From positions 64,001-128,000 of the forward strand of contig CAVULX010000003.1 in the NCBI GenBank assembly GCA_963742415.1: DNA of 64,000 bases, written 5' to 3'. Below are positions 1 through 64,000 of this stretch, piece after piece (the first letter of the stretch is position 1; each line of letters starts with the position of its first letter). The stretch is from an uncultured Parachlamydiaceae bacterium. GTDB lineage: Bacteria; Chlamydiota; Chlamydiia; Chlamydiales; Parachlamydiaceae. A program made the position numbers and the translations under genes. The notes beneath the pieces are model-generated. The model was not told the origin of the DNA. It worked only from the letters and a program-made list of their open reading frames with translations, and did no database searches.

Positions 1-919
1 CTTTTTCAAGAGGATAGGGAGTTGCAGTTATTTGCAAATGCACCTGTTTCACAACTTTCATAAAATCGATCCCATCTTGCCGTGTCAAATTGGCAACGGA
101 GGACATAGATCTCTCTTCCCATAATAAAGCATAGGGAAAAGAGGGAATATCGCTCATGTGGATTCCAGCACTGATGACTTTCCCCCCTTTTTTTATGACT
201 TTAAGAGCTTGAGGATATAAGGCTCCTACCGGGGCAAAAATTAAAGCGGCATCTAAGGCAGCGGGAGGAAGCTGGTCAGACCCGCCAGCCCATTTAGCGC
301 CAAGAGATCGAGCAAACGCTTGGGTTTTTTCATCTTTAGGGCGTGTGAAAACATAAACCTCCCGCCCAAGTGCGTTTGCTATTTGGATTAAAATGTGGGC
401 TGATGAACCGAATCCATAGAATCCGATCCTCTTATTTGGTTCTGCCAATCGGAAAGCCCGATATCCAATAAGGCCAGCGCATAGCAGCGGAGCACAATGC
501 AGATCATCATATTCGTGAGGTAGCTTTAAAATGAAATCTTCATGAGCTGCACAATACTCGGCGTATCCCCCATTAAGCAAATAACCTGTGTATAGGGCCT
601 TGTCGCAAAGATTTTCCCTACCGGAAGCACAAAACTCGCAAGTATGGCAACAGCTGCCTAACCAGGGAACACCAACCCTGTCTCCAATTTGATGTTTTGA
701 AACTTTTTGCCCTATCTGATCGATAATCCCCACCACTTGATGACCTAAGATCAAAGGCAGCTTGGGATTTGGAAGTTCCCCATCGACGATGTGCAAGTCT
801 GTGCGGCAGACTCCGCAAGCAGCGACTTTGATGAGCACTTCGTCTGGTTTTGGTGTTGGACGTGGAACATCCTTTAAAATTAAAGGATCCCCTATCTTTT
901 CCAGTACCATCGCACGCAT
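1..919 (-). CDS. Zn-dependent alcohol dehydrogenase (MDR family); one frameshift near 700; 3' end runs off the window
   Basis: Manual translation from ATG 919 gives MRAMVLEKIG..ACGVCRTDLHIVDGE..LILGHQVVG. After a frame change it continues IGDRVGVPWLGSCCHTCEFCASGRENLC..APLLCAGLIGYRA..GFYGFGSSA. The ORF track does not show it as one ORF. Confidence 0.88.
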   Translation of the reverse strand, partial: MRAMVLEKIGDPLILKDVPRPTPKPDEVLIKVAACGVCRTDLHIVDGELPNPKLPLILGHQVVGIIDQIGQKVSKHQIGDRVGVPWLGSCCHTCEFCASGRENLCDKALYTGYLLNGGYAEYCAAHEDFILKLPHEYDDLHCAPLLCAGLIGYRAFRLAEPNKRIGFYGFGSSAHILIQIANALGREVYVFTRPKDEKTQAFARSLGAKWAGGSDQLPPAALDAALIFAPVGALYPQALKVIKKGGKVISAGIHMSDIPSFPYALLWEERSMSSVANLTRQDGIDFMKVVKQVHLQITATPYPLEK

Positions 920-1018
920 GCGCCGCTCTTGATTAAAGGATATTTACATACACTCTGTCATATTTATTTTAAATGGACAATTCCCATTTTAGTGCTGTCA
1001 GTAAAAATACAAATGCGT

Positions 1019-1142
1019 ATTTGCGGATTGATTTTGTCGCATAAAAATAGATCTGGAAACAATCATTTTGTCGATTTGCAGATTTTTTTTTGATTATATA
1101 AAACTATCTGCAAACCGACATTTTGTTTATTTGCAGATTGAC
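1019..1142. promoter_or_regulatory. Four copies of (A/G)TTTGC(A/G)GAT, two forming an inverted pair; putative operator array
   Basis: TGTCGATTTGCAGAT (1069-1083) and ATCTGCAAACCGACA (1106-1120) are inverted with 14/15 match. Direct copies lie at ~1019 and ~1129. Confidence 0.45.
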
Positions 1143-1193
1143 TTTATATATAGAAAAAATGTATTCTATGCTCAAAGTATAGGAGAATTAAAA

Positions 1194-2627
1194 ATGAAAC
1201 CAGCCCAATTTATTGGCCGCGAAGCTGAAATGAGAAGGCTGAAAGGGCTTTTAAATAAAAAAAGTGCAAGCCTTATCGTGGTACGAGGCAGAAGGCGAAT
1301 TGGTAAAAGCAGGCTTTTGGCTGAATTTGGAAAGGAAATGAAAAGTTTTTTCTTTTCTGGAAATCCTCCAGTGCGCAAAACAACAGCTCAATCTCAACGC
1401 GATGTCTTTGCTCATCAGCTTGAAAGAGCGGGTATTCCTGGTGTTAAGCCAGATGATTGGGGCAATCTCTTTTGGCATCTCTCTAAGCATACTCAAAAAG
1501 GACGAATTCTTATTGTATTTGATGAAATTTCATGGATGGGAGGAAAAGATCCTCATTTCTTAGGACAGTTGAAAACTGCTTGGGATATGTATTTTAGCAA
1601 AAATCCACATTTAATTATTGCGCTTTGTGGTTCAATTTCTTCATGGATTGAAAAAAATATTCTAAGTAGCACAGGATTTCTTGGAAGAATTACGATTGAT
1701 CTTGTTCTTGAAGAGCTTCCCTTACATGTCCTGTAATGCTTTCTGGCATCCAAAAGAAAAACGTATTACAGCTTATGAAAAATTCAAACTTTTATCTGTA
1801 ACAGGAGGAGTTCCTCTCTATCTTGAACAAATTAGACCAAATCTTCCTGCAGAGCAAAATATTCAAGATCTTTGTTTTACTAAAGGTGGATTGCTTGTTC
1901 GAGAATTTGATGAGATATTTTCAGATCTTTTTTCTCGTAGTAAAGGGAGTCATAAAGAAATTGTTACTTGTCTTGCGAATGGTCCAAAAGAACTTGCTCA
2001 AATTTGTAAGGAATTGGAAAAAGCCAAGGGGGAATATTCAGCAAGTATTTGGATGAATTGGTAAAGGCAGGTTTTGTAAAAAGAGATTTTACATGGGATC
2101 TAAAAAATGGAAAAGAAGGAAAATTAAGTCGTTATCGTTTAAGTGATAATTATTTGCGCTTTTATTTAAAATATATTGCTCCAAATCGTGCCAAAATTGA
2201 AAAGGGGAATTTTCCGACTTCAATGCTTAACCATCTTCCTGGTTGGGAAGGTATTATGGGATTGCAATTTGAAAATCTTGTTGTTCATAACTTTAAAAGT
2301 CTCTGGAAGATGTTGAATATTTCTCCAGAAGAAGTAGTAATGGATGGACCATTTTTTCAAAACTCAACAACCAGACAACCTGGATGTCAAATCGATTATA
2401 TGATCCAAACACGTTTTCATAACCTATATTTATGCGAAATTAAATTTTCAAAAGCTCCTGTTGGGAAAAAAATAATCGAAGAAATGGAAGAAAAAAGAAA
2501 ACGTTTAAAAGTTCCTAGGCATTTTTCTATTAGACCTGTTCTAATTCATGTAAATGGTGTCGAAGACAGTGTTTTAGATGAGGGATACTTCGATAAGATA
2601 ATCGATTTTGGTCAACTTTTAGAGTAA
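1194..2627 (+). CDS. Archaeal-type AAA ATPase with wHTH and C-terminal DUF234-like PD-(D/E)xK domain; split by two frameshifts (~1730, ~2020)
   Basis: FIGREAE..GRRRIGKS Walker A, IVFDEISW Walker B, TGGVPLYL, DNYLRFY and QIDY..LCEIKF lie across three overlapping ORFs. RBS AGGAG precedes ATG 1194. Confidence 0.85.
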
Positions 2628-2700
2628 AAGGCAGTGTCTTTGATTGCCCGAAAGTCCATTGTACTTGAAAACTTTGTACTTAAAATTGGAAAATTTGGCC

Positions 2701-3867
2701 TTAAAAGTTTTGGTTGAGAATTGGGGGAAGAACTTGGAGCAATTCATCCACGCGGCTATCCCAAGTATGGAACTTGCGCACTTTCTCTTTGGCGCGCTCT
2801 GCCATCCTTTTTCGCTCATCTTCATGAGATAAATAATATTCTACTGATTCGTTGACACGACTCCATTGTCCAGGCTTATAGAATACCATATCTTCCCCTT
2901 CGTTGAAATGTTCCCTAGCCCATATTGTGTCTGTCGTGATCATCATGCAGCCGCATGCGGGCCCCATAAAAAGCCTCTCATGAGTGCCGTTTTTAAAAAA
3001 GGGCATACTATTCAAGCAAATTTTACTCCGCCTCATGACCTCGATCCCCTCCTCAATGGGGATTGCCGGATGAACAATGACATTAGAGTTATCGGGAAAA
3101 TAGGAGGACCACCCTTTGACCGCGATGGGGGGGCGGAAGCATGCGCCGCCAAAAATATGAACGGTGGCATTTTTGATTGAACGGATGAGTTCGAGCCGGT
3201 CTGTCCCTTTGATATAGCTTCCGATATAATAAAGGAGTGAAGCGTAGTCGAGATCGGCAGGGTTTGCCTGCAATTCACTCATAGCCCTCTGCAGGGCTTC
3301 CCATTCAGTCGCTTTGGGATTTTCCCAAAATATTGAAAGGGCCAGCTCGATTGTTTTTCGTTGAAGATCGGAATATTTATTCCAAAACTTTTCTAACCCT
3401 TGCGGATCATAGCATGTGCCCAAATAGACAACATCATAGAGCTTCTGTTCTTCAGGAAGCTGTGTCAACTCAACTTCTACGCCATGGCCGAAAAAAAAAA
3501 CTTTCTTGAAGAGCATTTTTTTCAGTTCTTCACACTGCAAGTGATCCACGCAAGATATGAGGAGATTAGGGCGTTGCAAATAAGGAAAAAGGGGAGCGGG
3601 GGGATCTGTCAGGATGCTCCAAAAAGGGATTTTAAACTGTTTCCAAAGCCTCTCTATTTTTGTAAACTGAAAGGGCCAATAGAAAGAGCATAATAAATCT
3701 GGAAGCTGATTTTTTTGTGCTGAAGCAATAGCTACAGGATCTTCTTTTAGAGCATCTAAGAAACGGGTTTTGATCCCTTTTCGATTGAGGGCCTCACTAA
3801 ATTTTTTTGAAAAATGCCTTTTGGTGTCATAAAGATTATTGCCAAGCAAAATCCAAATGTTATCCAT
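2701..3867 (-). CDS. Glycosyltransferase, CgeB-like/GT-B (paralog 3)
   Basis: YDVVYLGT, SKICLNSMPFFKNGTHERLF and HTWDSRV motifs. Confidence 0.8.
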   Translation of the reverse strand: MDNIWILLGNNLYDTKRHFSKKFSEALNRKGIKTRFLDALKEDPVAIASAQKNQLPDLLCSFYWPFQFTKIERLWKQFKIPFWSILTDPPAPLFPYLQRPNLLISCVDHLQCEELKKMLFKKVFFFGHGVEVELTQLPEEQKLYDVVYLGTCYDPQGLEKFWNKYSDLQRKTIELALSIFWENPKATEWEALQRAMSELQANPADLDYASLLYYIGSYIKGTDRLELIRSIKNATVHIFGGACFRPPIAVKGWSSYFPDNSNVIVHPAIPIEEGIEVMRRSKICLNSMPFFKNGTHERLFMGPACGCMMITTDTIWAREHFNEGEDMVFYKPGQWSRVNESVEYYLSHEDERKRMAERAKEKVRKFHTWDSRVDELLQVLPPILNQNF

Positions 3868-5056
3868 TATTTTCGGCCTGTTGTTTCATTTGCTGAATAA
3901 ATGCGGGGATCTCCTCTAAAAGCTGTTCTGCCCGTTGATCCCAAGTATGGTGGAGGAGGACCTTTTCGTATCCACTGCGAACCAACTGCTGCCGCTCCGC
4001 TTCATGAGCCAAAAAATAATTGATTTTATCATTTACTTCATTCCATTTAAGGGTCTCGTAAAGCAGGAGTTCTTTCCCATTGATAAAATTTTCACGGACC
4101 CACAGATTGTCTGTGGTGATAGGAAGAGCGCCGCAGGCTAGGCTAAAGAAAATCCTTTCATGGGTACCATTCTTAAAAAAAGGCATGCTATTCAAGCAAA
4201 TCTTGCTTTGCTTGCAGATCTCCAGAATTTCCCAGTACGGGACTGCAGGATGCACGGTGACGTTGGGGCAATCGAATAAGGCTTGAGCCCATCCACTGAT
4301 GGGGTGTTCATCGCGCCAGCAAGTCCCTCCAAAAACATGGACGGAGGCATCTTTGATTGATCTGATTAACTCCAAACGATCGACTCCCCTCATGTAATTA
4401 TCGACATTCATATAAATTCTGATTTTTTCTTGCTCTGTAAAAGGGATTTTATACTGCAGCAATATATCATCGACAACTTTCCAAAAAGGGATGTCTCTTT
4501 GAGAAAGAGCGATTCTGGCTGCTTCTTCGAAGAGAACGAGCAGCTGAGGGATATATTTGCCTTGCCAAGCTTTTCTAAGGCCTTGAGGATCGTATGAGCT
4601 CCCGAAGAATACAACATCGTAGGGTCGTGGTTGATCTGGAGAGGCGAATAGTTCTTTTTCGATAGCATGTGGAAAGAAGAAGACATTTTTTCCCCCTTTT
4701 TGCTGCAAATAGTAGCAATCGAAACGATCGACGCATGAAATTAGAGAATAGGATGGTTTGACGAGATTGGCATCATAGCAAGCAGGATCAACCAAGATGG
4801 AGAGGTAGGGAATTTTTCTTTTTTCCCAAAAAAATGTTCCATCCTCATTGGGAACGACACGATTGAAAGAGCAGCACAAATCGGGAGGTTTTGTATACTC
4901 TTTGCTTTTGGAATTTGGGAGCAATCCCTCTTTCCTGAAGTCGATAACTCTCGTTTTAACTCCATGTCGCTTTAAGGCATCAGCCAGCTTTAAGCTAAAA
5001 TGTTTTTTTGATTCGTAGAGATTATAGTTATAGATAATCCAAACTTCGTTGAGCAT
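3860..5056 (-). CDS. Glycosyltransferase, CgeB-like/GT-B (paralog 2)
   Basis: Same motifs (SKICLNSMPFFKNGTHERIF, HTWDQRA). Start placed at MLNEVW by alignment with the paralogs. Confidence 0.8.
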   Translation of the reverse strand: MLNEVWIIYNYNLYESKKHFSLKLADALKRHGVKTRVIDFRKEGLLPNSKSKEYTKPPDLCCSFNRVVPNEDGTFFWEKRKIPYLSILVDPACYDANLVKPSYSLISCVDRFDCYYLQQKGGKNVFFFPHAIEKELFASPDQPRPYDVVFFGSSYDPQGLRKAWQGKYIPQLLVLFEEAARIALSQRDIPFWKVVDDILLQYKIPFTEQEKIRIYMNVDNYMRGVDRLELIRSIKDASVHVFGGTCWRDEHPISGWAQALFDCPNVTVHPAVPYWEILEICKQSKICLNSMPFFKNGTHERIFFSLACGALPITTDNLWVRENFINGKELLLYETLKWNEVNDKINYFLAHEAERQQLVRSGYEKVLLHHTWDQRAEQLLEEIPAFIQQMKQQAENNG

Positions 5057-5069
5057 CTGGCATCCGATT

Positions 5070-6245
5070 TTATGTAGGAAGTCTGTTAAGGATATCTGGC
5101 ATTTCTTCCAACATTTCATCGACCCGATTATTCCAGGTGTGATTTTCCATCACCAAAGCACGTCCCCGTTTAGCGATATCGACCCGTCTGGATTCATCAT
5201 GTAATAAAGCATTAACTTTTTCATTTATAAGCCCTCTTTGATTCATACTGTAGTAGATGACATGTTTTTCCTCTTCGAAGAACTCTCTAAAATAATTATT
5301 ATCTGTCGTCGCAGGGACAGCTCCGCACGCGAGACCTGTGAACACCCTTTCGTGTGTGCCGTTCTTAAAGAAAGGCATGCTATTTAAGCAGATTTTGCTT
5401 TGTTTCAATATTTTGAGCGATTCAGCAAAAGGGACTGAAGGGTGAAGTAAGACGTTTTTTTGAGAACCAAGATAGTGCTTCCAACTGAGAACGCCTACAG
5501 CCATATCGGTTGATAGCTCCCCAAAAACATGAATGGGAGCTTCTGTGATAGAATTGATTAACGCCACCCGATCCTTGCCCCGAGTATAGTTGTCGAGGTA
5601 ATAAAAAAGGGCTGCAAAATCTACTGCAGTTGGATCAAGCTTGGAGGCATTCCAGGCATTTAAAAGAGCATCCACAAGAGAAGTAGAATTATCGGAAAAG
5701 ACGATTTCAATAGCATCGTCTAGAGCTTTGTTGATCTCTGCAGGATATTGTTGCTGCCATGAGGCGCGCAAGCTCTCATAGTCATAGCAAGTGCCTAGAA
5801 AAACCACATCATAAATCCTTTTTTCATTTCCCGGATTGAGCTCCGGCTCCACGGCATGGGGGCAAAAAAAGGCATTTTTAAATTGATAGGAATGGAGCTG
5901 GATTAAATCAGAACGGTCTACACAGGAAAGGATTGTATAGGGACTGCGGGTGAGGTGGACAGAATAAAGGACGGGGTCTACTAAAATTGACCAATGGGGA
6001 ACCTCTAGAAAATCGCAAAGGAACTTTGTTTCTGAAATAGGGAGAAGGGCGTTGAAGGAACAAGTTAAATCGGGGTTAAAATGTCGGATGGTGTTCATCG
6101 TGTCGGAAGCGATTGAAGCTTCATTGACATCGATAACCAGTGTTTCGATCCCTTTTCGTTTCAAGGCATCTGCAAGTTTGCTGGTAAAATAACGTTTGGA
6201 TTCATAAAGATTGTAATTGACGATCAAGCATATTCTATTCAGCAT
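5070..6245 (-). CDS. Glycosyltransferase, CgeB-like/GT-B (paralog 1)
   Basis: Same motifs (SKICLNSMPFFKNGTHERVF, HTWNNRV). Start placed at MLNRIC. Confidence 0.8.
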   Translation of the reverse strand: MLNRICLIVNYNLYESKRYFTSKLADALKRKGIETLVIDVNEASIASDTMNTIRHFNPDLTCSFNALLPISETKFLCDFLEVPHWSILVDPVLYSVHLTRSPYTILSCVDRSDLIQLHSYQFKNAFFCPHAVEPELNPGNEKRIYDVVFLGTCYDYESLRASWQQQYPAEINKALDDAIEIVFSDNSTSLVDALLNAWNASKLDPTAVDFAALFYYLDNYTRGKDRVALINSITEAPIHVFGELSTDMAVGVLSWKHYLGSQKNVLLHPSVPFAESLKILKQSKICLNSMPFFKNGTHERVFTGLACGAVPATTDNNYFREFFEEEKHVIYYSMNQRGLINEKVNALLHDESRRVDIAKRGRALVMENHTWNNRVDEMLEEMPDILNRLPT

Positions 6246-6375
6246 AAGCCCCCTATTAGGTTGCTTCACTTGAAAAGCATGAATACCCTCTTATTGGCTA
6301 TCCTAGCTTTAATTTTATAATTTTCGACTTTATCTTTAAAATTAAAATTTTAGTATATGGAAGAATTATTATTTA

Positions 6376-6593
6376 TAATGTATACCCAAACGACTTGAAA
6401 AATCGGAATTTAGGCTTAAGCGAAAGCCTAAAACTGATTTTTCAAGTCGTTTGGGTATAAGTTGAAAATTTCTGCGTAATCAAGTTTAAAAACCTCTGTG
6501 TCCTCTATGATCTCTGTGGTTGAATTTTAACAAACCACGGAGATCACAGAGAACACAGAGAGACAATAAATTTAATTTTTTGCAACTTACGTT
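6376..6593. mobile_element. MITE copy A (termini TAATGTAAGTTG...CAACTTACGTT) with an internal CTCTGTG/CACAGAG hairpin; left terminus interrupted by a second element
   Basis: Near-identical inverted copy at 7787-7922. Has terminal inverted repeats. Confidence 0.75.
6381..6459. mobile_element. 79-bp palindromic miniature element with ERIC-like ends (TATACCC...GGGTATA), inserted at a TA
   Basis: TATACCCAAACGACTTGAAAAATC pairs with GATTTTTCAAGTCGTTTGGGTATA. Removing the element plus one TA restores TAATGTAAGTTGAAAAT, which matches the end of MITE copy B. Confidence 0.8.
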
Positions 6594-7750
6594 TGTGATA
6601 AATTTAAAAAAGAGGCATTCAGATACTCTCGATATTTGTTGTTGTTATTGCGAATAGTTTGAGCGGTGATCCGTTTTTTCATAGCTATATCTGATGCATT
6701 TGTAAAATTGTTTTTTTCGCCAAAATCACGTCTCCACTCATAAAATGTTAAAGGACGAGTAATAGTTGGGTTTTGTTTTCCACACTTGGCTTCATATAGG
6801 TCAAAAACTCTTTTGGAGAGCTCATTGTCAGATTGTTTTATCCTTTCCCGAGATCGAGCAGCAGTAATGCGGTTTTTTGCTTTTCTTCTTTCAATTCTAT
6901 CAATCGTTTTAACGCCCGAGACCCTTTCACTTTTTACATTACTTCTCGGCACAGGGCTAGAGTTCCAATCTTTCGATTCTTTTTTTTCTAAGAATACTCT
7001 TGTTATATCGCTGCCATTATCATTAAAATCATGTTTATTTTCTTCTGTAGATTGACTTCTATTATCATCTTTTGACGCTTGAAAAAAAATTTCAAGGGAA
7101 GGGGGCAAATCATTGCTTTTCATTAACTTTGTACATAAGTTTTCGAGATACTTCTGATAGTTGTTGCTATTTTCACGATAAGTTTTAGCCGTGATCCGAT
7201 TTCTCTCTCGTCTGCTTTTTATATTTGTTAAATCGCTTTTCTTGCCAAATTTTACTTTCCAATCCTCATATATTAATGGTTTTAAAGAATGAGCAAAAGT
7301 TGGGTTTTGTTTTTCTATAGATTCAAATAATTTAAAAATATTTTTGATGCGTTCATTAACATATTGCCTTTTCTTTTTCCGAGATCTAGCAGCTGATAAA
7401 CAATTTCTTTTTCTTTTTTCACTTCTTTGAATCTGTTCAGATGAGTCGCTTTGATTGCGTGTACGCTCTTGGCTTCGAGGCGTATCTTGTGATTCTATTG
7501 TTATTTTTCTTTTTTGTTCTTCTATTTCTATATTTTTTGTTTCAGTAATAGTAGGCAAATCCATCGACATATTTGTTGTTTGGAACAAATCTGTTAGATT
7601 TCTACCGAAACCAACATTTAAATTATGTTCATTTGTTTCTAAGGATGCATATATGACATCATCATGAAAATTGTCATCATCTACGTCAGTAGAAAAAGTT
7701 TGAAGAGGTGGCTGATAAATCAATATGTGTTTGTCTAAAAACAGAGACAT
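6587..7750 (-). CDS. Hypothetical protein with four bZIP-like basic regions (candidate nuclear effector)
   Basis: KRKRNCLSAARSRKKK, RRERNRITAKTYRE, RRKAKNRITAARSRER and MKKRITAQTIRN, arranged as two duplicated units. AT-rich. Confidence 0.7.
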   Translation of the reverse strand: MSLFLDKHILIYQPPLQTFSTDVDDDNFHDDVIYASLETNEHNLNVGFGRNLTDLFQTTNMSMDLPTITETKNIEIEEQKRKITIESQDTPRSQERTRNQSDSSEQIQRSEKRKRNCLSAARSRKKKRQYVNERIKNIFKLFESIEKQNPTFAHSLKPLIYEDWKVKFGKKSDLTNIKSRRERNRITAKTYRENSNNYQKYLENLCTKLMKSNDLPPSLEIFFQASKDDNRSQSTEENKHDFNDNGSDITRVFLEKKESKDWNSSPVPRSNVKSERVSGVKTIDRIERRKAKNRITAARSRERIKQSDNELSKRVFDLYEAKCGKQNPTITRPLTFYEWRRDFGEKNNFTNASDIAMKKRITAQTIRNNNNKYREYLNASFLNLSQT

Positions 7751-7786
7751 TTTGTTTATCCTGAATTTTTAAAATTAATATTATTT

Positions 7787-7922
7787 TAACGTAAGTTGCA
7801 AATAATTAAATTTATTGTCTCTCTGTGATCTCTGTGAACTTTGTGGCTGAATTTTAATAAACCGCAGAGATCACAGAGGTTTTTTAAACTTGATTACACT
7901 CAGTAATTTTCAACTTACATTA
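7787..7922. mobile_element. MITE copy B, inverted relative to copy A, bounded by TA at both ends
   Basis: TAACGTAAGTTGCAAAT...ATTTTCAACTTACATTA. Its reverse complement aligns with 6458-6593. Confidence 0.75.
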
Positions 7923-8048
7923 TTTTAAGAGAGAAATTAAAACTACTATTCAAAAGCTCCAAAAATTATTTCGAATGCATCTATTTTTTTCTTAGCAGGT
8001 TGACAGGATTTTATTCCATGACAATTTCACAATCATATTGGTGATCGC

Positions 8049-8843
8049 CTAATGAAACATTTGGACATTCATATCGGGAACAACAGTCAACGAAGGGTGC
8101 ACTTTTGCACGCAAAACTTGCTGGATATAAGATAGCGTTGTTCCAATAGCGGAATAGCAAGAAGTGCAATTCCCCTGGTAGGCAATAACAACTTCCTTGT
8201 CTTCGAGAAGATTTAAAACCTCAACTCCGCCAGCATCTAAGGCGATATAAGGGCGGACATCACTGTCGAGCACTTGTTCTATCACAGCAATTTTTTTCTT
8301 GAGGGGAAGATCGGCCCAGCCGGGATATCCCCCCTCGACAACCTCTCCTATCCCTGCTGGAACAGGGGGGGCCACGTACGTGTCAGCAAAAGGGATATCT
8401 AAGCATTGTTGGGATGCGGCATCAATAGCTCCTAAAACGAGGTTCAAATGGGGATAAGTTTCTTTAGGAAAAGCGGGCTCATCGGAACGATCTCTCAGGT
8501 GCCGATCGATTAAGTCGGTGCTGACCCGTTTGGCCTGGTCATAATTTTTTCCGATTACAATTTCGCAGACAGCTTCTGCGGCTCCAATGAGCGCTGATTG
8601 CCCCAGCACTTGAAATTTGGCATCGACGATAATTCCATCATCTTTGTCGACCAACCAATAGATACGGACGCAATTCCCTTCCTCTATTTTTCCTTCTGTG
8701 CCTTGGGCAAGGCGCATGTTTCGAGCTTCCGATTCTTCCTTGGTGAAAATCCCTGCGTTCCGAGGGTTATCGATGCGAGAGATCAGCTTTTTGCTATATC
8801 GCGCCCAAGGAAATGGTGTTGTCAAAGCCTCCAAGCCCCCCAT
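8049..8843 (-). CDS. nifU: NifU-like protein (degenerate IscU-like N domain plus NfuA-like C domain)
   Basis: YSKKL..DNPRNAG..IIVDAKFQ at the N terminus. VRPYIALDAGGVEV..YQGNCTSC (CxxC) at the C terminus. Confidence 0.85.
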   Translation of the reverse strand: MGGLEALTTPFPWARYSKKLISRIDNPRNAGIFTKEESEARNMRLAQGTEGKIEEGNCVRIYWLVDKDDGIIVDAKFQVLGQSALIGAAEAVCEIVIGKNYDQAKRVSTDLIDRHLRDRSDEPAFPKETYPHLNLVLGAIDAASQQCLDIPFADTYVAPPVPAGIGEVVEGGYPGWADLPLKKKIAVIEQVLDSDVRPYIALDAGGVEVLNLLEDKEVVIAYQGNCTSCYSAIGTTLSYIQQVLRAKVHPSLTVVPDMNVQMFH

Positions 8844-8847
8844 GAGA

Positions 8848-10011
8848 TCACTCCTTTAGTGCTTGAGAAATTTTGCGCAGTTTTTGGGCGCAATCGACAA
8901 TGATCTCGATCGCGCTGTCCACCTCCTCTTCATTTGTTTCGCGAGAAAGGCTAAAGTTAACCGAAGAGTGGGCCAAGGCGGGCGGTACACCTGCAGCTTC
9001 TAAAATTAAGCCTATTTGCTGAAAGCTTCCCCCGCCGATACTAGCGTAAACACCTTTACGGTTTAAAGAAAATAGGAGAGCCTCGTTAGCGATTCCCGGA
9101 AAACCTATTGTTGAGCAATGGGGAAGTCTTTCCTCTTCTTTAAAGAAAACATGCGCATCGGGAAACCCTTGACGAACCCCTTCCTCTAATTTATTGCGCA
9201 ACCTCGCTACTTCCGTGCAAACAAGGTCTTGGCTATCCATTAATTCTTCAGCAGCAAGACCTAACGCGATGAGGCCGGGAATATTGTAGCTGCCTGCTCT
9301 TAATCCTGCCTGTTCAATTCCACCTAAAATGAAAGGACTGCATTTGATCCCCTCTTTAATCCACAGCCCTCCAGTTCCCTTTGGAGCATGTAAAAGATCT
9401 CCGTTGAAGGTGATAAAGGAGGCGCCCACTTCATTTAAATCGAAAAATAGCTTTCCAAGGATATGACTGGCATCCAAATGGAGGAGGATTCCCCGCTGCT
9501 GGCAAATTTTTGCAATTTCTGCGACAGGATGGATGACCCCCGTTAGACCGTTTGCCCATCCCAAAGAAATTAAGGCTGTCCGTGGAGTAATCGAATCGGC
9601 CACGATTTCTGCCGTCACATGCCCTTTTTTATCTACAGGGAGCATTTTTCCTATGCATCCCAACAGTTCCATCCGTCCAATGGCCATAATCGCTGGGGCT
9701 TCGTCGGCTGCAGAAGTCATCAACTGATTCTTTCCAGTGAGGCGCGTCACATCGAAATAGATCGATTGAATGACATGATTGATCGCCTCAGCCCCTGAAG
9801 AGGTAAAAACAAAATTATCCCTTTCTTTGGCTCCAAGCATTTTATAGATGGCGCGATAACTCTCAGAAAGGGCGGGGTAAAGCTCCTGCCCTTTTTGATG
9901 GGGTGCAGAAGGGTGTCCCCACCGGTCGGTTAAATAGGGCATCATTTTACTTACAGCTTGTGTAGATGGACGTGTCGTCATGCTGTTATCGAGATAAATA
10001 CCTTGCCGCAT
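8848..10011 (-). CDS. NifS/IscS-fold class V aminotransferase homolog with degenerate catalytic motifs
   Basis: IYLDNSMTTRP, WGHPSAPH, FTSSGAEAIN, ANGLTGVIHP, LHLDAS and APKGTGGL. Lies next to the NifU-like gene. Confidence 0.85.
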   Translation of the reverse strand: MRQGIYLDNSMTTRPSTQAVSKMMPYLTDRWGHPSAPHQKGQELYPALSESYRAIYKMLGAKERDNFVFTSSGAEAINHVIQSIYFDVTRLTGKNQLMTSAADEAPAIMAIGRMELLGCIGKMLPVDKKGHVTAEIVADSITPRTALISLGWANGLTGVIHPVAEIAKICQQRGILLHLDASHILGKLFFDLNEVGASFITFNGDLLHAPKGTGGLWIKEGIKCSPFILGGIEQAGLRAGSYNIPGLIALGLAAEELMDSQDLVCTEVARLRNKLEEGVRQGFPDAHVFFKEEERLPHCSTIGFPGIANEALLFSLNRKGVYASIGGGSFQQIGLILEAAGVPPALAHSSVNFSLSRETNEEEVDSAIEIIVDCAQKLRKISQALKE

Positions 10012-10018
10012 ATGTTTT

Positions 10019-10705
10019 TCAGGAAGTAATGGGTTCTTTAGTGTATTTGCCTGCTTCGAAATTGTAGATGATAGGAACACCTGTAGGGATTTCCAATTTC
10101 AAAACTTCTTCTTTTGAAAGGTTGTCTAAGTACATGATGATCGATCTTAATGAATTGCCGTGGGCAGAGACGAAAACATTTTTTTTTTCTTTTAAAAAGG
10201 GGACGATTTTCTCTTTAAAATAGGGGATCGATCGAGCTGCAGTCATTTCAAGGCTTTCCCCTCCAGGAGGGGAGATATCGTAGCTGCGGCGCCAAATTTG
10301 AATTTGATCGGAGCCAAATTTTTCTGCCATTTCGGCTTTATTCATCCCTTGAAGTTCCCCGTACATTCTTTCATTCAACTCCCAACAACGGATGACAGGG
10401 ATTGTGGTTTTTTCAGCCTCAGGGCTATAAATTTGCGCCCATTCTTCCAGTTTTCCTTCCCCGGGATGAAGCACCACGGGCACCTTGCCGGAGGAATGTT
10501 GACTCATCGCCAAAAAGGCCGTCATCTGCGCTCGAACGAGCGTGGTCGTAATGATGATATCGATTGGGATGTCCCGGATTTTTTTTCCCCCTTCTATCGC
10601 TTCTTTAATCCCCTCTTTAGACAGTGGAACATCAACCCAACCTGTAAAAAGGTTCAATTTATTCCATTTCGACTGTCCGTGCCGCATTAAGATCAGCTTG
10701 CTCAT
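10019..10705 (-). CDS. gpmA: 2,3-BPG-dependent phosphoglycerate mutase
   Basis: LILMRHGQSKWN..FTGWVDVPL, LNERMYGELQG and AHGNSLR. Confidence 0.96.
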   Translation of the reverse strand: MSKLILMRHGQSKWNKLNLFTGWVDVPLSKEGIKEAIEGGKKIRDIPIDIIITTTLVRAQMTAFLAMSQHSSGKVPVVLHPGEGKLEEWAQIYSPEAEKTTIPVIRCWELNERMYGELQGMNKAEMAEKFGSDQIQIWRRSYDISPPGGESLEMTAARSIPYFKEKIVPFLKEKKNVFVSAHGNSLRSIIMYLDNLSKEEVLKLEIPTGVPIIYNFEAGKYTKEPITS

Positions 10706-10873
10706 TTTTCCTCAGTAACATTTAACCAATCATACAATGGGGGATATATTTAGGCCATGGCAAATTCAAGGGGGAAGGAAGGGGGAGGTTTTTTTATTTC
10801 CTTGAACATTTCATGAATTTTTATTATACTTTTATTTTTTCTAGTAGCTGTAAATCAAAAATTTAGGTTTTCT

Positions 10874-11572
10874 GTGCTCAAAAAAAGATTAAGCAAATTT
10901 TTGGCCGCCGCCGGTTTTGCATCCCGCCGTGCTTGCGAAGAAGTGATTTTTGCTGGACGCGTCGAAGTCAATGGAGTTTTGACAAAAGTTCCTCAAACGC
11001 TTGTGGATGAAAACGACCAGATTGTTGTGGATGGTCAACCTGTGGGTGAGGAAGAAGGGAAGGTGTATTATATTTTAAATAAACCTGCCGGATACATTTG
11101 TTCTTCCAAAAGAACAAAACAAAGCAAAATTGTTTTAGATTTATTCGAAGATCAGCCTTACCGCCTTTTTACAATAGGCCGTTTGGATAGAGACACACAA
11201 GGATTATTGCTTGTGACAAATGACGGCCATTTTGCCAATCAGGTGATCCACCCCTCCTTTAATATCCATAAAGAATATTTGGCCAAGACAGACCAAGAAA
11301 TTACCGCTAACCATCTCGCGGCGATTTCTAATGGAACACTAGTCGAAGGGATTTTTGTCAAACCGATCAAAGTGACAAAAGTGCGTAAAGGAACCCTCAA
11401 GGTCGTCATCGGAGAGGGGAAAAAACGGGAAGTTCGCCATTTGTTGGCGGCAGCAGGTCTTACGGCTGATGAACTCACCCGGATCCGATTAGGGGGTTTG
11501 CACTTAGGGCCTCTTCCTGTTGGAAGTTGGCGTGTATTAACTGAAAAAGAGAAAAAACTGATTTTCCAATAA
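10874..11572 (+). CDS. rluB: rRNA pseudouridine synthase, RsuA/RluB family
   Basis: S4 domain (RLSKFLA..SRRACE), LNKPAGY, GRLDRDTQGLLLVTNDG and EGKKREVR. Confidence 0.88.
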   Translation: MLKKRLSKFLAAAGFASRRACEEVIFAGRVEVNGVLTKVPQTLVDENDQIVVDGQPVGEEEGKVYYILNKPAGYICSSKRTKQSKIVLDLFEDQPYRLFTIGRLDRDTQGLLLVTNDGHFANQVIHPSFNIHKEYLAKTDQEITANHLAAISNGTLVEGIFVKPIKVTKVRKGTLKVVIGEGKKREVRHLLAAAGLTADELTRIRLGGLHLGPLPVGSWRVLTEKEKKLIFQ

Positions 11573-11580
11573 GATCTGCC

Positions 11581-12753
11581 ATGAAAAGAAAACGTGCCCC
11601 TAAACCAGACCTGGAAGTTATCATCCCTTTGTTAATCAATCTATGGCGCCGTATTCATAAAGAATCGGGTCCAGCCGATCGGTTGCAAACCAGGGAATTC
11701 CGCCGGACTGTCGAAGCTATTCAGGTCCTTCAACAAGGTTTTGAAGGAGGGGAAAGTTTAATCGGTCAAGATTATTTCACGAAGCCCGATCTGCTTGGCG
11801 CTTACCTTCTTTATCATTGGGTCATCCATTATCAGCAAGGGTTATCTATCTTGGGAGAGCTTCCATTTATCCCCAAACGAGTTTTAGATGTGGGGAGCGG
11901 GCCGGCTCCTTTCGCATTCGCGGCTTTGCGCCACGGAGCACGCGAAGTCTATGCGACAGATCGCAACGAAATAGCTCTGGCATTAGGCGCTGAAGTTTCC
12001 GGACGTTATGGGATGCCCTTAAGTATTCGTAAGTGGAATTGTTTAAATGAGCCCCTTCCCATCGAAGGAAAATTTGATTTAATTATAGCTGCTCATTGCC
12101 TCCACGAACTATTTCCCAATTCCCGGCCAAGTTGGATGGGAGATCAGCATCGATTTTTACAATCTCTTTTAGACCGACTAACACCTCATGGATTTTTAGT
12201 TCTTGTCGCCCCCTCCCATCTGGAAGCAAATAAAAGGATCCTTATGCTTCGCGATCAGCTTGTAAAGGAGGGAACTCCCGTGCAAGCCCCATGCGTATGG
12301 CGGGGGGAATGCCCTGCATTGAAATCTGCGAATACCCCCTGCTATGCCCAGCGGGAAATGGAAAAGCCTTATTTGATTAAAGAGCTTCAGAGGGCAGCTC
12401 AAATCAACTTAAGTTCGCTTAAAATGTCTTATATTATCTTTCGACATCCCCAAGCTGCATGGCCAGAAACGGGTGAAAAAAGGCTTTATCGTGTCATCAG
12501 CCCTCCATTTGACAGTTATCAAGGAACACGTTATTACTTATGTGGTATCGATGGGAAAAAAAATCTAGGCTCTCATCTTTCTCCACCACCTAAAGAAGCA
12601 CGCTCTTTTGAATATTTGAGACGAGGCGAGCTTATTTCGATCGAACATCCACTGGAAAAGCCTTATTCCCTCGATATTATTGAAGGCACTATTTTAAAAG
12701 TTGAAGCCGCATGCGGCAAGCCTTTAACTGAGAAAGCCGCTGATTATACTTAA
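11581..12753 (+). CDS. Rsm22/METTL17-like SAM-dependent methyltransferase
   Basis: AYLLY, VLDVGSGP (motif I), FDLIIAAHCLHEL and APCVWRGECP..PC Cys cluster. Confidence 0.72.
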   Translation: MKRKRAPKPDLEVIIPLLINLWRRIHKESGPADRLQTREFRRTVEAIQVLQQGFEGGESLIGQDYFTKPDLLGAYLLYHWVIHYQQGLSILGELPFIPKRVLDVGSGPAPFAFAALRHGAREVYATDRNEIALALGAEVSGRYGMPLSIRKWNCLNEPLPIEGKFDLIIAAHCLHELFPNSRPSWMGDQHRFLQSLLDRLTPHGFLVLVAPSHLEANKRILMLRDQLVKEGTPVQAPCVWRGECPALKSANTPCYAQREMEKPYLIKELQRAAQINLSSLKMSYIIFRHPQAAWPETGEKRLYRVISPPFDSYQGTRYYLCGIDGKKNLGSHLSPPPKEARSFEYLRRGELISIEHPLEKPYSLDIIEGTILKVEAACGKPLTEKAADYT

Positions 12754-12773
12754 CCCTTTTACATTTATTTATT

Positions 12774-14585
12774 ATGGGGTTATCAAGACAAAAAAAGGAC
12801 TCTTCAACATCCAAGTTAGAAGATGCCATCAAAATTCTGACCGCATTCAACAACGAAAATGAACATACCGAAGAGAACTCCTTGCAAAAGACCATTCATC
12901 TTATGCGGGACTTTTTTGCAGCCCGTTTTTCAGATAAAAGCCGACAAGAAATCGCCCAAAAGAATCAGCAAGACACCTCTAAACTTCTAAATGCCATCGA
13001 TATTTTAAAAAGTCACTTTATTTTTTTAGAAAAATTGCTTCATGGGTCTCCTCAACAACAAAAGCTGGCGGCGTCTGCTTTAGCGGCCATAGACCGGTAC
13101 AATACCATCATTGAAAATGCACAATCCAAAAATTCCTCTTTAAGATCACGCATCGATGCATTTTTTGCTGAAAATAATGAAACTTTTCAAGCTAAAGATT
13201 TAGCCAGAATTCATCTCCCGCCCCTTGCTTCTTTGCAAAAGAAGTATGGAGCCAAAGAAAAATCGGAAGAATTTGTCCTCCGAAAAGTCACTTTGCAAAA
13301 GCTGACACTTCCCACCTCATGTCAAAAAAAAATTTTCCATTTGTCGCAAATGGTCGTCCCTGTTTTTCCATTGCCCCTCTATGAGAGATCGGACTTAAGC
13401 AAACAAGCTATTGAATTATTTCACATGAAAGCTATTTCTTTGATTGAAAAGCATGGACTCCTCTCGAATAGTGAAGCACGCGCAGCCTTGCGCAAAACAC
13501 CACTAAATATTGTGTCAGAGGATTCTGTTTCTTCATGTACAGCCTCTTGCACTTTGATTCCTTTCCCCGGCCACACGATTGCTGTCACCGGTTCATTTAA
13601 AAAAGATCCCTCTTCAGGAAAATATTCGATCCCCGATCCTCAAAGTTTTTTTGTTTCTTTTGCCTCCACTCAAACCGGTTTTCCTCACCCCTTGCAACAT
13701 CATGGAGGTGGGTTTCCAGATTTGCTTCCCCTCTTTCCACATGACCTGGATAAAATGCCCCTTTTTAAATCTTTGTATGAAAGAAAGCGAAATTTAGCTT
13801 GCATGTTGTTGAATGATGAGAAAATGATCGCCTACGCTAAGCATCTGATTTCTTTAAGAAGAGCCGTTTTTGAAGACCATTTTTCCCAATTCATCGAGTT
13901 GCACCAACAGTTATGCACCGCCATTGTCACCGCTGCGCCTGAAAGTCTTGTTCAAGAAAACATGACCCAAATAATACAACACTACTTTCAACGTTTGAAA
14001 CACCTGCATGCCCCCTTTGATTATTTAGCGGAAACTTATGGAATCATCCATGAAACCTTTGTCATCAGGCCTCTTGAAAAATTGCAACAGATGTGGCTTG
14101 AAGCAGATCCACAGTCAACTTTTGTACCTGAAAACATCTTTAAAAATGAGATCAATCGCAACCTTAAAGAGCTTCGCGATCAACACCAAATAGCTCAGTC
14201 CGAGCTCGAGCAAAGCGCGATAAATTTTATCGCCGGGTTTGGAGCGCTTTTTGGGATTTCTTGCTTACCGATTTTATTGCAGCAGTTGTCTGAAAGCATG
14301 AAATTCTCCCCTCCATTCTCCCCTCCATTGCTAAATGAATTTGAAAAGAAAATTCAAGCCGCCAATTTTAAACAACAGGAAGCCTTCTTGAATGATTTTG
14401 AGAATTCTTGCTTTGATGAGAATGGTGAAATTGTCTTTCACGAAGATGATGAAAATATTGGAAAGCTCAAAGATAAAATAGGAAGCCTTTTAGATGGAGA
14501 AATCAACCTTTTTAAAGGACCTTTGCATCCCTCTAGATTGGCTTCAGAGTTGGAAGCTTATTATCGAGACAGATCTGCTGATTGA
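12774..14585 (+). CDS. Hypothetical protein (603 aa)
   Basis: Long ORF co-oriented with the upstream genes. No recognised motif. Confidence 0.75.
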   Translation: MGLSRQKKDSSTSKLEDAIKILTAFNNENEHTEENSLQKTIHLMRDFFAARFSDKSRQEIAQKNQQDTSKLLNAIDILKSHFIFLEKLLHGSPQQQKLAASALAAIDRYNTIIENAQSKNSSLRSRIDAFFAENNETFQAKDLARIHLPPLASLQKKYGAKEKSEEFVLRKVTLQKLTLPTSCQKKIFHLSQMVVPVFPLPLYERSDLSKQAIELFHMKAISLIEKHGLLSNSEARAALRKTPLNIVSEDSVSSCTASCTLIPFPGHTIAVTGSFKKDPSSGKYSIPDPQSFFVSFASTQTGFPHPLQHHGGGFPDLLPLFPHDLDKMPLFKSLYERKRNLACMLLNDEKMIAYAKHLISLRRAVFEDHFSQFIELHQQLCTAIVTAAPESLVQENMTQIIQHYFQRLKHLHAPFDYLAETYGIIHETFVIRPLEKLQQMWLEADPQSTFVPENIFKNEINRNLKELRDQHQIAQSELEQSAINFIAGFGALFGISCLPILLQQLSESMKFSPPFSPPLLNEFEKKIQAANFKQQEAFLNDFENSCFDENGEIVFHEDDENIGKLKDKIGSLLDGEINLFKGPLHPSRLASELEAYYRDRSAD

Positions 14586-14586
14586 A

Positions 14587-14803
14587 CACAATAAAGAACA
14601 GGATATGCAAGATCGCCTGCGGCGCCAGGATACGCAGGATATAAACCAATTTTTTATCCTGCGTATCCCATAGGCATCAAGCTAAGTTAAGCCATTTCTT
14701 GCCAGGCTGAAAGCCTGGTAAAAATGGTTTTATCTTAGCTTGATGCCTATACCTGCTTATCCTGGCGCCGCAGGCGATCTTGCATATCCTGTTCTTTATT
14801 GTG
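14587..14803. repeat. Compound palindrome: CAGGAT/ATCCTG-type outer hairpin with a nested ~81-bp TIR element (14670-14750) that holds a REP-like hairpin
   Basis: Outer arms of ~50 bp are near-perfect. The inner 17-bp TIR is ATAGGCATCAAGCTAAG/CTTAGCTTGATGCCTAT. The core CCAGGCTGAAAGCCTGGT also occurs at 21723. Lies between convergent genes. Confidence 0.85.
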
Positions 14804-14808
14804 CTTTA

Positions 14809-17424
14809 CTAAGAATAATATTGATGGCCTTGAGACTGTTTTTCATTCGACTCAATTTTATTTTTCACTTTTTCTATCGCATTTTTGAAGTCCTTCTTAT
14901 CAACTATTGACATAGAAGCAAACTCAGTGGAATTATCGGGAATTTTAGCCTCCCTTAATCTTTTCAAAGAAGCCATCGAGGCAAGTTTGACAACCAATTC
15001 AATGTCGGCTCCTGACAAACCCTTGGTGCGGCTTGCTAGTTTTGTGAAATTTACATTTTCATGCAAAAGTTTTTGCTTCTTCAGCTCTTCCGAGTGTACT
15101 TTAAAAATCTCTTCCCGTCCGTTTTTTCGAGGAAGCGGGATTTTTACTTCCCTATCAAAACGTCCAGACCGTAAAACAGCAGGATCTAACAATTCTTTGC
15201 TGTTAGTTGTTCCAATCATTAGAAATTTATACTGATCAACGCCATCAGACAAAGTTAAAAATTGATTGACCACGCTATTATGGACAGGTGATCCGGAGTC
15301 TTCCTTCCTTTTAGAAAGGATTGCATCCATTTCTTCCAAGATAAGGACATGAATTTTATTTTTCATGGCATGCGCTTTAGCCAAATTAAAAATCTTCCTC
15401 AAATTTTCTTCCGATTGTCCGACCCATTTATTTAATATAGAGGGGCCGTTAATAACACTTAGCTGCTTATTCCCATCCGTACAGCCAATCATATCGGCGA
15501 TAGCGACTGCTAATCTTGTCTTGCCGCAACCCGGAGGACCTTCCAATAACAACCCCCGGACAGGCTGCAACCCCCTCTTTTTCATTTCATTTGGATAAGA
15601 GAATTGGGTCAAGATTTCATCGATAATTGTATCAAATTCCGTATCTAATCCTGCTAACTTAAATTCTTTAAGAATAGCTTTGGGATCCTCATAGAACCCT
15701 TTTTTACTATTCTCAATAACCACTTCCTCGCACTCGCTGCTAAATTCGATCTTGGTCTTTTCATTAATTTGGCCGAGCCTGTTGAAATTACTTCCTTGAT
15801 TTTTTATTTCTGCAAATTCAAGACACTCAATTTGAATTTTAACTTCCGGGTTTTGTTTGAGGTCTAACTTGATGACCTGCCCCTGTACAATCCCCACTTT
15901 GACCTGTTCACGAACAGCTTCCAATAACTCTTCTTCCGTCACATCTAATCTAACCCTATGCCCTTCTCTAAAAGTTCTTGGGACTACGGCAGCCTTTACT
16001 TTATCCAGAGGATGGAGTTGAGCATTTTCCACCAAATAAATCCCCAACTTAGGGTTGAGATTTATTTTGAGCTCGGTTCCATCCCTTATTATCCAACCAA
16101 TTTTTCCTTCGGAATTATTCCGATTGAATTTAGGATCAAAAGGGCTTCCTTTAATAACTTTAATATGGATATTTTTTTGCCCAAGAGAGATGACTAGCAG
16201 TTGCTGATTTGAAATCGGGGCTTGGATCTCAGATAATTTTTTTAGGATTTCTTCAGCATTGATCCAATATAACTTAGTGCTTGTGCTTTCTTCGCCCGAT
16301 TTGTCGACAATGGAAACCACTTCAAACAGGATCGTTTTTGCTTCTGTTACATTGCCTCTAATCCTAAGGTATGTGTTATGAGGCTTAAAAATAAATTTTT
16401 TTGTTTTATCCACAGGAAAATTTAAAATTGGGATCTGCGGATTTTCGTCTTGCATTACATCATAGATTTTATTCGGGGTGACAAATTTGGTAAAATATAA
16501 GCTGACATATTCTCCACTACGTAATTCAGACTTAAATTTATTTTTAAGATACATCTTTCCCCCATTTTCTGTGGCATTTTTTAATGCCAACTCCTTGAGG
16601 AAATTGTAGTCAAAAAACACGGGAACTTCTTCGGGATGATTGAGATGATAAGTTTTCGGAATCTTGACCACAAAATAGCATTTGGAGTCAGGCTCATCTT
16701 CGGCATTTTCACCAATCCTGACATCGGTACAACTTTTTTTAGGAAGCAGCTTGAAGTTTGTTTCCTCCTCTACACAGCCATACGGGAAATGGAAGTTGAA
16801 TGCATTCTCCTTGGCACCCATTTTTAAAATGGAAGCAACATACTTTCCGTCATTAAATGTAAAAAGGAATTCTTGCCCTCGAGCTACAATTTGATTTTTA
16901 AAAATCTCCCTCAAAGTTTTTGACAAAGATTCTTTTACTAAAACATCAGCTTCTTGGGGTATGGAGAGGCCTTCGTTAAATTTAGAAATTTCTATCGTTA
17001 TCGAACTCAATGGATGCACCGGGGTTTGCCTTGTGTAAAATGGTGAAATCCACGTGGAGGAGGACTTAGCGGGAAAAAAGCACGAGGCAAAACTCATTTC
17101 CTTGTTTTGCGTGACATTAATTCCTATGCAATCATCCTCCAAAGAGGGGTGGATGCAAGCGATGTAGACTTTATTCGCAACTTGCAGATGCTTGGGTTTT
17201 GCCATGTCGGTTTCATGTTTAAAAAGAGCCTCAAAAACAACTTTGGACATCCAAATCACATTGCGGGAAGCATCTTCAAAAGAAGGGAGCATGATGGCTT
17301 GAACAAGAGTTCCAATTCTTTCAATTTTTTCTTGAAGAGAAGCAGATTCCTGAGTGACGATAATTTTTGATTGATCTTTTTGCCAGATTTCTCCTCTTAA
17401 TGGTTTTACGCCTTGTGCTTGCAT
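14809..17424 (-). CDS. NSF/Sec18-like AAA+ ATPase (N-domain-like region plus a single D1 domain)
   Basis: AGLDTEF, RGLLLEGPPGCGKT, VINGPSILNKWVGQSEENLRKIF, HVLILEEMDAI, VHNSVVNQFL..DGVDQ and IGTTN..LLDPAVLRSGRFD. The N region FKNQIVARGQEFLFTFND resembles NSF. Confidence 0.8.
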   Translation of the reverse strand: MQAQGVKPLRGEIWQKDQSKIIVTQESASLQEKIERIGTLVQAIMLPSFEDASRNVIWMSKVVFEALFKHETDMAKPKHLQVANKVYIACIHPSLEDDCIGINVTQNKEMSFASCFFPAKSSSTWISPFYTRQTPVHPLSSITIEISKFNEGLSIPQEADVLVKESLSKTLREIFKNQIVARGQEFLFTFNDGKYVASILKMGAKENAFNFHFPYGCVEEETNFKLLPKKSCTDVRIGENAEDEPDSKCYFVVKIPKTYHLNHPEEVPVFFDYNFLKELALKNATENGGKMYLKNKFKSELRSGEYVSLYFTKFVTPNKIYDVMQDENPQIPILNFPVDKTKKFIFKPHNTYLRIRGNVTEAKTILFEVVSIVDKSGEESTSTKLYWINAEEILKKLSEIQAPISNQQLLVISLGQKNIHIKVIKGSPFDPKFNRNNSEGKIGWIIRDGTELKINLNPKLGIYLVENAQLHPLDKVKAAVVPRTFREGHRVRLDVTEEELLEAVREQVKVGIVQGQVIKLDLKQNPEVKIQIECLEFAEIKNQGSNFNRLGQINEKTKIEFSSECEEVVIENSKKGFYEDPKAILKEFKLAGLDTEFDTIIDEILTQFSYPNEMKKRGLQPVRGLLLEGPPGCGKTRLAVAIADMIGCTDGNKQLSVINGPSILNKWVGQSEENLRKIFNLAKAHAMKNKIHVLILEEMDAILSKRKEDSGSPVHNSVVNQFLTLSDGVDQYKFLMIGTTNSKELLDPAVLRSGRFDREVKIPLPRKNGREEIFKVHSEELKKQKLLHENVNFTKLASRTKGLSGADIELVVKLASMASLKRLREAKIPDNSTEFASMSIVDKKDFKNAIEKVKNKIESNEKQSQGHQYYS

Positions 17425-17496
17425 TTTTTGACTCCTTTGTCAAATCTACGTTACTATTTTTTATTCAAAGCAACATAAAATTTTTTTTAACTTACA

Positions 17497-18465
17497 TCAA
17501 TCAAGAATGCAATGATAAATGTGGCCTTCCTTGCCGAAAGTTTTTTTGGGAGGTGTTTGAGCACAGATAGGTTGAGCAAAAGGGCATCGCGTACGAAAAG
17601 GGCATCCCGATGGGGGATTTAAGGCCGAAGGGATCTCCCCTTTGAGGGCCATTCTTCCCATTTTTTCCTTGGGGTGTGACGGAGGAATTGCGGACAATAG
17701 AGCTTGTGTGTATGGATGTTTGGGAAAATGGAAAAGTTCTTCCGTTGGACCCTCTTCCATGACTTTTCCTAAATAAAGGACCAAAACACGATCACAAAGA
17801 TAACGAACAAGAGATAAATCGTGAGAGATGAATAAATAGGATAGGCTCATCTCTTTTCGTAATTCGATAAGCAAGTTCATCACTTGTGCTTGTACAGATA
17901 CATCTAGGGCTGATAAAGCCTCGTCTAAAACAATAAGCCGTGGCCTCAAGGCGATGGCTCTGCCGATGCACACCCGTTGTTGCTGCCCTCCAGAAAACTG
18001 ATGCGGATAACGGGTCATCATTTCGGCTGACAATCCAACCCGCTCTAAAACCTCAGCCACTTGCTCGATTTGCTCTTTTTTGCTGTGCACAAGTCCATGA
18101 TATAATAAAGACTCTCCAATATTATCTAGGATAGTTTTTCTAGGATTTAATGAGGAATAGGGATCTTGGAATACGATTTGAGCATGCAGCCGCATCTCTT
18201 TGAGTTGATTCCGTTTCATATGGGTAATATTTTGGCCTAACAGGTAAATTTCGCCTGCTGTAGGTTCGAGCAAACGGATGGCTGTGCGCCCTACAGTGCT
18301 TTTTCCACTTCCGGTCTCTCCGACAATGCCCAGAACTTCCCCTTCATGCATTTTGAAATCGATCCCATCGACCGCTTTAACACTCCCTACTTGATGCCGC
18401 AAGAGCCCTGCTGTAACAGGAAAATATTTTTTTAGATTTTTTACTTCCAATACGGTGTCTGTCAT
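17497..18465 (-). CDS. dppF: Oligopeptide/dipeptide ABC transporter ATPase
   Basis: GETGSGKST, FQDPYSSLNPR, FSGGQQQR, HPYTQALLSA and GCPFRTRCP. Confidence 0.92.
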   Translation of the reverse strand: MTDTVLEVKNLKKYFPVTAGLLRHQVGSVKAVDGIDFKMHEGEVLGIVGETGSGKSTVGRTAIRLLEPTAGEIYLLGQNITHMKRNQLKEMRLHAQIVFQDPYSSLNPRKTILDNIGESLLYHGLVHSKKEQIEQVAEVLERVGLSAEMMTRYPHQFSGGQQQRVCIGRAIALRPRLIVLDEALSALDVSVQAQVMNLLIELRKEMSLSYLFISHDLSLVRYLCDRVLVLYLGKVMEEGPTEELFHFPKHPYTQALLSAIPPSHPKEKMGRMALKGEIPSALNPPSGCPFRTRCPFAQPICAQTPPKKTFGKEGHIYHCILD

Positions 18466-19481
18466 TGAGATCCCTGATGAAGCCTGATATTGCTTTCTTC
18501 TGTTCCATCATGCAACCAACATTTAGCCGTGTGTGTTTTCACCTCTTTGATCTCAAAGTCTGGTACTTCTCCATGGTGGCATTTTTTCATCACATAAGGG
18601 CATCGGGGATGGAAACGGCATCCATGGGGATAGTGAGTAGGAGAAGGGACTTGCCCCTTGATGGGGTGCAGCTTTTCTTTGGTCGCTTGCAAACTTGGGC
18701 GTGATTCGAATAATCCCATGGTATAGGGATGGGCCATTTGATCAAAAATTTGTAAAACGCTCCCCTTTTCAATCCCTTGAGCTGCATACATCACCACAAC
18801 ATCGTCAGCCAATGCTGCCACAACACCCATGTCATGGGTAATCAATAAAACAGCCATGCCCCGTTTCTTTTGCAGATCCCGAATTAAATCCAAGACTTGA
18901 GCTTGAATCGTCACATCTAAAGCTGTGGTCGGCTCATCAGCAATTAAGATATCGGGTTCACACATCAAGGCCATCGCAATCATGACCCGTTGTTTCATTC
19001 CACCGGAAAGTTGGTGGGGATACACCTCTAAAAGATTTCGTGAGGCTGCGATGCCAACTTCCGTTAAAGCTGTTGCAGCCCTATCTAAGGCTTTTTTCCC
19101 ATAAAGTCCAAGGTGAAGTTCCGCAACCTCAGCCATTTGAGACCCAATGGTGTAGACTGGATTTAATGAGGAAGAAGGGTCTTGGAAAATCATCGCGATC
19201 TTCCCTCCTCGCAATCTCCTCATTCTTTTTTCCGATAAAGATAGCAGATTAACATTTTGGTAGATCACTTCCCCTTCGGGAAATAGTGCCGGCGGCTGGG
19301 GCAAAATCTGTAACAGGGACAGCGCCGCCATCGTTTTGCCGCATCCCGATTCCCCGACGAGGGCAAGCGTTTTTCCAGCGTATAGATCGAAAGATAAACA
19401 ATCGACAACTCGGAAGTGGCGGCCCCCGATTTCTAGACTTGTACAAAGGTTGCGGACAGATAAAATAGGATCTTTCATCAT
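18462..19481 (-). CDS. dppD: Oligopeptide/dipeptide ABC transporter ATPase
   Basis: GESGCGKT, LSGGMKQRVMIAMAL, ADEPTTALDVTIQAQ and GCRFHPRCP. Confidence 0.92.
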   Translation of the reverse strand: MMKDPILSVRNLCTSLEIGGRHFRVVDCLSFDLYAGKTLALVGESGCGKTMAALSLLQILPQPPALFPEGEVIYQNVNLLSLSEKRMRRLRGGKIAMIFQDPSSSLNPVYTIGSQMAEVAELHLGLYGKKALDRAATALTEVGIAASRNLLEVYPHQLSGGMKQRVMIAMALMCEPDILIADEPTTALDVTIQAQVLDLIRDLQKKRGMAVLLITHDMGVVAALADDVVVMYAAQGIEKGSVLQIFDQMAHPYTMGLFESRPSLQATKEKLHPIKGQVPSPTHYPHGCRFHPRCPYVMKKCHHGEVPDFEIKEVKTHTAKCWLHDGTEESNIRLHQGSQ

Positions 19482-19577
19482 ATGAGGATTTTAGTTAATG
19501 GGTGATTAAATATAAACTCTCTTTATTTTGAAATGTGATTCATGTAACCTTCACCTAAAAGTGTAGGTTGAAAATTT

Positions 19578-20252
19578 ATGTATACAATTCTTAATCTCTT
19601 TGGCCGCTCCCCTTTCGCCCCACTTCAATCTCACATGGCCCAAGTAGCCGTTTGTGTTCATCTGCTTAAAGATCTTTTTGAAGCTTTAGAAAAAAAAGAT
19701 TTTATTTCATTGGACAAAATCAGCCAGCAGATCTCCGAACATGAGCACCTTGCCGATTTAACGAAAAATGACATTCGGAACCACCTCCCTAAAAGCCTCT
19801 ATTTGCCCATCGATCGGAGTCAACTGTTGGAAATTTTGACAGTCCAAGACAACATCTCAGACCGGGCCGAAGATGTGGCCGTATTGGTTAATTTAAAAAA
19901 TATCGAACTCCTCCCCATATTTAGAGATGAATTTTGGGCTTTCCTAATAAAAAATATCGAAACTTTTGATGGAGCCCATCAAATCATCAAAGAAATGCAT
20001 GAGTTGTTAGAGTCCTCTTTTGGGGGAAATGAAGCTGAAAAGGTGAAAGCTATGGTCGACCATGTCGCCTATTGTGAACACGAAGTTGACCTTATCCAGC
20101 GCAGTTTATTGAAAAAAATATTTGCTGCTGAGGATCAAATGTCATTTACAACTTTCCATCTTTGGCAAAAAATATTTGAAGCTGTCGCCTCATTGTCCAA
20201 CCTTTCAGAAAAATTGGCTTACCGTATCCGTATGACGCTTGAGTTGAAATAA
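19578..20252 (+). CDS. DUF47/TIGR00153 Pit accessory protein (PhoU-like)
   Basis: LFGRSPFAPLQSHM, EHLADLTKNDIR..LP and EHEVD. Immediately upstream of pit. Confidence 0.88.
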   Translation: MYTILNLFGRSPFAPLQSHMAQVAVCVHLLKDLFEALEKKDFISLDKISQQISEHEHLADLTKNDIRNHLPKSLYLPIDRSQLLEILTVQDNISDRAEDVAVLVNLKNIELLPIFRDEFWAFLIKNIETFDGAHQIIKEMHELLESSFGGNEAEKVKAMVDHVAYCEHEVDLIQRSLLKKIFAAEDQMSFTTFHLWQKIFEAVASLSNLSEKLAYRIRMTLELK

Positions 20253-20261
20253 AGGATTATC

Positions 20262-21695
20262 ATGCCTGTCACGACAGAAAGCCTTCTCACAATCTCCGTT
20301 CTCTTGGCAGCCTTCTATATGGCATGGAGCATTGGCGCCAACGATGTAGCAAATGCCATGGGCACCTCGGTGGGGTCGGGGGCTTTAACCTTGCGGCAAG
20401 CCATTCTCATCGCGGCCATTTTAGAGTTTTCAGGCGCCTTTTTCTTTGGTTCCCATGTTTCAGAAACTGTCCAAAAAGGGCTGGTGGACGCCACCATCTT
20501 TTCCAAAGATCCAATAACCCTTGTTTACGGAATGTTAGCCGCTTTGCTTTCTACGGGACTGTGGTTGCAAATCGCTTCTTACTACGGGTGGCCTGTTTCG
20601 ACCACACATGCCATCGTGGGAGCTGTCGTTGGCTTTGGAGCCATTATCGGTGGGCTAGATGCCATTTATTGGGGCAATATTGCCTTTGTCACGTGCAGCT
20701 GGGTGATATCCCCCCTATGCGGAGGGATCTTTTCCTACGGCATCTTCATGCTCTTGCGAAAGAAAATTTTTTATACATCCAACCCTGTCGAATCGGCTAA
20801 AAAAATGATTCCATGGTTCGCCTTTGCTGTTATGGGAATTTTTTCCCTGATCCTCGTCTATAAAGGATTGGAAAATTTGCACCTCGCTTTGACATTTTTT
20901 CAAGCTTTACTCCTAAGTTTAGCTGTGGGTTTGGTGGGATATTGCATCAGCAAGTGGTGCGTCACCCGGATGATCCCTATACATTCTCATCAAAAGGCAC
21001 AATCTGCCTATTCCCCTGTCATCACCTTTGAGTTAGAAAAAGCCAAGAAACATTTGTCACGGATCCAATCGAGCACTTCTGGCGACATAAACTATCAAGT
21101 ATCGTTGCTCCTAGAAGAAATAAAATCGTTGTCAGAGACAATGCAAAAAAATTTCGATCCCTCGGTTCAACGTTCCGAGTTTGCCTCGGTCGAGAAAATT
21201 TTTGGCTATTTGCAGATTATGACCGCCTGCCTTATGGCCTTTGCCCATGGCGCTAATGACGTCGCTAATGCAATAGGACCTTTATCAGCTGCAATGGAAG
21301 TGTTGAGAACTGGGATGATCTCAGACACGGCCGCGGTACCCACTTGGGCGTTGGGGCTGGGAGGGGTCGGCATCGTGGTTGGTTTGGCAACCTGGGGATG
21401 GCGGGTGATCGAAACGATCGGCAAAAAAATCACCGAGTTAACCCCTACCCGCGGCTTTGCAGCAGAATTTGGGGCCGCAACCACCATTTTGTTTGCTTCC
21501 CGATTAGGAATGCCTATTTCCACAACCCACACCCTTGTGGGGTCTGTCGTTGGCGTTGGCTTAGCGAGGGGAATTGAAGCACTCGATTTGAGAATGACCA
21601 GAGATATCGTGATCTCGTGGGTCGTCACTGTTCCCGCCGGCGCTATCATTACTGTGATCTTTTATTTCATAATAGAAAAACTTTTTAAAGCCTGA
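20262..21695 (+). CDS. pit: Inorganic phosphate transporter (PiT family)
   Basis: Two GANDVANA signatures, plus PVSTTH and PISTTH. Confidence 0.95.
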   Translation: MPVTTESLLTISVLLAAFYMAWSIGANDVANAMGTSVGSGALTLRQAILIAAILEFSGAFFFGSHVSETVQKGLVDATIFSKDPITLVYGMLAALLSTGLWLQIASYYGWPVSTTHAIVGAVVGFGAIIGGLDAIYWGNIAFVTCSWVISPLCGGIFSYGIFMLLRKKIFYTSNPVESAKKMIPWFAFAVMGIFSLILVYKGLENLHLALTFFQALLLSLAVGLVGYCISKWCVTRMIPIHSHQKAQSAYSPVITFELEKAKKHLSRIQSSTSGDINYQVSLLLEEIKSLSETMQKNFDPSVQRSEFASVEKIFGYLQIMTACLMAFAHGANDVANAIGPLSAAMEVLRTGMISDTAAVPTWALGLGGVGIVVGLATWGWRVIETIGKKITELTPTRGFAAEFGAATTILFASRLGMPISTTHTLVGSVVGVGLARGIEALDLRMTRDIVISWVVTVPAGAIITVIFYFIIEKLFKA

Positions 21696-21719
21696 ATAAA
21701 CATCAAAAGTAAATCATTT

Positions 21720-21971
21720 GTACCAGGCTGAAAGCCTGGTTTATCATAGCCTGGGGCAGCACCCCAGGTAATATCATGCATAATCATTTGCAGGCTGAAT
21801 GCCTGCAATATTAATGCATAATTCCATGATGTTCAGGGAGTTAAAACTTCCAATTCCCTGGGGCGCTGCCCCAGGCTATTATATGGCAGGCTTTCAGCCT
21901 GCGAATGATTTTTTTGACAATACCTGGGGCGCTGCCCCAGGCTATGATAAACCAGGCTTTCAGCCTGGTAC
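21720..21971. repeat. ~250-bp palindromic cluster of REP-like hairpins (BIME-like) between convergent genes
   Basis: GTACCAGGCTGAAAGCCTGGTTTATCATAGCCTGGGGCAGC is mirrored at the right end. Internal copies of CAGGCTGAAAGCCTG and CCTGGGGCGCTGCCCCAGG. Confidence 0.85.
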
Positions 21972-22008
21972 TTGATTCGTATGCGTCAATCCGCCGCACT
22001 CCAAATTT

Positions 22009-24021
22009 TTATCGGATGGGACAAGCACCAGTGGCACAAGCTTCGGCGACATCCTCATCCCTCATTTCGATGCCGGAGTAATCGATCTCTTTCAATTTTG
22101 CGACATAAGCATCAAAAGCCTCTTTTGTGACAACCTCTTGGGGAAGGTACGCATACCCCAAATCTTCTGCATTCTTTGTGGGGTCATTTCGGAACAGGAA
22201 CGACACACCCACATAGCAATCCCAATTTTCCAAAAACCATTCGATGATGGCAGGCACTTCAGAAGGATCGTAAGAAATGGTGTTGGATACGTTTTGCTCG
22301 CACCATGTTTCTTGCAGCATCCGGTACCATTCAAGCTGCTGGATAGCTGTATCTGTATTGATTTCCACTTCTTCAATTTTGCCGTTTTTCCGCGTGACAC
22401 TTTTACGCGTGAAAGGAATGGTTTCGTATTTGACCGGAAATTTGACGAGGACAGATTCAGGTTCATAAGGTTTTTCCATGACTTCATATCCTGCATCGAT
22501 GAAACGTTCAACCAGTGGATCGTGCTTAGAGAAGGTGATATTGTTAAAATTATACTTACCCAGAGGCATATGGACCCCCTCAGGCACTTCTCCCCACTCC
22601 ATTGTTCCCATGATCTTGCTGATCGTACCGCTTGGTTTCACACAAGTGACATTTTTTGGCAAAGGCGCATTAAGCTCGTTGGCCATACTGTAGGCTGCAC
22701 TAACGGCAATGTTGCGCATCCGCTTGTAGTCATACCGTGTGAGATCTGGCCTTGCACGGATACCTGTCAGCCCCACTCCACACAAATGGAGAAATTGGTT
22801 GTTTAGATGCCATGCTTCTTGCAAAATTTCATCCCGCAAATCCACCATGGTTTGCCGATAATTCATCCTTCCTGCAAGATAGAGGGCTCTTTCCAGGCCC
22901 ACTTTATCCCCTTTGAAAGCCAGCACATTGACTTCTGTTAAATTGCAGAAACTCTTATTTCCCAAAAGAATTTCCACACATGGGTTGCAACCCTTAAACC
23001 AAGGAGCTCTTCTTTCCGCCTCGGCTGCATTGATAAAGCCGGGTTCAGAACCTCCTGCATCGATCATCATTTGAAAGATTCGTTCAAATTCCTGTTTCGT
23101 CGGTTTATTTCGAAACAATAGGCTGTTGTTTGATTGCTGACGATGGGCATTTCCTTTTAACCACCACTCTTTCTTTGCCAAAGCAAAATCTTCCCATTCA
23201 GGCTGCCCATATTCAAAGAGCGCAATTTGCGCTGAACGGCGGCTGGAAAGGATCGTCCCTAGCCAATTGACGATGTCCAAGATATCCATGCGGGTCAATA
23301 ATTGATCGGCGCGATCAGACAAAATTTTTGCAATGGCTTTGAAGGCTTTTGAAATTTGTTCATCGCCCGAGGAAATCCATCCATAGCCTTTCAAGCGTGT
23401 TCCTGCGGGTCGAATTTCAGAAAAATCTAAAACTAATGTCTTTGCCGGAAACTTCCCTGCAATTAACTTGCCCACCGCTTTGGCCCATGCGATAGCGGAA
23501 TCTCCCGCTTTAATTGTCCATGTTGCGCTTACAGGGTCAAAAGTTTCGACGTTATGTTGGGATCCCCCTTTTCCCGTGCGGGCAGAGCGGATCACCTTGA
23601 TTTCTTGAAGAGGACGCCGGAATCCATTCAACGTGCCGGTAATGGGTCTAAAGCCTACTCCACAGCCTTGCAGGAGCAGCCAAAGGCAATCGACCACATC
23701 GTAAACTGTTTCGATATGGGTAAAGGAACAATTGAACATGCAGGATTCCCGTGTGCGGCTAAGTTCGGTACCTCCCAGCCAGAGGGTCCTTCCGGCGGGT
23801 GCGATATAGCGGTTGAAGATCATACGGTGAAGTTCGTCGAGTTCATTTTCTTCCCTGTCATTTAATTCGCGTCCTAGAGCGCGTTCCCAAAGCCACCGTT
23901 GATGGCCGATGACCCGGTCTATCACCTGTTCCCAGCTTTCTAATAATGTATCCCCTTCTTTGACGGGGCGGTGGTATGTTCGCAAGGCTGTAGCCATGGC
24001 ACGGGCTGTTGGCTTCGTCAT
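22009..24021 (-). CDS. nrdJ: Class II (adenosylcobalamin-dependent) ribonucleotide reductase, monomeric RTPR-like
   Basis: RTYHRP, PAGRTLW, MFNC, GCGVGF, RRSAQI, NPCVEI, CNLTE, KPSGT and C-terminal CATGACPIR. RBS AAAGGAG precedes ATG 24021. Confidence 0.92.
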   Translation of the reverse strand: MTKPTARAMATALRTYHRPVKEGDTLLESWEQVIDRVIGHQRWLWERALGRELNDREENELDELHRMIFNRYIAPAGRTLWLGGTELSRTRESCMFNCSFTHIETVYDVVDCLWLLLQGCGVGFRPITGTLNGFRRPLQEIKVIRSARTGKGGSQHNVETFDPVSATWTIKAGDSAIAWAKAVGKLIAGKFPAKTLVLDFSEIRPAGTRLKGYGWISSGDEQISKAFKAIAKILSDRADQLLTRMDILDIVNWLGTILSSRRSAQIALFEYGQPEWEDFALAKKEWWLKGNAHRQQSNNSLLFRNKPTKQEFERIFQMMIDAGGSEPGFINAAEAERRAPWFKGCNPCVEILLGNKSFCNLTEVNVLAFKGDKVGLERALYLAGRMNYRQTMVDLRDEILQEAWHLNNQFLHLCGVGLTGIRARPDLTRYDYKRMRNIAVSAAYSMANELNAPLPKNVTCVKPSGTISKIMGTMEWGEVPEGVHMPLGKYNFNNITFSKHDPLVERFIDAGYEVMEKPYEPESVLVKFPVKYETIPFTRKSVTRKNGKIEEVEINTDTAIQQLEWYRMLQETWCEQNVSNTISYDPSEVPAIIEWFLENWDCYVGVSFLFRNDPTKNAEDLGYAYLPQEVVTKEAFDAYVAKLKEIDYSGIEMRDEDVAEACATGACPIR

Positions 24022-24092
24022 CTTATTACTCCTTTCACGGTTTTTCTTTACAAACACAGGATGTTTGCAGACTTTTAATTTTATCTCTTTAA

Positions 24093-24191
24093 ACACAAGA
24101 TGTTGTGTTTTTTTTGAAAATTTTCACAACCCGTTGTATTTTTAATGGTTTTGGTATCGCGATTTTTCCGTTAAAAGTCAATATATAGATT
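24093..24191. promoter_or_regulatory. NrdR-box-like operators upstream of nrdJ
   Basis: ACACAAGATGTTGTGT (24093-24108), a weaker TCACAACCCGTTGTAT starting 31 bp later (24124-24139), and AGTCAATATATAGATT (24176-24191). NrdR consensus is acaCwAtATaTwGtgt. Confidence 0.72.
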
Positions 24192-24248
24192 TATTTTTCT
24201 TCCGATGAATTGAGCATCAATCACTAACGATTGAATGGGTGGGGTGGA

Positions 24249-25232
24249 TTACAAATTCATGGTATATAATAAAGCCGCAATATCGGGATCTTTCACATTA
24301 ATAGGCTCTTCAAAAAGCTTCTGGGTACGTTTCTGGATGATTTTTTGGATGGCTATTTCGATATTATCTTGATCGAGGCGGTGATAAAAATCGCCACAAA
24401 TGGTCAAAAGATCTTGAAAATCTTCTTCACACTCCAACAAAGGGACCGTTTTTTTGACGAGAGCGGTAAAGTCTTTTTTGTTGCCGGTCTGCACCAAAAG
24501 GGATAACAATTCCAAATTGAATTCGAGGTCAGCCTCTGCGGAAGCATCTTGCACGAGTTGTTGGATGAGCAAGTTTGCCCCTTCCGGATCTGTGTAGCCG
24601 GCAAGTTTAGTGCGTAGAAAGTCAAACCATTTAACCTCTTTCACATAGTCGCTAAATTTATCAAGGAGTTCTGAAGCATATAAATCGTTCCGCTCTTCGA
24701 CTTGTTCTGCAATAAAATCATATAAAAAGGTTTCGACATCGTTGGCGCACCCTGAGCAGATGGTTTCGAAGACATCAAGAGGGTCTGAACCATTGTCGGC
24801 GTTTTCATCGAGGATGACGCCCAAATTAGCCAAAACATCTTCGATCGCTTCAAGGTTTTCTAGCTGCCCCGTATCATAACGAAAAATTTGTTCATCAAGT
24901 TCATCGCAAAAGATAGACAAGCAAAGTTTTTCAGGAACAAGACGGCGCCAGAGTTCAAATATCACCAAATAAACTTGATCTTGCGCCATGGGATCTGCCA
25001 AGAGATTTTCCAGCAAACTGTCGGTCATTTCTTCGGGTGTATCAAATTCCTCGGCAACTGAAAGAAAGCTGGTTTTGTCTAAAGCGATATCTTGCAAATT
25101 GAGCCTTTCAAAAAGGATTTCAAGGGGCAAGGCGCGGTAGTTTTCTACTTGCCACGGTTCCACAGACAGAGTGGGATCCCGCAGCCAATTCATACGCAAA
25201 GAATTGTAAAGGGCGTGCCGTTCTAAATCCAT
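24249..25232 (-). CDS. Hypothetical acidic protein (327 aa)
   Basis: Long ORF with an upstream AAGG RBS. Helical and acidic composition. Confidence 0.78.
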   Translation of the reverse strand: MDLERHALYNSLRMNWLRDPTLSVEPWQVENYRALPLEILFERLNLQDIALDKTSFLSVAEEFDTPEEMTDSLLENLLADPMAQDQVYLVIFELWRRLVPEKLCLSIFCDELDEQIFRYDTGQLENLEAIEDVLANLGVILDENADNGSDPLDVFETICSGCANDVETFLYDFIAEQVEERNDLYASELLDKFSDYVKEVKWFDFLRTKLAGYTDPEGANLLIQQLVQDASAEADLEFNLELLSLLVQTGNKKDFTALVKKTVPLLECEEDFQDLLTICGDFYHRLDQDNIEIAIQKIIQKRTQKLFEEPINVKDPDIAALLYTMNL

Positions 25233-25259
25233 ATTACCTTATGAATCCGTAAATTTTTT

Positions 25260-25460
25260 TCATAATTTTTTATTCCTTTCTTCAATTGCACATAATCTTC
25301 CATGAAAATCTTTTGATTCTTCATGCCAGGCCATCATAAACTGATCGAATCTAGAATTTATAGAATCAATTCTATTATCTAATGCATAAAATCCACCCAA
25401 GAGGGTAAGGAAAACAATAAGCCATTCTATGTGGCTAATAAATGAGTTATTCTTGTCCAT
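25260..25460 (-). CDS. Small membrane protein (66 aa), paralog of the upstream gene
   Basis: N-terminal hydrophobic stretch and C-terminal KDFHGRLCAIEERNKK. Translationally coupled (TAATG overlap). Confidence 0.7.
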   Translation of the reverse strand: MDKNNSFISHIEWLIVFLTLLGGFYALDNRIDSINSRFDQFMMAWHEESKDFHGRLCAIEERNKKL

Positions 25461-25690
25461 TATTTTTTATTCCTTTCTTCAATTGCACATAATCTTCCAT
25501 GAAAATCTTTTATTTCTTGTTGAATTGCCTCTATGAGGTCTCTGTTTTCTTTATGAATAGTTAAGGATAAATTTCTATTGGATTCAAGCTTAGTATCCAT
25601 GTGCCAAATATCAGCTCTTGTTTCAGTTCGATTCCATATGAACAATCCAACAAAAGTCACAAACATTATTGCGAATTGCATCCAATCCAT
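25460..25690 (-). CDS. Small membrane protein (76 aa)
   Basis: Hydrophobic N terminus and the same C-terminal motif. RBS GAGG upstream. Confidence 0.7.
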   Translation of the reverse strand: MDWMQFAIMFVTFVGLFIWNRTETRADIWHMDTKLESNRNLSLTIHKENRDLIEAIQQEIKDFHGRLCAIEERNKK

Positions 25691-25783
25691 TTTATTGAGT
25701 CCTCTCAGGTAATTTCATTTTTTCAATAGGTTGTACAAGATTCTCTCAAGGTGTTTACAAACTTGTAAGTTTGAATCGTGATT

Positions 25784-26050
25784 CTATTTATTTCTGGTGT
25801 TTGTCGACGATATTGAAGAGAGGTCTATTTTCTGTTTGATAATTTCTTTTTCTAATGCAGAGGCTCTAGAATACACATCAACATATAACTTTTCAAGGGA
25901 TTGAAGCCTTCGACTAAATTCCATGATGGCTTTATATTGGATAGCATAATCTGTCGGACTATTATTTCCTTGCTGCAAGGGCTTAAGCAAAGAATGGACT
26001 GCCTCTTCAGAAAGTAATTCCGGACTACTAAAAAAGGGATTTGCAGACAT
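25784..26050 (-). CDS. Small hypothetical coiled-coil protein
   Basis: ORF with likely start MSANPFF. Co-oriented with neighbours. Confidence 0.5.
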   Translation of the reverse strand: MSANPFFSSPELLSEEAVHSLLKPLQQGNNSPTDYAIQYKAIMEFSRRLQSLEKLYVDVYSRASALEKEIIKQKIDLSSISSTNTRNK

Positions 26051-26149
26051 ATTGATCCTATTACGCTTACCTTTAGTATAATCCAGTTGGACCCATTGGC
26101 GCAATCAGAATTTAAAATTTGAGTTGAAAATGGAAAGAGGCTTAGCTTC

Positions 26150-27004
26150 TTAGTTTGCCGGACGCGCTATATTAATCAGCTTGCTAATCTCATTTCCTTC
26201 AAGCATCATTTTGCAATTATATGTGGCTTCCCATCCTTGACTAGCCTGTCCGGAAGAGGTTCCTTCTGAAGTATCGGGCCCTCTTTGGATCTTTAATCCT
26301 CGAGTTCTAGCACACCAACCACTGCCAAAATAATAAGCATCTATGGTGATTTCTTTTGGCTTACCAGCCTTTTGGACAGTAAATTTAAATAAATACATGA
26401 CCGTTTCATTTTTGTTAACCCCCTTTGCCACATTCCAATCACCATCCACATCCTCTTTCTTCATGCTAACTTTGGTAGGTTTAAAAAAGCTAGGGGGGTC
26501 AATTTGAATGGTTTTCGTGCCTTCTGAGCTCCCTTCTTCAACCTGAGGGATAATATATTCCAGAGCTCTTTTTAACTTGTTATCTGTTACATATTCATGG
26601 ATGGTCCCTGCTGTGAGAACGAAACCAATGGAAGCTACTGCAATACCCACTGACGAAGGCAATCTAGTCCGCAGCAAAAATAAACCTAAATTAGTTAAAG
26701 CTATAAAATACACACAACAGTGTAATAAACTGTACTTGTTGCTAGGAACAAAGGAAGCTCGCGATTTTAAAAATTCAATTCCTTTTTCATCGTTTAACTT
26801 TGCATCATCCGATCCATTATAACGAAAATCTTTAACTCCATAAAAAGGGATTTTGCTTAGAGACACAAATTCATTTGTTATACCTCTGATTTGTTGATCG
26901 ACAAACTCTGGAACAGCCACATTGTAGACATAATTTATAGCATTGACAGCCTTAGAAGCAGCAGAATTCATAATAATATCCATTTTTATTAAATTAAAAA
27001 TCAA
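26150..27004 (-). CDS. Hypothetical protein with a bilobed hydrophobic domain (Inc-like candidate)
   Basis: ~45-aa two-lobe hydrophobic stretch LLHCCVYFIALTNLGLFLL-RTRLP-SSVGIAVASIGFVLTAGTI. The true start may be a downstream Met. Confidence 0.65.
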   Translation of the reverse strand: MIFNLIKMDIIMNSAASKAVNAINYVYNVAVPEFVDQQIRGITNEFVSLSKIPFYGVKDFRYNGSDDAKLNDEKGIEFLKSRASFVPSNKYSLLHCCVYFIALTNLGLFLLRTRLPSSVGIAVASIGFVLTAGTIHEYVTDNKLKRALEYIIPQVEEGSSEGTKTIQIDPPSFFKPTKVSMKKEDVDGDWNVAKGVNKNETVMYLFKFTVQKAGKPKEITIDAYYFGSGWCARTRGLKIQRGPDTSEGTSSGQASQGWEATYNCKMMLEGNEISKLINIARPAN

Positions 27005-27062
27005 TAATACATTTTTTTATGATAAAAATCAATGCATTTAAAGAAAGTTAAACACTAATTTA

Positions 27063-27881
27063 CTAAATTAATCGGATTTCACTTTGCTTAAGAAAGCCGA
27101 TATTGCCCTCGGGAGATAGGACCTTGAGCCAAGCTCCGTTTTCGCGCAGATCAAGAACTTGGACTTTAAGGCCTGCGGATAGAGGTTTATCTGATATCAA
27201 AGCATATTGAGATCCGGCATCGCGGTGAAGGACCGCGGCATGAACAAGTACGCCTTCGATCGGTTCGAGATAGCGAGCATATAAGAGGCTGCCGAGAAAA
27301 AGGAGGGATATTGCCCCAAGAAGGGCGATGGGAAACTGAAGCCATTGTTTGCGCAACCAAATGAACAGGGATAATGTGACAATGCAAGCTAGTGAAAAAA
27401 GAAAAAACAATCTGAGCCGCTCGGGTAACGAAAAGAAGGTATGAAAAAAAAATACTTTCCGAAAGACGGAAGGGTTTTGCTGGGAAGGGAGATTTAAGTT
27501 ATGAAGAGCCATGGAGAGGTTGTCTTTAACATCATTATTTCGAGGCATCAAACTTAAAGCTTTATAGTAGTAATAAGCTGCTAATGGATATTCCTCTAGC
27601 TGGAAATTGACATTCCCCAAGTTGTAATAAAGTTTTCCATTTCCATAAATGGGATCAAACACTTTTTCTAAAAACAGATAGTCTTTTAGCGCTTTATTAA
27701 AAGCTTCTTTTCTTTCGGCTACTGTCTTTGCGTGTTCACCTAGAGAGTATTGGGCTTCGGCGTCTTGCAGTTTTTGTAACGCTGCTGAAGAACTGGAAGC
27801 TTGGGGAATGCCATGCAAAATTACATACCCTGCAAGGGCAATAATGAATCCTAAGATGAGATATCCAAAAGGGGTTTTCAT
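27063..27881 (-). CDS. batE: BatE-like TPR/TM/SH3 protein
   Basis: LYYNLGNVNFQ..YYYKAL TPR, two TM segments and a C-terminal SH3-like WLKV..GNIGFL. Confidence 0.75.
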   Translation of the reverse strand: MKTPFGYLILGFIIALAGYVILHGIPQASSSSAALQKLQDAEAQYSLGEHAKTVAERKEAFNKALKDYLFLEKVFDPIYGNGKLYYNLGNVNFQLEEYPLAAYYYYKALSLMPRNNDVKDNLSMALHNLNLPSQQNPSVFRKVFFFHTFFSLPERLRLFFLFSLACIVTLSLFIWLRKQWLQFPIALLGAISLLFLGSLLYARYLEPIEGVLVHAAVLHRDAGSQYALISDKPLSAGLKVQVLDLRENGAWLKVLSPEGNIGFLKQSEIRLI

Positions 27882-27951
27882 CGGGTGCTATTATGTTTGG
27901 CATTTAAGCGCATTTTTCCACGGATATCGAACTGAGTCAATAAATTAATAT

Positions 27952-29688
27952 TCATATTTTACGAAAAAGGTTTTTGGCAGCGGCGATAAGATTTTGATTC
28001 AATTCTTGGCTTCGGCCTGAAAACCGTTTCTCTTCTATATCAAGAAGGAATTTGCGGGTCTCCCCTGAAATTCCTGTTTCAGGCAAATCTTCGGGGCTTT
28101 CCACCCCTCTTGGAATCGCTTTTTTTTCAGCCAGCCGCAAGATCAAAGATTTGTTGAGTAATTGATAAAACGTCGGTGAACTCATTGGGGTATTCATTGC
28201 CTCTTCAAAGAAATCGGTGCTATTTTTCGCCCGAGCTTTATGGGGGTGGGTTTGAAGATATCGGTAGAAAAATATCTCGACTAAAATTGTTCCAATACTA
28301 ACTGGAATAATCCACAAAACCCACCAAGAGCCAAAAAAGAGGGGTTGCAAATCGGATACAGAAAGGGGTTCGTTCCGATGGATTTCAATAAGTTTAGGAG
28401 CATTCGAAATCTCTTTTTCCTCTTTAGGAACTGGTTTTTCAGCGGCGGCTGGTTGTCCAATAGATTTTTCTGTTGATGAAGCTGCGGGTGCGGCTTCAGC
28501 TTCTTTTGGCACTGGAAGAGGGGTCACAGTGATCGGGATAGATTGACTTTTTAAAGTTCCATATGTTTGGGAGTCAGGAATAAAAAACGAAAATTCGATG
28601 GGGGGAATAGCTGTAACGCTGGCTGTCAGAGGGAAGATTTCTACGCTAAAACGTTTCGTAGGACCTTTGACTTCTTCTAGCGGGGGGAGATCTCCTAGTT
28701 GGAATATTCCACTCCAACCAGGCTGGCAGCAAAGATCTGGAAGAGGAACGTTGTCCATTGGTTCTTGACCGCTAATTTCGATGCTTAGCGTCATTTTATC
28801 CCCGATATGCACTTCCGAAGACGTCTTGAGGGTATCAGAAAACCCTTTAAAGGGACCGATAGCCCCATTGAAAGATGCCGGCATTCCTTGCGCTGGAAAA
28901 GGTTTAATCGTAATTTCTATCGGAACAGTGTCTGCTTGTAGCATAGGTTGTTGATAGAGATGGGAGCCAAAAGGGTCGTTCCTATAAACGTATCCTTCAA
29001 TATGCGCTCCATCGAATTGGAATTTCCCAGGTTTTTGAGCTTGGAACATTTGCGTGATTTCCCTCACACTGACGTTCCCTTCCACCTTGTCATTTATTTC
29101 TTGCGAACCGATTTTCACGAGGCCTTTTCCAACAAGCAGAGGAAGTAATTCCTTCGTCAATTCGATGCTGTCGTTGAATAAGTATCGGTATCCCATCTTG
29201 AATCTAATTCCAGGGAAAATGTTAGAAGTTTCTTCGAGGATCGTTTCCAATTTTAAAAATTTTTTACCTGAAGGTGTTGCTGCTGCTGCAGGAGGGGCAG
29301 ACAGCTTTCTAACTTCATAAGTTCCTTCAACCGACTTGTAAACCTGATTGCCAACTTTAACGCTGATGGAAGGAAGAACTTGCAACCCTTTTGGTCTTCC
29401 TGGAATTGTGAACCTATAATAAGAAACCTCGAGAGGATTAGAAGGGGAAATCCGGACATCCTCGATCAAATCCGCTTTTAAAGGGTGATTCTCCATTTGG
29501 AAGCTGTTAACATCGACCTTATCAGAGACGTCGTGGGTGATGGTAATAAGCCCTTTGATCGGTTGATTTTCCCATATCCCCTCTTGGTCAGTTTGGGCCT
29601 CGACTTTTACATCCAATGCAAATGCTGAAGAGGTTAGGAATAATAGACCCACAAGGAACAAAAAGGAGATATACAGCTTTTTTACCAT
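27952..29688 (-). CDS. batD: BatD-like protein
   Basis: Signal peptide, beta-rich repeats, PASFNGAIG motif and a C-terminal TM. Bat cluster context. Confidence 0.78.
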   Translation of the reverse strand: MVKKLYISFLFLVGLLFLTSSAFALDVKVEAQTDQEGIWENQPIKGLITITHDVSDKVDVNSFQMENHPLKADLIEDVRISPSNPLEVSYYRFTIPGRPKGLQVLPSISVKVGNQVYKSVEGTYEVRKLSAPPAAAATPSGKKFLKLETILEETSNIFPGIRFKMGYRYLFNDSIELTKELLPLLVGKGLVKIGSQEINDKVEGNVSVREITQMFQAQKPGKFQFDGAHIEGYVYRNDPFGSHLYQQPMLQADTVPIEITIKPFPAQGMPASFNGAIGPFKGFSDTLKTSSEVHIGDKMTLSIEISGQEPMDNVPLPDLCCQPGWSGIFQLGDLPPLEEVKGPTKRFSVEIFPLTASVTAIPPIEFSFFIPDSQTYGTLKSQSIPITVTPLPVPKEAEAAPAASSTEKSIGQPAAAEKPVPKEEKEISNAPKLIEIHRNEPLSVSDLQPLFFGSWWVLWIIPVSIGTILVEIFFYRYLQTHPHKARAKNSTDFFEEAMNTPMSSPTFYQLLNKSLILRLAEKKAIPRGVESPEDLPETGISGETRKFLLDIEEKRFSGRSQELNQNLIAAAKNLFRKI

Positions 29689-31509
29689 GGTTTAATCCCC
29701 CCTGTTTGAATAACAGGAGTTCCTCGAGGAAGGGTATCCTCCTGGTTCATTTCCAAAAGCTGACGGAGGATCTGATCCATAGAAGATGGTTGTTGTTCCG
29801 TTTTCTTTTCTTCTTTAGCACTTTCCTTCTTTTTCTGCTCCTCCCTTTTTTCCCTTTTCCCTCGACAAGAACCCTTGAATGCTTCTAAGGGCTTTTGCAT
29901 GGTCTTTGCAACTTGCCGCCATTTATTTAAAGCTTCTTCTTGCTTTTGCAATGCCAATCCATTTAAAGCCTCTGCGGCTGCGCTCTCGCCTTGATAATAT
30001 AGGGGTAAGGCTTCATCCCACGGGTGTTCTTGGCATCTGCTTTCTGAATCTGTTTTTGGGGTTTTATTAAATTGCTTTTCCTGCCATTTTAAAACAGCAG
30101 GAACGAACATTTTAGCGGTGCTGACGACCCCATTTTGGGCTTTTAAAACTGAGGCGGCAAGAGTCTGGTGATGATTGTCTGAAGTTGGCAATCGGGATAA
30201 AATCCTATTAAGAATAATAGCATCCTGCTGAGATTCTATGGCATCTTTTAAGTAGTCTAGGGGGCTATAGCCGCTCAGTTGCCGCAATTGTTGAAGCAGT
30301 TGGCGAACAATTTGCCGCCCCTCTTCCACATAAAAATTAGAGACAAGAAAATCGGCCTCTTTAAGAGCCTGATGGACTTGCTCTAAGCTATTTGAGCAGG
30401 TTGTAAAGAAGAACGGAGGGATGATGGAAGAAGGTCGATAGCTCGTTCTTGTTCGTTTTGCAAGGCGATTAATGTGGATTCGATCAAAGGGTCTTGCGTG
30501 AACGCATAGTTGTAGAAAGCAAGTAGCTTTCTCAAGATCTCTTCATGAGGGTCTATTCCCACGATCGTGTGGATGAGTTCGTTCAGATTCCCCTTGGCCG
30601 TTGTCCAGCTTTTTTGAGCTTCGGGAAATTTTTTTTCTTTAAGGGCATCTGCCCCTTTATCAAAGAGATTTTTTGCTTGTGAGAATAAGGTTTTTTCATG
30701 GGAAGCCGCACCCTCCATTTTAACAGCCACGCTTTCCCATAAAGGGATCCAGCTAGACACACCTTGTGCGGCTAAATTGATATAGTTTTGCTGGATAGGC
30801 GCATCCATTTTGCTCTTTTGCAAAAATTGGAGATTTCGAAATAGTTGCTCTAAACCAGCAAATAAAAGAGGATCCCTTCCGTGACATCAGCTTGATGGAT
30901 GCGTAGATCCCTCAGTTGCTCGACATGTGTGGCGTAATGTTCTTTTATGAGGATTTCGAGTTCCTTGAGTTTCGTGGAAGGGAAGCACTGGCCAGCGCCT
31001 TCAGCCTTTAGCAAAGCACAGTTGGCTTGAATGGCTAATGTTAAATTGTCGTGGGCTTCTCTATAGTAATATAGGCTTTTCTCCAATGAATCTGTCCCAT
31101 TTGTAGGGAGGCTATCGGCTAGTTTTAACAGCGCGATGATTGTGTTTTCTAAGATCCTTTTCCTCAGCAAAGGGTGGGTACTGGTTTCTAAAGGGATCGA
31201 ATGAAATGTAGATAAAGCCTGACCATAATTGCCTTGCTCTATATATGAAGTTCCTAAGTTATATAGTAGAACATTTTTTTGATGGGAAAGCAATTGCTCT
31301 GTAAGGAGCGATTCGTAAATATCTTGCGCCTGAATATATTGGCCAGCATCGACATATTCAGCAGCCTCTTTAAGCTGCCCTTCGACCGTTGAATATAGGG
31401 GCTTTGGCGCAATGAAGATGCAGACGAAAGGCAACAAAATTAAACGCAAAGGGTTAAAGACGAAAAGGGGGAAAATAAAACCAGCTTTCTGTTTAATTTT
31501 GTGCTGCAT
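29682..31509 (-). CDS. BatC-like TPR/helical protein split into three ORFs by frameshifts (~30860, ~30390)
   Basis: TPR LLYNLGTSY at the N terminus and a charged tail ending KPW. The fragments abut without RBSs and read on after single-base shifts. Confidence 0.6.
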
Positions 31510-32647
31510 TGAGTTCCTGCGAGTTTTCAGGGGTTCCTTTTCTTTGTTTTGTATCGGGCCACAAAAGGACCATACCTAACAGCAACAAAGCGATTCCGAG
31601 AGGGTATTGATAATACAAATCATAAACAGTCTGTTGGTTGGCAGTTAATGACGTTATTAAAGAAGTTTCATCTTGATAGGGATTATCCTGATTGATGTCT
31701 TTTATAATTTCTTCAGCCAAGCTAATGGCTGTGAATTCACGCGCCGGAAGATAAATTCCTCGGCCATGTGCCGCCAGCCTGCGCATGAGTTCTTCATCTA
31801 GGGAACTATGAACAGAATGCCCTTCAAAAATCAAGCCGGGAATCATTCCTCCTTTCGAGGAACCTATTCCTACTGTGATGACGCGCAGATTCATTTGAGG
31901 ACCTTCTATCAGGTCGAATAAAGATTTCATCTTTTGATTCAACAGCTCCCCTTGAAGCCCCTCCATCGAAGTGTCTTCCCCATCGGAAAGAATGACCAAA
32001 GTTTTTAGCTCTGTAGAGGGCCTTAAGAGATATTTCTTCTGTACTTCCTGAATGGAACTAAAAAAGTCTGTGCCAGCCACCCCACCTTCATTGATGTCGA
32101 TCGACCTTACCATTAACCGTAAAAATAGATAATCCATGGTCACCGGCGACATCAGTGTCGGTTGTGAAGTGAAGGCAAAAAGCGTCGATTGTTCCCCGCT
32201 TAGGCGCCGGATCGTTTGATCCGCTATGTCTTTAGCGGTATCAAGCCTCGATGTTTGATTATATGTATCTGTCACTGACATCGATGCAGAGGCGTCGATA
32301 AGAAAAATGACATTGTGAAAGCGGCGCTTCAACTTAACTTCGACGTTTTTGACTTGAGGTTTTTTCTTCTGACCTTGCTTTTCTTCTGGATAATGCGCAT
32401 TTCCTTGAGGCCCCATCAATGCAGCCACACACAAAAGCCAAACCATCGACAGCATCCCCACTTTGCTCCAATAAATCACATGGGGGCGCTCAACTAAGAT
32501 GCGCTGTAAAACTTTCGGATCGCCCCATAAATGCAAAGCAGTGTTGCGATACATAAATAGCGACCATGCAAGCCACAACGGGATAAAAACGAGGAAAAAG
32601 GCAAATGCAGCTTGAGGCGAGATATAAGTGAGGTCTTGCGGAATCAT
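31493..32647 (-). CDS. batB: BatB-like VWA membrane protein
   Basis: IDASASM MIDAS, PVTMDY, GTD, ILSDGED and VGIGS..GG. Confidence 0.82.
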   Translation of the reverse strand: MIPQDLTYISPQAAFAFFLVFIPLWLAWSLFMYRNTALHLWGDPKVLQRILVERPHVIYWSKVGMLSMVWLLCVAALMGPQGNAHYPEEKQGQKKKPQVKNVEVKLKRRFHNVIFLIDASASMSVTDTYNQTSRLDTAKDIADQTIRRLSGEQSTLFAFTSQPTLMSPVTMDYLFLRLMVRSIDINEGGVAGTDFFSSIQEVQKKYLLRPSTELKTLVILSDGEDTSMEGLQGELLNQKMKSLFDLIEGPQMNLRVITVGIGSSKGGMIPGLIFEGHSVHSSLDEELMRRLAAHGRGIYLPAREFTAISLAEEIIKDINQDNPYQDETSLITSLTANQQTVYDLYYQYPLGIALLLLGMVLLWPDTKQRKGTPENSQELNAAQN

Positions 32648-33780
32648 GGCACCCTCTTCATCAATGTGGCATTGAGGAGAGCAGCAGCTAGCAGCAAAAT
32701 TAATGCGGCTCCAATAAAATAGGGATATAAATAGATTTGCCTATAAAGACGGGGCAAGTTCTCTTTCGAAACAGCTTGCTGCAACTGTTTTAAGAGCTCT
32801 TCTTGTTGAGAAAAAGAGGTTTTTTCTAAATGGTCGATTTGATCGTAAATTTGATCCAAGCTGACTCCTCCAGTCACTAAATAAAAGTCCCCTCCTGTCA
32901 ATTTCGCAGCTTCTTGCATCTGGCGGCGGTGCGGTGCGAATTCGGGTGTCGCTATCTGCGGTTCGACATTGATAATATAAAGTCGGATATTTTGTTGTTT
33001 CGCATATTCAGCTGCGTCGGGAATATTCATACTGCGCAAACGATTCCCTTTGTCCAAAGGATTAGACTCTTGAACCCCATCCGTCACTAAAATCATAATA
33101 GCGCTTTTGAGATTATAAGCAGGTTCCCCCTCCTCAATTAAGTCCATCGCATAATGCCTTGTAGCCGAAATTAAATTTGCCGTCTTATAAATCGCATAGC
33201 CAATCGATGTGCCCTCTTGATCTTTAGCTTTTTGAATCGAAAAGTTTTTCAGCACTTCCAAAAGAGACCGGTGATCAAGAGTAAGCGGAGCTAACACCTG
33301 GGCGCCGCGTGAAAACCCAATGATCCCAATCATGTCATTAGGCCGTTCTTTGATAAAGTCTGTCGTGACAAGTTTCAAAAGGTCAATTTTCGGAATGTGG
33401 CGGTGGTTCCCATTGGGTAGGACAGCATCGATCCGCTCAGCCATCGAACCCGATTGATCCAGGATTAAATAAATGGCGATCCCTTCCACAGGTTCAGGGC
33501 TAAGATTTTGAAGATTTTCAGGCGATTTTGGCAAAAAGAAATGGGGGTTGATGAAAGCAATCCATAAACAAGCCAAAGCGGTGTATTCGAGTGTTTTTGG
33601 AAGTCGAGAAAAATTTTGACGCCAGCTCGAAGGGGCAGCCAAAAGGGGGTCGAGATTTGAAAACTTGAATTTAGGAGTAAGAAAGCGTTGAGACCAAAGG
33701 TAGAGAAAATACCCCCCAACAAGGATTATTAGTCCGAAATAGAAGGCCTTTCCATCTATCGCAAAAGATATATCACCCAT
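32644..33780 (-). CDS. batA: BatA-like VWA membrane protein
   Basis: LDQSGSM MIDAS, RPNDMIG, APLTLDH, GTSIG and LVTDG. Confidence 0.85.
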   Translation of the reverse strand: MGDISFAIDGKAFYFGLIILVGGYFLYLWSQRFLTPKFKFSNLDPLLAAPSSWRQNFSRLPKTLEYTALACLWIAFINPHFFLPKSPENLQNLSPEPVEGIAIYLILDQSGSMAERIDAVLPNGNHRHIPKIDLLKLVTTDFIKERPNDMIGIIGFSRGAQVLAPLTLDHRSLLEVLKNFSIQKAKDQEGTSIGYAIYKTANLISATRHYAMDLIEEGEPAYNLKSAIMILVTDGVQESNPLDKGNRLRSMNIPDAAEYAKQQNIRLYIINVEPQIATPEFAPHRRQMQEAAKLTGGDFYLVTGGVSLDQIYDQIDHLEKTSFSQQEELLKQLQQAVSKENLPRLYRQIYLYPYFIGAALILLLAAALLNATLMKRVP

Positions 33781-33803
33781 TTTTGACTCTATTCAATAGA
33801 GGT

Positions 33804-34619
33804 CTACTCCACTCCAAAAATATTTAAAAGCCGATCCAGGTCATCGAGATTATAATAATCGATCGTAATCTTTCCCCTTTTACCTCGACCTTGGATAGTA
33901 ACCCTAGTTCCCAACTTCCGTTGAATTTTTTCTGCGAGCTGTTCTAGAAAAAAGTCTCTATTCGTATAAACCAAAGACTGCTTTTTTGCCTTTTCAGCAA
34001 TCCTCAAAGCCGCTTCCTCGGTCTCCCTTACTGTTAAATCATCCCTCAGAACCAGCTGATGCAAAAGATTTTGCTTTTCAAAACCTTCTAGGGAAAGGAT
34101 CGCCTTCGCATGCCCCATCGTGATGAGGTCAGCAGAGACACTATCTTGAATGTTTTTGGGCAATCCAAGCAAACGCAAATAGTTTGCGACGGTCGATCGC
34201 TTTTTCCCAATTCTAAGGGCCAATTCTTCTTGCTGAAAACCAAATTGCTCTATCAAGCTGCGAAGGGCCTTAGCAATTTCAATCGGATTAAGATCGACCC
34301 GTTGAATATTTTCAATCAAAGCGGCTTGGGCCGAAACGGGGTTTGATGTACGGCGGACCAAAACAGATATTTTGTCTAAACCCGCCAATTGCGCAGCTCG
34401 GAAACGTCTTTCTCCTGAGACGAGCTCATAATTGCCGTTCCCTTCAAGCGGGCGAACGACAGGGGGATGAATCAATCCAACAGCTCGGATCGATTGAGCC
34501 AATTCTTCCAATTCTTCGGCTGAAAAGCGGCGTCTGGGCTGGTAGGGATTGACAACGATGCTATTTAAAGGAATTTCTAATAATTCTTCGTTTGCTACAG
34601 CGGTGAGAGTTGCAGTCAT
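33804..34619 (-). CDS. parB: Chromosome partitioning protein ParB
   Basis: NPYQPRRRF, GERRFRA, ENIQRVDLNPIE and HTH KKRSTVANYLRLL. Start set at MTATL. Confidence 0.95.
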   Translation of the reverse strand: MTATLTAVANEELLEIPLNSIVVNPYQPRRRFSAEELEELAQSIRAVGLIHPPVVRPLEGNGNYELVSGERRFRAAQLAGLDKISVLVRRTSNPVSAQAALIENIQRVDLNPIEIAKALRSLIEQFGFQQEELALRIGKKRSTVANYLRLLGLPKNIQDSVSADLITMGHAKAILSLEGFEKQNLLHQLVLRDDLTVRETEEAALRIAEKAKKQSLVYTNRDFFLEQLAEKIQRKLGTRVTIQGRGKRGKITIDYYNLDDLDRLLNIFGVE

Positions 34620-34697
34620 ATTTTTCTTTACAGAAATTTTATTTCCTTTATGATTAATTTCTATTCCATTTTTTGTCATTAATTTAAAAGCAGAGAC

Positions 34698-35498
34698 ATG
34701 AATAAAAAACAACCGCAACCGCCCCAAGCCGAATCCTTTCAATGGCACGAAGCACTCGGGGAAAGTAGGGGAATCCAATGGCTATCAGACCATGGAAAAA
34801 ACCTTCTTTGGATATTGCTTGCAGGTTTCTTGACCTTTCTTCTCATCTATAGGCTCACAGGGGGAAGTAAAAATGGGGTCGAGCAAGACTATTTTAAAGC
34901 AGAAAATGACTTTGCCTCTATCCGTAAAGCAAAAGATTCAAAATCTCAACTTGAAGAGCTAAACAAATTCACAGCCCTTTTAATGAAAAGACCTGAGCTC
35001 CAATCCAAATATGATGGAATGGTTGCCCAACTCCTCTTGGATGAAGGGGATCTAAAGCAAGGGGAATTTTTTGCTGAACGGACCCTTTCGCGTGTATCAA
35101 AGAATCATTTGCCTTTATATGTCGACTACGCCAAAACCTCTTTGGTCATCTCCAATGGAAAGTATGAAGAAGCTTTGACCCAGGCGGAAGCTTTAAAAAA
35201 AGAGATGATCTCCCAAAATGAAAACCCTGATAAGACAAAAGAATTTGGGGATGTTTTATATCTCTTTAACTTATTACGGATTGCGATGCTTCATCAACAT
35301 TTGAACCGCAACGCAGAAGAGTTGAACGCATGGGAAGAGTTCAAGAAAGCCCCTGTGCAAAGTAGTGAGCACGCCTATGTGGTTAATCCTGAAGTGTTTG
35401 AGAATTTTGCCAAACACCTACAAGAAGGAAAAGCCTCAATCTTTAATTATATTGAAGCCAGAGAAAAAGCATTAAAGTTATCAAGTTCAAGACAATAA
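34698..35498 (+). CDS. Membrane-anchored helical hypothetical protein
   Basis: Single N-terminal TM segment followed by TPR-like helices. Confidence 0.75.
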   Translation: MNKKQPQPPQAESFQWHEALGESRGIQWLSDHGKNLLWILLAGFLTFLLIYRLTGGSKNGVEQDYFKAENDFASIRKAKDSKSQLEELNKFTALLMKRPELQSKYDGMVAQLLLDEGDLKQGEFFAERTLSRVSKNHLPLYVDYAKTSLVISNGKYEEALTQAEALKKEMISQNENPDKTKEFGDVLYLFNLLRIAMLHQHLNRNAEELNAWEEFKKAPVQSSEHAYVVNPEVFENFAKHLQEGKASIFNYIEAREKALKLSSSRQ

Positions 35499-35762
35499 AC
35501 TTGCAACTTTTTTAAAGAATTTGTTACACATCACATTAAGTGATATTATGCCCAAAACCAGTGGGACGCCGGAGCACAAAAGGAGGTGACACAAGTCAGT
35601 GGCAAGCTCGAAACCACGATCTTTGGGTTTTTGGAAAAATGAGTCAGAAATAGAACTCGCCACAGTAGGACGTTAAGTTGGCTGTGCGAGATTAAAAATT
35701 AAGAGGGGAACAACTGTTCTCTCGAAGCTGCCCTTGAAATATAAGGCAGATGGAGATTAAAC

Positions 35763-35936
35763 GTGAGTCCGAAGCAAAGCTCACTCGCGTTTGATGAGTT
35801 CAATGAACAAAACCACGGACATGAGCATGAAGTGCGTTTTGAACCAGAATTGAATCTACTTGTCAATACGCGACTTATCGGTGGCTCTTCATCGCAAATC
35901 ATTGAGATTTCAGGAAGAGTGACAGTTTCTTTCTAA
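35763..35936 (+). CDS. Unannotated small protein (57 aa)
   Basis: GGAGA RBS then GTG. Translates as MSPKQSSLAFDEFNEQNHGHEHEVRFEPELNLLVNTRLIGGSSSQIIEISGRVTVSF and is followed by a terminator. Confidence 0.55.
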   Translation: MSPKQSSLAFDEFNEQNHGHEHEVRFEPELNLLVNTRLIGGSSSQIIEISGRVTVSF

Positions 35937-35958
35937 TACAGAAAGGAAAACAAATCTT

Positions 35959-35993
35959 AAGGCGGCTAAAGCTCTTCAGCTTCAGCCGCCTTT
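35959..35993. terminator. Intrinsic terminator, possibly bidirectional
   Basis: AAGGCGGCT..AGCCGCCTTT hairpin between convergent units. Confidence 0.7.
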
Positions 35994-36038
35994 CTAATTT
36001 GGAAGCATGAAAAGTGTACAAATTAATTTTTTGGATTT

Positions 36039-36500
36039 TTAAGACATTAAATTTGGATGAAATTCATTAAGCCAATTAATAACATCTTTCTTAAATTCAA
36101 TGACTTCATTCAAAAGTTCTTTAAGATCAGATTCAGAAATTTCACCAACTCTATCATAGTCGGTAACGTTTCTTTTGGCTCGGCATGCATCAAAATAGTT
36201 TGACCTTTGCCTTTGGTTTTTATCCATAAAGTCTGGAAAAGATAAAATGGTTATCCAATGATGCCCTCCAATACTAGACTTAACGCGATACCCAGCTGCA
36301 TGCATAACTATTGTTGCAAGTTGGAGGGCTGCATTATATGCAGTAGCAAATCTTCTGTCAGTAGAAAGCTGTTTAATTTTCGCGTCTTTTAAATCACGAT
36401 CAACAAGTTTAAATAAATTTAATATTTCAATTTTACTTGTTGAATGTTGTTGTAAACGACCTTCACTTATCCATTTTTTTAAACTCACTTTCTTCTCCAA
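36039..36500 (-). CDS. HEPN-family protein (putative toxin)
   Basis: FATAYNAALQ, GYR..GGHH and RAKRNVTDY. Overlaps the upstream MNT gene. Confidence 0.72.
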   Translation of the reverse strand: MEKKVSLKKWISEGRLQQHSTSKIEILNLFKLVDRDLKDAKIKQLSTDRRFATAYNAALQLATIVMHAAGYRVKSSIGGHHWITILSFPDFMDKNQRQRSNYFDACRAKRNVTDYDRVGEISESDLKELLNEVIEFKKDVINWLNEFHPNLMS

Positions 36501-37056
36501 CTAACCAGATTTTAGGACTGTGCAAAATTTCTTTTACAAATGGATTTTTATTTTTTACTTTTTTGTTAAATTCTTTTTCAGAATATACTGTAGGATTTAT
36601 TTCTCTTCCTAATTTTCTTCGAGATTCGCTTAAAATATTTGCTATATCGCGTATTCCTAGATCACCGATTATAAATAGGTCAATATCACTGTTCGATGAT
36701 TCTTTTCCACTTGCCATAGAACCGTAAATAAACCCGAATGTAATTTTCTTTTTTATTGGCTTCAAATCTTCTTTTAACAAATCACCAAAAAGAACTGTTT
36801 TAAATAAAGCATGTTTTATGTCTTGAAATGCTGGGTGTTTCTGGTTTGCTTTATAATAAGAGCGATTTCCTGATTTAGTTTTTTCGATTAATCCCGTCTC
36901 TTCAAGACGTTTTAACGCTCTCTGGACTTGTATTAACGCATGTCTTGTGAATTCGACAATATTCGACTGATAAAACACCTCGTCTGGATGAGTCAAAAAA
37001 ATAGACATAACATCCACGAAAGACCGGTTAGGAAACAATTTGATAAAATGATTCAT
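36463..37056 (-). CDS. wHTH plus minimal nucleotidyltransferase (MNT; putative antitoxin)
   Basis: VQRALKRLEETGLI wHTH, YGSMASG..SDIDLFIIG and LGREINP. Confidence 0.85.
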   Translation of the reverse strand: MNHFIKLFPNRSFVDVMSIFLTHPDEVFYQSNIVEFTRHALIQVQRALKRLEETGLIEKTKSGNRSYYKANQKHPAFQDIKHALFKTVLFGDLLKEDLKPIKKKITFGFIYGSMASGKESSNSDIDLFIIGDLGIRDIANILSESRRKLGREINPTVYSEKEFNKKVKNKNPFVKEILHSPKIWLVGEESEFKKMDK

Positions 37057-37058
37057 AG

Positions 37059-37096
37059 CACAACAATTTTTAGTCGATTAACTACATTTTGTTGTG
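37059..37096. promoter_or_regulatory. Imperfect palindrome abutting the MNT start codon; putative operator
   Basis: CACAACAATTTTTAGTCGATTAACTACATTTTGTTGTG, with 8-bp perfect outer arms. Confidence 0.5.
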
Positions 37097-37203
37097 AAAA
37101 TATCACTTATTTATTTTTGTGTAAAGTACGAACCTCTTAATAAAAAGTTTGACCGAATGTGAGTTTTGGAGATATGCTACCGCTATTTATCATGTGATTT
37201 GTT

Positions 37204-38292
37204 ATGCGAATCTCTATTCCCAAGTTCCGCTGTGATATTGTTCTTACAGATAAAGACTTGAGCAGCTTAAGTGAATTCTTTGCCAAAAACCGAGAAGCTT
37301 ATTCAAGCTGCGCCATTGTTTCAAACGAAGATGCCTATGCCCGCTACGGGCAACAAATTTTGCAAATTGTGCAAGCGCAACATTTTCCTATTCATCCTAT
37401 TTTACTGCCTAGAGGGGAAAATGCAAAAACACTAGAGGCCGTTTCCCAGTGTTGGAACGAAATGCACGGAAAAGGGTTGGATCGGAAATCGATTATCATC
37501 GCTTTGGGCGGAGGATCGATCACCGATGCTGCAGGCTTTGCCGCTGCTTGTTATATGCGGGGAATCGATTCTATCAACATCCCCACGACCTTACTGGGAA
37601 TGGTCGATGCCGCCATCGGGGGCAAAACGGGGATCAACATCCCTTCAGGAAAAAATTTGGTCGGCGCTTTTCACCATCCCCGCCTCATTCTCATTGCACC
37701 CCATTACTTGGAAAGCTTGCCTGAAAGGGAATTCCGCTCGGGCCTCGCCGAAGTGATCAAGGCAGGGATCATTTGGGATGCCGATTTGGTCGACTTCTTA
37801 GAGCACTTTTTGCCTAGTGTCCTAGCAAAAGATGGGGAAAAAATTAAAACGATTCTCGCACGCGCTTGCAAGATTAAAGTGGAGATCATCCGGATGGATG
37901 AAAAGGAAAAAAGTCTCCGTTCCATCCTCAATTATGGTCACACTTTTGGCCACGCCATCGAAGCCTTAACTCATTACACCGAATATACCCATGGGGAAGC
38001 TGTTGCCATAGGGATGAGTTGCGCTGCCTTCACCGGACTCGAGCTGGGATTAACAGACAGTGACTTTGTTCGGCGGCAAGACGCTTTATGTCAAAAGGCC
38101 GGTTTGCCTACCCAACTGCCAAAAAATATCGACCTAGATGCTTTAATTCTTCAGATGTTGCGCGACAAAAAGAATATTGGTGGAAAAATCCACTTGCTTG
38201 TTCCTCGCAAAATAGGCAAAGTAGACAAGATTTGCGATGTTGAAACCACCATCATCCACCGAGCCTTATCAAAAAAATCATCTGAAAATTAG
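37204..38292 (+). CDS. aroB: 3-dehydroquinate synthase
   Basis: GENAKT, LGGGSITD, PTTLLGMVDAAIGGKTG, LNYGHTFGHA and HGEAV. Confidence 0.96.
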   Translation: MRISIPKFRCDIVLTDKDLSSLSEFFAKNREAYSSCAIVSNEDAYARYGQQILQIVQAQHFPIHPILLPRGENAKTLEAVSQCWNEMHGKGLDRKSIIIALGGGSITDAAGFAAACYMRGIDSINIPTTLLGMVDAAIGGKTGINIPSGKNLVGAFHHPRLILIAPHYLESLPEREFRSGLAEVIKAGIIWDADLVDFLEHFLPSVLAKDGEKIKTILARACKIKVEIIRMDEKEKSLRSILNYGHTFGHAIEALTHYTEYTHGEAVAIGMSCAAFTGLELGLTDSDFVRRQDALCQKAGLPTQLPKNIDLDALILQMLRDKKNIGGKIHLLVPRKIGKVDKICDVETTIIHRALSKKSSEN

Positions 38293-38305
38293 GATTGATA
38301 GAACA

Positions 38306-39430
38306 TTGGAAGAATTGGAAGCCTTGGCTGCCTTGTGCGCCATGCCCCATCTGGGGCCTGTAAAAATTCGATTGCTCTTAAAGCGCTTTGGCAGTGCTTG
38401 TCAAGCCATTCAGGCTGAACCTCTTGAAATAGCAGAGCTCCCGGGTTTTAATCCTAAGATAATGAGTGGATGGAAAACCGGGTTGCATCAAGAGGCGTGG
38501 CAACGTGATTTGGAGCTTGCCCACAAGCTAGGTGTCCATCTCATCCCCTTTAATAGCCCAGAGTATCCTAAAGGGTTATTGGAACTCCCTGACCACCCTG
38601 TTCTGCTTTACGTCATGGGAAGCCTCACCCCCCAAGATCGGTCGAGCATTGCCATCGTAGGGACAAGACATCCAAGCATCTATGGCCTTGAGATGGCGGA
38701 AAAAATAGGCCATGATTTAGCCGCTCGACAAATGACCGTTGTGAGCGGACTTGCGCGTGGAATCGACACGGCAGCTCACAAAGGAGCCCTCTCTGCCGGA
38801 AGGACCCTAGCAGTCATCGGTTCAGGATTAGCTAATGTGTACCCTCAAGAAAATTGGGAGTTAGCTAAAGCCATTGCAAAAAATGGGGCATTGATTAGTG
38901 AGTTTCCGATGGCGACACCTCCCGACCGCCTCAACTTTCCTCAACGAAATCGGATTGTTAGCGGAATGACCTTGGGGACATTATTAATTGAAGCCCCTTT
39001 GAAAAGCGGAGCCATGATCACGATGGATCGGGGTAAAACTCAAGGACGCCCCTTGTTTGCCTTGCCCGGGAGGGCCGATGGAGAAAATTTCCAGGGAAAT
39101 CATGATCTAATCAAACGGGGGCACGCACAACTCGTTGAAAATGCGCAAGACATTTTAACCCATTATCAAGACTTATTTGCCTTGCCATCAAAGTCTTATG
39201 TAGTGCATAATAATGTTTTTTTAGAAAAAGAGGAAGAGGAATTTCTAAAGATGCTTCCTGTAGAAGAAACTTCTATTGAGGAATTAGAGCAACGCACAAA
39301 ACTTCCTATCAGAAAAATACATGTTTTGTTAATGAGTTTAATTATAAAGCGGATCATCAAAGAATACCCCGGTAAAGTATATAAGAAGATGACACGGGAA
39401 TGTAAGGAGAATCCATGGGCAAATCGTTAA
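38306..39430 (+). CDS. dprA: DNA-processing protein DprA
   Basis: AIVGTR, VSGLARGIDTAAH, FPQRNRIVSG and EAPLKSGA. Start at TTG 38306 is inferred. Confidence 0.95.
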   Translation: MEELEALAALCAMPHLGPVKIRLLLKRFGSACQAIQAEPLEIAELPGFNPKIMSGWKTGLHQEAWQRDLELAHKLGVHLIPFNSPEYPKGLLELPDHPVLLYVMGSLTPQDRSSIAIVGTRHPSIYGLEMAEKIGHDLAARQMTVVSGLARGIDTAAHKGALSAGRTLAVIGSGLANVYPQENWELAKAIAKNGALISEFPMATPPDRLNFPQRNRIVSGMTLGTLLIEAPLKSGAMITMDRGKTQGRPLFALPGRADGENFQGNHDLIKRGHAQLVENAQDILTHYQDLFALPSKSYVVHNNVFLEKEEEEFLKMLPVEETSIEELEQRTKLPIRKIHVLLMSLIIKRIIKEYPGKVYKKMTRECKENPWANR

Positions 39431-41988
39431 TTATTGTCGAGTCCCCTGCCAAAATCAAGACTCTCAAAAAGTTTTTAGGTCCAAATTTTGTGTTTGAATC
39501 TTCGATGGGGCACATCCGTGATTTGCCAGAAAGGGAATTTGGAATTGATATCGAACATGATTTTGAGCCTAAGTATACATTATTGGCCGACAAAACGGAA
39601 ACCGTTAATCGGCTGAAGAAAGCGGCAAAAGAATGTGACACGGTCTATCTCTCCCCCGACCCCGACCGCGAAGGGGAAGCTATTGCCTGGCACATCTCAC
39701 AAATTCTGCCGAAAACGACAAATATCAAGCGTGTTTCTTTCAATTCGATTACAAAAGATGCTGTCGTCAGAGCCTTAAAAGATCCGAGAGATATCGATCA
39801 AGCTTTGGTCAATGCCCAACAAGCGCGCCGCCTGCTCGATCGGATCGTCGGTTACAAAATTTCTCCAATCCTCAACCGAAGGATCCAACGGGGAAAAGAA
39901 AGAGGGGTCTCTGCAGGACGCGTCCAATCGGTCGCTTTAAAGCTTGTCGTTGACCGGGAAAAAGAGATCGAAGCTTTTAAACCCGTAGAATATTGGAATT
40001 TAGGAGCCATATTAAAAACCGAAGAGGGGGAAAAGGCCTTTCGAGCTAATCTCTATTCTGTAGATGAAAAGAAGGTAGAAAAAGAACCATCCCCGGAAAA
40101 GATGTTTATTTGATCAGCAATAAGGCTGCCGCCGATATCGTGCTCGCCAAAATGAAAGGTCAGCCGTTTAAGGTGGAAAATGTTGAAAGAAAAGAAAAGC
40201 GGCGCAATCCTGTCCCCCCTTTTATCACATCGACCTTGCAGCAAGAAGCCAGCCGCCATTATGGCTTCTCTTCTTCCAAAACCATGAGTATTGCCCAAAG
40301 CCTTTATGAAGGTATCGACTTGGAAAATGAAGGGGCAGAAGGGTTGATCACCTACATGCGTACCGACTCGGTCCGTTTAGCGCCGGAAGCTATCGATGAA
40401 GCTCGAAGCTATATTCGGGATACTTTCGGGGAGATTTACTTGCCGCCCCAGCCCAAGGTTTATACATCCCAAAAAAGCGCCCAAGATGCCCACGAAGCCA
40501 TTCGCCCAACAAACTTGCAACATCCCCCTGAAAAGATTCAATCCTACCTTTCTAAAGAGCAATTTTTACTTTATCAACTGATTTGGAGACGTTTCTTAGC
40601 TTCGCAAATGGTCCCTGCCATCTACGATACGATCAGTGCCGATATTTCAGCTGGCCCCGATGTGCTCCTTCGAGCGACAGGATCAATCATCAAGTTTCCC
40701 GGCTTTTTGGCCGTCTACGAAGAAAAAGTGGATGAAGAAGCGGGGACGATGAAGGAAAAATGCTTCCTCCTTTAGTGAAGGGCAAATGTTAAACCTGATA
40801 GAATTGACATCCGACCAAGCCTTTACGAGACCGCCTCCCCGTTATACCGAAGCCTCTTTAGTGAAAGAGCTTGAAAAATCGGGCATTGGACGCCCTTCCA
40901 CATATGCCGCCATCATGAATAAAATCCAAAGCCGAGACTACACCGTCAAAGAAAGCGGCCGTTTGAAGCCTACGGAGCTGGGGTGTGTCATTGCAGCTCT
41001 TTTGGAAAATAATTTTCATCAAATCATGAATATTGGTTTTACAGCTTCCATGGAAGATGATTTGGAGCTGATCGCCGAAAACAAAAAAGACTGGAAAACG
41101 ATCATCCGGGAATTTTGGAAAGATTTTAGCCCTACGTTGGAAACCGCCGAAAAAGAAGCCTTTGTACCTAAAGTGATGACCGATATCGATTGCCCTATAT
41201 GCGGTTCCAAACTCCAAAAAGTATGGTTTAAATCAAAATATTTTTATGGATGTTCCCGCTATCCTGAATGCACTTATTCCGCCCCCATAGAAGAACTCTC
41301 CTTTAATAAAGAGGACTATGCGGCAGACTTTGATTGGAATCAAAAGTGCCCCGTTTGCGGGAGCGACATGAAGGTGCGCCATGGACAATTCGGCGCTTTT
41401 TTAGGATGTACAAACTATCCTAATTGCAAAGGGATCGTCAATATTCCTAAAAAAGGGGAAGTCGTCATCGCTCCGGAAGATATGCCCGCATGCCCGGCAA
41501 ACCATTGCCCCGGGCAAATGGTCGCGAGAAAATCCCGCTTTGGGAAAACATTTTATTCCTGTTCCACATTTCCTGAATGTGATGTGATTGTGAATAACTT
41601 GGATGATTTGACTGAAAAGTATCCCGATCATCCCCGGACACCTTATGTTAAAAAAGATAAAAAAGGGCGTGGCAAAACTGCTGAAGCTGCAAAAAAAACA
41701 CCCTCTAAAGCTAAAGCAATTAAACAAGAAAAACCAAAGAAGTCCCGCGCCATGCCGCCGGTGTCTTTAAGCCCCGCCTTGGCTGACTTAGTCGGCAGCC
41801 AAGAGATGGCTCGTGGAGAAGTGATAAAAAAAGTATGGGACTATATAAAAGAACATCAGCTTCAAGACCCAAAAAATAAGAGGTTGATCCGCCCCGATCA
41901 AAAGCTTTCCTCTGTATTTGGAAGCTCAGACCCTATTGATATGATGAAAATGACGGCTGTTCTCGCCAAGCAGATGAAAAAAATCTAG
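39415..41988 (+). CDS. topA: DNA topoisomerase I with Zn ribbons and a C-terminal SWIB domain; split by single-base deletions
   Basis: IVESPAK, DPDREGEAI, SAGRVQS, ITYMRTDS, AHEAIRPT, GIGRPSTY and SWIB VWDYIKEHQLQDPKNKR. Confidence 0.95.
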
Positions 41989-41992
41989 CACA

Positions 41993-42083
41993 AATTAGAT
42001 GGACGAAGGGGGCAAAGCGGGCGCAGCGGACATGTGAAAGGGATGTCCGCTGCGCCCGCTTTGCCCCCTTCGTCCATCTAATT
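41993..42083. repeat. 91-bp near-perfect palindrome (GGAC/GTCC type) directly after topA; probable terminator role
   Basis: AATTAGATGGACGAAGGGGGCAAAGCGGGCGCAGCGGACAT is mirrored exactly. Confidence 0.85.
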
Positions 42084-42185
42084 CCCTATTTTAAACGGAA
42101 TAGGAGCATGTTTTTTTTAATTCGCAGAAGATCTATAAAAATTTTTGGATTGAAAAAAAAATAATGATCTTTTAAATAATACCGC

Positions 42186-43118
42186 ATGTTTAAACATGCG
42201 TTAACACATTTTTTGATTAAAAGTTTTATTTGTTTGTTCGTGGTACCCTTGAATGCCTATCCTTCCTGGTGCCAAGCAGAACAAGCATCCAAAACTCAAG
42301 TTAAAACGCAAAATGGATTGCCGCTCTATTACTGGCAGCAGGATAAATTTGTAAATTTTGGAGATTATATATCTCTTAAAGTTGTTGAAAGGATTGTAGG
42401 GGAGCCTGTGCGCATTTACAAGTTCTATCCTTTTGAAGCAGGACGAAAACTCCTCGCTATCGGCTCTCTTTTATATTTTGCTCGCAACCATGATGTTCTT
42501 TGGGGGTGTGGATGCAATGCCAAATATCTAAGCAGGGAGGATTATAAATTTACACAATTAGACATAAGAGCGTTGAGAGGCCCCCTTACGCGCGAATTTT
42601 TAAAAGATAAATTTAATATTGACGCTCCCGAAATTTATGGGGATCCGGCTTTGCTTATACCGTACTTATTTCCTGAGTTTAAAAGAAAAAAAAAGCCAAA
42701 GTATGACTACATTGTAATCCCCCACTACAAAGAACAATCTTTATTTCCCAAACAACAAAATAACCATGCCGTTTATCCAACGGAACCTTGGGCTATAGTC
42801 ATTCAAAAGATTGTAAACAGCGCTTTTGTCATTTCCAGTTCATTGCATGGAATCGTCGTGGCAGAAGCGTACGGGATTCCAGCAAGAATGCTGAGAGTCA
42901 CCGAGGATGAACCTCTTTTCAAGTATCAGGACTATTACTATGGAACTAACCGATATGATTTTCAGTATGCAACATCTGTTGAAGAAGCTCTTCAAATGGG
43001 GGGAGAAAAGCCTTTTGAATGTGATCTCGAAAGATTATACAAAGCTTTTCCCTTTGAATGTTGGCCCCATGCAAAATTTCCAAATATACGATTTCCAAAG
43101 AAAGAAACGGCAGCCTAA
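42186..43118 (+). CDS. Polysaccharide pyruvyl transferase family protein (ExoV-like)
   Basis: NFGD, AIGS, ALRGPLT, GDPALL, IPHY and SSSLHGIVVAEAYGIP. N-terminal signal or anchor. Confidence 0.85.
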   Translation: MFKHALTHFLIKSFICLFVVPLNAYPSWCQAEQASKTQVKTQNGLPLYYWQQDKFVNFGDYISLKVVERIVGEPVRIYKFYPFEAGRKLLAIGSLLYFARNHDVLWGCGCNAKYLSREDYKFTQLDIRALRGPLTREFLKDKFNIDAPEIYGDPALLIPYLFPEFKRKKKPKYDYIVIPHYKEQSLFPKQQNNHAVYPTEPWAIVIQKIVNSAFVISSSLHGIVVAEAYGIPARMLRVTEDEPLFKYQDYYYGTNRYDFQYATSVEEALQMGGEKPFECDLERLYKAFPFECWPHAKFPNIRFPKKETAA

Positions 43119-44172
43119 CGTTATCTTTCTATTTTTCTTTATCTGGATCTTCACTCCAGCACATTTGAAGGGGGTAATAGATCTAAATTCTTTTGAACAA
43201 AATTTCATATTAGAGCAAAAAAAAATTGAAATCCCTCAATATCCCGACGCGTTCAATCCTTCGATCATCCGCTGGCAAGAAAAATTATTATTGTCGTTTA
43301 GAATTCGAGACCCCCACACTAAATCTACAGATGCCATCGGTTTTATTTGGCTTGACGACCATTTTGAGCCTCTGGAGGAACCGTTGAGACTCCAGATTGT
43401 AAATCAGAAGCCCAGAAATAGTTCCTGGCCGCAAGATCCCCGCCTTATTTTGATCAAAGGCAACCCTTATATTGTGTACAGCGACCTTAAGAAAGGGGGA
43501 AAAGAAAGGGAACGGAGAGTTTACATTGCTAAATTGCGATATGACGATCACTCCTTTTCCATCCATGCGCCAGTAGAGATGTCCCATTTCGTTGGGGAAG
43601 GGGCTTGTCTACAGGAAAAAAATTGGGTCCCTTTTGATAATAATGGCAGCTTGCTTTTGGCTTACAGTTTGCATCCTCATCGGATATTCAAACCTATTTT
43701 AGATACAGGAAGGTGTGAAATCCATTCTGAATCTGCCAGTAAAATCAAGTGGGATTGGGGAACTTTAAGAGGGGGTACGCCTGCGTTGAAAGATGGGGAT
43801 GAATATGTCGCTATTTTTCATTCCTCCAAACATCTGACTACAGTGCAATCCAAAGGGGACAAAATGCAACACTATTTTATGGGAGGGTACAGGTTTTTAA
43901 GCCATCCCCCTTTTTCCATTACAAAAATGTCACCCCACCCGATTGTCGGAAGCAAATTCTATGATGGCCCCTCCTATCAGACATGGCAACCTCTCCGTGT
44001 CGTCTATCCTGGAGGCATTCTCATAGATCCTGACTACTTATGGATTGTGTATGGAAAGCAAGATCATGAAATATGGATGGCCAAGTTAGATAAAAAAGCT
44101 TTTTACGATAGCCTTGTACCTGTTGAACCTTTGCAAGCGCAATTCAGTAAACCTCATTTAAATTTAAAATAA
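43069..44172 (+). CDS. Five-bladed beta-propeller glyco-enzyme (GH130/GT91-like), paralog 1
   Basis: AFNPSI, QDPRL, EKNWVPF, LRGGTP, VVYPGG and YGKQD. Start uncertain. Confidence 0.65.
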   Translation: MQNFQIYDFQRKKRQPNVIFLFFFIWIFTPAHLKGVIDLNSFEQNFILEQKKIEIPQYPDAFNPSIIRWQEKLLLSFRIRDPHTKSTDAIGFIWLDDHFEPLEEPLRLQIVNQKPRNSSWPQDPRLILIKGNPYIVYSDLKKGGKERERRVYIAKLRYDDHSFSIHAPVEMSHFVGEGACLQEKNWVPFDNNGSLLLAYSLHPHRIFKPILDTGRCEIHSESASKIKWDWGTLRGGTPALKDGDEYVAIFHSSKHLTTVQSKGDKMQHYFMGGYRFLSHPPFSITKMSPHPIVGSKFYDGPSYQTWQPLRVVYPGGILIDPDYLWIVYGKQDHEIWMAKLDKKAFYDSLVPVEPLQAQFSKPHLNLK

Positions 44173-44185
44173 TTATAGGACATTT

Positions 44186-45319
44186 ATGCAAAATAAAAGC
44201 CAAAATTTGATATTAACCCTCTTGGATACGCTAAGCATCTGTTTTCTGACGTTTTTTATTGCCTATTTTTCAAACTCATATGCTATAGAAGAATTGAAAG
44301 AGACAGCTCAAGATCTTATTATAGAAACCAAGCGGATTAAAATTCCGGGTTATCCTACAGCATTCAACCCCTCTGTTATAAGATGGAAAGGCTCTCTCCT
44401 CTTAAGTTTTCGTGAAATCCCTTATCCTCCGTTGCCTTTTAATTCACGGCTAGGCTTAGTATGGCTGGATGAGGATTTCAACCCGAAAAGCCCTCCCCAG
44501 ATTCTTGAGACGCAATCAAAGTATCCTTTTGTTCCTTCCAGAGTGGACGACGCCCGGCTGGTTATCGTTGGAGACCGCCTCTATTTGGTATATAGTGATA
44601 ACCAAGATACAATCATCAGCAGGGGTGGGTTCAGGCTATATGTTGCGGAAGTATTGCTCACAGAGGGGATTTTTTCTTTGCATAACACGGAACGGCTCTC
44701 CATTTTTGAAGAGGAATCTAAGCAAGTGCGGCAAAAGAATTGGGTCCCTTTTGATTATCAAGGCAACTTACTGCTAGCCTACAGTTTGCAGCCCCATGTT
44801 ATTTTTCATCCTTTATTAATGGAGACAGAGACATGTGAGACAGTTGTTTCTACGATATCGAAATTGGATTGGAATTGGGGGGAACTTCGAGGGGGTACTC
44901 CGGCTATTTTAGAGAATGGCGAGTACCTTTCCTTCTTCCATTCAGGGGTCAACATACAATCGATCTATTCAAATGGGAAGGTTATTTTACATTATTTCAC
45001 GGGGGCTTATACATTTCAAAAAGACCCTCCTTTTGCCATCACCAAAATAAGCCCTCAACCTATCATTGAAAAGGGGTTTTATAGCCCACCCCATTATAAG
45101 CCTTATTGGAAATCAGTCAGGGTGGTATTTCCTTGCGGCATCCTTTGCGAGGAGGAATACATTTGGGTTACCTATGGCCGGCAAGATCATGAATCTTGGG
45201 TGGCCAAGTTCGATAAAAAGAAACTGTTGTCAAGTTTGGTGGATGTCAAATCTATTGAAACCATTTGCCCTTTCGATGAGTCAAGCCTAAATTTTGAAAT
45301 AAAAACAAAGGAATTTTAA
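44186..45319 (+). CDS. Five-bladed beta-propeller glyco-enzyme, paralog 2
   Basis: AFNPSV, DDARL, QKNWVPF, LRGGTP, VVFPCG and YGRQD. Confidence 0.7.
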   Translation: MQNKSQNLILTLLDTLSICFLTFFIAYFSNSYAIEELKETAQDLIIETKRIKIPGYPTAFNPSVIRWKGSLLLSFREIPYPPLPFNSRLGLVWLDEDFNPKSPPQILETQSKYPFVPSRVDDARLVIVGDRLYLVYSDNQDTIISRGGFRLYVAEVLLTEGIFSLHNTERLSIFEEESKQVRQKNWVPFDYQGNLLLAYSLQPHVIFHPLLMETETCETVVSTISKLDWNWGELRGGTPAILENGEYLSFFHSGVNIQSIYSNGKVILHYFTGAYTFQKDPPFAITKISPQPIIEKGFYSPPHYKPYWKSVRVVFPCGILCEEEYIWVTYGRQDHESWVAKFDKKKLLSSLVDVKSIETICPFDESSLNFEIKTKEF

Positions 45320-45320
45320 A

Positions 45321-46376
45321 GTGAACATTCATTCTTGGATAAGATTATATTTTATTTTTTTCTGCTATTTTGCAGAAGCCTCCCTCGACTTAACAGTAAT
45401 GGCCCAAGATTTTGTTCTGGAAACTAAAAAGATTGAAATCCCTGGAGTCCCCTATGCTTTCAATCCTTCCATCATCTCGTGGGATCATAACCGTTTTTTG
45501 ATGAGCTTTAGAGCTATTTCAGAAGAGGATCAAAAAACCTTAAAATTGCCTTGTTCAGGCATTTCACAAATCGGCCTGGTTTGGTTGGACGAGCATCTTT
45601 CACCCATGGGCGACCCTATTTACGTCACAACAGATCCGATGATTTGCCGGACGATTGACGACGTTAGGTTAGTCAAATGCCATAATAATTTGTATCTTGT
45701 GTCCAGCGGAAACTTGGATCCAGAAGGGCGCGATGAAAATTTTAAGATGTTTGTTGCAGAGATTGATGTCGGGGAAAAAGCATTTGCCGTCAAAAGGGTG
45801 GAATGGCTGAATCATTATGAAGGGGAGGAAGAAAAAAGGAGAGAAAAAAATTGGGTCCCTTTTGATTACCGCGGAAATCTTTTATTAGCCTATAGTATTA
45901 ATCCTCACTTTATTCTATATCCTGAGTTATTAGGAACTGAAAGTTGTTTGACTATTTCGAAAACGAATGCCCAGATAGATTGGGAATGGGGAGAACTTCG
46001 TGGAGGTACGCCTGCGCTCCTTTTGGATGAAGGGCGTTATCTAGCCTTTTTCCACTCCACAATAGATATCGCTACTTACCATTCTCAAAACCAAGTGATG
46101 CCTCATTATTTCATAGGCGCTTACACATTTTCCAGCGAACCCCCTTTTGAAATTACCCACATCAGCCCCTCGCCAATAGTAGCGAAAACATTTTATAATG
46201 GCCCCGTCTACGACCCTTATTGGAAACCTGTGAGGGTGGTGTTTCCTTGCGGATTTTATTTTGAAAAAGATTACATTTGGATCGTCTATGGAAGGCAAGA
46301 TCACGAAATATGGATAGCCAAGCTGGATCGGAAATCTCTGCTTGAAAGCCTTGTTCCTGTTATCACATCTTGGTAA
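45321..46376 (+). CDS. Five-bladed beta-propeller glyco-enzyme, paralog 3
   Basis: AFNPSI, DDVRL, EKNWVPF, LRGGTP, VVFPCG and YGRQD. Confidence 0.7.
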   Translation: MNIHSWIRLYFIFFCYFAEASLDLTVMAQDFVLETKKIEIPGVPYAFNPSIISWDHNRFLMSFRAISEEDQKTLKLPCSGISQIGLVWLDEHLSPMGDPIYVTTDPMICRTIDDVRLVKCHNNLYLVSSGNLDPEGRDENFKMFVAEIDVGEKAFAVKRVEWLNHYEGEEEKRREKNWVPFDYRGNLLLAYSINPHFILYPELLGTESCLTISKTNAQIDWEWGELRGGTPALLLDEGRYLAFFHSTIDIATYHSQNQVMPHYFIGAYTFSSEPPFEITHISPSPIVAKTFYNGPVYDPYWKPVRVVFPCGFYFEKDYIWIVYGRQDHEIWIAKLDRKSLLESLVPVITSW

Positions 46377-46396
46377 CCTGAACTTTGGAGATAAGT

Positions 46397-49300
46397 TTAA
46401 ATTTTTTCCTCATAAGGGCGTTCGGGGATAGCTTCAATGAACAAGTCTTCCACAATTGAGCCGGAATAAGTTTGCTTTCCCCTTTGTTTATGAATTTCTT
46501 CGAAAGCATCTTGTATTTTTTCTGCATCGATCTCTTTGAGCCATTTACAAAGGACGCCCTTTTCTGCTATCACATCAACAGTTCCATCCAAGATCTTCAA
46601 CTGCCCAATCAGAAGATTGAAATCATCATTATTTCGCAGGTTTGCTTGGGCGATGGGATAACCTGCTTGGATCGTTCGGCTATGCACATCCCACAGAACA
46701 ACTTTCACCTCTTTTTCTTTCCAATATATGGGATTAGGAGTTAATTTTTTGCGCCACATGACGGAATCACGTACTGAGAGTGGGCCAACGTATAGAATTT
46801 TGATCCCCTCTTCTGTTTCCATAAAGTGGACGAGAACTTCGTGCAAGCCAAACTGATGCTTGCTCCCGATCTCTGATGCTGTTTCAAGCAAGGAATACTT
46901 TTTTCGTACAACAAAGTTGTTGGAAAGCCATAGCCGCTGATCGAAGTAGGGAGCTATGACCTGCAGGGTTTGTGATCCTGCAGATTCAAGTAAAGAACGC
47001 ACTGTATAAAAGGGGCAGGTCTTTTGTTTTTTCATGCCCAGGAATGGCAATGTCCAACTCGACAGGATGACATTTTCTACTTCTGGCGTACTAAATATAA
47101 GCCAATTTACAGAGGTCTCGTCTTCTATTTTAGGCCAATCAATTTCTTGATAATGAAAACGGGAGCGGGATTGGCACTGTTGAGACTCTTGTTGGTTTTG
47201 CAGCTCTTGCTGACTTTCGTTTTGGCTTTCTTCTTGCCTTTCATGCTCTTTTGTCTGCTCCACGTTAGTTTCAATGGTTTGTGTGATTTCAAGCACATCC
47301 AGAGGGGCTATTTCTAGCTTTCCCTCTTTACTTTGTTTCGACGCCACCACTTGCTCAGTCAACACCGGATAAGCAAGTTCTTTAAGATTTTTCTTAACTT
47401 GTTTTTTTTCTCTTTCTTTGAAAGATCGACTGTTGTTGATAAGCGCAAGCGCTTGTTTTTTTGTTGCTTTCAAGACTTTCTTAGGATCAACCGTTACCCT
47501 CAATAAACCAAAAATTTTAGAGGGATCATCCTCATTATTTGTGATAAAGATATCCTTAAATTCTTTCCATACATTGCTCCACTTGCTGAATTGCTCTGAG
47601 GGCGTCATCATGATTTTATGATAAATGGCTTTTTTAGAAGTTGTGAAAATCTTTTTTCCTGTCGCAGGGTAATTTTCCTCTTCCCCTATTGCGGCTTCAT
47701 TGCGAACGGCGTAATTCAATATTTCATGAAGTGTAGGTGTACGGAGGTTTTTATCATCCGGATCATACCCTAAAATCATCCGCTGAACATCTTTTGTAAG
47801 GCAAAGATGGATGTTTTGAACGGGCATCTTTAATATCAAATCTTCGATCTGCTTCAACTTTTGTTGTTTTTTTAAATCTCGGATGCGGAAAAGTTCTTGC
47901 ACCAACCGGAACAAGGGATGATCGGGTCCGACCGTTTCCAAGCCATCTCCCGATTGTTTAATATCAGAGCCAAAGCCGTGCCGTTGATCGTAATAAGTGA
48001 GGCATTTCTTAGGTTCTTTCTCCAATGTAGCAGCAAGCCGAGGTTCAGTTTCGTTCTTTACGAAACAGTAAAGCTGCTCATCATCTTTGTAAAATTTAAT
48101 ACCCTCGATATCAGGCCTATATCGGTTGCAATGATCCATCATTGCTTTAGCCACCTCTTCGTTTTGTTTCCCTGTGAAAAGAGCACCCCCGTCAATGATG
48201 GCGGAGAATTTTGATCCAGCTTTGAAATAAGTCTTCAAAATCTCTTTCAAAATCAGCGTAGGTTCATTTGATTTGAGAATATGAATTCTATCTTGAGAAC
48301 ATTTTTGATGAATAATATGAAGCAATTCTCCCATTGTAGTCGGATCCAGAATCATTTTTATTCCGTCGGGATAAGTTCCGTCGTTATAAGGGGTCCCTGT
48401 ACAGGAGATCTGATGGAACATCATGGCAAAATCATGAGATGTCACTTGGATGCTTTGGGTCCAATAGCGAATTTCATTTTTGATACAATGCCTTACATAC
48501 AGAAGGCATGCATCGAGATTTTTTCTCAAAGCATCAAAGGTTGAAAAGTAAAACGGATTGCTCGATCGTGGGGTTGTAGAAAAAAGTAAAGATTCAACGA
48601 GATCATCTTTAAATTTTCTGTAAATAAACGTCTGATCATAGAGAATTTTCTTAGCCTCCATCTCTTTTCGTGCGCTTTTTGCCATGGCTGCTAAAAATTT
48701 CTCGAATTGGTCTTCATTGAGTCCGTTAGCAAAAAGCATCAGCATAGTCTTCATTAATGTTTCATAAGGACTTTGGATGGAATTTTGTTCAACAACGTGG
48801 CTGTTTCCATCACTGGGACGAGCAAATTCCCCATTTCCTTTTTGGGAAGCCATATAATGGACGCTTGCAATGTTTTTAAAGTTCATGGGAAACAATACGT
48901 TTAGCATCCCTTTCACAATTGAAATCTGTTGATATAAGAGAAGATCGCTTGTTATCCACAAGGGAATCTCTTCCGATAGGTCACAGACAAATTCGATAAA
49001 TTCAGCCCGCGCCTGTTTATTTTTTTTAATTTTAAAACGGAGGTCCTTGCTCAGGATTTCAGCAATACGGGGTTTGATGACTTTCTCATACCGCTCTTTA
49101 TCGATTGTATAGAGCTTGTTGTTTTGCATGGGCCCGCATAATTCTGGATCCCTTATCATCACACGAGCAACAGCCTCCATGATGATATAAAAATCATTGT
49201 CGATAGTTTTTGAAGATCCGATCGTAAAATTCAATTGATGGCGAAAACGGTAGATCTCATGAGCTTCATCAATGACAGCGATCCCTTTGGTATACATCAA

Positions 49301-52300
49301 GCTGAGAGCCTTATGGAGGAGAATTAAACAACGTTTCTCTTCATAATTTTTGCCTTTGTCTTTGAAAAAGTAATCAAAAAGACGTGCGTCTAAGAGCGCT
49401 CGCAACGTTTGGGGATCCTCCTTTGTAAGTTGAAGGACTTCCCTTTCCTCTTTAGCATTTGTCATTAAACCTAAGAGGGCTTCTAGATTACCTCTATAAA
49501 GGGTGTTCTCTCTTTTGAAAGAGAGAACGTGGGAAGCTTTATTGTATATAGAACGCAACTGTATTGAAAATTTAGATTGATTATCCCCTGCTAACTGTTT
49601 TGGAGATATGATCATTACAAGATTGTTGCCATCGAGTTTATTCACCGCAATAGCCGGAATGACATAATGGGTCTTTCCCACTCCTGGCTGTGCCTCAAAA
49701 GCAACATCCTTTCTGATCTCTGATAAAATCATTTCCCCTTTTTTTACTTGTTGCTCCCAGAGCATATGTCCCGAACCTGCCTGAAAACGGAGGTTTCTTC
49801 TGAGCACGTCTTGATTGTGGCTATCCAAATTAATAGCTGGGCGAATTTTTAACTCAATGGCTAACTGCTCCACTTTTTCCCAATATTCGGAAGAATGTAC
49901 ATTGGAAGATGCTTTTGAAATTTCATCCATGATTTTGAGAAGTCTTTCCACTTGTTGCAACCGGGAAGTTTTATGGTCAATCCTGGCAATGGCAAGTTCA
50001 AGCTTAGGAATGATGAGATTAGATAATCCTGTATCCTCCACTAAAAGTCCCAATGAATTATTTTCAACCAAGGTAACAAGGTCTAAAAAACCGATCGAAG
50101 CTGTTCCTGACAGAAATCCAAACTTTGTAGTATTGAAAATCCCCAGCAACTTCGATTTCTCTTCCTCAACATGTTGGGAAAAAATAGAATAAAAACTTTG
50201 CAAGCGGATGTAGATATCGATAAGGGCTTTGGTGTCCTTCAAAATGTAATAGGTTGGATTTGGATCTGCTTTCTGGTAAAAAGCCTTGATGCTGTCGTTA
50301 ACACGTTTAATGCGATCTTTAACAACTGGACTATCAGAGGGTCTTTCTTGAAACAACTTAACTTCCACTTCAGGCTGATTCAGTCCCTCTTCTATCGAGT
50401 CCAATTCTTTTTCCAGTTCTGTTAATTCTAGGGCATCTGACTCTTTATCAGATTGGAGATCGCTTTCCTGGTTTAAAACTCCCTTTTCTTCTTTGAACGC
50501 TAGATTGAATAACTGATCTAGAAAGGTATTCACAATCTGATCATCCGTCTTCAACGATGAAAAACTAACCGAAAGGCGGACAATTTGATCTCTTGCTCTA
50601 GCATTTACTGTTTCAATTTTCGTTTTCTGTGTGTACGCATGATAGATTTTGCCGATCACGTGCATGGCGGGCACTGTAAAAATGGGCATCGGTAAGACTT
50701 GTCTCCAGCCTAAATTGCGATCCATCTTTTTAGCTAAGAAATATTTAGCAACACCAGCAACCGCATAGATATACAGGCTCGAACCCAATTCATGTGTGCG
50801 AGCGGCCGTGCACTCAGCCGCAGACAGCATTCCTGATGAAGCTTCACAAAAACTTTGGGTCACCTCGGCAGTTGCAGTGCCTGCTAAATAGACAGTCCCA
50901 TAGACGGCTCCGGCAGTAATCAGGACGTGCTTGGCCGCTCTGGCCACATCCCACCGTGTAATTTTATTCTTGATGAAATATCTTCCAATGCCTCCAACTT
51001 CATTCCTCAGGGATGTTCCTGCATCAAGCATTGGATCCCAAGCCATGTCTGTGACCGCCTTGGAACCCATTTCGGCAAATTGAGAGGTAGGTGCGTAGGA
51101 AAAAAACTGAGGAGGCATCAGTTGGTCTCTGATGGCAGCCAACACCCGATCGGTCCCTATTGCATGAAAAAGATACTTGTATAAAGGATCCACAAATTCC
51201 GACAAAAAATAGGTTTCAAACATACGTGCATTCAACTCTTCGAAAAATTTCCCCCATCGTGGATGCCGTTTGTCAAATTCGGCCTTGTCGGCCCCCGTAT
51301 CCGTAGACATATGAGCGACGATCAAATCATGGGTATCGGGAAAAGCTGTTGGATAGAGTATGATCGCTTCTAGATAAAGCATTAGGACTTGGGTTTGCCT
51401 ATCCCATCCCCCTTTTTTCAAAGTCAACAAACGGATTAAGTCTTCCTGTGTCGGAATAAAATGCTCGGGATACTCCTCTTGTTTGAAAGGAAAATCTCCC
51501 CGAGCCAAAGCATAATGAGCCGAGAAGTTTTTTTTGAACTCCAAAGCTGTCAACGTTTGAGGGTTCATGTTAGGGGAGGGTTCAATCCAAGGATCCATCT
51601 CCCTATAAAATCTTCGTAATCGAAGGGCTTTTAAATCAAACCAACGTTGATCCCGAAATCGGCTGAACGTTTCGATAATAGCACCTAAAACGCCCCCCTT
51701 GTTGTTCCATAAAGTCGCGGTGTAACGAACAGGCTTGCCTTCACATAACGCAGGGATGCCCGAAGGAGCAGAAATAGCCCTTGAAGCTAATTGTACCAGA
51801 GAGGAGATCATGGTATCTTGGATGCCCGCGTTTTCTTTTAACTGCCGGTACCTTTGGCTTAATCCGGGAGTAATACACATGGCTTCGATGATTGTATCCC
51901 AACCGATTTCTTCGACAAAATCTAACACTTTTTTCGGCAACTTGAGCTTATCTCGAAAAACCACACCGAGATGGCGATAAACACATTTAAATAAAAAGAA
52001 CTCTTGATTGGTTGTTAAAGGCTGTCTTGGATCAGGGGCGTTAATGTGGGAATTCAAGTCCCATAAGGCTGTTGCGGCCACTAAAATAAATTGCGCAGTT
52101 TCAGAGCCAAATTTGAAGGGGTTTTGTTCCCCATCTTTTTCATGCACTGCTGATGAAGAATCTGGAAACAAGTGATGGTTTTGTTCAAGCGCAGAAAATA
52201 AACGGCGGCGAAGATATCCAATTCCCTCGATTTCTATGGGAACCAAAGCCAAAAGGGAGATCGTGTTCCAAAGGTAGGATGGCACTTTTTGACTTCTATA

Positions 52301-55300
52301 AATCCTCTCCAATTCTTTGCAAATCTCTTCCGCAGCTTGTTTTTTTCCTTGGATGATATAAAATAATAAAAGGTGTCCCAATTTTTCAGGATCCCCACTT
52401 CCCAAACGGGAACCTCCTGAGTGACCTTCATAGATATCTAATTCTACATAACCTGAGATGGCTAGATTTTCATTGAGGGCAGCGAGCTGATCCTGAACAA
52501 AGCGTTCTGCTGGACCGGTAAGAAATAAAAAGCGGGTAAAAATGCTATGAATGTATTGCTTTTGAGAAAGGAGAACTTTTTTCTTTCCCGCGCCATTTTC
52601 CAAGATAAGGTACGAAGTCATTCCTTTCAGAGCCGAATGTTCCTGACATTTTGCAATGTGAAAGTCAGAAAATTCCTTAGATTTTCCGATAATTTCCCCT
52701 TTTCTGCTCTTATAAAAATTAAAATTTAGATTTTGCTCTTTAAGACAAAGATGGGAAATATATGGATCCCCGGGATAGGCTTTGGCGACGATTTTTTTAG
52801 CGGGACAAAATCGTGTCAAAGGCTTAATTTGAGAAAGAATCAGATCTGTAGGAACAATGACAGGATCCTTTGCCGCTGATGAGGAATTGCTTTCTGCAGT
52901 TGGCAAGTCGATCAATTCTTCCGGATGCTCAGGATTATAAGTTAAAATGGTGAAGTTATTTAAATTACCTTTGCTTTGAATAAGTAACTTTTTTACAGGT
53001 TGCTCTGTTTTTTCTACCCAAAATAAGATATTTTTAAGTAAATGTGTATTCAATTGTGCTTTTAGGTTTTTTATTAAGTTTGATTTAAAGTTCAAAAATA
53101 TTTCCTCGTTACCCGCGGAAATATATTCATATACTACCCCTTCTATAACCTCTCTAAGCACTATTATTTTTTCATTCCCAGACAAGACGACTTCTGCCTC
53201 AAACCGCCCATCTTTTGTGCGGAATAATCGGTCATTGATGATTTTCAGAGAGGATTCATTGATTCCAAGGATTGTTTTAATCTGACTCTTGATGTTCTCC
53301 CATTCCTCAGGTGAGAGACAGATTTTTTTTCCGTTAGATGAATTGGTAAGTTTTATGGATCCGTCTTCAAAGTCCACCAAAACCCCATTTTTCTCAAATT
53401 TCCAATCACCTGCCTGACTCCAATCTATTTGCCCCTCCCCTTCAAATGCGATTCCACGCTTTTTTACTAGATCGTCTAGAATTTCATTTCTTCTGGTTTG
53501 ATCTTTCAAATCGTTCTCAATGATAGGCAGCCATCGTGAAAAAGCCTCCATAAAGTTGGGGATCAAGCGTTGATATTCATCTTTTTCTTCACTTGAAAAA
53601 GCCGCACCATCAAACCACGCATCTAAAAAAATTGAGAGGGTTTTTTGTTTTTCCTCTTCCTGATTGGCTTCCCCAGGAAAACCTAAACTGATGGCATGCA
53701 TAGCTTGAAGGCGTTTTTTGTGCCTCCATGTTACATTGCCTGTAGGGATTTTTTCTAAATAGTCTGTAAAGTCAGGAAAGTAGGCTTTACTTTCAGGATG
53801 ATAGAAACAGCAAAAGCGCTTAATGCGAATTCCTAAATCTATAGACCACAAAAATTTTTCTATATATTTTTGCTCTATAAGCTCATTGAACAGCTCTCCA
53901 AACATTTGGACAGATTGCGGGGATTTCAAGATCTGTTGTTTTAAAGCACCGGGTGCAAAAAAAATGGAATCGAGCCAAATGCGAAAATCGATTTCTTGTA
54001 CATATTTACATATACCCTCTTCTTTAATGAAATTGATATAATGGAGGATACGTTCAGAGATTTCTTTACCTCCAGTCTCTAAAGCATCCCATAAGCGACT
54101 TTTTGGTTTCTCTAAAACAGCGGCTTCTTCCCTGCAATGTTCAGGAAACATTAAATCGGGAGATTCACTCCAGGTCCAAATAATTTTTTGAGATTTAAAC
54201 CCGTTAAGCCATGGAAATTTAGTAAGATGTGTCAACATGGAATAGTCATTCTCGTTGTAGGAAATCTTCCATACGGCTTTTGGCTTTCGCATTGAGCAGT
54301 TTTTTGGATACTCAGGAGGGGGCAAATCTTTTGGGTTTATAAGCTTAGGTTCGGTTTCTTCTCGCAACAATAAAGTGCCAATTGATTGACAGAGCAAAGT
54401 TTGCAATTTCAAAAGGGTAAACGCGCGGGGCAAGAGGGGATTTTTCCTAGTAAACACGAGGGATTCCTGAAAGAGCACCAACATTTTTTGATGTTCTGTC
54501 AATGTTTCGGTAAAGCCTAAATCTTTTAATCGGGCAGAAGTTTTGGGATCTGCAGCTAGTACTTTAAGATACTCTCTTTCTCCCTTTGAGATTCTTTTAA
54601 GCTTTCCTTGGTTAAAATCATCGATGATAGAAGGAACCGGAGGAGGTTTGCCTATATCCAAAGGGTCTTCCCAAATTTTGCTAGAAAAATCCCTGAAGGC
54701 ATCGATGAACTGATAACCTTGTTCATAATAAAATAATCGATTCTTTTGTTTAGAAAAAAATTCTTTCATTTCATATTTCTGTTCTAAAACAAAATCGGGG
54801 AGAAGGTAAAGGTTTAAGCCCTCCAGCCTTTCCAAAAGCTCAGGATCTTCGATGACAAGCCCTTTCGCTGCATAAAAAGTCCGTAAACCAGCTGCATATA
54901 TTTGCTGCTCCTTGATGTGTGCATCTGGGCACTTTCTAGCTAAACAAAGCAAAATGGCTTGAATCTGGTACATCGCCACTATGAATGGTACATTTTTATT
55001 TAAAGTGTTCAGCTCTTCTGATTTCTCTTTCTTTGTTTTTTCACCATTCGTTTGCTGTGTGTTTCCTAATTCTTCTTGTGCCATTTGTTTTTTTAATGTT
55101 TCTGCTCTAGCGTCAATAGACTTATAAATCATCAAATCCAATGAGAGATCAGTAAGCAGATCCATAAACTCTAAAGGATCTTCTACCCTATCCCACATGG
55201 AATCGCCATCGAGTGAAGGGGGATCAAGGGATAAAATCTGTTTAACTAAATAAGCCTCTCTTTTTGCACCCAGTTGGATGGTTTGGTTGGTTAACCAACC

Positions 55301-58219
55301 CCGGATCCTTTTTTTTAGTTCTTTAGACGAGATATTTGAGGAAAGCCTTGGAATATGTTTCATGGGCAGCTTGGAGGAGGTCGTCGAAGATACGGAAGGA
55401 AGTTTAAAATAATGGGGTCTAAACAGGGGAATCCCGTCATTTATAGCCGAAGCATTTTCACTTGAAAATCCTGGAGCAAGGGGAATCGGCGTTTGCAATG
55501 TGAAGGAAACTTCCTTGCTTGTTTTGATCTTATCGATCTCTCCTTTTATCTCTGTTCCTAAGCGGGTCGCATCTTGTTTGAAATTATTTCCAAAATTTAA
55601 ATTCCATATGAGCTGAACCATCATTTTAGCTAATCGTAATGAAACAGCGATTAAGACATTCCGCAGCCAAGACATAACTGAAGGGGGCAAAACATAAGGC
55701 AAGATGGAGATGATCAGAGGTAAATCCAACAAATTCCATATTCCTCCATGGTATACTCCCAGGCCTAATAGAATCACATTCGTGAGCTTCCTGGCAATTT
55801 GCCAATAAATCAATAAGTGTGATCCAAAAAATTTGCCCTCAAATTCACTTTTGGAAGTCTTATTTTGACTTTTGACTTTTGTGGTTTTTTCGGGGATCAG
55901 ATCTTTATAACCATTCAATAGGTCCTTGAAATACTGTCCGATTTCATCTCCAAAAGCCCAAGAAACAAAATCTACCTTTCCTTCAAAAAATTCGGAAGAG
56001 ACTCCTATCAAATCGAACAGGGTTCTGACAGCTTGTTGGGGCCGACCTTCAGCAAAAATATCTCTTGGATTAATTTTTACCTCTATGGTTTTTTCAAGAT
56101 CCGCATAAAGAAAATTTTGTACTGCTTGTTCCAATTCTTTAAGAGTTGCTTCAATGCGTGAAATTCGCATTGAATTTTCTGCCGCTGTTTTTAGAAATTT
56201 TAATTCCTTTTTTATTTCACCCACTGCATTTTGAATCAATCGACAAACTTTCATGTCCGGAATGACAAAGGATTGATTTTCACCGGTCAAATAGGGCTGA
56301 CAGAAGTTTAAAAGTCCTTCAAGGTGCATTTCAAAGACAGGGTGTTTACGTGGTGTAGCAGGGCAAAACAACATTGTCTGCATCATGCGCCAGCTAGAAG
56401 CGGGAAATCTATCGCCGATTTCTGCATCTTCTGCCACACTATTAGGGGCCAAATTTCCTTTCAACATTTCAATAGGTCCTGAATAAATGTCATGCGAATT
56501 GCAAGTCGTTTCAGAATTGCAATAAGGTTCCAAATGGCGAGTAAGCATGGCGTATATAAAATCGGTATTTACCCTTTCTGGATCGATATCTTTTAAACGA
56601 AGAACACAATATGGAAGCCCCGTTTTATAATTCTGCGGGTGATGGGCTAAAGAAGTCCCCAAAGAGTAAATGGCAGTGGAGAAAGTCCCGTCTTCATCTT
56701 TTCCAAATTCAATCCATAAAGGACCTGAAAGCAATAACCAATCTAAACCAGCCAATTCGATCACAGCCCCTGGCACAATGTTTTGAACTTTCTGCAAATG
56801 CTCTGAAAACTGCTTTTGTATTTCACTTTGCTTGGTTTCAATTTGATGATGAATAAAAAGTGTCAATTGTTTTTCAATCTTCGCCAAGATCTCTTCCCTT
56901 TGATCCTGGTCAAAAAGATCCGGCCCGTTTTCGGCTATCCATCGTAAAGTTGATTTCAGCTGGGGTTGGCTTATAAAATGGGAAACATTCCCGAGAACCC
57001 CATCTTGCAAAACATGTTCCAAATATGACTCAAATACGTCTGGAAGACATTTTACTAAATTTGAAGAATTTCCCCTCTCGGGATCAGCAAACAAATAGCC
57101 AAACAACATTTTTGCCATTGAATGATCATCCGAATTCCCTTCAGGAACCTGTGTTGAAGCTGCGCCAAATAGAAACTCGGCATCCGATTCTCGATCATTT
57201 TCAATAGAATCCCCCCCTGCCTCTTCGGAGGGCGTTGCTGATGTCTCTTTTTCTTCCGCCCTCATCCCCTTGCGAAGCGTGCCGAAAAATTGGGTGATCA
57301 TCTCATCAGCTAACTTTTGAGCATCCGGTATTTTTCCCTCAGCCAAACACTCTTTGATAGGTTCAGGCAAAATTTTAGTTGAACTTTCAGGAAGTTGGTT
57401 TAGTTTTAAAAAAATCGATTGCAACGTGGGCCGTAGATTTCCATAACTAAAGAAAAAGATCTTTTTCTCACTTCGCGCTAATTGGTGGATAGCTTGAACA
57501 AGCTGGGTACTTCTATTGCGCATTTTATCCATCCGCTCAGTAAGGGGCAAAGAAACCCCTGAAGGGATAACTTCTTCGATCAACTGACGATCGAGTGTCA
57601 AGGCTTCTCGAAGAAGCCTTATTTTTTCCTGAAAGAAAGGAACCCCATATTCAGGATGTTCTGCCAAAAATCTCTCGAGGTACCTTAATCCTACTTTGAT
57701 GTCTTTCCCATCGTTAAGGCTAAACAAGGATTGCAATATCCCAGCATTAACCTCTTTCCGTTCTTCTGCGGAGATGGAACGGAGAAGGGAAAGGCGGGCG
57801 ATGTTTTCCTTTTCCTCACGAATGCTGTTCTGCCGAGTAGTCTCAAATTCTTGAACTTCAGGCGAACGGGTAAAAGATCCATTTTGCAAGGAAGCCGAAG
57901 CAAGGGGCTTTTTTTTGAGGCTTTCTTTATAAAATTCTACGATTCGAAATCCATAGTTTCTAAGAGAGGCTGTATTCTCTGCCGCCAATGTAGCAACAGC
58001 CCGCGCAAATAGGGATTGAACCTCAAGGTCATAGGCTGTTTTTTTCCAAGGCAATTGGATCCATGAGATCAAATGCCCCTTCCATGAGTCCCTTAGATAA
58101 ACAGTATCTTTTTGAAAAGGGGAAGGAATAAAAAGGGTATTTAATTGCGAAGAGATAGAAGAATCTTTAACGTTTAAGTGCAGCAAATCGAGAAGCTGCT
58201 TGGCTTTAATTGGATTCAT
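46397..58219 (-). CDS. Giant protein (3940 aa) with a C-terminal DUF3638-like P-loop/SF2-like module
   Basis: Uninterrupted 11.8-kb ORF. Contains EAQPGVGKTHYVIP, VIDEAH, CTGTP, AIIDGGAL, TYYDQRHGFGSDIK and a Q/E-rich patch. Confidence 0.8.
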   Translation of the reverse strand: MNPIKAKQLLDLLHLNVKDSSISSQLNTLFIPSPFQKDTVYLRDSWKGHLISWIQLPWKKTAYDLEVQSLFARAVATLAAENTASLRNYGFRIVEFYKESLKKKPLASASLQNGSFTRSPEVQEFETTRQNSIREEKENIARLSLLRSISAEERKEVNAGILQSLFSLNDGKDIKVGLRYLERFLAEHPEYGVPFFQEKIRLLREALTLDRQLIEEVIPSGVSLPLTERMDKMRNRSTQLVQAIHQLARSEKKIFFFSYGNLRPTLQSIFLKLNQLPESSTKILPEPIKECLAEGKIPDAQKLADEMITQFFGTLRKGMRAEEKETSATPSEEAGGDSIENDRESDAEFLFGAASTQVPEGNSDDHSMAKMLFGYLFADPERGNSSNLVKCLPDVFESYLEHVLQDGVLGNVSHFISQPQLKSTLRWIAENGPDLFDQDQREEILAKIEKQLTLFIHHQIETKQSEIQKQFSEHLQKVQNIVPGAVIELAGLDWLLLSGPLWIEFGKDEDGTFSTAIYSLGTSLAHHPQNYKTGLPYCVLRLKDIDPERVNTDFIYAMLTRHLEPYCNSETTCNSHDIYSGPIEMLKGNLAPNSVAEDAEIGDRFPASSWRMMQTMLFCPATPRKHPVFEMHLEGLLNFCQPYLTGENQSFVIPDMKVCRLIQNAVGEIKKELKFLKTAAENSMRISRIEATLKELEQAVQNFLYADLEKTIEVKINPRDIFAEGRPQQAVRTLFDLIGVSSEFFEGKVDFVSWAFGDEIGQYFKDLLNGYKDLIPEKTTKVKSQNKTSKSEFEGKFFGSHLLIYWQIARKLTNVILLGLGVYHGGIWNLLDLPLIISILPYVLPPSVMSWLRNVLIAVSLRLAKMMVQLIWNLNFGNNFKQDATRLGTEIKGEIDKIKTSKEVSFTLQTPIPLAPGFSSENASAINDGIPLFRPHYFKLPSVSSTTSSKLPMKHIPRLSSNISSKELKKRIRGWLTNQTIQLGAKREAYLVKQILSLDPPSLDGDSMWDRVEDPLEFMDLLTDLSLDLMIYKSIDARAETLKKQMAQEELGNTQQTNGEKTKKEKSEELNTLNKNVPFIVAMYQIQAILLCLARKCPDAHIKEQQIYAAGLRTFYAAKGLVIEDPELLERLEGLNLYLLPDFVLEQKYEMKEFFSKQKNRLFYYEQGYQFIDAFRDFSSKIWEDPLDIGKPPPVPSIIDDFNQGKLKRISKGEREYLKVLAADPKTSARLKDLGFTETLTEHQKMLVLFQESLVFTRKNPLLPRAFTLLKLQTLLCQSIGTLLLREETEPKLINPKDLPPPEYPKNCSMRKPKAVWKISYNENDYSMLTHLTKFPWLNGFKSQKIIWTWSESPDLMFPEHCREEAAVLEKPKSRLWDALETGGKEISERILHYINFIKEEGICKYVQEIDFRIWLDSIFFAPGALKQQILKSPQSVQMFGELFNELIEQKYIEKFLWSIDLGIRIKRFCCFYHPESKAYFPDFTDYLEKIPTGNVTWRHKKRLQAMHAISLGFPGEANQEEEKQKTLSIFLDAWFDGAAFSSEEKDEYQRLIPNFMEAFSRWLPIIENDLKDQTRRNEILDDLVKKRGIAFEGEGQIDWSQAGDWKFEKNGVLVDFEDGSIKLTNSSNGKKICLSPEEWENIKSQIKTILGINESSLKIINDRLFRTKDGRFEAEVVLSGNEKIIVLREVIEGVVYEYISAGNEEIFLNFKSNLIKNLKAQLNTHLLKNILFWVEKTEQPVKKLLIQSKGNLNNFTILTYNPEHPEELIDLPTAESNSSSAAKDPVIVPTDLILSQIKPLTRFCPAKKIVAKAYPGDPYISHLCLKEQNLNFNFYKSRKGEIIGKSKEFSDFHIAKCQEHSALKGMTSYLILENGAGKKKVLLSQKQYIHSIFTRFLFLTGPAERFVQDQLAALNENLAISGYVELDIYEGHSGGSRLGSGDPEKLGHLLLFYIIQGKKQAAEEICKELERIYRSQKVPSYLWNTISLLALVPIEIEGIGYLRRRLFSALEQNHHLFPDSSSAVHEKDGEQNPFKFGSETAQFILVAATALWDLNSHINAPDPRQPLTTNQEFFLFKCVYRHLGVVFRDKLKLPKKVLDFVEEIGWDTIIEAMCITPGLSQRYRQLKENAGIQDTMISSLVQLASRAISAPSGIPALCEGKPVRYTATLWNNKGGVLGAIIETFSRFRDQRWFDLKALRLRRFYREMDPWIEPSPNMNPQTLTALEFKKNFSAHYALARGDFPFKQEEYPEHFIPTQEDLIRLLTLKKGGWDRQTQVLMLYLEAIILYPTAFPDTHDLIVAHMSTDTGADKAEFDKRHPRWGKFFEELNARMFETYFLSEFVDPLYKYLFHAIGTDRVLAAIRDQLMPPQFFSYAPTSQFAEMGSKAVTDMAWDPMLDAGTSLRNEVGGIGRYFIKNKITRWDVARAAKHVLITAGAVYGTVYLAGTATAEVTQSFCEASSGMLSAAECTAARTHELGSSLYIYAVAGVAKYFLAKKMDRNLGWRQVLPMPIFTVPAMHVIGKIYHAYTQKTKIETVNARARDQIVRLSVSFSSLKTDDQIVNTFLDQLFNLAFKEEKGVLNQESDLQSDKESDALELTELEKELDSIEEGLNQPEVEVKLFQERPSDSPVVKDRIKRVNDSIKAFYQKADPNPTYYILKDTKALIDIYIRLQSFYSIFSQHVEEEKSKLLGIFNTTKFGFLSGTASIGFLDLVTLVENNSLGLLVEDTGLSNLIIPKLELAIARIDHKTSRLQQVERLLKIMDEISKASSNVHSSEYWEKVEQLAIELKIRPAINLDSHNQDVLRRNLRFQAGSGHMLWEQQVKKGEMILSEIRKDVAFEAQPGVGKTHYVIPAIAVNKLDGNNLVMIISPKQLAGDNQSKFSIQLRSIYNKASHVLSFKRENTLYRGNLEALLGLMTNAKEEREVLQLTKEDPQTLRALLDARLFDYFFKDKGKNYEEKRCLILLHKALSLMYTKGIAVIDEAHEIYRFRHQLNFTIGSSKTIDNDFYIIMEAVARVMIRDPELCGPMQNNKLYTIDKERYEKVIKPRIAEILSKDLRFKIKKNKQARAEFIEFVCDLSEEIPLWITSDLLLYQQISIVKGMLNVLFPMNFKNIASVHYMASQKGNGEFARPSDGNSHVVEQNSIQSPYETLMKTMLMLFANGLNEDQFEKFLAAMAKSARKEMEAKKILYDQTFIYRKFKDDLVESLLFSTTPRSSNPFYFSTFDALRKNLDACLLYVRHCIKNEIRYWTQSIQVTSHDFAMMFHQISCTGTPYNDGTYPDGIKMILDPTTMGELLHIIHQKCSQDRIHILKSNEPTLILKEILKTYFKAGSKFSAIIDGGALFTGKQNEEVAKAMMDHCNRYRPDIEGIKFYKDDEQLYCFVKNETEPRLAATLEKEPKKCLTYYDQRHGFGSDIKQSGDGLETVGPDHPLFRLVQELFRIRDLKKQQKLKQIEDLILKMPVQNIHLCLTKDVQRMILGYDPDDKNLRTPTLHEILNYAVRNEAAIGEEENYPATGKKIFTTSKKAIYHKIMMTPSEQFSKWSNVWKEFKDIFITNNEDDPSKIFGLLRVTVDPKKVLKATKKQALALINNSRSFKEREKKQVKKNLKELAYPVLTEQVVASKQSKEGKLEIAPLDVLEITQTIETNVEQTKEHERQEESQNESQQELQNQQESQQCQSRSRFHYQEIDWPKIEDETSVNWLIFSTPEVENVILSSWTLPFLGMKKQKTCPFYTVRSLLESAGSQTLQVIAPYFDQRLWLSNNFVVRKKYSLLETASEIGSKHQFGLHEVLVHFMETEEGIKILYVGPLSVRDSVMWRKKLTPNPIYWKEKEVKVVLWDVHSRTIQAGYPIAQANLRNNDDFNLLIGQLKILDGTVDVIAEKGVLCKWLKEIDAEKIQDAFEEIHKQRGKQTYSGSIVEDLFIEAIPERPYEEKI

Positions 58220-58329
58220 AAAATTAAATTAGTATTAATTACCGATAATTTTAATAAAATATTACAAAAATTTCAATGTTATTATTATAAAATAATTTAT
58301 TTAAAGATATTACATCTAGATGCTGTATA

Positions 58330-58455
58330 AAAAAAACAGGATAAGCAAGATCGCCTTCGGCGGCAGGATAAGCAGGATAACCAGTAGGAGAAAGTCCCTG
58401 AGGGTTATCCTGCTTATCCTGCCGCCGAAGGCGATCTTGCTTATCCTGTTTTTTT
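58330..58455. repeat. 126-bp palindrome, CAGGAT/ATCCTG family (uninterrupted relative of the 14587 element)
   Basis: ACAGGATAAGCAAGATCGCCTTCGGCGGCAGGATAAGCAGGATAACC is mirrored exactly. A/T-tract flanks. Confidence 0.88.
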
Positions 58456-58479
58456 GAAACTTTGTGCTCTGACTTAATC

Positions 58480-58950
58480 TCAGCCTCTAAAATGGCTTCT
58501 CAACATCCAGGCAATCTTTTCGTGATAGCGCAAACGCTCAATTAACAAATCAGCGCTCCCCTCATCTTTCAATTGCTGGAATTCTGGAATCCAAGGACGA
58601 ATCGTATTGGCTATTTGGACATGATCCTCAATCAACTGCTGAAGCATTTCATTTCCCGTTAATTCACTCTCAGGTTCTTCCAAGGCTGTAATTTCGAGAA
58701 ATTGTTTTAAAGTTGCAGGTGCTTTTTCGTTCAAAGCACGTATCCTTTCGGCTATGACATCAACTGTTTCAGCCAAGGCATGGTATTGATCATCCAACAT
58801 TTCATGTAAGGAAAAAAATCTTTCGTCGACAATATTCCAATGAAAATTTTGAGTTTTTACGTAGAGCACATATGTATCAGCCAAGAGGCGGGAAAGCTGC
58901 TTGCTAATTTTTTGGCAAGCATTTGGATTTAATTGAATAGTCGCACTCAT
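58480..58950 (-). CDS. dps: Dps family DNA-protection protein
   Basis: KTQNFHWNI..FFSLHEML, DVIAERIR and HEKIAWML. Confidence 0.95.
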   Translation of the reverse strand: MSATIQLNPNACQKISKQLSRLLADTYVLYVKTQNFHWNIVDERFFSLHEMLDDQYHALAETVDVIAERIRALNEKAPATLKQFLEITALEEPESELTGNEMLQQLIEDHVQIANTIRPWIPEFQQLKDEGSADLLIERLRYHEKIAWMLRSHFRG

Positions 58951-58984
58951 ACGGCCTCCTCTAATTTAGGCATCAATAAAAGTA

Positions 58985-59524
58985 TTAATTTAGTTTAGGC
59001 GCCTCAGGAAAATCAACTTTAGTATCGATAATAATGTTAAAATAGTTAGTAAACATATTGAGGACGATCACCATGATAATCTCCACAATTTCACTGTCCG
59101 TGACCCCAGCACTCTTTAGATTTTTCACATCTTGATCTGTCACTTTCCCTTTGCTATCAACCACTTGCTTTGTAAACTTCAAAATGGCGCTCGTTTTGGG
59201 ATCTTCAGATTCCCCTTTGCGGGCATGGAGAATCTCATCAGGCTTAATACCCAATGATCCTCCAATGAATGTGTGAGCGGATAAACAGTACTGGCACTGA
59301 TTAGCCTGCCCTACCGTTAAAGCAATTTTTTCCCTCACCTGCGGCCTTATACTCGTTTTATCAACCGCCTTCGAAAGATTAAGATATCCTTCCAAAACCG
59401 CTGGCGAATGTCCCATTGTTTGAAAAATGTTGGGAACTCTCCCCATCTGTTTTTGAATGATCTCCAGCAATTCCTTAGCTTTGCTTCCTGCTTTTTCAGG
59501 TGCGATAGGTGCAACGCGAGTCAT
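58985..59524 (-). CDS. AhpD/carboxymuconolactone decarboxylase family protein
   Basis: GRVPNIF..HSPAVL and REKIALTV..NQCQYCLSAH (CxxC..H). Confidence 0.9.
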   Translation of the reverse strand: MTRVAPIAPEKAGSKAKELLEIIQKQMGRVPNIFQTMGHSPAVLEGYLNLSKAVDKTSIRPQVREKIALTVGQANQCQYCLSAHTFIGGSLGIKPDEILHARKGESEDPKTSAILKFTKQVVDSKGKVTDQDVKNLKSAGVTDSEIVEIIMVIVLNMFTNYFNIIIDTKVDFPEAPKLN

Positions 59525-59664
59525 AATTCCCCCCCTTTTTACATAATCAACATTTAGCCAAAATCCCTTGGCAATGCAAGCTTTTCCATCATATTGTTGC
59601 TAATTTTTTTTTGAATCCTTACATTCACAATCAGTAGTTAAACGTCAGAGCCAGGAGCGGGGCA

Positions 59665-60909
59665 ATGGTAAAAAAATTGTTATCCATCGGTTATTATCTC
59701 ACCATCTTTATTTATTTTTATGTCAGCCCACTTCCAGCAAGCGATAAAATAGTTGCTCAAAACGGAGAAACATCCCCCAGTAACGAAACACAAAAAGAAT
59801 ATCATCGCCTAATCTTTGATAAAATTGAAAACGCAATCTTTATAAAAAGTTATGGTGAGTATCTCCAAAACCTCAAAATAGAGCTGCAAACACGTCAAAA
59901 GAAACCAGAACAGGAGGTTCCGGCATTCCAAGTCGCTATTTTAGGAAATAGCACCAATGACATCACCTCAGATGGAATTAATGAAAAAGTGCTCGTCATG
60001 CTCCTGCAATCTATCAGCAAACACAACCCCCAAGCGGTCTTTTTTACAGGTAATTTAATTCATGGATTAAAAGCGGCAGAAAAAAACAATAAAAATATCA
60101 TCGAAATGCCCGTTGAAAAAACACTCACAGGAGAGATCATCGAAAAAGATAGGGGGGTCTATGACAAAGAGTGGTTTGAGCAACAACTGGATCATTTTAC
60201 CGAAATTTTAAACAAAAATCTGGAGCCTTCGATCCCATTCTATCCAGTTCCAGGCGCGTACGAAACATTAGGAGCAGATTCCTTAGAGCTCTTTAAAAAC
60301 CATTTTAAGCTTGAAAATGTGGAAATCTTTGATTCACAACAACTCGCTTATACCGTTGTCATTGAAAATGCCCTATTTGTCCTTTTATCCACTGATTATT
60401 TGAATGAAAAAACTCGTCATGTCGAGCCGGGTCTCCTTCCCCCACTACTGACTTGGTTGCAAACCACAGTGAGCAAAATGAACGGTTCATACTTTTACAA
60501 ATTTGCTTTAGGCTCCAGTGCCGCTTTTTCCACGAAGAACTCTTTCGGAATTTTCGACGGATTGGACAAAGACCCAAAAACAAGGGATCAATTCTGGCGG
60601 TTTTTACGCGACCATCAATTTTGGGCTTATATTTGCAGTGGTGAAGTTCTATTCGACAGATCTTTTACCCATGGAATGTGGCAAATCATTACCGGCGGAG
60701 CCGGCGCGGCGCGCAACTTTCGTGGTGTCAAGTCCACGGCCTTTCACCATTATCTTCTATTGACAATTCCAAAAGAAAAAGGGGGAAAGGTCATCATCGA
60801 AGTCTACGATTTAGCGGGAAAAGCTGTAGATCAAGCCACGATTGTGCAAGGAAAGCACCCCTCGTTCGAACACAATTTTCGGATTTCTTTTAGCACACTA
60901 GAACCTTAG
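59665..60909 (+). CDS. Exported calcineurin-like phosphoesterase-fold protein with degenerate metal ligands
   Basis: Signal peptide. VAILGNS, VFFTGNLIHG, FYPVPGAYE, AYICSGE and IITGGAGA occur in metallophosphoesterase order. Confidence 0.6.
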   Translation: MVKKLLSIGYYLTIFIYFYVSPLPASDKIVAQNGETSPSNETQKEYHRLIFDKIENAIFIKSYGEYLQNLKIELQTRQKKPEQEVPAFQVAILGNSTNDITSDGINEKVLVMLLQSISKHNPQAVFFTGNLIHGLKAAEKNNKNIIEMPVEKTLTGEIIEKDRGVYDKEWFEQQLDHFTEILNKNLEPSIPFYPVPGAYETLGADSLELFKNHFKLENVEIFDSQQLAYTVVIENALFVLLSTDYLNEKTRHVEPGLLPPLLTWLQTTVSKMNGSYFYKFALGSSAAFSTKNSFGIFDGLDKDPKTRDQFWRFLRDHQFWAYICSGEVLFDRSFTHGMWQIITGGAGAARNFRGVKSTAFHHYLLLTIPKEKGGKVIIEVYDLAGKAVDQATIVQGKHPSFEHNFRISFSTLEP

Positions 60910-60913
60910 TGTG

Positions 60914-60979
60914 CATCGACATGGTCGAAGCGGACTTGGACTTTGCCGTTCGTCCATTAAGTCCGCTTCGTTCATGATG
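60914..60979. repeat. Degenerate GGAC/GTCC-type palindrome between convergent genes
   Basis: CATGGTCGAAGCGGACTT...AAGTCCGCTTCGTTCATG. Confidence 0.65.
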
Positions 60980-60991
60980 TTAGTCCAATTT

Positions 60992-61300
60992 TTATCTAAA
61001 GAATCCTAAAGAAAATCCTGTGTAAACAGCAGGGCGAGAAGGATATACATATGTTCTTGGAGCTGGCTGAACATAGACTCTTTCCCGAACTGGATAGGGA
61101 TAATATCCATAAGGATTCACATAAACACGCTCTTCCACGTATGTTGGATATTGTTGCTCAACGACATATCCTGGAGTACTGATAAGGGGTCCAAAGTTCA
61201 AGGAAAAGTGGGTGTGGTGTTTGGCTTCCAAAGACAATTTAGGGCCTACAACAAAAAAAGCGGTTAATAACAAAACTGAACATAAAATTGATAGTTTCAT
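60992..61300 (-). CDS. Small secreted Tyr/Pro/Val-rich protein
   Basis: RBS GGAGG, signal peptide and repeated ERVYV segments. Confidence 0.75.
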   Translation of the reverse strand: MKLSILCSVLLLTAFFVVGPKLSLEAKHHTHFSLNFGPLISTPGYVVEQQYPTYVEERVYVNPYGYYPYPVRERVYVQPAPRTYVYPSRPAVYTGFSLGFFR

Positions 61301-61530
61301 AAAACCTCCATGGTTTATTTATTAACTCATCAACAATTTTACTTAATTAAATATTTTTATGGAATATAAAATAAAAATTTTACAATATAAAGTACCGTTG
61401 CCTAAATAACCACTTAGATTACTAAAAATTACTTTAAATCGTCTTCCAAAGTTTTATTTAAGAAGCTCTTGATTATATGGAAAATTCGTGGTAAAATGAA
61501 GGAAAAAGCATGGTTAAAGGAAGTTTTTTC

Positions 61531-61923
61531 ATGAGCGCATTAAGTCATGATATTTTTTCGAACATACCAAAAAAGGATTATCTTTCCCTTCTTGATAAAG
61601 GAGATTCTCCTCGTGCTTCCAAGGTTATTGAATTCGTCGAATTTAAAAAAGATGATATTGCAAAAGCTACTGGGGTTCCTTTCAGTTCTGTTCGTTATGA
61701 CGAACGGATGCCTCAAATCCTTAAAGATAGATTGAGAGAATGGGCGAATTTATTTAATTTGGTTGCTCAGTTTTTTGAAGGGGATGCTACAAAAACGGCT
61801 CTTTGGTTTAAGACCCCAAATCCAATGCTTGGTAACATTTCTCCTCGCGATATGATACGCTTCGGCCGTTATCAAAAACTTCTTAAATTTATTGTCAATG
61901 CAATCTCTGAAAACCAAAATTAG
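61531..61923 (+). CDS. Xre/MbcA/ParS-type antitoxin
   Basis: HTH DIAKATGVP and C-terminal LWFKTPNPMLGNISPRDMI. Confidence 0.85.
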   Translation: MSALSHDIFSNIPKKDYLSLLDKGDSPRASKVIEFVEFKKDDIAKATGVPFSSVRYDERMPQILKDRLREWANLFNLVAQFFEGDATKTALWFKTPNPMLGNISPRDMIRFGRYQKLLKFIVNAISENQN

Positions 61924-61935
61924 CATCCTTTCAAC

Positions 61936-62634
61936 ATGCATTCAAAATCTCCATTTTTTTTGCTCGATTCTTTTTCTGCACAAGATCTTGATATATGGGA
62001 AGCTCAAAAAGACAAAATTCTTAGATATCATTGGGATCTCTACAATGACTTTGCTTACCAAAGACATAAAATAGCTGACCAATTACGCATGGCCCTTCTG
62101 GAAGCTACCATCAGGCCTTACGAATTTAAGGGATGGCAAAGACAAGTGAGTCTTTCAGCTTTAGAATTAGCCTTAATAAAAAAGGATTCTATTAGCATTG
62201 TTTCTGTAAATGGAAAATTGGAATCAATTATCGATTTGCAAAACCCTAGCAAACTAAAACCATTTCTAAATCTGATTAAAAAATTTTCTATCTCAGAAGG
62301 AATTATTCAAATGGCAAAAAACATTGGTATAGAACGTCCCTCAAAAATTAAAAGCCTTAAATCTTTAATCGATACACTTTTGGAACCTTACTGACGAGCG
62401 TGGTGTATTCAATTCGATATTCCTGCCAATTGTCAAATTTTTGGTCAATTGGTGGCAAATGCAGGAATAGAAGGAATCCTATATCCATCCAAATTCACAG
62501 GGAAGAAGTGCTTAGCAATCTATCCTCAGAACTTTGATTCGGAATCCTTTATTACTATAGAAGGGGGTTTTCCAGAAGGTATAGTTTCAAGACTAGATTC
62601 AAATACTTGGCCATCGATAAAAGCGTCATTTTGA
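61936..62634 (+). pseudogene. RES-domain toxin, inactivated (in-frame TGA at 62392-62394 and apparent internal deletion)
   Basis: The downstream fragment is in frame: EPY*RAWCIQFDIPANCQIFGQLVANAGIEGILYPS..CLAIYP (RES S-motif). The GGRFN/ALY..E segment is absent. Confidence 0.75.
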
Positions 62635-62804
62635 ATCAATTGTCTTTTTGGTCCACTAGTGTTCCAGTACACGGCGCGATTTCTCAATATCAACCACTAT
62701 AAATCAACATCTTTTCTCTATAAAAAATCTCTACGACAAAAAATTAAAATAAAAATTTGACTCATATTAAACAAATCAAGATGATAGGGTTTTAAAGGTA
62801 TGGT

Positions 62805-63371
62805 ATGTTTTCATCAAAAACGTTGCTTTTATCTTTGCTTCTATTTTCTAGTTGCAGCCTCATGCGTACGATCCAAGAAAGCACAAACGCAATTGAGCGG
62901 AATAAAGAGGTGATTGAAGCAACAACTGGTGTAATATGGAATAATTATGATGCCGTCCAAGCTAGCACGCGCGTAATTGAATCAAACAAAAATGCCGTGG
63001 CAGATAGCACCCACGTCATTCAAAACAACATGAATTTAATTGCCCAAAGCAATCACGCCATCGCCGATAACGAAGCTTTGGTGTCTAAAAGCAATGAAGC
63101 CATTGCGGAGAATTTCTCTTTAATCAACAAAGCTAATCAAGCCATAGCGAATAATGGCACTGTGGTTGCTCATAGTACCGATCTAATCCAAAAAAATGGG
63201 GAGGCCGTTGAACAAGCCACCCTCATGCTCACTAAACTTAAGCCCGACAGTGGAGTAGCAGCTCTTGGGCTGGCCATCCTTTTATTGCTTATCTTCGCCC
63301 CTTCAATTTTGATGGTGATCTTTATGTGGAAGATCCATGCCGGCTTAAAAGAACTGAATCGAAAAAAATAA
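62805..63371 (+). CDS. Lipoprotein with Asn-rich heptad repeats and a C-terminal TM segment
   Basis: Lipobox LFSSC, 7/14-aa periodic N..AI..S(T/N)..I repeats and a hydrophobic C-terminal helix. Confidence 0.75.
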   Translation: MFSSKTLLLSLLLFSSCSLMRTIQESTNAIERNKEVIEATTGVIWNNYDAVQASTRVIESNKNAVADSTHVIQNNMNLIAQSNHAIADNEALVSKSNEAIAENFSLINKANQAIANNGTVVAHSTDLIQKNGEAVEQATLMLTKLKPDSGVAALGLAILLLLIFAPSILMVIFMWKIHAGLKELNRKK

Positions 63372-63373
63372 TT

Positions 63374-64000
63374 TCAAAGATTTATTCTTTTTAGGATTTC
63401 TTTTGCCGTTTTGGTTGAACCGGATAGATCTATATTAAGGGTAGGATAAGGAGCTTCTAGCGCAGCCTTTATAGCATCAGAAAGCTTAATGGGATGGAGT
63501 TCACCCCTTTCTAAAATTTTTATAGCCCCCCTTTCAGCTAGCTTTTTTACCCGCAAAACATGTTCGACATGGGCATAGGGATAAATGAGCGCGCGGGTTT
63601 GTGTGCTGATAGCCTCTATCACGGTGGATCCCCCTAAGCTAACAGATAGCATGCTTTCCTCTAATAAAGAGGAAAAATCCGTACGAAACTGTTCGAGGGT
63701 GCAATTTTTCAGGTTCAGGGCAGTTATCGTTTCTTTGATGTCCGCTAAAACTACCGGCAATGTTTTGGGACCTAGAACAAGCCTAAACTGCCAATCTGGC
63801 AAAAAAAATGCCGCAAGAGTAACGGCAAAAGGCAATTCCCCTCCATAAGCTCCCCCTCCATTGCTGACAATGATTTGCTTTTTCCTCTCTTTTTTCAAAT
63901 TGAACATCTGCGAGGGGTCTGTCACATAACCTGTATAGACTATTTTATTGGCAATCGAAGGGGCGAGGGAAAATGAATCATCCAAGCGAGTGATGGAGGG
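63374..64000 (-). CDS. Glycosyltransferase (GT28/MurG-like C domain); 5' end outside the window
   Basis: YTGYV, IIVSNGGGAYG, SVSLGGSTVIEA and EHVLRV. The frame stays open to the window edge. Confidence 0.72.
   Translation of the reverse strand, partial: PSITRLDDSFSLAPSIANKIVYTGYVTDPSQMFNLKKERKKQIIVSNGGGAYGGELPFAVTLAAFFLPDWQFRLVLGPKTLPVVLADIKETITALNLKNCTLEQFRTDFSSLLEESMLSVSLGGSTVIEAISTQTRALIYPYAHVEHVLRVKKLAERGAIKILERGELHPIKLSDAIKAALEAPYPTLNIDLSGSTKTAKEILKRINL

Follow-up and report, generated by a model that had tools for sequence, protein, structure and literature searches.

A bZIP-family protein with two paired basic-region units in a chlamydia-like bacterium, a possible tethered mimic of host-nuclear transcription factors

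Principal observation

An uncultured member of the Parachlamydiaceae carries a gene which, by membership in the profile families, encodes a bZIP-family protein of 387 amino acids, with four basic regions arranged as two similar units. In our judgement the chances are about even that this protein is a secreted mimic of a host-nuclear bZIP factor, made by an obligate intracellular chlamydia-like bacterium, in which a covalent tether replaces the leucine zipper. A more specific version is put forward tentatively and is possible rather than probable: the protein would be a natural single-chain bZIP, in which a crossover linker of about 30 residues holds two parallel basic helices, and two such clamps would be injected to rewrite the transcription of a protist host. 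The gene lies in a stretch of 64,000 nucleotides from contig CAVULX010000003.1 (positions 64,001 to 128,000; assembly GCA_963742415.1), here called the window, in which its parts and flanking elements are located as given in Table 1.

Table 1. Parts of the bZIP-family gene and its flanking elements, in coordinates of the window.
Feature	Position	Strand	Remarks
Downstream copy of the dispersed ~135-nt palindromic, MITE-like repeat	6458..6593		TAA stop lies 4 nt inside
Complete open reading frame, 387 aa (P0001)	6587..7750	-	stop codon within span; ATG start
Unit B, aa 278-387	6590..6919	-	basic region 3, zipper, linker, degenerate basic region 4, zipper, protein end
Basic region 4 core KRITAQTIR, aa 359-367	6650..6676	-	degenerate, N replaced by K; x9-L spacing retained
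Linker motif B PLTFYEWRRDFGEK, aa 333-346	6713..6754	-
Basic region 3 core NRITAARSR, aa 293-301	6848..6874	-	followed by x9-L
Inter-unit spacer, aa 216-277	6920..7105	-	rich in S/N/D/E/K, predicted disordered
Unit A, aa 100-215	7106..7453	-	basic region 1, short zipper, structured linker, basic region 2, short zipper
Basic region 2 core NRITAKTYR, aa 184-192	7175..7201	-	followed by x9-L
Linker motif A PLIYEDWKVKFGKK, aa 158-171	7238..7279	-	predicted helix aa 161-168, pLDDT about 88-92
Basic region 1 core NCLSAARSR, aa 116-124	7379..7405	-
N-terminal region, aa 1-99	7454..7750	-	acidic/hydrophobic, low complexity, predicted mostly disordered
Shine-Dalgarno-like AGGA	7759..7762	-	9 nt upstream of ATG; read from the sequence, putative function
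Upstream copy of the ~135-nt repeat	7783..7917		inverted relative to the downstream copy; ends about 33 nt before ATG

Architecture and internal duplication

The first-pass annotation, made from the letters of the window, had described four basic segments, three of them with N-x7-R spacing and a fourth degenerate, and all four are indeed present. The DNA-contact signature N-x2-(A/S/T)-A-x2-(S/C/aromatic)-R, which is the consensus of bZIP basic regions, starts at residues 116, 184 and 293, and at residue 359 it is found with N replaced by K. The linker, previously given as PLxx(Y/E)xWxxxFGxK in two units, recurs as P-L-x4-W-x3-F-G-x-K at residues 158-171 and 333-346. Likewise, the acidic character ascribed to the N terminus is borne out by a net charge of -11 in the first 80 residues, 15 of which are D or E, and the full-length structure model has pLDDT values below 50 for residues 1-101, as well as for residues 214-281. 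Neither a Sec-type signal nor a membrane segment was recognised on reading the sequence. Residues 1-99 may contain a secretion signal and an activation-domain-like stretch, both of which we regard as candidates. Basic region 1 includes two K/R clusters, KRKR (aa 112-115) and KKKR (aa 125-128), which we take to resemble a bipartite import signal.

Units A and B represent an internal duplication with 43% identity across 98 residues (E 1e-21), and through their alignment basic region 4 is homologous to basic region 2. Kept in both units of about 100 residues are N, A-A-R-S-R, R-I-T-A-x-T-x-R, KQNPT, P-L, W and F-G-x-K. The units have diverged to 43% identity but retained the DNA-contact signature and the linker motif, which we interpret as an indication of long purifying selection after the duplication, either in this lineage or in that of a donor.

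Relationship to bZIP proteins

The first-pass annotation had tied its bZIP assignment to a match with the Pfam profiles of the family, and the whole protein exceeds both gathering cut-offs: it scores 47.7 bits with bZIP_2 (PF07716; cut-off 22.3 bits) and 41.8 bits with bZIP_1 (PF00170; cut-off 27.6 bits), with three matching stretches for each. These matches span the basic-region portion of the profiles (positions 5-42). Scanned singly, segment 3 reaches 30.5 bits with bZIP_2 (29.3 bits in the genome scan) and segment 2 reaches 23.5 bits, over the cut-off, while segment 1 stays under both cut-offs (18.3 bits with bZIP_1, 17.7 bits with bZIP_2) and segment 4 has no Pfam match. The motif N..[AST]A..[SCY]R, a post hoc pattern written after the protein had been seen, occurs four times among the 2568 open reading frames of at least 100 residues in the genome (825,845 residues), three times in this protein and once in the other 2567; with the x9-L spacing added, two occurrences are left genome-wide, both in this protein.

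Comparison with solved structures depends on the query. The single protein has no phmmer match among PDB sequences at E up to 1, and segment 3 alone reaches C/EBP-beta and no other entry, at E 4. A profile built from twelve chlamydial basic-region segments, namely the four described here and eight from other chlamydial reading frames, yields 18 matches in the PDB, 17 of which are bZIP chains. They include ATF-2 (1t2k_D, the best at E 2e-7), CREB (1dh3_A), TGA7 (8gyz_A), TGA3, Jun (1fos_F), GCN4 (1ysa_C) and BACH1. The best ten family-bearing matches of an ESM-Atlas feature search all belong to bZIP clusters, with scores of 0.77-0.82, to be read as a lead.

Short zippers and predicted structure

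The leucine zippers were described as short in the first pass, and the heptad d positions agree: they read R,L,Q in segment 1, L,L,P in segment 2, L,L,K in segment 3 and L,L followed by the protein end in segment 4. The R-x9-L spacing places L at +10 in segments 2, 3 and 4, and R in segment 1. The zippers thus comprise two heptads at most, are terminated by proline or by the stop codon, and fall short of dimerising length, for which reason we class the protein as a variant and not as a canonical bZIP. Zippers of two heptads that end at P, PP or the stop codon also speak against free dimerisation.

Unit A is predicted as a compact fold in which a structured linker connects two long helices. AlphaFold2 modelled it with a pLDDT of 86.7 and a pTM of 0.67, from an alignment of just two rows, and placed helices at residues 102-148, 150-154, 161-168 and 180-214; the linker blocks have pLDDT values of 85-93. 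The full-length model, calculated from the single sequence, is poor (pLDDT 46.4, pTM 0.21) and was taken for secondary structure only, with helices at residues 101-148, 180-211, 280-324 and 352-386. A continuous helix through basic region and zipper, as expected of a bZIP protein, is thereby predicted.

Reading of the sequence shows a hydrophobic seam at the C-terminal end of each long helix, in equal register to the N-x7-R cores, and seams placed in this way could probably meet only if the helices run parallel. The linker of 31 residues is, by our own estimate of the geometry, long enough for the chain to cross back. Foldseek found no match of unit A at E 0.001 or better (best E 3.8, TM at most 0.37) and no solved single chain that aligns both long helices well; VIA-align found no chain at Z 8, and 48 of the 50 matches listed cover one helix only. 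A simple hairpin of antiparallel helices should have matched many chains; the fold searches as such are neither proof of a new fold nor a guide to helix orientation. A complex prediction of residues 100-170 with residues 172-215 (score 0.02, mark 0.34) is evidence neither way.

Genomic context and origin

The protein is an orphan with an atypical, foreign-looking composition. Among 1.84 billion (1.84e9) cluster representatives the sole match is the protein itself, and relatives are found in 0 of 60 related genomes. When the whole protein was searched against a word index of 5.8e9 proteins, the query alone came back, and the same search with residues 278-330 scored three candidates, found the query alone and named no donor lineage. 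Of 59 pattern matches in a scan of 185,579 species genomes, none was confirmed. As there are no homologues, conservation across species is unable to support a function. The gene has a GC content of 32.6% (GC3 24.7%) in a genome of about 42% GC, and just eight of 1273 reading frames of at least 250 residues are as low (the lowest 0.6%).

The two repeats that bracket the gene belong to a set of 28 full-length copies which is specific to this genome and whose termini read AACGTAAGTTGCAA. The ends of the repeat appear by eye to hold ACGT-centred and TTGCAA-like words, akin to bZIP sites. Because the stop codon is located within the repeat element, the C-terminus of the protein may be truncated. 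NifU/NifS genes are found upstream and three glycosyltransferase-like genes downstream, and gene order breaks at this locus: synteny stops at nifU in all four relatives examined, and the genes that follow nifU in the nearest relative map about 900 kb off on the contig studied here. A functional link with the neighbours was rejected on account of this break. Contamination with host DNA was likewise rejected, given the contig of 998 kb, the bacterial genes within about 300 bp on each side and the genome-specific repeats. A promoter scan was uninformative, with 8 sites against 7.7 expected.

Intracellular setting and proposed mode of action

The genome has the hallmarks of an obligate intracellular chlamydia of the amoeba-symbiont type, in agreement with the chlamydial setting assumed at first. 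It encodes four TLC nucleotide transporters, two FHIPEP (SctV/FlhA-type) export-gate genes (842 and 722 bits), which were the secretion-apparatus genes searched and indicate such an apparatus, and Hc1 (68 bits); Chlam_OMP6 has a sub-threshold match of 21.5 bits.

In this setting we propose that a bZIP-type DNA-binding protein of eukaryotic ancestry is carried by a chlamydia-like bacterium. Each unit would consist of an S-R type basic region, a two-heptad zipper, a linker of about 30 residues, a Y/I-R type basic region and a second two-heptad zipper. It would fold on itself, with the two short zippers and a small aromatic linker helix forming a mini-bundle that keeps both basic helices parallel. 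The task which the long leucine zipper has in ordinary bZIP dimers would then fall to the covalent tether, and each unit would be a single-chain heterodimer mimic clamping one DNA site, the two clamps being connected by a flexible spacer. The N-terminal region of about 100 residues might serve as signal for type III secretion and, once inside the host nucleus, offer a surface resembling an activation domain, and the K/R clusters within basic region 1 might double as nuclear import signal. The protein would subsequently turn genes of the (protist) host on or off. The parallel orientation, the DNA binding, the secretion, the nuclear import and the effect on the host are steps that we infer.

DNA recognition by bZIP factors is the textbook case of dependence on zipper dimerisation. 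If the proposed reading is true, a covalent tether in the place of the zipper is a new evolutionary solution and this protein the first natural tethered bZIP pseudo-dimer, and protein engineering would gain a compact DNA-binding module that needs no partner. It would also make bZIP-type transcription-factor mimicry one of the ways in which chlamydiae manipulate their hosts, and would be the first member of a sporadic, so far unreported group of bZIP-type nuclear effectors in Chlamydiales.

Alternative explanations

The protein may also be a DNA binder that is never exported and acts as regulator or nucleoid protein inside the bacterium, with the flanking dispersed repeat as a possible target; we consider this rather unlikely. 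Hc1 is a relative of the eukaryotic-type histone H1 that works on the chlamydiae's own chromosome, and its presence in the genome provides a precedent: as chlamydiae use such chromatin proteins on their own DNA, a DNA binder of eukaryote-like type does not have to leave the cell. The gene is moreover bracketed by two of the 28 repeat copies, and the putative secretion signal is a candidate only. However, an acidic, disordered N-terminus of about 100 residues, which seven of eight other chlamydial bZIP-like proteins share, is without obvious use in a bacterial repressor. Core nucleoid proteins are conserved, whereas this gene is an orphan of foreign composition, and the likeness of the repeat ends to bZIP sites is an eyeball observation.

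Returning to a secreted protein, its short zippers might pair with monomers of host bZIPs and thus titrate them or trap them in dead-end heterodimers. Viral bZIP mimics act via host partners, the basic regions and heptad leucines of the present protein are those of real bZIPs, and other chlamydial bZIP-like reading frames with zippers of four to five heptads (L005, L047) could dimerise in the ordinary manner. Against this, canonical bZIP partners require longer zippers, while each zipper here has two heptad leucines followed by P, PP, K or the stop codon. Furthermore, conservation of the linker equals that of the basic regions, and the model places it confidently within one fold, which points to an intramolecular arrangement. 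A decoy is therefore a quite improbable explanation in our view. The first-pass annotation had offered two roles for its units, as single-chain pseudo-dimers on host DNA or as agents that sequester host bZIPs. The former gains indirect support from the compact fold of unit A, its confident linker and zippers that look too short for free dimerisation; the latter looks less likely, as the zippers are so short. That interpretation is hence supported in part, namely for the bZIP match and the chlamydial setting, and indirectly for the pseudo-dimer.

Another explanation of low probability is that the gene is a functionless passenger, a recently acquired or decaying fragment of eukaryotic origin caught at the junction of a rearrangement, with mobile repeats on either side. 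Its presence in one genome only, its GC content in the lowest 0.6% of long reading frames, the stop codon supplied by the repeat element, the break in synteny and the degenerate basic region 4 are all consistent with such a fate. Yet the frame of 387 codons is intact and preceded by a Shine-Dalgarno site, and the two units have retained signature and linker motif at 43% identity.

It is very improbable, and we regard it as largely refuted by the Pfam scores, the motif count and the comparison of the 12-segment profile with the PDB, that a basic, helical, low-complexity protein trips the bZIP models here without kinship: coiled coils do trigger these models, many order-wide bZIP_1 matches are confined to profile positions 23-63, and bZIP_2 matches below the cut-off occur in 2 of 14 control genomes at E 0.01, but the matches described above cover basic-region positions 5-42 and exceed the cut-offs, the strict signature is three times in this protein and once in all other reading frames, and the control genomes give 0 of 14 at E 0.001.

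Comparison with known systems

With eukaryotic bZIPs the protein shares the N-x2-(S/T)-A-x2-(S/Y)-R signature and the x9-L spacing in three of four segments, the predicted continuous helix and profile scores over the cut-offs. It differs in that eukaryotic bZIPs have one basic region per chain and not four, have no paired regions with a conserved structured linker, and ordinarily possess zippers of about four to six heptads, whereas the present protein is bacterial, has two-heptad zippers and no orthologue that we found. Skn-1, a monomeric binder, and engineered dimers of covalently tethered basic regions parallel the proposed tether, as in these cases a basic region can bind DNA in the absence of a long zipper, being kept in position by another element of structure or by a covalent link. 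Skn-1, however, has one basic region and the tethered dimers are synthetic. The titles and abstract openings returned by a literature search mention no natural single-chain or tandem bZIP.

The proposed logic of a secreted bacterial protein acting on host nuclear chromatin or promoters would correspond to that of nucleomodulins and transcription-factor mimics such as the TAL effectors of Xanthomonas and the chlamydial SET-domain protein NUE. These differ from the protein described here in their DNA-recognition fold.

Eukaryote-type bZIPs have been noted in bacteria before, and Pfam counts for prokaryotes amount to 248 bZIP_1 and 35 bZIP_2 proteins (PMC7017128). Nach1 and Nach2 of Endozoicomonas are described as single-domain bZIPs of the CNC type that are close to animal proteins (PMC6213907). 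They resemble the present case as eukaryote-type bZIPs in host-associated bacteria and are thought to have been acquired by gene transfer from the host (PMC6213907); going by that description, they differ from the protein of this study, which is an orphan in a chlamydia, has four basic regions and lacks a close relative among eukaryotes.

Closer counterparts exist within the order. No chlamydial bZIP protein was met in the titles and abstract openings returned by a full-text literature search, which covers few subscription journals, and supplementary tables of pangenome studies may list Pfam matches. Among 401 genomes of the order, bZIP_2 matches over the cut-off occur in six and bZIP_1 matches in seven, both counts including the source genome, and a canonical basic region is encoded in nine genomes, again with the source genome included. 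The eight others carry single-basic-region reading frames (L005, L006, L007, L009, L011, L047, L049 and L050) with near-identical cores, such as NRLSAARSR in L047 and NRISARKSR in L050. Their distribution is sporadic, and the acidic N-termini of seven of the eight have net charges of -5 to -13. In contrast to the protein described here, they have one basic region each, several have zippers of four to five heptads (e.g., L005 and L047), and their GC content is within about 0.06 of that of the flanks. Sequence likeness to the 387-residue protein is limited to 30-75 residues around the basic regions, with a best E of 5e-4.

Architecture and bZIP affinity of the 387-aa protein

The ORF at window positions 6587-7750 (minus strand) is intact and encodes 387 aa. 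AGGA lies 9 nt 5' of its ATG start, and just six in-frame codons separate the ATG from the preceding stop. As claimed in the first-pass annotation, it contains four basic segments, the fourth of them degenerate, and two copies of a linker motif, P-L-x4-W-x3-F-G-x-K. They are arranged in two units, A (aa 100-215) and B (aa 278-387), each composed of a basic region, short zipper, linker, basic region and short zipper. The internal duplication shows 43% identity across 98 aa (BLASTP, aa 101-213 versus aa 276-387, E 1e-21), and the columns invariant between the units cluster in the basic cores, the KQNPT turn, the linker motif and the Y-x2-Y-L opening the second zipper. At the DNA level, a 32-nt stretch at the KQNPT turn (window 6748-6779 versus 7282-7313) is 88% identical, the protein of the units being 43% identical; local constraint, gene conversion or chance could account for this.

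Features of the bZIP-like protein, read from its sequence, and of its surroundings; bits for basic segments scanned singly (cut-offs: bZIP_2 22.3, bZIP_1 27.6)
Feature	Position	Strand	Sequence or remark	bZIP_2	bZIP_1
Basic segment 1	aa 116		NCLSAARSR	17.7, below	18.3, below
Basic segment 2	aa 184		NRITAKTYR	23.5, above	22.9, below
Basic segment 3	aa 293		NRITAARSR	30.5, above	25.8, below
Basic segment 4	aa 359		KRITAQTIR, degenerate	no match	no match
Linker motif, first copy	aa 158-171
Linker motif, second copy	aa 333-346
~135-nt repeat, downstream copy	window 6458-6593		inverted relative to upstream copy
~135-nt repeat, upstream copy	window 7783-7917		ends about 33 nt before ATG
Three tandem glycosyltransferase-like paralogues (Glyco_trans_1_2; 388, 419, 399 aa)	window 2701-6269	minus	downstream of bZIP gene; ends overlapping

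The whole protein exceeds the Pfam gathering scores of both bZIP_2 (PF07716; 47.7 bits, E 1.6e-12, cut-off 22.3) and bZIP_1 (PF00170; 41.8 bits, cut-off 27.6), a profile match that had been proposed as a check. The segment matches align with the basic-region part of the profiles and leave out the generic coiled-coil half, and the canonical R-x9-L spacing is kept in segments 2, 3 and 4. When a profile of 12 segments (the four described here and eight from other chlamydial genomes) was compared with the PDB, 17 of 18 matches were solved bZIPs, namely ATF-2 (E 2e-7), then CREB, TGA7/TGA3, Jun, GCN4, BACH1 and JunD; the 18th, a leucine-rich-repeat protein, was judged spurious. As sole queries against PDB sequences, the 387-aa protein gave no match at E up to 1 and segment 3 a weak one to C/EBP-beta only (E 4). 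The signature N..[AST]A..[SCY]R, composed post hoc with the protein already in view, is rare: the genome's 2568 ORFs of 100 aa or more contain it four times, and three of these four occurrences are in the bZIP protein. The zippers proved as short as first described: each has two heptad leucines at most, followed by P, PP, K-Q-N-P or the stop codon. Judged by its sequence, the protein is bZIP-like by its HMM scores, yet it is not a canonical bZIP because its zippers stop at two heptad leucines or fewer. It is very probably a bZIP-type DNA binder.

Distribution

No relative was found of the whole protein or of the unit. Searches returned the query alone, both among 5.8e9 clustered proteins (word index) and among 1.84e9 representatives (exhaustive phmmer); none was present in 60 related genomes, and no locus was confirmed among 185,579 species genomes. 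The bZIP theme is not unique to this genome within the order: bZIP_2 exceeded its cut-off in 6 and bZIP_1 in 7 of 401 genomes, the present one included in both counts, and none of 14 control genomes matched. Eight further ORFs from other genomes of the order (L005, L006, L007, L009, L011, L047, L049, L050) carry one canonical basic core each. Zippers of 4-5 heptads are present in several of them and acidic N-termini in seven; their GC content lies within about 0.06 of their own flanks. L007 is fused to TPR/Sel1-like repeats and L009 has an additional, degenerate basic stretch. They resemble the 387-aa protein around the basic regions only (best E 5e-4). Many sub-cut-off matches to bZIP_1 across the order were discounted because they are confined to its coiled-coil half.

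Bacterial bZIPs as such are not new, since those of Endozoicomonas (PMC6213907) and counts of prokaryotic bZIP Pfam matches (PMC7017128) are in print. Neither a chlamydial bZIP protein nor a natural tandem or single-chain bZIP was found in the titles and abstract openings covered, which leave subscription journals mostly outside; pangenome domain tables may hold some chlamydial bZIPs.

Predicted structure

The full-length AlphaFold2 model, built from the single sequence, is poor (pLDDT 46.4), and despite this low confidence has a continuous helix across each basic region and zipper. When unit A was modelled from an alignment whose sole additional row was unit B, the model was confident (mean pLDDT 86.7, pTM 0.67; helices at aa 102-148, 150-154, 161-168 and 180-214) and its linker blocks reached pLDDT 85-93; unit A is therefore predicted to be one compact object with the conserved linker structured. 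Among solved chains, Foldseek aligned both long helices of this model well in none (best E 3.8, TM at most 0.37), and no chain reached Z 8 in VIA-align, where 48 of the 50 rows listed span a single helix and two F-BAR/EFC rows span 85-87 residues at 4.4-5.0 angstrom rmsd. We interpret this as weakly favouring an unusual topology of the modelled unit, because a plain antiparallel hairpin should match many solved chains.

The hydrophobic seams of both helices lie, by sequence, at the C-terminal ends, in a common register relative to the N-x7-R cores. Such seams could meet only with the helices parallel, and the 31-aa linker would, by our estimate, be able to cross back over the required ~54 angstrom. 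That each unit is an intramolecular parallel pseudo-dimer falls slightly short of an even chance in our judgement.

Possible mode of action

The genome (2.69 Mb, 4 contigs, 41-42% GC) encodes four TLC nucleotide transporters, two FHIPEP export-gate proteins and the histone-like Hc1 (68 bits), features typical of a chlamydia that is obligately intracellular and has a type III system. Each unit of the bZIP protein couples an S-R type with a Y/I-R type basic region, a pairing that eukaryotes reach by heterodimerising two different bZIP chains. Two hard-wired DNA clamps, joined by a flexible 62-aa spacer, would be favoured here because separate chains are unlikely to dimerise stably through two-heptad zippers and a covalent, structured tether would compensate for the short zippers within each unit. 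The tether principle is known from zipper-less monomeric basic-region proteins and from synthetic tethered basic-region dimers. Ahead of the clamps, the acidic, presumably disordered N-terminus could hold the signal for type III secretion and might also offer an activation surface inside the host nucleus, and the K/R clusters flanking basic region 1 may serve as nuclear import signal. Export and nuclear location are marginally favoured; for the whole scheme, an exported chlamydial protein with two tethered bZIP clamps acting in the host nucleus, we regard the chances as evenly balanced. The anatomy is striking and the hypothesis lends itself to direct testing, but its basis is a single orphan gene together with predictions.

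Alternatively, the protein may bind DNA inside the bacterium, with the repeat flanking its gene as a candidate target. Hc1 provides a precedent for this, but the acidic N-terminus and the orphan status speak against it, and we consider it unlikely. A role as decoy for host bZIPs is a little less likely still, being at odds with the short zippers and with a linker that is conserved and intramolecular. We would give equally little weight to a functionless passenger gene, considering that the duplicate units are selectively conserved. A chance likeness to bZIPs is highly improbable, given how high the profiles score and how rare the signature is.

Genomic context and flanking repeats

The composition of the bZIP gene is atypical (GC 32.6%, GC3 24.7%), its GC content being reached or undercut in only 8 of the 1273 ORFs that are 250 aa or longer. 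It is bracketed by two copies of a palindromic, MITE-like dispersed repeat with terminal inverted ends (A)ACGTAAGTTGCAAAT and AT-rich, TTAA-like flanks, of which the genome holds 28 full-length copies, some with a 9-nt internal deletion. The insertion may have set the present C-terminus of the protein, since the TAA stop falls 4 nt inside the downstream copy. Adjoining that copy is a smaller inverted-repeat element (window 6371-6404 / 6436-6469; 34-nt arms, 88% complementary) with nine matches of 36-40 nt in the genome, its own partner arm (6381-6417) among them.

The genes for NifU, NifS and a histidine phosphatase upstream of the bZIP gene are syntenic in all four relatives examined, and in all four the synteny ends at nifU. 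Compared with locus L043 of the nearest relative (G374), the breakpoint lies at window about 7920-8050, directly downstream of nifU; the genes that follow nifU in G374 match about 974-982 kb of the contig holding the window, roughly 900 kb away. Dispersed repeats may mediate such rearrangements. The glycosyltransferase-like paralogues were not found beside nifU in any of the four relatives, and no functional tie between the bZIP gene and its neighbours was found.

In a low-GC stretch (0.33-0.35) at window 1068-2627 (plus strand), three ORFs of 222, 127 and 192 aa overlap head to tail, with AAA/ATPase_2 matches confined to the first; the three may represent a frameshifted STAND-type ATPase gene. 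Just outside the window, at about 52-60 kb of the contig, three low-GC paralogous ORFs of 421-446 aa have similar N-termini and belong to the 25 long ORFs with the lowest GC in the genome; they may constitute another accessory or effector-like family.

Follow-up and report, generated by a model that had tools for sequence, protein, structure and literature searches.

Eukaryotes take membrane-fusion proteins apart with the enzyme NSF, a hallmark of their endomembrane system. NSF has the architecture N-D1-D2, with D2 serving as the oligomerisation domain. Relatives of NSF from viruses and bacteria are described in the text of Khalifeh, Neveu and Fasshauer (Traffic 2022, PMC9546365), who distinguish 'Type 1' viral and bacterial NSFs, such as a protein of Legionella santicrucis, from the 'Type 2' NSF-like proteins of Mimiviridae and Chlamydiae. 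As set out in that text, Type 2 proteins are divergent NSF relatives that have only a D1-type AAA domain, together with an N-terminal homology common to chlamydiae and giant viruses; some members carry a second AAA domain, and the question of whether the Type 2 proteins deal with SNAP and SNARE proteins is left open (PMC9546365). Here we analyse a gene in a stretch of 64,000 nucleotides (the window) from an uncultured Parachlamydiaceae bacterium. Its 871-residue product is a further, rather divergent member of the published Type 2 family.

The gene was picked out by an original prediction which read it as NSF-like from short strings resembling those of NSF. All of the strings quoted for the protein are present in its translation (NGPSILNKWVGQSEENLR, VHNSVVNQFL..DGVDQ, GLDTEF, SITIEI, FKNQIVARGQEFLFTFND, ISNQQLLVISL and IVQGQVIKLDL), and the NSF strings with which they were compared (NGPEILNKYVGESEANIR, VHDTVVNQLL..DGVEQ and GLDKEF) are present in a named NSF fragment, P0200, that was fetched. 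The ORF, which has an ATG start, is real, and it is NSF-derived in the N region as well as in the AAA domain. In order from the N-terminus, the protein contains an N_A subdomain, four tandem N_B-like modules and a D1 domain, with no D2, and ends in a YYS tail (Table 1). The leader that precedes N_A might serve for secretion.

Table 1. Features of the NSF-like gene and its product; coordinates are those of the window.
Feature	Coordinates	Strand	Evidence
Whole ORF, 871 aa + stop; 'Type 2' NSF-like single-ring AAA+ ATPase	14809..17424	-	Pfam, trees, AU test
Residues 1-39, variable N-terminal leader	17308..17424	-	Poor alignment across family; by eye without hydrophobic signal segment
Residues 40-135, N_A subdomain (double-psi-barrel half of NSF-N fold), boundary approximate	17020..17307	-	AF2, Foldseek, VIA, hhalign
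Residues 136-245, module B1, canonical N_B subdomain of NSF-N, boundary approximate	16690..17019	-	hhalign, structure matches
Residues 246-360, module B2, extra N_B-like repeat, most divergent	16345..16689	-	hhalign, AF2, VIA
Residues 361-470, module B3, extra N_B-like repeat	16015..16344	-	hhalign (B1-B3 97.1%), AF2, VIA
Residues 471-580, module B4, extra N_B-like repeat	15685..16014	-	hhalign (B1-B4 96.9%), VIA
Residues 581-830, linker + NSF-D1-type AAA domain + lid	14935..15684	-	Pfam, PDB scores, trees, AU test, shared insertions
Walker A GPPGCGKT (629-636)	15517..15540	-	Family alignment
Pore loop 1 NKWVG (665-669), aligns to NSF YVG loop	15418..15432	-	Family alignment
Walker B ILEEMD (695-700), first acid E, catalytic E kept	15325..15342	-	Family alignment
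LRSGRFD (751-757), two arginine fingers R752 + R755	15154..15174	-	Family alignment
Residues 831-871, C-terminal tail ending Y-Y-S, Hb-Y-X-type	14812..14934	-	Family tails

Pfam finds a single AAA domain with its lid (PF00004 at residues 625-764, E 1e-31; PF17862 at 790-826) in the 871-residue protein, which ends 41 residues past the D1 lid; no second one is found, and the reported lack of D2 is correct. Ranked by whole-protein scores against the PDB and NCBIfam, the first matches are VAT and Cdc48, as would be expected if this were a divergent prokaryotic ATPase of the Cdc48/VAT/ARC type with only a superficial likeness to NSF; a related chlamydia (G007) does have a canonical two-ring Cdc48-like protein. 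These top ranks were set aside, because they are produced by summing the scores of two matched stretches, and scored per stretch it is NSF D1 that leads. The best single-stretch PDB matches of the D1 domain are to NSF/Sec18 D1 at 182-187 bits, compared with 149-151 for VAT D1 and 134-138 for D2, and for the paralog G030a the corresponding figures are 230 bits for NSF against 137. Scored on the family AAA profile, full NSF D1 domains reach 263-279 bits, Cdc48 D1/D2 152-213, FtsH 144-179 and PAN 154-156.

A phylogeny of the AAA domain, which had been proposed as a check, places it with NSF D1 and not with Cdc48. In an IQ-TREE analysis of 71 domains, NSF and the family form a joint clade (UFBoot 100 / SH-aLRT 100), with the family's 25 chlamydial rows grouped at 100/93 and the 13 eukaryotic NSF rows at 99/96. 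When the tree is rooted on FtsH, the family is the sister of the sampled eukaryotic NSFs rather than being nested among them. A clade of the family with Cdc48 is rejected by the AU test (delta lnL 108.6, p 4.75e-9); the trees cover archaeal and bacterial Cdc48, eukaryotic p97, Pex1/6 and Rpt being compared through PDB scores only. A Cdc48/VAT/ARC identity is thus rejected by tree and AU test under the model used, the N-region model described below is also nearer to NSF N (Z 18.6) than to p97 N (14.3), and we regard that identity as extremely improbable. It is worth adding that the AAA region of the 871-residue protein, used as a query among shorter proteins, returned no named NSF; the less diverged G030a domain in the same search returned named NSF sequences.

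Structural features of the domain agree with this placement in the NSF lineage. Two insertions, one of 8 residues before Walker B and one of 4 residues in the lid, are common to the family and NSF and are missing in all six Cdc48 D1/D2 rows of the alignment, and the 871-residue protein has the NSF-type insertion in shortened form. Across 109 family D1 domains, the Walker A lysine is found in all 109, the catalytic glutamate (second acid of Walker B) in 106, the sensor-1 asparagine in 106, the two arginine fingers in 107 and 106, and an aromatic pore-loop residue (W, Y or F) in 102. The catalytic residues are under clear constraint, which implies that the family does something. The first acid of Walker B is D in 102 of the 109 and E in only five, a minority to which the 871-residue protein belongs, having EEMD in place of DEID as originally read; since this substitution is rare in the family, the ATPase rate of the protein may fall below that of its relatives. 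NSF oligomerises through D2, and assembly of a ring without D2 is therefore an assumption in what follows.

The N region was modelled using AF2, giving for residues 40-250 a pLDDT of 90.8 and a pTM of 0.86. In a Foldseek search with this region, all 30 of the matches listed, which span ranks 1-46, belong to NSF/Sec18 N-domains, with 1qdn at the top (E 3e-12, TM 0.77). VIA gives Z scores of 14.7-18.6 for 31 NSF/Sec18 entries, the best being 1cr5 (Z 18.6, 2.7 Å over 165 residues), and no more than 14.3 for p97 N. The fold of residues 40-250 is thus that of NSF-N, and their best PDB matches are NSF/Sec18 N-domains. The two points on which the proposed NSF ancestry had been staked, grouping of the AAA domain with NSF rather than with Cdc48/ARC and the presence of an NSF-N fold, have both come out in its favour.

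Profile comparison using hhalign gives the same picture, and extends it to the rest of the N region. The 65-sequence family profile aligns with NSF N at 98.2% probability over 180 columns, which comprise N_A and B1; N_A alone gives 64.5%, and B1 aligns with NSF N_B at 94.4% over 98 columns. The similar segments that had been spotted along the N region are genuine repeats, with B1 aligning to B2, B3 and B4 at 92.6, 97.1 and 96.9%, and B2 to B4 at 76.9%, the comparison of B2 with B3 giving only 2.6%. Direct alignment of B2, B3 and B4 to NSF N_B is weak (8.9, 1.4 and 9.1%), so that these modules are tied to N_B through B1 and through their structure. A second AF2 model, of the extra N_B-like modules, has a pLDDT of 88.1, and VIA aligns B2 and B3 together along NSF N with Z about 10.5, and B4 with Sec18 N_B with Z 10.8-11.2 (rmsd about 2.9 Å over about 101 residues). 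In a whole-protein search of an index of 5.8 billion proteins, the N region matched only itself, an outcome that reflects how far a word index can reach.

The original prediction went on to suggest a host-derived effector which would bind host alpha-SNAP or SNAREs through its NSF-like N domain, trap or disassemble them, and so redirect membrane fusion. The predicted N domain does keep the NSF-N fold with both subdomains canonically arranged, the D1 domain is of NSF type with its pore loop and catalytic residues intact, and the text of PMC6160233 describes the threading of SNAP-25 by the tyrosine of the NSF pore loop. Against this, the canonical N domain is separated from the predicted ring by the three extra N_B modules, which would alter the placement of a SNAP-SNARE complex above the pore. 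The second difficulty concerns the interface itself. The NSF residues in contact with alpha-SNAP, which we take to be R67, K68, K104 and K105, are R or K at all four positions in the fetched NSF P0236. At the aligned columns, K or R is present in 13, 10, 3 and 4 respectively of 65 family members, figures that depend on this choice of positions and on a profile alignment; the K68 column has E or D most often, and the 871-residue protein has N107, K108, E151 and G152. This lack of conservation weakens the reading, and a trap that works through the canonical interface is not supported. No SNAP-family gene (PF14938) was found in the gene's own genome (84% complete), although this decides nothing because SNAP and SNAREs would be supplied by the host. 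From the sequence comparisons as a whole, we consider action on SNAP or SNARE proteins through this N domain doubtful.

The C-terminal tail was overlooked in the first reading of the sequence, as was the published status of the family. Of 113 complete family tails, 87 end in [MLIVFYW][YF]x, including YYS in the 871-residue protein and IYM in a giant-virus homologue; tyrosine is the penultimate residue in 68, compared with a background of 7% for Y and F together. The remaining 26 tails do not fit the motif, and many of them have a tyrosine one position earlier (for example ...SYIS and ...SYVM). Such an ending corresponds to the Hb-Y-X motif as defined in the text of PMC3493965, where it is described as sufficient for activation of the 20S proteasome in archaeal Cdc48 and PAN and as ending about 4% of archaeal proteins. 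The background in bacterial proteins is 0.72% (PMC11475706).

The tail suggests a second possible function, in which, like the tails of PAN, Rpt and archaeal Cdc48, it would dock an NSF-derived ring on the alpha-ring of a 20S proteasome, here that of the host. Whatever host proteins the N-terminal arm had bound would then be fed to ubiquitin-independent degradation, and the ring would form, from chlamydiae to giant virus, a private degradation cap whose targets would be selected by the four-module N_B arm, or by an F-box in short paralogs. Searches with the proteasome/HslV family PF00227 gave no matches in the gene's own genome (84% complete) or in any of five others that carry the family (G010, G002, G335, G030 and G027; 95-97% complete). 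Run as a control on 14 well-known genomes, the search was positive in 10. An endogenous proteasome partner is therefore unlikely. However, the motif is of only three residues, almost a quarter of the tails lie outside it, and another possible role of the tail is to pack against an adjacent subunit, substituting for the lost D2. Moreover, eukaryotic p97 has a tail of the same type that binds PUB/PUL-domain cofactors and not 20S. We therefore offer docking on 20S as a speculative and rather unlikely function; if true, it would mean that intracellular parasites have converted a host SNARE-recycling motor to a degradation cap.

The family is large and patchily distributed. A profile search made without an index yielded 232 cluster representatives at 50% identity. 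Within the phylum, members are present in 24 of the 401 genomes, and among the 212 sampled genera in 21, with none in the 90 genomes of one taxonomic family (f8) and one in the 69 of another (f5). The nearest full-length relative found is 30% identical to the 871-residue protein, and homologues have been deposited as '[Chlamydiales bacterium]' (G027, of the same order) and '[Waddliaceae bacterium]', which indirectly supports a chlamydial identity of the organism. There are up to three paralogs in one genome, and a paralog in G040 has lost its catalytic motifs. In G002 and G010 the D1 domain is fused to an F-box, which exceeds the Pfam cut-off. Some family members have a second AAA domain; in all 17 of the two-AAA relatives this is of D1 type, matching the family's own D1 in 14 and a named NSF D1 in three, and pieces of NSF D2 gave no match among the 17.

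The giant-virus homologue is an ORF of 811 residues (L021) that has an N region of the family type, a single D1 and the IYM end. An initial N profile of eight sequences matched no viral ORF; on the deepened family N profile, the N region of L021 is matched with E 9e-38 over profile positions 73-580, and in a quick tree its D1 nests among the chlamydial D1 domains. Another viral ORF, L023, falls inside eukaryotic NSF in the quick tree (a clade with a value of 97), and matches the family N profile over the N_A and B1 part only.

The genomic setting of the gene is unremarkable. Two opp-like ABC-ATPase genes lie upstream on the same strand, the gap to the NSF-like gene being 72 nt with no promoter-like site found in it on the minus strand, and in the relative G010 the ortholog adjoins the same oppF-like ABC-ATPase gene. 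The gene had been described as an AT-rich insert. Its GC content is 0.383 and that of the window 0.412; among 123 segments equal to the gene in size, 17 have a lower GC, so that it is not a compositional outlier, and the synteny with G010 likewise speaks against an insert. It had also been placed beside a nested repeat: a nested inverted repeat does adjoin the gene, at 14587-14803, but 126 matches to its parts are scattered through the genome, and it is a dispersed repeat that is not tied to the gene. Overall the surroundings look like ordinary chromosome more than like an island of effectors. A neighbouring ORF of 603 residues was considered as a linked partner and set aside: it has a counterpart nearby in G010 and on another contig in G002, and none was found in G030 or G027. 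Genes of the type III export gate (FHIPEP) are present in the gene's genome, and count in favour of action in a eukaryotic cytosol.

Such a syntenic chromosomal position behind opp-like genes, together with the lack of a signal sequence detectable by eye, would suit a housekeeping unfoldase, working inside the chlamydial cell in quality control or the preparation of secretion substrates and never meeting host proteins. Presence in so few genomes of the phylum implies, however, that this is not a core function, and the variable copy number and the paralog without catalytic motifs also count against it. Furthermore, the same D1 is fused to the F-box, a eukaryote-directed module, and the same architecture occurs in a giant virus, for which there is no bacterial cytoplasm. 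We consider a housekeeping role improbable, more so than either of the two host-directed functions discussed above. The same distribution, with the paralog expansions, the F-box fusions and the viral homologue, makes a secreted effector that would act on the host plausible, by evidence that is indirect.

The interpretation that we prefer, to which we give a probability of roughly 0.6, is that this is a Type 2 protein derived from NSF N-D1 that functions as a single-ring, ATP-driven unfoldase or disassemblase of host proteins, and does so other than through the canonical alpha-SNAP interface. Its ancestor is the N-D1 part of eukaryotic NSF, of which the N fold and the D1 motor were retained, with N_B amplified to four tandem copies, D2 lost, and a hydrophobic-Tyr-X tail gained. 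The comparisons above establish this ancestry, the architecture, the conserved catalytic residues and the distribution, and what they suggest about a ring, secretion, targets in the host and the tail's role is inferred. The protein would assemble as a single hexameric ring, in which ATP and the conserved aromatic pore loop would serve to pull on, unfold or disassemble protein substrates; these, or adaptors, would presumably be captured by the long N_A-(N_B)x4 arm. After delivery to the host cytosol it would act on eukaryotic host proteins, the alpha-SNAP interface of NSF having no part in this action.

For this particular gene, the value of the analysis is mainly a correct annotation, the family being published already. 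More broadly, a bacterial and viral offshoot of NSF that has kept the motor, and apparently replaced the oligomerisation ring and the adaptor interface, may show how parasites rebuild host machines, and the family, at its present size, is sufficient for comparative work. The tail and the N_B array lead to two testable hypotheses, namely docking on 20S and recognition of targets other than SNAP.

Among the systems with which the protein can be compared, the archaeal Cdc48/VAT and PAN proteins are alike in being AAA unfoldases of the classical clade with an N domain of double-psi-barrel type and a C-terminal Hb-Y-X; they differ in that the AAA domain of the 871-residue protein lies outside the Cdc48 and PAN clades, and in its one ring. 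The Hb-Y-X proteasomal ATPases (PAN, Rpt, archaeal Cdc48 and Mpa) differ further, no 20S or HslV gene having been found in the six family-bearing genomes. Type 1 NSFs resemble it as NSF genes in intracellular parasites of eukaryotes, but they retain N-D1-D2 and sit within eukaryotic NSF. With canonical NSF/Sec18 the protein shares the N fold, the D1 clade, the two D1 insertions, the pore loop and the catalytic residues; unlike NSF/Sec18 it is encoded by a bacterial gene, has no D2, and has three additional N_B modules and the Hb-Y-X tail, and the basic positions taken as alpha-SNAP contacts are not kept in its family. The closest system is the Type 2 family itself. The main text of PMC9546365 contains none of the words HbYX, proteasome and F-box, and the arrangement of N_A with four N_B-like modules, the Hb-Y-X tail, the F-box fusions, the nature of the second AAA domain as a duplicate of D1 and the putative loss of SNAP contacts go unmentioned in that text. 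The defining features of Type 2 are seen again here: a D1-type AAA domain without NSF D2, an N-terminal homology with viral proteins, reproduced with L021, and a single clade apart from canonical NSF, reproduced in our tree.

The N region and the AAA domain of the 871-aa protein are of NSF ancestry, with a modular N arm and with the D2 ring lost. Its ORF is intact, and Pfam assigns a single AAA domain at residues 625-764 (E 1e-31) followed by a lid at 790-826. Pfam gives no match above threshold for residues 1-580, there being a faint CDC48_2 match at residues 168-191 (E 0.067). From profile comparisons and AlphaFold2 models, the layout is therefore N_A, four N_B-like modules (B1-B4), D1 and a 41-residue tail, where N_A and N_B are the subdomains of the NSF N domain. 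The strings on which the original prediction of an NSF/Sec18-like ATPase was built are all present in the translation, and the NSF strings with which it compared them are found in the named NSF fragment P0200.

A recurring module is visible when eight full-length sequences from relatives' genomes of the same order are aligned. In profile-profile comparison, B1 (residues 136-245) matches NSF N_B at 94.4% over 98 columns, and matches B2, B3 and B4 at 92.6, 97.1 and 96.9%, respectively; residues 40-135 match NSF N_A at 64.5%, with cross-type controls at ≤0.4%. Directly against NSF N_B the matches of B2, B3 and B4 are weak (8.9, 1.4 and 9.1%), as is B2 against B3 (2.6%), and these modules are tied to N_B by way of B1 and the predicted structures. 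Using a 65-sequence profile, residues 43-239 match NSF N over the whole domain at 98.2% (E 3e-14, 180 columns). The AlphaFold2 model of residues 40-250 (pLDDT 90.8, pTM 0.86) has the NSF-N fold that the original prediction had expected: all 30 Foldseek matches listed (ranks 1-46) are NSF/Sec18 N-domains, the best being 1qdn (E 3e-12, TM 0.77), and VIA-align gives Z 14.7-18.6 for 31 NSF/Sec18 entries (1cr5, 2.7 A over 165 residues) versus Z ≤14.3 for the N-domains of p97, Cdc48 and SPATA5. The model of residues 246-585 (pLDDT 88.1, pTM 0.81) has structural matches only to N-domains of the NSF/Cdc48/SPATA5/PEX1 group, with B4 superimposing on Sec18 N_B (Z 10.8-11.2) and B2 plus B3 lying along the whole NSF N domain (Z ~10.5).

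The AAA domain was also compared with Cdc48. Ranked by whole-protein score, VAT and Cdc48 are on top, which is due solely to the summing of two scores, one for each of their rings, from the one AAA domain of the query. Scored per stretch against the PDB, the window AAA domain gives 182-187 bits with NSF/Sec18 D1, 149-151 with VAT D1 and 134-138 with VAT D2, and the less diverged paralog G030a gives 230 bits with NSF D1 versus about 137 for each VAT ring. The G030a AAA domain was used to retrieve named NSF fragments, and single domains were then scored on the family AAA profile: full NSF D1 domains scored 263-279 bits, Cdc48 D1/D2 152-213, FtsH 144-179 and PAN 154-156. In an IQ-TREE phylogeny (LG+C20+F+G4, 71 domains, 253 columns), the family, eukaryotic NSF D1 and two unnamed TM-D1 proteins form one clade (UFBoot 100 / SH-aLRT 100), within which the 25 chlamydial rows (100/93) and the 13 eukaryotic NSF rows (99/96) are each a clade. 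The window AAA domain thus branches with NSF D1, as had been predicted; constraining the family and Cdc48 to one clade lowers the log-likelihood by 108.6 units, and the AU test rejects that grouping (p 4.75e-9). The Cdc48 sequences in the trees are archaeal and bacterial, with eukaryotic p97, Pex1/6 and Rpt compared by PDB scores only. For reasons of long branches, redundancy or truncation, the second tree omitted G040, L007, P0132, P0048, P0013_D1, P0096, P0043, P0184, P0182, P0211, P0236, P0240, P0004 and P0003. In the alignment, NSF and the family have two insertions in common, one of 8 residues before Walker B (shortened in the window copy) and one of 4 residues in the lid, both missing in all six Cdc48 D1/D2 rows.

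It is worth adding that two metagenomic proteins of 367-368 aa, P0070 and P0072, have an N-terminal transmembrane-looking segment directly followed by an NSF-D1-type domain and end in ...YSRY or ...YSKY; they branch with eukaryotic NSF (92/85), not with the chlamydial family. A related chlamydial genome (G007) has a canonical CDC48_N-D1-D2 protein (a 701-aa ORF on L014). Its two rings group with the D1 and D2 clades of Cdc48, so both kinds of ATPase can occur in chlamydiae.

When 1.84 billion cluster representatives were searched with a profile built from the N region alone, 232 matched at E ≤0.001 and 82 at ≤1e-30. For most of the 149 other representatives listed, the N region measures about 550-650 aa and a single AAA domain follows; one subgroup (~1190-1230 aa) is longer in the N region, and another (~1165-1283 aa) carries a second AAA domain. 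On sequence matching this second domain is a duplication of D1, because the best match was D1-type in all 17 two-AAA proteins tested (the family's own D1 in 14, named NSF D1 in 3) and NSF D2 pieces were matched in none of the 17. In P0264-P0271 (1186-1229 aa) and P0353 (1410 aa) the N region is ~900 aa long and two stretches of it match the N profile, which points to yet more N_B-like modules; one protein has three AAA domains.

The motor residues are conserved. Of 109 D1 domains from the family, all 109 have the Walker A lysine, 106 the Walker B glutamate, 102 the pore-loop aromatic, 106 the sensor-1 asparagine, and 107 and 106 the two arginine fingers; the first Walker B acid is E in the window copy, a state found in 5 of the 109. 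The corresponding pore-loop tyrosine of NSF is described in PMC6160233 as required for SNARE disassembly. In the G040 paralog both Walker A (GFLGNNKT) and Walker B (HIEGID) are degenerate and the branch in the first tree is very long; this paralog is probably catalytically dead.

The C-terminal tail is also conserved. In 113 of 150 proteins (the window protein and the 149 representatives) the AAA domain is followed by a tail of 15-80 residues, the other 37 being excluded as fragments or as having no AAA domain. The tail ends in [MLIVFYW][YF]x in 87 of the 113, with a penultimate Tyr in 68 (Y+F background 7%). Such an ending is the HbYX pattern of proteasomal ATPases (PMC3493965), which is found in ~4% of archaeal (PMC3493965) and 0.72% of bacterial proteins (PMC11475706). 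A search that found a proteasome/HslV gene in 10 of 14 control genomes found none in the window's genome (84% complete) or in five other family-bearing genomes (95-97% complete). Two alternative roles are suggested by the tail, docking on the host 20S or an intra-ring contact in place of D2.

The distribution of the family is patchy and linked to parasites of eukaryotes. By the N profile it is present in 24 of 401 genomes sampled from the phylum, representing 21 of 212 genera, and in 20 of the 335 genomes of high quality; all 24 belong to the window's order. In families f8 and f5 of the phylum it occurs in 0 of 90 and 1 of 69 genomes, and one genome has three paralogs. Source names of homologues, such as 'nsfA [Chlamydiales bacterium]' and 'AAA family ATPase [Waddliaceae bacterium]', identify the family as chlamydial. 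Two genomes encode fusions of an F-box to D1, both above the Pfam F-box-like cut-off of 24.3 bits; their D1 is NSF-D1-type and in the same clade as the family, and they have neither N arm nor Hb-Y-X tail. In the G010 fusion, Walker A is weakened (GPSGTGKT kept) and the second region is shortened. A giant-virus contig of 1.26 Mb (L021) has an 811-aa ORF whose N region is the same as in the family (E 9e-38 on the deepened profile); the protein has only one D1, follows the N_A-(N_B)n-D1 layout and ends in ...HIYM. Its D1 nests among chlamydial D1s in a quick tree and is 53% identical to that of P0264. A viral N-D1-D2 NSF falls inside eukaryotic NSF in the quick tree, its N-profile match being limited to N_A and B1.

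Coordinates of the NSF-like gene, its neighbours and related loci
Feature	Genome or contig	Position	Strand	Length	Remark
NSF-like single-AAA gene	window	14809-17424	-	871 aa	
ORF without Pfam family	window	12774-14585	+	603 aa	convergent on NSF-like gene
Nested palindrome	window	14587-14803		217 nt	between two convergent genes
Paralog	G040	L013:1869-4112	+	748 aa	shorter N arm
F-box + D1 fusion	G002	L015:1130-2290	+	387 aa	F-box-like 35.1 bits
F-box + D1 fusion	G010	L016:1033-2139	+	369 aa	F-box-like 26.0 bits

The gene had also been described as an AT-rich insert. Its GC content is 0.383, compared with 0.412 in the window as a whole, and 17 of 123 segments of that size have a lower value; the gene does not qualify as a recent AT-rich insert. 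Two opp-like ABC-ATPase genes precede it on the same strand with a 72-nt gap, and the G010 ortholog has the same adjacency. The palindrome has outer arms of 52 nt (98% complementary) and two inner hairpins, and its parts belong to a dispersed ~50-nt repeat family that has 126 matches across the window's genome and frequently occurs in inverted pairs. Possible identities for the palindrome are a REP/MITE-like element and a bidirectional terminator. The 603-aa ORF has a homologue in G010 (40% identity, ~2.3 kb from the NSF-like ortholog) and weaker matches in G002 (on another contig) and G040; none was found in G030 or G027.

The original prediction was of a host-derived effector acting on SNAPs or SNAREs. 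Canonical alpha-SNAP binding by the window protein or its family is doubtful, because the N-domain positions that we take to be the alpha-SNAP contacts of NSF are R/K in the fetched NSF and mostly non-basic in the family in the profile alignment. Most likely the protein would work as a single hexameric ring threading substrates, and its site of action may be the cytosol of the host. A eukaryotic setting is favoured by the homologue in a giant virus and by the fusions to an F-box, and the genome contains genes for a type III export gate.

Khalifeh, Neveu and Fasshauer (2022) described in Mimiviridae a 'Type 2' NSF-like protein that has D1 only, is divergent and is probably monophyletic (PMC9546365). 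The main text of that paper, in which the words HbYX, proteasome and F-box were not found, gives its function as unknown, and places putative homologues in Waddlia, Estrella, Criblamydia and two other Chlamydiae, with homology reaching into the N-terminal part. On that report, therefore, the family is already known as Type 2 NSF-like, and the window contributes one member to it.
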